Positions 1-20,868 of a stretch of 20,868 nt of DNA are shown here, piece by piece. The first letter of the stretch is position 1. Every line of letters begins with the position of its first letter. Both the position numbers and the translations under genes were made by a program. The stretch spans positions 434,001 through 454,868 of the forward strand of contig CDLV01000020.1 of the NCBI GenBank assembly GCA_001244265.2. Direction: 5' to 3'. This stretch comes from Microbotryum violaceum (lineage: Eukaryota). The notes beneath the pieces are model-generated. The model had not been told where the DNA came from. It saw only the letters and a list, made by a program, of their open reading frames with translations, and did not search any database.

Positions 1-3102
<3,102 letters not shown>

Positions 3103-3665
3103 GGTCGAGTCCGCCGTTGGAGGGAGTACTAGGTCCGCAGAGGGGAGGGGCAACTCGGCCGAAAAGGGGCTCACGGCGCGTCCGACCAGGTCCTTCCACT
3201 CGGATTCGCCGTCGAGCACGAGCGAGGCACGAGGTGCGCGATGTCGACTTGCACTGGGTACGAGGTGGCGCACAGAGGCTAGCTTGACCGCCCGGCACGG
3301 CAAGAAGAGAACGGACACTGCGACGAGGACGACGACGACGACAAAGATGGGAGGCGATCTGCGACTCGGAGAGCCCGAGTGCCAGAGAGCGGACCATTAC
3401 CTTTCATTACAAACGAAAGCTAATGCCGCCAATCACCCCGGGATAATCGGCTTCTCAAGCGCGCGCGCACGGGCCACGAGCGGGTCACGCTGGGCCACGG
3501 GCCACGTCAAAAACACGTCACTCGACCGGGGAAGCGCGCCAAGGGAAACAGGAAACAGGAAACAGGAAACAGGAAACGAATATAAACCACAAATCTGCTC
3601 CGGCTCACTCCTTTACTCCCGGGCGTGTGTAACCCCCGCCATCACTCAAACCCGGCAAACCGGAA
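3103..3665. promoter_or_regulatory. Bidirectional promoter/5' UTR region between PMR1 and the P-loop gene
   Basis: Head-to-head ATGs at 3102 (-) and 3666 (+). TATAAA at 3581-3586. Clustered GGG(C/T)CACG at 3471, 3482, 3492 and 3499. Confidence 0.6.
3544..3577 (+). repeat. (GGAAACA)x~5 heptamer tandem repeat
   Basis: Four perfect GGAAACA units plus GGAAAC, directly upstream of TATAAA. Confidence 0.95.
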
Positions 3666-6190
3666 ATGAAGGTGCGATGCGTCAACAACATCCCTGCACG
3701 TGCACTGCTGCTCTCGTCCAGCTCCACGACGATTCGGCCGTCGTTGGTCCTCTGCGCCTTCAGACCTCCGAATAGGTTCGCCCCCATTCGCACCTATAAC
3801 TCTACACCTACAACACGAGCCCAATCCTTTATCCAAGCAGGACCTCAAATCGGTTCGCAAAACAACTTTGACCTCCGTGACGACCACGAGGAAGAACCCC
3901 AAAGTGGGGGAAATTCTTCGACTGCTCGTCCTGCTGGCGGAGAGGGAGGGTTAGGAGGAAAGGGACCGGCGAGCGGGAATGGTAAAGGGAGTGGGAATGG
4001 AAAGAGTTGGACCAGTGGATTGGAGAGTGCCGCTGCGACGGGAGCAGGTCGGTCGGTCCGGCTCTGGCTTCAGCGACGAGCAAACGAAAGTGTACTGATC
4101 TGAAACCAATCCAAACCGACAACAGGGATCATCTTGCTTGCTGTCGCGGGGTTGTGCTATCACAAGTGGTGAGTATTGCGTCTTAGGTCTCCGAGATCGG
4201 TCCAAGCTCGGGCGCCGGCCACTATCTACCGACGTCGCGCGCCGTAACGCCCAGCTGACCCCACTCTGCGCACAAACAGGTACAAATGGGAAGCCTATCG
4301 CAAGATGAGACGCGCCTTTGCGAAAGGATACGACCCCGTCCTCGCCCTCGCCTCCGCGGCCGTGTACGACGAACAAGGCGGCCTCGTACCCGGTCGAGTC
4401 GTACGCAAGGAACAGGAGTATATTCAGAAATTCGTCAATGGCGAGATTAGTGGCGAGTATTTGTTGTTGATGGGGCCCAAGGGTGAGTGCAGCCAACTTG
4501 AGGCGGAGACCAGTGGAGTGAATGGAGCTGATTCTTCTTGCCGTGAACAGGCGTCGGCAAGACGAGCATGATCGTCGATGCCATGGTCAACAGTCAGTCC
4601 CTCGTGCGAGAAAAAGTGTCCATTCTCGCACTCACCACGTCATCTTCATGTTCCAAACAGACCAAGCTGACGGCTGCGCCATGATGGAAGCCCACGAAGA
4701 CGCCGAGGTATTCCGTCTCCGACTCGGCAAGGCGCTCGATTTTGAATACAACGAGGACTCGTTCGCCGGCTTGTTCTCGAGGAAAGATCCGAGAGAGGCC
4801 GGACCTTGTTTGGATATCGAAAGGGCGTTGGCTAAATTGGAAAAGGTGCGCAGATGGCAGCTTCGAGTTGAGGTGGTGAAACGTGTTGATGATTGGGTGA
4901 GAGGTATCATGTTACAGGTCGCGATCTCGTTCCGCAAAGACCGAGGTCGACCCATGGTCCTCGTCTTCAATAACATTCATTTCGTACACGACGACCCTGA
5001 AGGGCATGCCCTACTTCACATGCTCCAACAGCGCGCTGAATCGTGGGCCCAAGCGGGGGTGTGCACCGTCATCTTCTCGTCCGATGACTTTCATGTCTAT
5101 CGTCATCTCAAGAAGAACGCCTCGAGGATGCACGTCCTTTCGATTCGTGATCTTACACCTTTAGAGACGCACACTTTTTTGAGGGGCACGCACGAGAAGG
5201 CATTCCCTGAAGATGGGGAAGTGGGGTGGAACGAGAGCTGGAGAATTTGGGATCTGATTGGTGGGAGGTTGAGTTACCTCAATCGTGTGGCGAGGCGGAA
5301 GGACATGCTCGAAGCCGCGGAGGAAATGATTGAGCAGGAAAAGGAATGGTTGCATCATCGATTAGGTTTGATCCCGGATCAGTACGTCAGGGATCGGTGG
5401 AGCCGGGGAGGGAACCTCGTGAATTGATCCGCTTTGTGGGCCACTTTGTGCCTTTCCTACAGCGACGACGATGTGATGGACGAGCAAAAAGTCTCTTCGT
5501 GTTCGATGCTGCTGTTCCAACATTTCGCCAAGATGGCTGAAGAGGCTGAACCGCTCTTGAATCGGAATACGATCAACTCGGTCGTTCCTTCACTTGGGAC
5601 CGAGGAGGCGCTGGAAGGAAAGGTCATGAAGGAGGAGGAAGAGACGCTCGGACAGCAGCTCGAGGACGATCTCGTTAATTCCTTGACCCCAGAGATGGAT
5701 CCCTTTGTCTCGTATCGTGAAGCAAGGGTCATCATGACCCGCCCGGACTATTTGATCGACCACGACCGCCACAATATCGTCAACATCAACTCGCATCATC
5801 AAGTTCGCCCAGATTCGAGAATGATGCTGACGGTGTTTCGGAGGATCGCCAAGGAGGAAGGGTTCGATCAGGATCTGCAGGATGTCAGGGATCGTGTCGA
5901 TCAGATCGAGAGTTTGCATAGGACGGCCGAGTTGACGGTCAAGAAGGATGATGCGGATTTGGGAGGGTTCTGTGAGTTGGGAGGTTGGGGCCTGGGGTCC
6001 AAAAGCTGGTGCGGATCTGTATTGATTCAAGGTTCGATTCCTATTGCGCACAGTACGACTCCGAGTGGGCGAGTATCGCAAGGAGCACGACAAGCCGGAT
6101 GCAGATAGCGATGGTGGTGAAAGTGGGGTTGGAGAAGTAGGGGCAAGGACGCCGAAAGTCGACGAGGAAGAGGATGCTCGATTGGTATGA
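3666..6190 (+). CDS. Fungal P-loop/AAA+-like protein, probably mitochondrial and single-pass membrane; exons 3666-4047, 4126-4168, 4280-4482, 4551-4592, 4661-4845, 4918-5381, 5463-5971, 6054-6190
   Basis: Seven GT-AG introns join into one frame. It has an Arg/Ser-rich presequence-like N-terminus, a hydrophobic segment (AGIILLAVAGLCYHKWYK), Walker A GPKGVGKT (split by an intron), Walker B-position MVLVFNNIH and IGGRLSYLNRV, ending at TGA 6188-6190. Confidence 0.85.
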
Positions 6191-6204
6191 GTTTTGAGCG
6201 GATG

Positions 6205-7151
6205 CACTATATATGAGAGCACTTCCCAAATACCAGATACCAAATCGTCCCCCAGCTGCTCTCGCGCGCTGTCCAGCACGATCCTGGCAAGGAGGCTCCA
6301 TTTGGCATCTGAGACGCAGGCCGAGAATGCTGGCGATCTCCGAAACAGAAATCCCTTTCGAGGCTCGGCAGACTCGAGCTCGAGGGCTTGTGGACGGCAT
6401 TAAGTTTATTACGACTTTGTCACATTTACAGTTGGAGTGTATACGCCTGATTTGAGTTATCCTGCATCGTGCTTTTAAGATACGCAATCACACTCTTATC
6501 ACACTAGTCGTTTTGGCCTCGTCGACTTTGGTTCCGCGTGCGCCACCCACTCACTCACACGAGTCGCGGCATTCGGCAACTACAACACGCTCACCTTTGA
6601 CAATTGGCTTTCCGACGAGCTACCGAGCTCATTGGTATTTACGGTTGCGTCCGGGCTGTGTTGTTTGCACGCTTGAGCCGTCCCGACCGGACCACATGCG
6701 GGACCACGGACGACTCGCTCAGACCGCCCACAGTGAGTCGTGTCGATCCGAGCCCTCTTGCGACTTGCACTCCTTGCTGACGAGATCAAGATCTGCTGCC
6801 AACACGTGGTCGTGTGGACGGTCCATTGCTCTGACATCCTGAATCGCGCTCCGACGATACATGTATGATGTGTCGTGATAAATGGCATTTGATCATCTTC
6901 CATTTCGGAGATCGCGAGCGCTCTCAGTGGCCAAAGGCCGCCGGGCCGCCGCGGCCCTCTCAAATACGAACTGCATAGCAAGAAAGAAAAAAAAACCCTT
7001 GAAATGATCATCCCGGGATCGTCCCATTTCAGGGTTTTTTGTTTTTGTTATGTGGTGCTTGTGCGAGTCCGAGCATCCGATGTTGCAAGGATCGCGCGTG
7101 CGGAGAGCTGGCGGGAGGATTGGGTATTTGGTATTTGAAAAGTGCCCATAT
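6205..7151. mobile_element. Degenerate non-autonomous DNA element with long imperfect terminal inverted repeats (MULE/foldback/MITE-like)
   Basis: Left 6212 TATGAGAGCACTTCCCAAATACCAGATACCAAATCGTCCCCCAGCT matches the reverse complement of ~7105-7150, TATGGGCACTTTTCAAATACCAAATACCCAATCCTCCCGCCAGCT. An inner GCGATCTCCGAAA (~6333) pairs with TTTCGGAGATCGC (6903). No credible ORF and no TSD seen. Confidence 0.7.
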
Positions 7152-7420
7152 CAACAGGTCGAAACACACTAGTGAAGCTTTGGCGCTCCTGTCTGGTCTA
7201 TGGTGGCGTGCTTTCGTTATAGCCGAGCCGCCGCAATTCCACCGAAGCTCGCCCCACTCCTGTCGTCGATCGCATCGGGTTCGGCAGGATATCAGATGTT
7301 GATTGGTATGCGCATGCGGGATCTAGGAGCTTGATCACAACGCGCAGTACCAAGTCTATTTCTACATTCAGATTCGTCCATTAAAATTGCAAGACAGGAA
7401 CGCAGATGTCGAGCACGGTT

Positions 7421-9847
7421 TTACTCGCAAAGTGCCTTGAAACTCGCCTGGATGTGTTCATACGACATCTGACCGGAGGCCCAACGCGACGCAAGTTCTG
7501 GCTCAGTCTCGAAGTCTTCCAGGCCCGAAAAAGAAAATTCCAGCGAGCAATTTTGCTGCAGGACACTCAGAACCTTCTCCACGCCGGACCAACGAGATGC
7601 GCACGCATTCAGGAGCTCCCTGAAGCCGGATCTCGTAGACAGCAAGAGTTTCCTGTTTGCTGCCTCGTCGAGATCCCCGGCATTCCACATGTTCCAGATA
7701 CGCGCGGCTTTCGGCTTCTCAAAAAGTCGCGCGTCGGCAGACCCGGATTCAGATTGGAAAGCCGTGCGGCACGCCACATAGAAGAATGATTCTATATCAT
7801 GCCAGCGCTCGTGCACCACATCCTCGGTTGCGGGGCTGAGCAGGAGTCGAGAGATGTAGGGAAGCGTGCCCTGTGGTTGATCATGGTACAGGGGAAGGGT
7901 GGGAAGTAGTAAGGTGAGACCAGGAACATGTCAAGGGCTAGCACCGACGCGAGAACGTACCGAGCGGCTGAGGCGACACTCTTCTTCTGCCGTTCGAACC
8001 TTCTGCACCGCCAGATTATAATCAATCAATACTCCTTTGCCATTTTGGTCCACCATGACGTTGCCATAGGACACGTCACGGTGGATGAACCCATGTTCCC
8101 ACAGCTGACGATGCCCTGTCACGCAAGGCAAAGGGTCGTCAGTGTTGGCACACCCTTCAGCGCGCTGTCCCGCTCTGCTCTGAGCACTCACCCTCAATCG
8201 CACCCTCGAGAGCGCGCGCGAGCTGCTTGGTGGTCTTGACTGTGGCGAGTGGGTAGTAACGTTCTTCGTGAACGACGACCTCCCTGGCCCGTGGGGTGCA
8301 ACCGGCGAGGGATTCGTTGCCGGGTAGGAACACGGGGAGGGTCCTATATTCGGTGCGAAAGACGCCGACCAGTGGAGCGAGCCCGCGAGGTCTCTTTTCT
8401 TGGATCACGTTGCGGATCTCGGCCAAGTCTGAGTTGCGCGACTCCTCGACCCAGATGATCGTCATTGCGAAGGTCCTGATGTTGGCGCCCTCAGCAAGTT
8501 TGACCTCGTATGTCGACGTTGCGCGGCCGCACTCTCTTTTTCGACGAAAGATGAGCTCCTTGATCTTGACGTTGGACATCGTCGTTGCTCCCCAGATAAA
8601 CTCTGAGGCCGCCGGCGGGAAGAAGTCGGGGCAGGGCGTGAACGGGCCGTAGCGGTCGTCGAGCGAGGTTGTGGTCGCTAGAATGCCGTTAAGCCGATCG
8701 CTGTGTTGGACGAGACGGTACAAGAACGTCGACAGCTCTCCATTCTCTTCGGTGACTGTTCTAGATTTGGTAGAGAACACCCCGCAAGCAGACATCACGT
8801 AGACCTTGAGACGTTCGCCGCGAAGGGTGAACCCGATCGCATGTTCGCGAATCGGCGTTGCGAGGAGTGCCGACAACCGTCGGAACAACTGGCGCTCGGC
8901 GTTGGAGGTGCCGGCTTTGGTCTCGCCGACGGCGGCCACTTGCGTAAAGGAGCGTTTGGCCTGGTTCAGGTCCACCTTGTCCTTGTCCTTGACCTTGGCC
9001 GTGTTCGTGCTGTCTTCTTCTGCGTTGTTGTCCTCGTCGTGAGGTTGGCCCTTGTCGTTTTCGTTCGCGTTGGAGTTCACGTTGGTGGCGGGGGCCGCAT
9101 CGGCGTCGAGTTTCTTGGCCGGATCGGCGTGACTGGGAAGGGCCCATACATTCGGGAGGGTTGGGTCGTGCGCGACCGCAGCGTGGGTCAAGAGCACGAC
9201 GTCGGCCGTCTTCTCGGTCGTCTCCACACGGTCAGGTGCGACGCTGATGTACTGGGGCGAGTTCTGGCAGGCGACCAGTCGCCGGTCTCCAGTCTAGAGG
9301 TCCAACAGTAAGACAAACGGCAGTGAGAAGGCGAGTCAGCTCTCGAAGGAACATACACCCTCGATGTCAAGCGATCCAGGCGTCGACTCACCGTGTTGAT
9401 GACACCTGCTATGACCTCGCCCAGCGCTTCTTCGGTGCCCATCTTGAACTCCTTGGGCCAGATCTTGTTAGCGAGCTCGTCAGCGGTCGGATGGCCGAAG
9501 AAGTAGGCCTCGAGGGCCGCACAATGTTTTTGGTCCATCTGGACCGCTTCGGAGATCCTCTCGGCTCTGTCCGATGCTCGCTCGTGCGAGGCCGCCTCCC
9601 GGGGCGATCGTAATGGGGTCGATTGAGTCGACGATACCAAGGGAGAGACCGCGTCCCTCAGTTCGGCGAGGTCGTACGCGTTGGCGGTTGCGCTTGAGGC
9701 CGGGGCCGAGTTTGCAGCCGCTGAAATTGAGGTCGAGGGCGAGGGCGAGGGCGAGGGCGAGGTCGAGGCAAGAGCCTGAGCGGGCGAGTCGACGCCGTGT
9801 GCCACGGGCTTCGCGTTCCTTTCAGCGATGCGCGCGCTCCTGCGCAT
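7421..9847 (-). CDS. Fungal-type protein kinase (FunK1 / Pkinase_fungal family); exons 9847-9392, 9293-8192, 8115-7961, 7870-7421
   Basis: Spliced product has CGRATSTY, ALEGAIEGHRQLWEHGFIHRDVSYGNVM, GVLIDYNLA, SGTLPYIS and HERWHDIESFFYV, the characteristic FunK1 motif order. GT-AG introns at 9391-9294, 8191-8116 and 7960-7871. Start taken as first in-frame ATG (uncertain). Confidence 0.88.
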
Positions 9848-9985
9848 TGGCCCTGTCGACGCGCCGGCGCTCGGGCGCGTGAGGTTCGTGTCGGCGCGGG
9901 CGGTCACTGCAACGGCCCCAATTGGGGCGTGGGCCAGTGGCGTCAGTCATGCGAGTCAAAACAAGGCCAAGCTCGGTCTATTATG

Positions 9986-10285
9986 GGCCAACTCACTGTG
10001 GCCAACTCACTGTGAAGGCCCTGGGCGTGATGGGTTACGGGGCAGTGGGGGCTGGTCACCACTAGGACCGGTGGTAAACCGGTGGTAAGTCTTGAAGACG
10101 AGCAGGGAGTGGGAAGAGGGTGAGGGAGAGCAAGATGTGAAGCGATTTTTCCTTCGTTGCGGAATATCGAGACTCTGGTCGAGACATCAGCTACCTGTCA
10201 TGCAAAATGATTTCGCAACTCCCAGCTTTGGACTCCGCCCGCCTCCTCCCAACTTTGGACTCCGCGCGCCTCCGCGCGCCTCCTC
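9986..10285. repeat. Cluster of short tandem duplications upstream of the kinase
   Basis: GGCCAACTCACTGT x2 (9986-10013), ACCGGTGGTAA x2 (10067-10088), and 27-bp CTCCCARCTTTGGACTCCGCSCGCCTC x2 (10219-10272) followed by another CGCGCGCCTC. Confidence 0.85.
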
Positions 10286-10826
10286 GTGGAACAACGGTCT
10301 TTTCTGAAGTGTTTGTCGGATTTTTACACCCTCTTTTCCAAAGATGTCGGCTTTTGCACATGCGCCTCAATATCTCACCAAAAGTTGCTCTGCATGCTCC
10401 AAAACTTGCTCAAAAGTCGTCGAAAACGCGTTCCGTTTGCGGGCGCGCGGCGGCCGGCCGATCGAACATAGCGAAAAACCCCCCGGGATGGGGCGGATTG
10501 ACTATGAAAGTGGCTTGCCGCATCTTGCCGCGCGCGTCGCTTCAACTGTCTTTGGCTGGTCTCCCAGCCTCTTGAAAAGCTTCAGCCTTCCTTGCATATT
10601 CGGTGATGGGCTCGTGACTCGCTTGTCAGACTTGGATTTTGCTGATTTTGGGCGCATTGTATCCGCGGTGTCGTTCTTGCGGCTTGTAGAGGCTCTACCG
10701 GCGGCATCCCGCGGGTCGGGCACGCTCCGAAGGACGTCAAATCGTGGCTCGGCATGTGCGCTCGTGGTGATAATGCGCTCGTCGGAAGTGAGATCCGCGG
10801 TTGAACGACACAAAGTCGCTGCGGTT

Positions 10827-12460
10827 GAACGATACGCAGTGTCCGATCAGGACGAGATCGTAAACGCAGTTGCAGCGGCGAACTTCTGCACAAAGATCGA
10901 CCTTCAAGGTACTTCCCAACAAATTCGCATCAAGGACGAAGATGTGAAGAATACCGCGTTCAGCACCCCTAACGGGATCCTGTACTTACTTGTCGCTCAA
11001 CAAGGCGATCGCAACAGCACGGCTACACTACACCGGCTCGTCTCATTTGCTTTTGTTAGACTCTACAATCGCAAGATCAAACATTACGCCGACGACCTGT
11101 GGCCCATCTCTAATACCAAGTCCACGGCATCCGCATTCCTATCTCAAAGTTCAAATTCGCTACAGAGATTCGCGACTCTCTTGTCAGGAAGATTCGCCTG
11201 GGAGAAAGCTCGATGCAGCCGGAAAAGGCGGCTGGCATCCGAGCCACCCCAGCTCCTAAGTACAAGAAGGATCTTCAACGTTTCCTAGGAGCGATGGGAT
11301 ATAACCATCGATCAACCCCGCACCTTGCCGAGCTAGCGGCGCCTTTGGATGCACTGACAGGGGTGAACAGCCCCTGGAGATGGTCCCGAGCTTGCAGCGA
11401 CGCTTTTGAAACTATCAAGGCTGCATTCGACGACAGTGCCAAACTCACCTGCATTCGCTCAGACGAGCTTGCACCCGATGGTACCTTCCCGGTCCCCCTA
11501 GACACCCCTCCGGCCGAAGGAGAAAAGGTGCTAGAGAACGAGTCCAAAGGGAAGTACCTCTTCCTCCAAATCGGCGCCTCAGTTACAGGAGTCGGCTACG
11601 TGCTCAGCATCGGAACCAACTGGTGGACAGCGATACCCACGGGCTACCACTCGCGAAAGTTCTCGCCTTCCCAATTCAATTACAACACCCAGGACCAAGA
11701 GCTCCAGGGCATGTACGAAGGATTTAAACGCTTCGAAACATAGCTGTGAGGACGTCCATTCATCGTCCTCACGGACAGCCAGGCTCTTGCGAAGCTCACA
11801 ACACTCCCAACGCTGTCCAGAAAACAGACGCGCATGTACCTCTACGTCTCGGAATTTGCATACACGGCTGAGCACACCGCAGGCAGGGCGAACGCCATGC
11901 CCGATATTTTACCGCGAACACCTTGCGATGCACCCACCTAGCACTGACCCAGAATCAGAGACGGACGAATTAGCTCCTTAGAAGATCGCAGCCAAGGAGT
12001 TGAACGAACTCAACCTCGAAGACAGGCCCAGCAGGACGCGCCGAGCACCGGAGAGGTGGGAGGTTTCGATGCACACCCCGAAGAAACAGCGGACCCCTAC
12101 ACATCCGGCGTCGAAGAATTCTCCGAAGCCTACGAGAGGAAAAGCTAAACCGCCTGCCGAAGACAAGCAAGCGTAAGTGGCGAGACTGCGCAGCACAGAC
12201 ACGCGCTGGACAAAGTCAGAGGAAGTCGCCACAGTGTTAGACCCAAAACATAGTGGATAACTCAGTACGGGGTTTCAACAGAAAACCTTTCCCTTGCGGA
12301 AGACCGCGGACCCAGCCAACTCGACGTACAAGCTTGCCCTCCCGCAACGCTATACATCTCGCGGGATCCGTAGCACGTTCCACGCATCCCAACTCAACGT
12401 TTTCAAATTTTCAGACGAATCCCGATTCCCAAAACGACTTGTTGGCTCAGTCCCGGTCTA
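10827..12460 (+). mobile_element. Decayed Ty3/Gypsy LTR-retrotransposon pol fragment (RT, RNase H, integrase C-terminus)
   Basis: RT: TKIDLQGTSQQIRIKDEDVKNTAFSTPNG...QGDRNS...YADD (11085-11096). After a frameshift: DLQRFLGAMGY...AAPLDALT, and RNase H YLFLQIGASVTGVGYVL...YHSRKFSPSQFNYNTQDQEL...*L*GRPFIVLTDSQAL. Integrase tail STYKLALPQ...STFHASQL. Internal stops at 11741 and 11747. Gag, protease and integrase core not seen. Confidence 0.92.
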
Positions 12461-12519
12461 CCTGATTGACTCACCGATGGTCATCGCATACGTACCCAAC
12501 CACTGCATGGACTCGTCGA

Positions 12520-13202
12520 GAACGAAGCAGGCGAGCTCGAAGGAACACTCGTCTGCTCCAACACCCCTCAAGGACAACGAGCAGAAGCGCTTCATTCAAC
12601 AAACTCATTGCGGCGGGACTTCACCTCGGTCTAGCTGCCCAGGAGTACTTGGCCAAGAACAAGGTCACCACGATCTGGGACCTCAAACCTGGCAAAAAAG
12701 AAATTTCCATCGCCGACCCTGACTATGATTTCCATCTTCAGAGGAAACCCATCTCACGATACACCAAAGCGAGCGCAGCATCACGCAATGAACCGCGCGG
12801 GACCGCCTAAACAAGGGAACGCAACTTCATCAGCGACCTCGAGGAAACGGCCGCCAAGCCGACAGGATTACCTCCGCGATGGAGAAGACCCAACAAAGTC
12901 AAGCACTGCTCGCCGACTCGACCGCCCAGCCGATCACGATAACTGGTCGTACGAGATCGAGACCGTACAGCAGGATGCCTCCCGCACTCCGACCGGCCGC
13001 ACCTACGCGCTAAGTAGCAAACGCCACTCTGGCGGCCCCTCCGCCCCTGAGGGAACAATTTCGCCTACAGGCGTAGCAGGCGAGTCACCAGCGGCAGCAA
13101 ACCGCCCAAGCCGAGTATCGACGTATTCAAGATCAGCAAGCCGTCACCAACGCACTGGCAAAACAAGCCCTCAACAACTACCGGGATCCCCCCTAGGCGG
13201 TG
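12520..13202 (+). pseudogene. Frameshifted coding-like remnant downstream of pol, unknown identity, cut by the array element
   Basis: Overlapping + ORFs (…KLIAAGLHLGLAAQEYLAKNKVTTIWDLKPG…; …WSYEIETVQQDAS…) with protein-like composition, ending at the 13203 junction. No recognisable domain. Confidence 0.3.
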
Positions 13203-15175
13203 ACAGTATATACGTATCATAGGTGGGGTACAGGCCAATTCCGGGATACGTTTTGGAATAGAACCCCAAATTCCCAGTGAAAATGAAAATTGACAGTGCA
13301 CGGTCAATTGCTCGTGCACTGCTGAAATCCACTTTTTCGACTCTGAAGGGCGGCACAAGTCAAAAACCGTCAAATCGAGGTGCACGGTCGATTGCTCGTG
13401 CACTGCTAAAATCCACTTTTTCGACTCTGAAGGGCGGCACAAGCCGAAAATCGTCAAATCGAGGTGCACGGTCAATTGCTCGTGCACTGCTGAAATCCAC
13501 TTTTTCGGCAAAACCGTCAAATCGAGGTGCACGGTCGATTGCTCGTGCACTGCTGAAATCCACTTTTTCGACTCTGAAGGGCGGCACAAGCCAAAAACCG
13601 TCAAATCGAGGTGCACGGTCAATTGCTCGTGCACTGCTGAAATCCACTTTTTCGACTCTGAAGGGCGGCACAAGCCAAAAACCGTCAAATCGAGGTGCAC
13701 GGTCGATTGCTCGTGCACTGCTGAAATCCACTTTTTCGACTCTGAAGGGCGGCACAAGCCGAAAATCGTCAAATCGAGGTGCACGGTCAATTGCTCGTGC
13801 ACTGCTGAAATCCACTTTTTCGGCAAAACCGTCAAATCGAGGTGCACGGTCGATTGCTCGTGCACTGCTGAAATCCACTTTTTCGACTCTGAAGGGCGGC
13901 ACAAGCCAAAAACCGTCAAATCGAGGTGCACGGTCAATTGCTCGTGCACTGCTGAAATCCACTTTTTCGACTCTGAAGGGCGGCACAAGTCAAAAACCGT
14001 CAAATCGAGGTGCACGGTCGATTGCTCGTGCACTGCTAAAATCCACTTTTTCGACTCTGAAGGGCGGCACAAGCCGAAAATCGTCAAATCGAGGTGCACG
14101 GTCAATTGCTCGTGCACTGCTGAAATCCACTTTTTCGGCAAAACCGTCAAATCGAGGTGCACGGTCGATTGCTCGTGCACTGCTGAAATCCACTTTTTCG
14201 ACTCTGAAGGGCGGCACAAGCCAAAAACCGTCAAATCGAGGTGCACGGTCAATTGCTCGTGCACTGCTGAAATCCACTTTTTCGACTCTGAAGGGCGGCA
14301 CAAGCCAAAAACCGTCAAATCGAGGTGCACGGTCAATTGCTCGTGCACTGCTGAAATCCACTTTTCGACTCTGAAGGGCGGCACAAGCCAAAAACCGTCA
14401 AATCGAGGTGCACGGTCAATTGCTCGTGCACTGCTGAAATCCACTTTTCGACTCTGAAGGGCGGCACAAGCCAAAAACCGTCAAATCGAGGTGCACGGTC
14501 GATTGCTCGTGCACTGCTAAAATCCACTTTTTCGACTCTGAAGGGCGGCACAAGCCGAAAATCGTCAAATCGAGGTGCACGGTCGATTGCTCGTGCACTG
14601 CTAAAATCCACTTTTTCGACTCTGAAGGGCGGCACAAGCCGAAAATCGTCAAATCGAGGTGCACGGTCGATTGCTCGTGCACTGCTGAAATCCACTTTTT
14701 CGACTCTGAAGGGCGGCACAAGCCAAAAACCGTCAAATCGAGGTGCACGGTCAATTGCTCGTGCACTGCTGAAATCCACTTTTCGACTCTGAAGGGCGGC
14801 ACAAGCCAAAAACCGTCAAATCGAGGTGCACGGTCAATTGCTCGTGCACTGCTGAAATCCACTTTTCGACTCTGAAGGGCGGCACAAGCCAAAAACCGTC
14901 AAATCGAGGTGCACGGTCAATTGCTCGTGCACTGCTGAAATCCACTTTTCGACTCTGAAGGGCGGCACAAGTCAAAAACCGTCAAATCGAGGTGCACGGT
15001 CAATTGCTCGTGCACTGCTGAAATCCACTTTTCGACTCTGAAGGGCGGCACAAGTCAAAAACCGTCAAATCGAGGTGCACGGTCGATTGCTCGTGCACTG
15101 CTGAAATCCACTTTTTTGGCAAAACCGTCGAATCGAGGTGCACGGTCAATTGCTCGCGCACTGCTGAAATCCACT
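13203..15175 (+). mobile_element. Leader+tandem-array element, copy 1 (93-bp leader 13203-13295, then array)
   Basis: Leader ACAGTATATACGTATCATAGG...AAAATTGACA is identical to 19948-20040 while the upstream flanks are unrelated. Confidence 0.75.
13296..15175 (+). repeat. Tandem array of 84-bp unit (83- and 63-bp variants), 23 full units + 38-bp partial
   Basis: Unit GTGCACGGTCRATTGCTCGTGCACTGCTGAAATCCACTTTTTCGACTCTGAAGGGCGGCACAAGCCAAAAACCGTCAAATCGAG. Starts at 13296, 13380, 13464, 13527, 13611 ... 15075, 15138. Confidence 0.98.
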
Positions 15176-15545
15176 GTATATATGGGCCATTGCCAAATAT
15201 CACATGGCACAGACTTCCGCGAGGCGCTTGCAAAGAAGCTCGCGCGAGGATTCTGTGGTATTAAGTTGGAGAGAGGGGTGGGGCCAGCCGCACTCTCAGC
15301 CTTCGGCCACCGGCGCTCGCGATTTCCGAAATGGGAAACCCATTTCGGGCTTCGGTATATCGCTGGAGCTGAGGCACGGCAGACTTGAGGACTTGTAGAC
15401 GTAAATAAGTTTATTGTAAATCTGTCCCAATCCCAACTGATGTGTACATGCTTAATTTGTGCTATTATGCATTGTGCTTTGAGTATACTCAAGGACACTA
15501 GTCTTTGTGGCCTTGACGACTTTGGGGCGCCCGCGCGGTCCACTG
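15172..15545 (+). mobile_element. Left end of a second member of the 6205-7151 long-TIR family
   Basis: 15495-15525 matches 6501-6531 at 27/31. 15313-15333 matches the reverse complement of 6901-6921 at 20/21. Shared TAAGTTTATT (15406/6401) and TATATATG(G/A)G start. Matching right end not found in window. Confidence 0.8.
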
Positions 15546-16429
15546 CTTTTTGTCCTCGGGCCAGAATAATTGTACGGACATGTCCGTTCACTTGATTTTA
15601 GGTACACATCGAGATCAGATAATAATGATGCTGTTGAACAATTGTATGAGTAGACCCACTTTTCATCTGCAAGGAGAACATGATAGCATGTGTATTTGGT
15701 GACCGAACTTCAAGTTGTGCGCAAACGAAGTGCCGACCGCTTCATCTTGTCACCGACGTTCTATTAAAGAAAGCCTAATCTCAACGCTACCAGATATACC
15801 TCTCTCTTCATTCATATCATAGTAGTGCGGTCTGCGAGGGACTCCCAGTGAGACCTGCTTCCAAGACACGCCTGGCGTGACTATGACTCGGAGTCTCGTC
15901 TACCATCGCGCGATGATCTCGCCCGTAATCGGATCAAAAATGTGCTCCCGAATACGATGTCTTTCCCTCAATCTTCCGACATAACTCATCTAAATGCCCA
16001 GAACAGCCCTTCCTTAAAATAATGTCAATTGTACAAGCACGCTCAGTGACCTGGACGAGTCGACGTGTTTGCCGCGGACGCCGGCCGACTCACTCGTTCA
16101 ACGACCCCGGCCAAGCCCTGACCTCGGAATTACTCGCTCTCTCTAGCCTTGGAACTTTCTCGCATCCCTTTTCGAGTTTCAAAAAGATATACGCCTTTAA
16201 AGGTTGACTGGACCTGAGCCAATCGGAGACCGATCTCACCGCCGAGTGCGCCGACTCGGAGCTTCGGGTTCTCGCGCGGTTAGCTGATAGGCTCGACTTC
16301 GGACTCGCGCGCGCCAACGCTCCTTTCCCTCTCGCCACTCACTTCTCACTCGGACCACTCGACTCGGACTCGGCACTGATCGCGCCACGCCACACCTCGA
16401 CTTCACATGCTTTCACATCGTTCACATGC

Positions 16430-17720
16430 GCCATGCAATGTGCAAGATGCAACTCGGTCTCTCCCAACTACAGCTCGACGTGTCACTTCAAGCCGACTGA
16501 TTTGCGCACGGTGCGACGTCGCACCACGTGGTCAACAACACTGCCGTCTTCAACACGATACAAAGACTGCAACCTGAGAGAGTGCGGTCACTTTCAGCAG
16601 CCTTCAAGCTTAGGTCAATGCATCGCTCGAGCGTTCTCGGTCGGACACGTATTCGGTCACCGCTTCACCACGATCGCCTCGCGTCGTCAACGTCAATCAA
16701 GCACACGAATGCAATCCCTCACATCTCTTTCTTGATTGAGTCGAAGAGTCTCATCGACGCGGCTAGCTCGGGGTTTGTTGGAACATCTGTTGCACGACCC
16801 GACTGTTCTCGTCAATGTCGAGTCCGAGACCATCATCGGCTCAAGCACTTTCATCCGTCTCAACCCCGCCGCGATCCACTCAAACTTCCGCACTCGTGAT
16901 CCAGCTCTTCGAGTCATCCGTCCAAAGCCACTACGTCTCAACTTGTCGCTCTAAACATCCCACATTCCCGGTCGTCTCCTTGCCGTTCAAGTTGACCGCA
17001 CTTGCATGCTGGGTTCTTCCCTTGTCGATCGCATCAACCAATTGACTTGCTGATAAAGCTCTCAAGATTTCTCACGGAACACCTCCTCATCCGCTGACAT
17101 CTTACTCAAACACCGTCCTACATTGCGCACAATGATCCATACAGCCAGGACTCGGGCTTCTTCGGACCACTCCGCGCTCGAATTCGGCATTGGACCTTGA
17201 CGATCCTCCGCACTCTCAATCAACCTCGGCGATTTGCTCGACCGACTGGATACGTGTGATCACCATTCCATCTCTGTGACTTGTACATTCGTGCAGACCC
17301 TGGTCATTTGGTCATGGAATACGCTCAGCCACGCACAGTGCTTCTTTCCCTCTCGCTTCGCTTGTTCATGCACTCACCACGCATGTGTCGACGAAGTCTT
17401 TGGGGGTGAGCAGTCACTAAGCGTGCGTACGCCTGCAAGGTCAGTGCATGCCTTCAACCCGAAGTCCTTACCTCCCTCCACACCTTATGTTGCAAGTGTG
17501 TGCAATATTGCTCATGTTTGATGGTTGATTTGCTCCACCTGGTCTTAGACTTCCGCCTGCGCTCAACTCAACTCTTTGGACTCCAAACCGCTCGCAACCG
17601 TTTCCAGTCCGTCTCCCAGAAGAATGATCGTCGACTCTTCACTGAGGTCTGAGCGTTGAGGGCTCAATCGAACCAAGTTTGCAAGCTGATCCAAGGAACG
17701 GATCCAGTTTGAGTGAAGTG
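16430..17720 (+). pseudogene. Possible degenerate gene remnant of unknown identity
   Basis: Short protein-like stretches broken by stops and frameshifts (e.g. LARGLLEHLLHDPTVLVNVE; MVDLLHLVLDFRLRSTQLFGLQTARNRF), preceded by a pyrimidine-rich 5'UTR-like tract at 16320-16430. No motif recognised. Confidence 0.25.
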
Positions 17721-17917
17721 ACATAAAAATGAAAACAGGGCGACATGTTAGAGAAAAAAGACCACTATTTGACAGGTCCATTAAAATCCTTGAACGATGA
17801 AATGTTGCAATCTACGCTGAAGACTTCCACAATTGTACCATCCAGGGTTGGTTTACATTGTGAATATGATTACAGTTTCATGACATACTGCTTTTGGAAG
17901 ATAATGGGGATGAATTA

Positions 17918-19947
17918 TCATTTACCGGAGGGAGCTGTGTTCAGACGGCGTTTTTGCATGGCAGTCAACTTTGACTGTTTGGAGGCAGAGGAAGTGGTGG
18001 TCGGCTTCGTGGCCAGCGTCGTCTGCTTGGTTTTGGGCGGGGATATGTCGCGTTCAGCCTTCCTCTTCCTACTGTCGCTTTCGGCCTTACCCATCTTGTC
18101 ATTTGACGGGCCAGCAATGGACAACCCATTGAATCGGTTGGGGTTCAAGCGCACGGGCATTGGCGAAGAAACGGGTGGAGCGACCTTGGCCCCCTTGGCT
18201 CGTTGTGGATCAGAGGCAGAGTTCTTGATAGGGCTCTCCGATGCGTCACGGAGTTCTGGCTCGAGCGGCATTGGCGAGGACGAGTCATGTACAGCTAGTC
18301 CAGTGATGTCACCGTAGTTCGCATTGCTGACCGGCAACTGACGACCCGAAGCTGCACTCTTGTTCGACACAGCCGGACAATCTTCGGCATCGGTACCCAC
18401 CTCCTTGGACAAGTCAACGTCCATGGGTTTTACCTTTTGCTGCGTGCCTCCTTTGCGAGTGGGAGTGGGTGCGCCAGTACAATGCCGGCCTCCAGACTTG
18501 ACCACAGCTCCCTTGCCCTTGCCAGCAACGACTTCCTCGTCCTCTTCTTCACTCTTGTACTCAGGGCCCGCAGCCCAATCAAGGTAGCCTTCCATGGTGG
18601 TGATGACATCTGCCTCTGCACGGAAGCATTTCAGGTGTTGATCGAGCTTCTTCACGGTGATTGGTGTCGCCTGCAAACAGAAAGTAGATGTTAGTCTCAG
18701 TACTTTAGGGGGGGAATTTGGCAGCAAGTGTGCCCACCTTGAACTTGACTACAGCACCACTCGCCACAAGGGACGATAGGAACGCGAGGAGCGCGGCATC
18801 GAGTTGTGTCCCAGATGGACGGACGGTGAAAGACTCGCAAGCCAAGACACCGAGATCGATTGCACGCGAATCTTCGAGTAACGTGCGCGCCTGCGTTTGA
18901 ATCGCCCGAGCCTTGCTCGCCTTGCCTTTGAAAGATGTCTTTGCGCCAGCGTCTTCCTCCGAACCAGAGGTGTTCTCAGGGGCGGCCTCAAAGGCGTTGT
19001 CCAAGACATGCTTCTTCATAGCCGACTGGCGGAAAATGACCTTGATAAAGTGATGATAATATTTATCCAACCGAACAGCCTAATAGGCACGGCCAAAACC
19101 ACCCAAGAACGAGTCAGCAATCTTGCACCGCAAGAGGAGCCCAAGAGACATGATCAAGAGCGAGGTAGTCGCGCAAGAATGAGTGCAAGGGCCGAAGCGC
19201 CCATCCGCAGCCCAGGTGCACTCCTTGTCACAATAAACTTGACTTACATGAGGCAGCTTGGGAAGAGGATCTTTGGTACTGGAATTTGCCTTAGCGGCAG
19301 CCGCTGGGGTGTGGTGATGTGCGTCACGGGCGTTCTTTGCCACACCCGACCATTTGTTGCGCACGTTGGCCGGGATCGGAAGGAACTCGTCGGTGAACAC
19401 ATTGATATCCAAGAACTTGGAGTTCAACCACTCCTTCATCAAGTGGGTGATGGTCTGGGGGGCTTTGATCCCCTTGATGCCGCTCCATTTAATACCCTGA
19501 TTTTTCAGATTCTTGGTGTACGCATGAGACCCAATCGGAACGACGAGATCATTGAGGAAGAAGTCAAAATGGGTGTCAGACGCCGCTCGAATCTTGGACC
19601 ACATTGGCATGCAGGCCCAGCTGCAAGAATCCGCTACCATAGCATCATAACGACTCTTCTCTTGTTTGTTGATGATAGGCAAGAACGACTTTGGATGCAT
19701 TGAGGTAGCGTTTGGTTCAGCATCGGCTGACGTAGCGTGCGGTTTGGTGTCAGCTGGCGCAAGCAAGTTGTCCGCTTTTGCCGATGCGACGTTTTTTTTT
19801 GCGGCCCGTACATCACTATGAGATGCCTTCCGAGGCTCGGGCGGTCCTTTCTTGACTTCGAGGGTGCCTACTCCGAGGAACCCGCGAGATTGATGACACC
19901 CGGGGTGGTGAGTCGCTTGATGGTTTTGGGTGTGAAGAACATCAACC
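17918..19947 (-). CDS. Uncharacterised intron-containing gene, apparently 5'-truncated by array element 2; exons ~19947-19248, 19079-18738, 18670-17918
   Basis: Intron 19247-19080 (GTAAGT...GCTGAC...TAG) and intron 18737-18671 (GTGGGC...CTAAC...TTGCAG) fuse three ORFs in frame (…KLPH|AVRLDKYY…VKFK|ATPITVKK…). Acidic patch and Lys/Ser-rich disordered C-terminus with RKRK and KRR. The frame stays open up to the element junction. Confidence 0.7.
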
Positions 19948-20802
19948 ACAGTATATACGTATCATAGGTGGGGTACAGGCCAATTCCGGGATACGTTTTG
20001 GAATAGAACCCCAAATTCCCAGTGAAAATGAAAATTGACAGTGCACGGTCAATTGCTCGTGCACTGCTGAAATCCACTTTTTCGACTCTGAAGGGCGGCA
20101 CAAGCCAAAAACCGTCAAATCGAGGTGCACGGTCGATTGCTCGTGCACTGCTGAAATCCACTTTTTCGACTCTGAAGGGCGGCACAAGCCAAAAACCGTC
20201 AAATCGAGGTGCACGGTCGATTGCTCGTGCACTGCTGAAATCCACCTTTTCGACTCTGAAGGGCGGCACAAGCCAAAAACCGTCAAATCGAGGTGCACGG
20301 TCGATTGCTCGTGCACTGCTGAAATCCACTTTTTCGACTCTGAAGGGCGGCACAAGCCAAAAACCGTCAAATCGAGGTGCACGGTCGATTGCTCGTGCAC
20401 TGCTAAAATCCACTTTTTCGACTCTGAAGGGCGGCACAAGCCAAAACCGTCAAATCGAGGTGCACGGTCGATTGCTCGTGCACTGCTGAAATCCACTTTT
20501 TCGACTCTGAAGGGCGGCACAAGCCAAAAACCGTCAAATCGAGGTGCACGGTCGATTGCTCGTGCACTGCTGAAATCCACTTTTTCGACTCTGAAGGGCG
20601 GCACAAGCCAAAACCGTCAAATCGAGGTGCACGGTCGATTGCTCGTGCACTGCTGAAATCCACTTTTTCGACTCTGAAGGGCGGAACAGGTGGAAAACCG
20701 TCAAATCGAGGTGCACGGTCAATTGCTCGTGCACTGCTGAAATCCACTTTTTCGACTCTGAAGGCCCCAACAAGGCGAAAACCGTCAAATCGAGGTGCAC
20801 GG
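19948..20802 (+). mobile_element. Leader+tandem-array element, copy 2 (leader 19948-20040; may continue past window end)
   Basis: 93-bp leader identical to 13203-13295, followed by the same 84-bp array. Confidence 0.75.
20041..20802 (+). repeat. Tandem array of 84/83-bp unit, 9 full units + 8-bp stub
   Basis: Starts at 20041, 20125, 20209, 20293, 20377, 20460, 20544, 20627, 20711, 20795. The last two full units are diverged. Confidence 0.98.
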
Positions 20803-20868
20803 GGAATTCCTCGGGCATTGCGAGATGGCAGTGCAGCGTGAAACTTTGTGCACCGAGTAAGCCTGAGC

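What the first reader, a model, noticed from the sequence alone, without database searches (positions are those of the whole stretch)
13203..20802. Unclassified mobile 'leader + palindromic 84-bp array' element present twice
Seen: a 93-bp unique leader is identical at 13203 and 19948 (offset 6745 bp), has unrelated upstream flanks, and heads a tandem array of the same 84-bp unit of different length (24 vs 10 unit starts). Both copies cut across coding-like frames. Inference: this is the terminus of a recently mobile element whose subterminal repeats expand into satellite-like arrays, as known for CACTA/CMC, Helentron and foldback elements. I cannot assign the ACAGTATATACG end to a known superfamily. 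Alternatively the two copies are long direct terminal repeats of one composite element carrying 15176-19947.
Basis: partly seen in the sequence, partly recalled or inferred. Interest (0 to 1): 0.8.

Follow-up and report, generated by a model that had tools for sequence, protein, structure and literature searches.

The report
Chromosome-end capping element in anther smut
In an anther-smut fungus, a short DNA cap with a tandem-repeat tail has been joined again and again to truncated chromosome ends, always pointing outward and always right after the letters AG, and it brings neighbouring genes along; it behaves like telomere-healing jumping genes but lacks their known hallmarks.

Summary
The window is the right end of contig C18 of a Microbotryum genome. 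All 25 leader hits lie within 37.4 kb of the contig end they face, on 15 ends. The element starts at TATATACG, not ACAG. All 20 distinct flanks end in AG (17) or AG plus G (3), and 12 of 12 uncapped alleles continue with A or T. Copy 2 cuts an intron-bearing orphan gene that is whole in a sister species; its first half was not found in this assembly. Copies stack head to tail, each cut off outward by the next leader. So this is a one-ended end-capping element that works like HeT-A, Coprina or Terminon elements. It has no hammerhead, poly(A), telomeric seed, inverted partner end or target duplication, and no enzyme in the assembled bodies. Best guess: reverse transcription primed at broken ends by an enzyme acting in trans (about 0.45); rival: one-ended DNA strand transfer (about 0.3). 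The scan's index held no look-alike. A paper I did not read may already list the repeat as a subtelomeric motif.

The parts
13207..13295 (+). Leader, copy 1: fixed centromere-side end of the element, joined after flank AG (13205-13206)
   Evidence: 11 of the 25 leader hits identical over 89 bases, others are variants or a second subfamily
13296..15173 (+). Tandem array, 24 units of 83-84 or 63 bases, each with the imperfect palindrome GTGCAC-N4-(A/G)ATT-N4-GTGCAC
15171..15700 (+). Post-array block shared by element variants; starts as one end of a degenerate inverted-repeat unit and holds a 10-bp-stem hairpin at 15326-15348
   Evidence: 19 genome hits, all within about 72 kb of a contig end
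15171..19951 (.). Type A body, cut off outward by the next leader
   Evidence: 98.7-100% identical copies end at 15502, 15799, 17350, 17366, 19680 and 19951, at a new leader or a contig end
17918..19951 (-). 3' part (codons 449-1047) of an intron-bearing orphan gene, possibly DUF3723-like, reading toward the leader
   Evidence: Pfam finds no family
19952..20040 (+). Leader, copy 2, joined after AG (19950-19951) inside the orphan gene
   Evidence: Uncapped allele in run X16 and in P0001 and P0002
20041..20818 (+). Tandem array, 10 units, grading from A-type into B-type units
20803..20868 (+). Start of the type B linker; the contig ends here
   Evidence: 100% match to C3, C8 and C10 left ends
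6207..7153 (.). Older leaderless relic of the inverted-repeat unit, starting about 15 bases after the stop codon of the last ordinary gene
   Evidence: Inverted ends 83% alike over 52 bases; 67-82% similar to element bodies
7424..9293 (-). Intron-bearing fungal protein kinase gene (PF17667), carried outward of the leader in type B bodies at other ends
10344..13202 (+). Decayed Ty3/gypsy pol fragment on which copy 1 sits
   Evidence: RVT_1, RT_RNaseH and weak SH3_Tf2-1 hits

Best explanation
A non-autonomous chromosome-end capping element. Shown: a fixed end (leader plus array) is joined to a truncated chromosome end after AG, always facing outward, followed by a variable stretch of subtelomeric DNA that is later cut and capped again. 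Inferred: the element is transcribed toward the centromere (minus strand here), and the RNA's 3' end is the reverse complement of the leader plus two flank bases. These bases pair with an exposed chromosome 3' end in AG, and a reverse transcriptase supplied in trans (telomerase or an endonuclease-less Penelope-like enzyme) extends the chromosome on that RNA. Slippage on the alternating TA run would explain targets that continue with T or A. Capped ends are then spread between chromosomes by recombination, which also reshuffles the arrays. My confidence is about 0.85 for end capping and about 0.45 for the RNA route.
For: All 25 hits lie within 37.4 kb of the end they face, on 15 contig ends; about 5% of the genome lies within 40 kb of an end. 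20 of 20 flanks end in AG or AGG. 12 of 12 uncapped alleles continue with A or T, against 0.45 expected per site (7e-5). The DNA beyond the junction appears lost: residues 1-447 of the cut gene are not found in the genome apart from one weak hit. Bodies are truncated only on the outward side. Both cargo genes read toward the leader. At C10 the leader caps a 730-base fold-back palindrome. At C11 it caps a broken copia RT gene 27 bases from the contig end, with one G that is not in the target. A telomerase RNA-binding domain is present. A Coprina element is mentioned for Microbotryum violaceum, and Penelope-like elements keep introns (PMC8557442 passages).
Against: No RT in 82 frames of the bodies (one sub-cut-off zf-RVT hit lies past the shared body at C5). 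No hammerhead core in three bodies and no Rfam hit on leader plus first units. No poly(A) and no telomeric repeat at any of 20 junctions. The leader folds no better than shuffles (z 0.40), so nothing explains a precise RNA 3' end. A degenerate Coprina motif found no RT in this genome (a weak test). Base pairing alone does not predict that 7 of 7 non-T targets are A, which looks more like enzyme specificity. Only 2 cargo genes support the strand argument. Contig ends are only inferred to be telomeres, because (TTAGGG)3 has 0 hits. Several junctions are shared between ends, so the 25 hits are not independent.
Confidence: 0.45

Rival explanations
1. One-ended DNA strand transfer. An HUH (rolling-circle), tyrosine or DDE enzyme binds the palindromic array, nicks the donor after AG, joins the leader to a target nicked at AG-then-A/T, and copying runs to the donor's telomere. 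Only outward-facing products leave a viable chromosome.
For: The same AG lies before every donor end and every target, and the preference extends one base past the junction. Introns and any outward DNA are carried without needing RNA. The palindrome keeps its outer arms and centre between subfamilies while the inner bases change, as a protein-binding site would. The genome holds Helitrons. The cargo resembles DUF3723, an auxiliary family of Starships (PMC11162782 passages).
Against: No such enzyme in the bodies. The Helitron near C5 belongs to an ordinary genome-wide family with its own CTAG end. The extra G in 3 of 20 junctions is not expected from a precise transesterification unless a subfamily inherits it. 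Two-ended insertions elsewhere in the genome would be expected, and none of the 25 hits is interior.
Confidence: 0.3
2. Host repair only: microhomology-mediated break-induced replication or end joining from a break-prone spot (the GTATATAC palindrome) at the leader start, with no dedicated enzyme.
For: Fold-back palindromes and ends shared between contigs show active end repair. Microhomology-mediated capture of terminal DNA is described in telomerase-knockout blast fungus (PMC8381367 passages).
Against: The donor breakpoint is fixed to within one base at 19 independent sites, and shared sequence is often only AG. Generic repair would scatter breakpoints along the donor.
Confidence: 0.15
3. 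An ordinary two-ended or direct-repeat element nested in itself, with its far end and the rest of each target hidden beyond the unassembled contig ends; or assembly error.
For: Contigs stop inside the elements. C8-left and C18-right are nearly identical from 15171 to the end. The interior C8 copy is followed by unrelated DNA, and its empty site could not be tested.
Against: Strict polarity at innermost junctions on many ends; no inverted leader; cut positions vary; the missing gene half is not found. Contigs from other runs show the C5/C6/C20 junction and three further flanks that follow the same rule. The X4 contig over copy 2 reaches only 27 bases into the leader, short of the 31 needed to count as a bridge.
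Confidence: 0.1

Closest known systems
Endonuclease-deficient Penelope-like elements: Coprina, Athena and the giant Terminons
   Same: Terminal location, fixed proximal end, outward truncation, head-to-tail arrays, retained introns, extra ORFs and captured genes (PMC6431247, PMC8557442, PMC13159263 passages)
   Different: They attach to telomeric repeats through reverse-complement repeats next to a hammerhead ribozyme and encode an RT. Here the joins are to non-telomeric DNA after AG, with no hammerhead, no repeat seed and no RT found.
Drosophila HeT-A (with TART and TAHRE)
   Same: Non-autonomous, telomere-only, head-to-tail arrays in one orientation (PMC5537684 passages)
   Different: HeT-A joins through a poly(A) tail, encodes Gag and replaces telomerase. 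Here there is no poly(A), the join is sequence-specific, the cargo varies, and a telomerase gene is present.
MoTeR retrotransposons of the blast fungus
   Same: Fungal, terminal, oriented, tied to truncation and capture of terminal DNA (PMC8381367 passages)
   Different: MoTeRs insert into telomere repeats; none of the 20 junctions here has telomere repeats.
Helentron/DINE-1 and CACTA elements with expanding subterminal repeats (recalled, not looked up)
   Same: A short unique end followed by a tandem array of palindromic units
   Different: Those are two-ended and interspersed; this one is one-ended and terminal.
Starships
   Same: Possible DUF3723-like cargo
   Different: No captain recombinase in the bodies, no flanking direct repeats, and a basidiomycete host, where Starship recombinases are generally lacking (PMC11162782 passage).

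Membership tests
EN-deficient Penelope-like (Coprina/Athena/Terminon) | Restricted to chromosome ends, fixed end proximal, truncated outward | tested here: met
EN-deficient Penelope-like (Coprina/Athena/Terminon) | Hammerhead ribozyme near the 3' end | tested here: not met
   No CUGANGA...GAAA core on either strand of three bodies; no Rfam hit to E 10 on 13100-13700
EN-deficient Penelope-like (Coprina/Athena/Terminon) | Telomeric repeat stretch at the attachment site | tested here: not met
   0 of 20 flanks
EN-deficient Penelope-like (Coprina/Athena/Terminon) | Penelope-clade RT in the element | tested here: inconclusive
   None in 82 frames or by motif, but every body is truncated outward
HeT-A/TART/TAHRE | Poly(A) tail at the proximal junction | tested here: not met
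   Junctions read AG then TATATACG
HeT-A/TART/TAHRE | Gag ORF | tested here: inconclusive
   The long ORF has no Pfam family; the ESM Atlas points to DUF3723; the fold prediction was unusable
MoTeR-type telomere-inserting non-LTR elements | Insertion within telomere repeats | tested here: not met
TIR DNA transposons (CACTA/CMC, foldback) | Inverted partner of the leader, and a target duplication | tested here: not met
   No inverted partner among 25 hits; none beyond contig ends could be seen
Helitron/Helentron | 5' TC after A (or a TT target), 3' hairpin and CTRR, RepHel (end rules recalled) | tested here: not met
   The junction is AG then T; no RepHel in the bodies; the nearby Helitron is a separate family
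Starship | DUF3435 tyrosine recombinase at the element's start | tested here: not met
   None in the frames next to the leader; the whole genome was not searched for it
LTR-like composite with direct terminal repeats | Second repeat at a fixed distance, closing an intact unit | tested here: not met
   The next leader falls at 15502, about 15792 or 19951 of the same body and cuts a gene

The most novel reading that the evidence does not exclude
A new class of cargo-carrying end element: a non-coding leader plus palindromic array that directs a sequence-specific join (AG then A/T) to broken chromosomes without telomeric repeats, ribozyme or poly(A). It would work either by making telomerase copy a kilobase-long intron-bearing RNA or by one-ended strand transfer that grafts a whole donor subtelomere, and so would delete, duplicate and shuffle terminal genes.
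Probability: 0.3. Interest if true: 0.9.

Novelty: new variant of a known kind. Interest (0 to 1): 0.72.

Why it matters
The known telomere-healing elements I compared attach through poly(A) or telomeric repeats. This one appears to attach to ordinary DNA at a strict junction in a genome that still has a telomerase gene. It offers a concrete, testable cause for the gene gain and loss reported in Microbotryum subtelomeres (10.7% of subtelomeric genes against 2% overall; PMC5967549 passage), and a natural assay for which enzyme heals broken ends.

Tried and rejected
Hammerhead or known RNA family in the leader and array: none; leader and single unit fold no better than shuffles. Link to the C5 Helitron: rejected, it is a genome-wide family. 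Hairpin-telomere (resolvase) reading of GTATATAC: the palindrome never extends into the flank. Crypton-like direct repeat GTATATA bracketing leader plus array: the second copy belongs to the end of a separate inverted-repeat unit. Loss of telomerase: not shown. The RNA-binding domain is present (whole-gene integrity not checked), TTAGGG scaffold ends are reported in M. lychnidis-dioicae (PMC4469406 passage), and one interstitial (TTAGGG)2 was seen. RT near ends: none of the 150 scored RVT_1 hits (of 500 candidates) lies within 30 kb of a contig end, which is not a test of absence. Relatives of the orphan protein outside Microbotryum: none. AlphaFold on a single sequence gave pLDDT 35 and was not used. 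Empty site of the interior C8 copy: inconclusive. Expression: no RNA holder listed; two runs guessed to be RNA cover parts of the body but may be DNA. The C3-left inverted flank (363 bases, 97%) may be a repeat copy rather than a fold-back.
Full report
Observation. The two copies match for 157 bases from 13203 and 19948 and not at all to the left. They head arrays of 24 and 10 units of 83-84 bases, with 63-base variants. The window is the last 20,868 bases of contig C18 in a 33-Mb, 20-contig genome. The orphan protein in the window matches proteins named by their sources as Microbotryum lychnidis-dioicae and M. silenes-dioicae, so the host is an anther-smut fungus.

Distribution. The leader has 25 hits; only the best candidates are scored, so this is a lower bound. 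All lie within 37.4 kb of the contig end they face, on 15 ends. 23 of 25 face the nearest end; the 2 exceptions are on the 44-kb contig C20 and repeat junctions found on C5 and C6. 8 of 20 left ends carry a leader in their last 10 kb. Right ends were seen only around leader hits and in two fetched pieces. The post-array block has 19 hits, all within about 72 kb of an end, and the body ORF occurs only at C18-right, C8-left and C17-right. That these contig ends are chromosome ends is an inference: (TTAGGG)3 has no hit in this assembly, although TTAGGG ends are reported for the species (PMC4469406 passage) and a telomerase RNA-binding domain is present.

Junctions. There are 20 distinct flanks at 19 independent sites. 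17 end in AG and 3 in AG plus G, all followed by TATAT; AG makes up 6% of dinucleotides. An uncapped allele was found for 11 of the 19 sites: 9 (the closest allele was taken where diverged copies differed), the C11 end, and window copy 2 in run X16. A twelfth junction comes from run X18. In all 12 the target has AG followed by T (5) or A (7); the background is 0.45 per site, 7e-5 for twelve. At the C11 end the extra G is not in the target, though this junction lies 27 bases from a contig end and also lacks one C. Run X16 shows two more flanks, ending ACAG and AG plus G, so junctions differ between isolates.

What is capped. Copy 2 cuts a 1047-aa orphan gene at codon 449. The gene is whole in M. 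silenes-dioicae, and a 10.2-kb contig of run X16 runs through the site uncapped. Its first 447 residues are not found in this assembly apart from one weak hit. Copy 1 sits on a decayed gypsy pol. Elsewhere the leader caps a copia RT at a contig end, a 730-base fold-back palindrome at C10, and earlier copies of the element. Type A bodies are 98.7-100% identical and stop at six different outward positions. Type B bodies run through an inverted-repeat unit of about 3.2 kb into an intron-bearing fungal kinase gene. A leaderless relic of that unit and the kinase lie at 6207-9293 in the window, just after the last ordinary gene. Arrays hold 2 to 34 units, and copy 2 grades from A-type to B-type units, so arrays also recombine.

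Mechanism. Shown: one fixed end, outward polarity, an AG-then-A/T rule, outward truncation, and variable intron-bearing cargo. Inferred: how the join is made. I favour reverse transcription primed by a broken end on an RNA whose 3' end is the leader's complement, using telomerase or a Penelope-like enzyme in trans (0.45). The architecture matches HeT-A and Terminons, both cargo genes read toward the leader, and Penelope-like elements keep introns. Against it: no hammerhead, no poly(A) or telomeric seed, no RT in 82 frames, no Coprina motif hit (weak), and a preference for A that pairing alone does not predict. One-ended DNA strand transfer by an enzyme bound to the palindromic array explains the junction rule and the cargo equally well (0.3), but no enzyme was found and the nearby Helitron is unrelated. 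Host repair alone (0.15) does not explain a donor end fixed to one base. A hidden far end or assembly error (0.1) remains possible because contigs stop inside the elements.

Comparison. It works like a telomere-healing element but fails the tested membership features of Coprina/Athena/Terminon, HeT-A, MoTeR, TIR transposons, Helitrons and Starships. The DUF3723 label rests on ESM Atlas features alone (score 0.97, family on 22-78% of cluster members); Pfam finds nothing.

Literature seen. Passages only: PMC5967549, PMC4469406, bioRxiv 2021.10.29.466223, PMC8557442 (plus a supplement search and one supplement part), PMC4209133, PMC6431247, PMC13159263, PMC11162782, bioRxiv 2022.08.03.502670, PMC8381367, PMC5537684. 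Ten searches listed no paper whose title, abstract start or read passages describe this element. However, PMC5967549 maps 'subtelomeric repeats' taken from a 2015 genome paper that I did not read, so the repeat itself may be known as a marker. I did not read the 2017 Terminon paper or the bioRxiv supplements, and Repbase and Dfam were not checked. The scan's index held no look-alike.

Verdict. Real, recent and strange: a new variant of telomere-capping element with an unexplained attachment chemistry. Interest 0.72.

Noticed in passing
L031 (C6:1-10000): A 9.07-kb palindrome, 98.9% identical arms, at a contig end; either a fold-back chromosome end or an assembly artefact.
   Followed up: no
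L030 and L050 (C5:1-9800 and C5:46799-56642): A 9.8-kb direct duplication at 99% that includes a Helitron. The contig ends in a short degenerate tandem repeat and a palindrome also found at window 7009.
   Followed up: partly
window 6993-7045: Small insertion with short inverted ends between A and T runs and a central palindrome, absent from the C10 copy.
   Followed up: no
window 9509-9967: Inverted duplication outward of the kinase gene, shared with C8, C10 and C17.
   Followed up: no
L035:8640: Interstitial (TTAGGG)2 inside one arm of an inverted duplication, possibly an old telomerase healing mark.
   Followed up: no
window 19880-19882: The window lacks one base that runs X4 and X16 both have, so this frameshift in the orphan gene is probably an assembly error.
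   Followed up: partly
L036:1-1230: A copia element lies in the C11 array and is itself cut inside RT and capped by a new leader, which orders the events.
   Followed up: yes
window 1-3318 (-): PMR1-like P-type ATPase gene, an ordinary host gene inward of the terminal zone.
   Followed up: no
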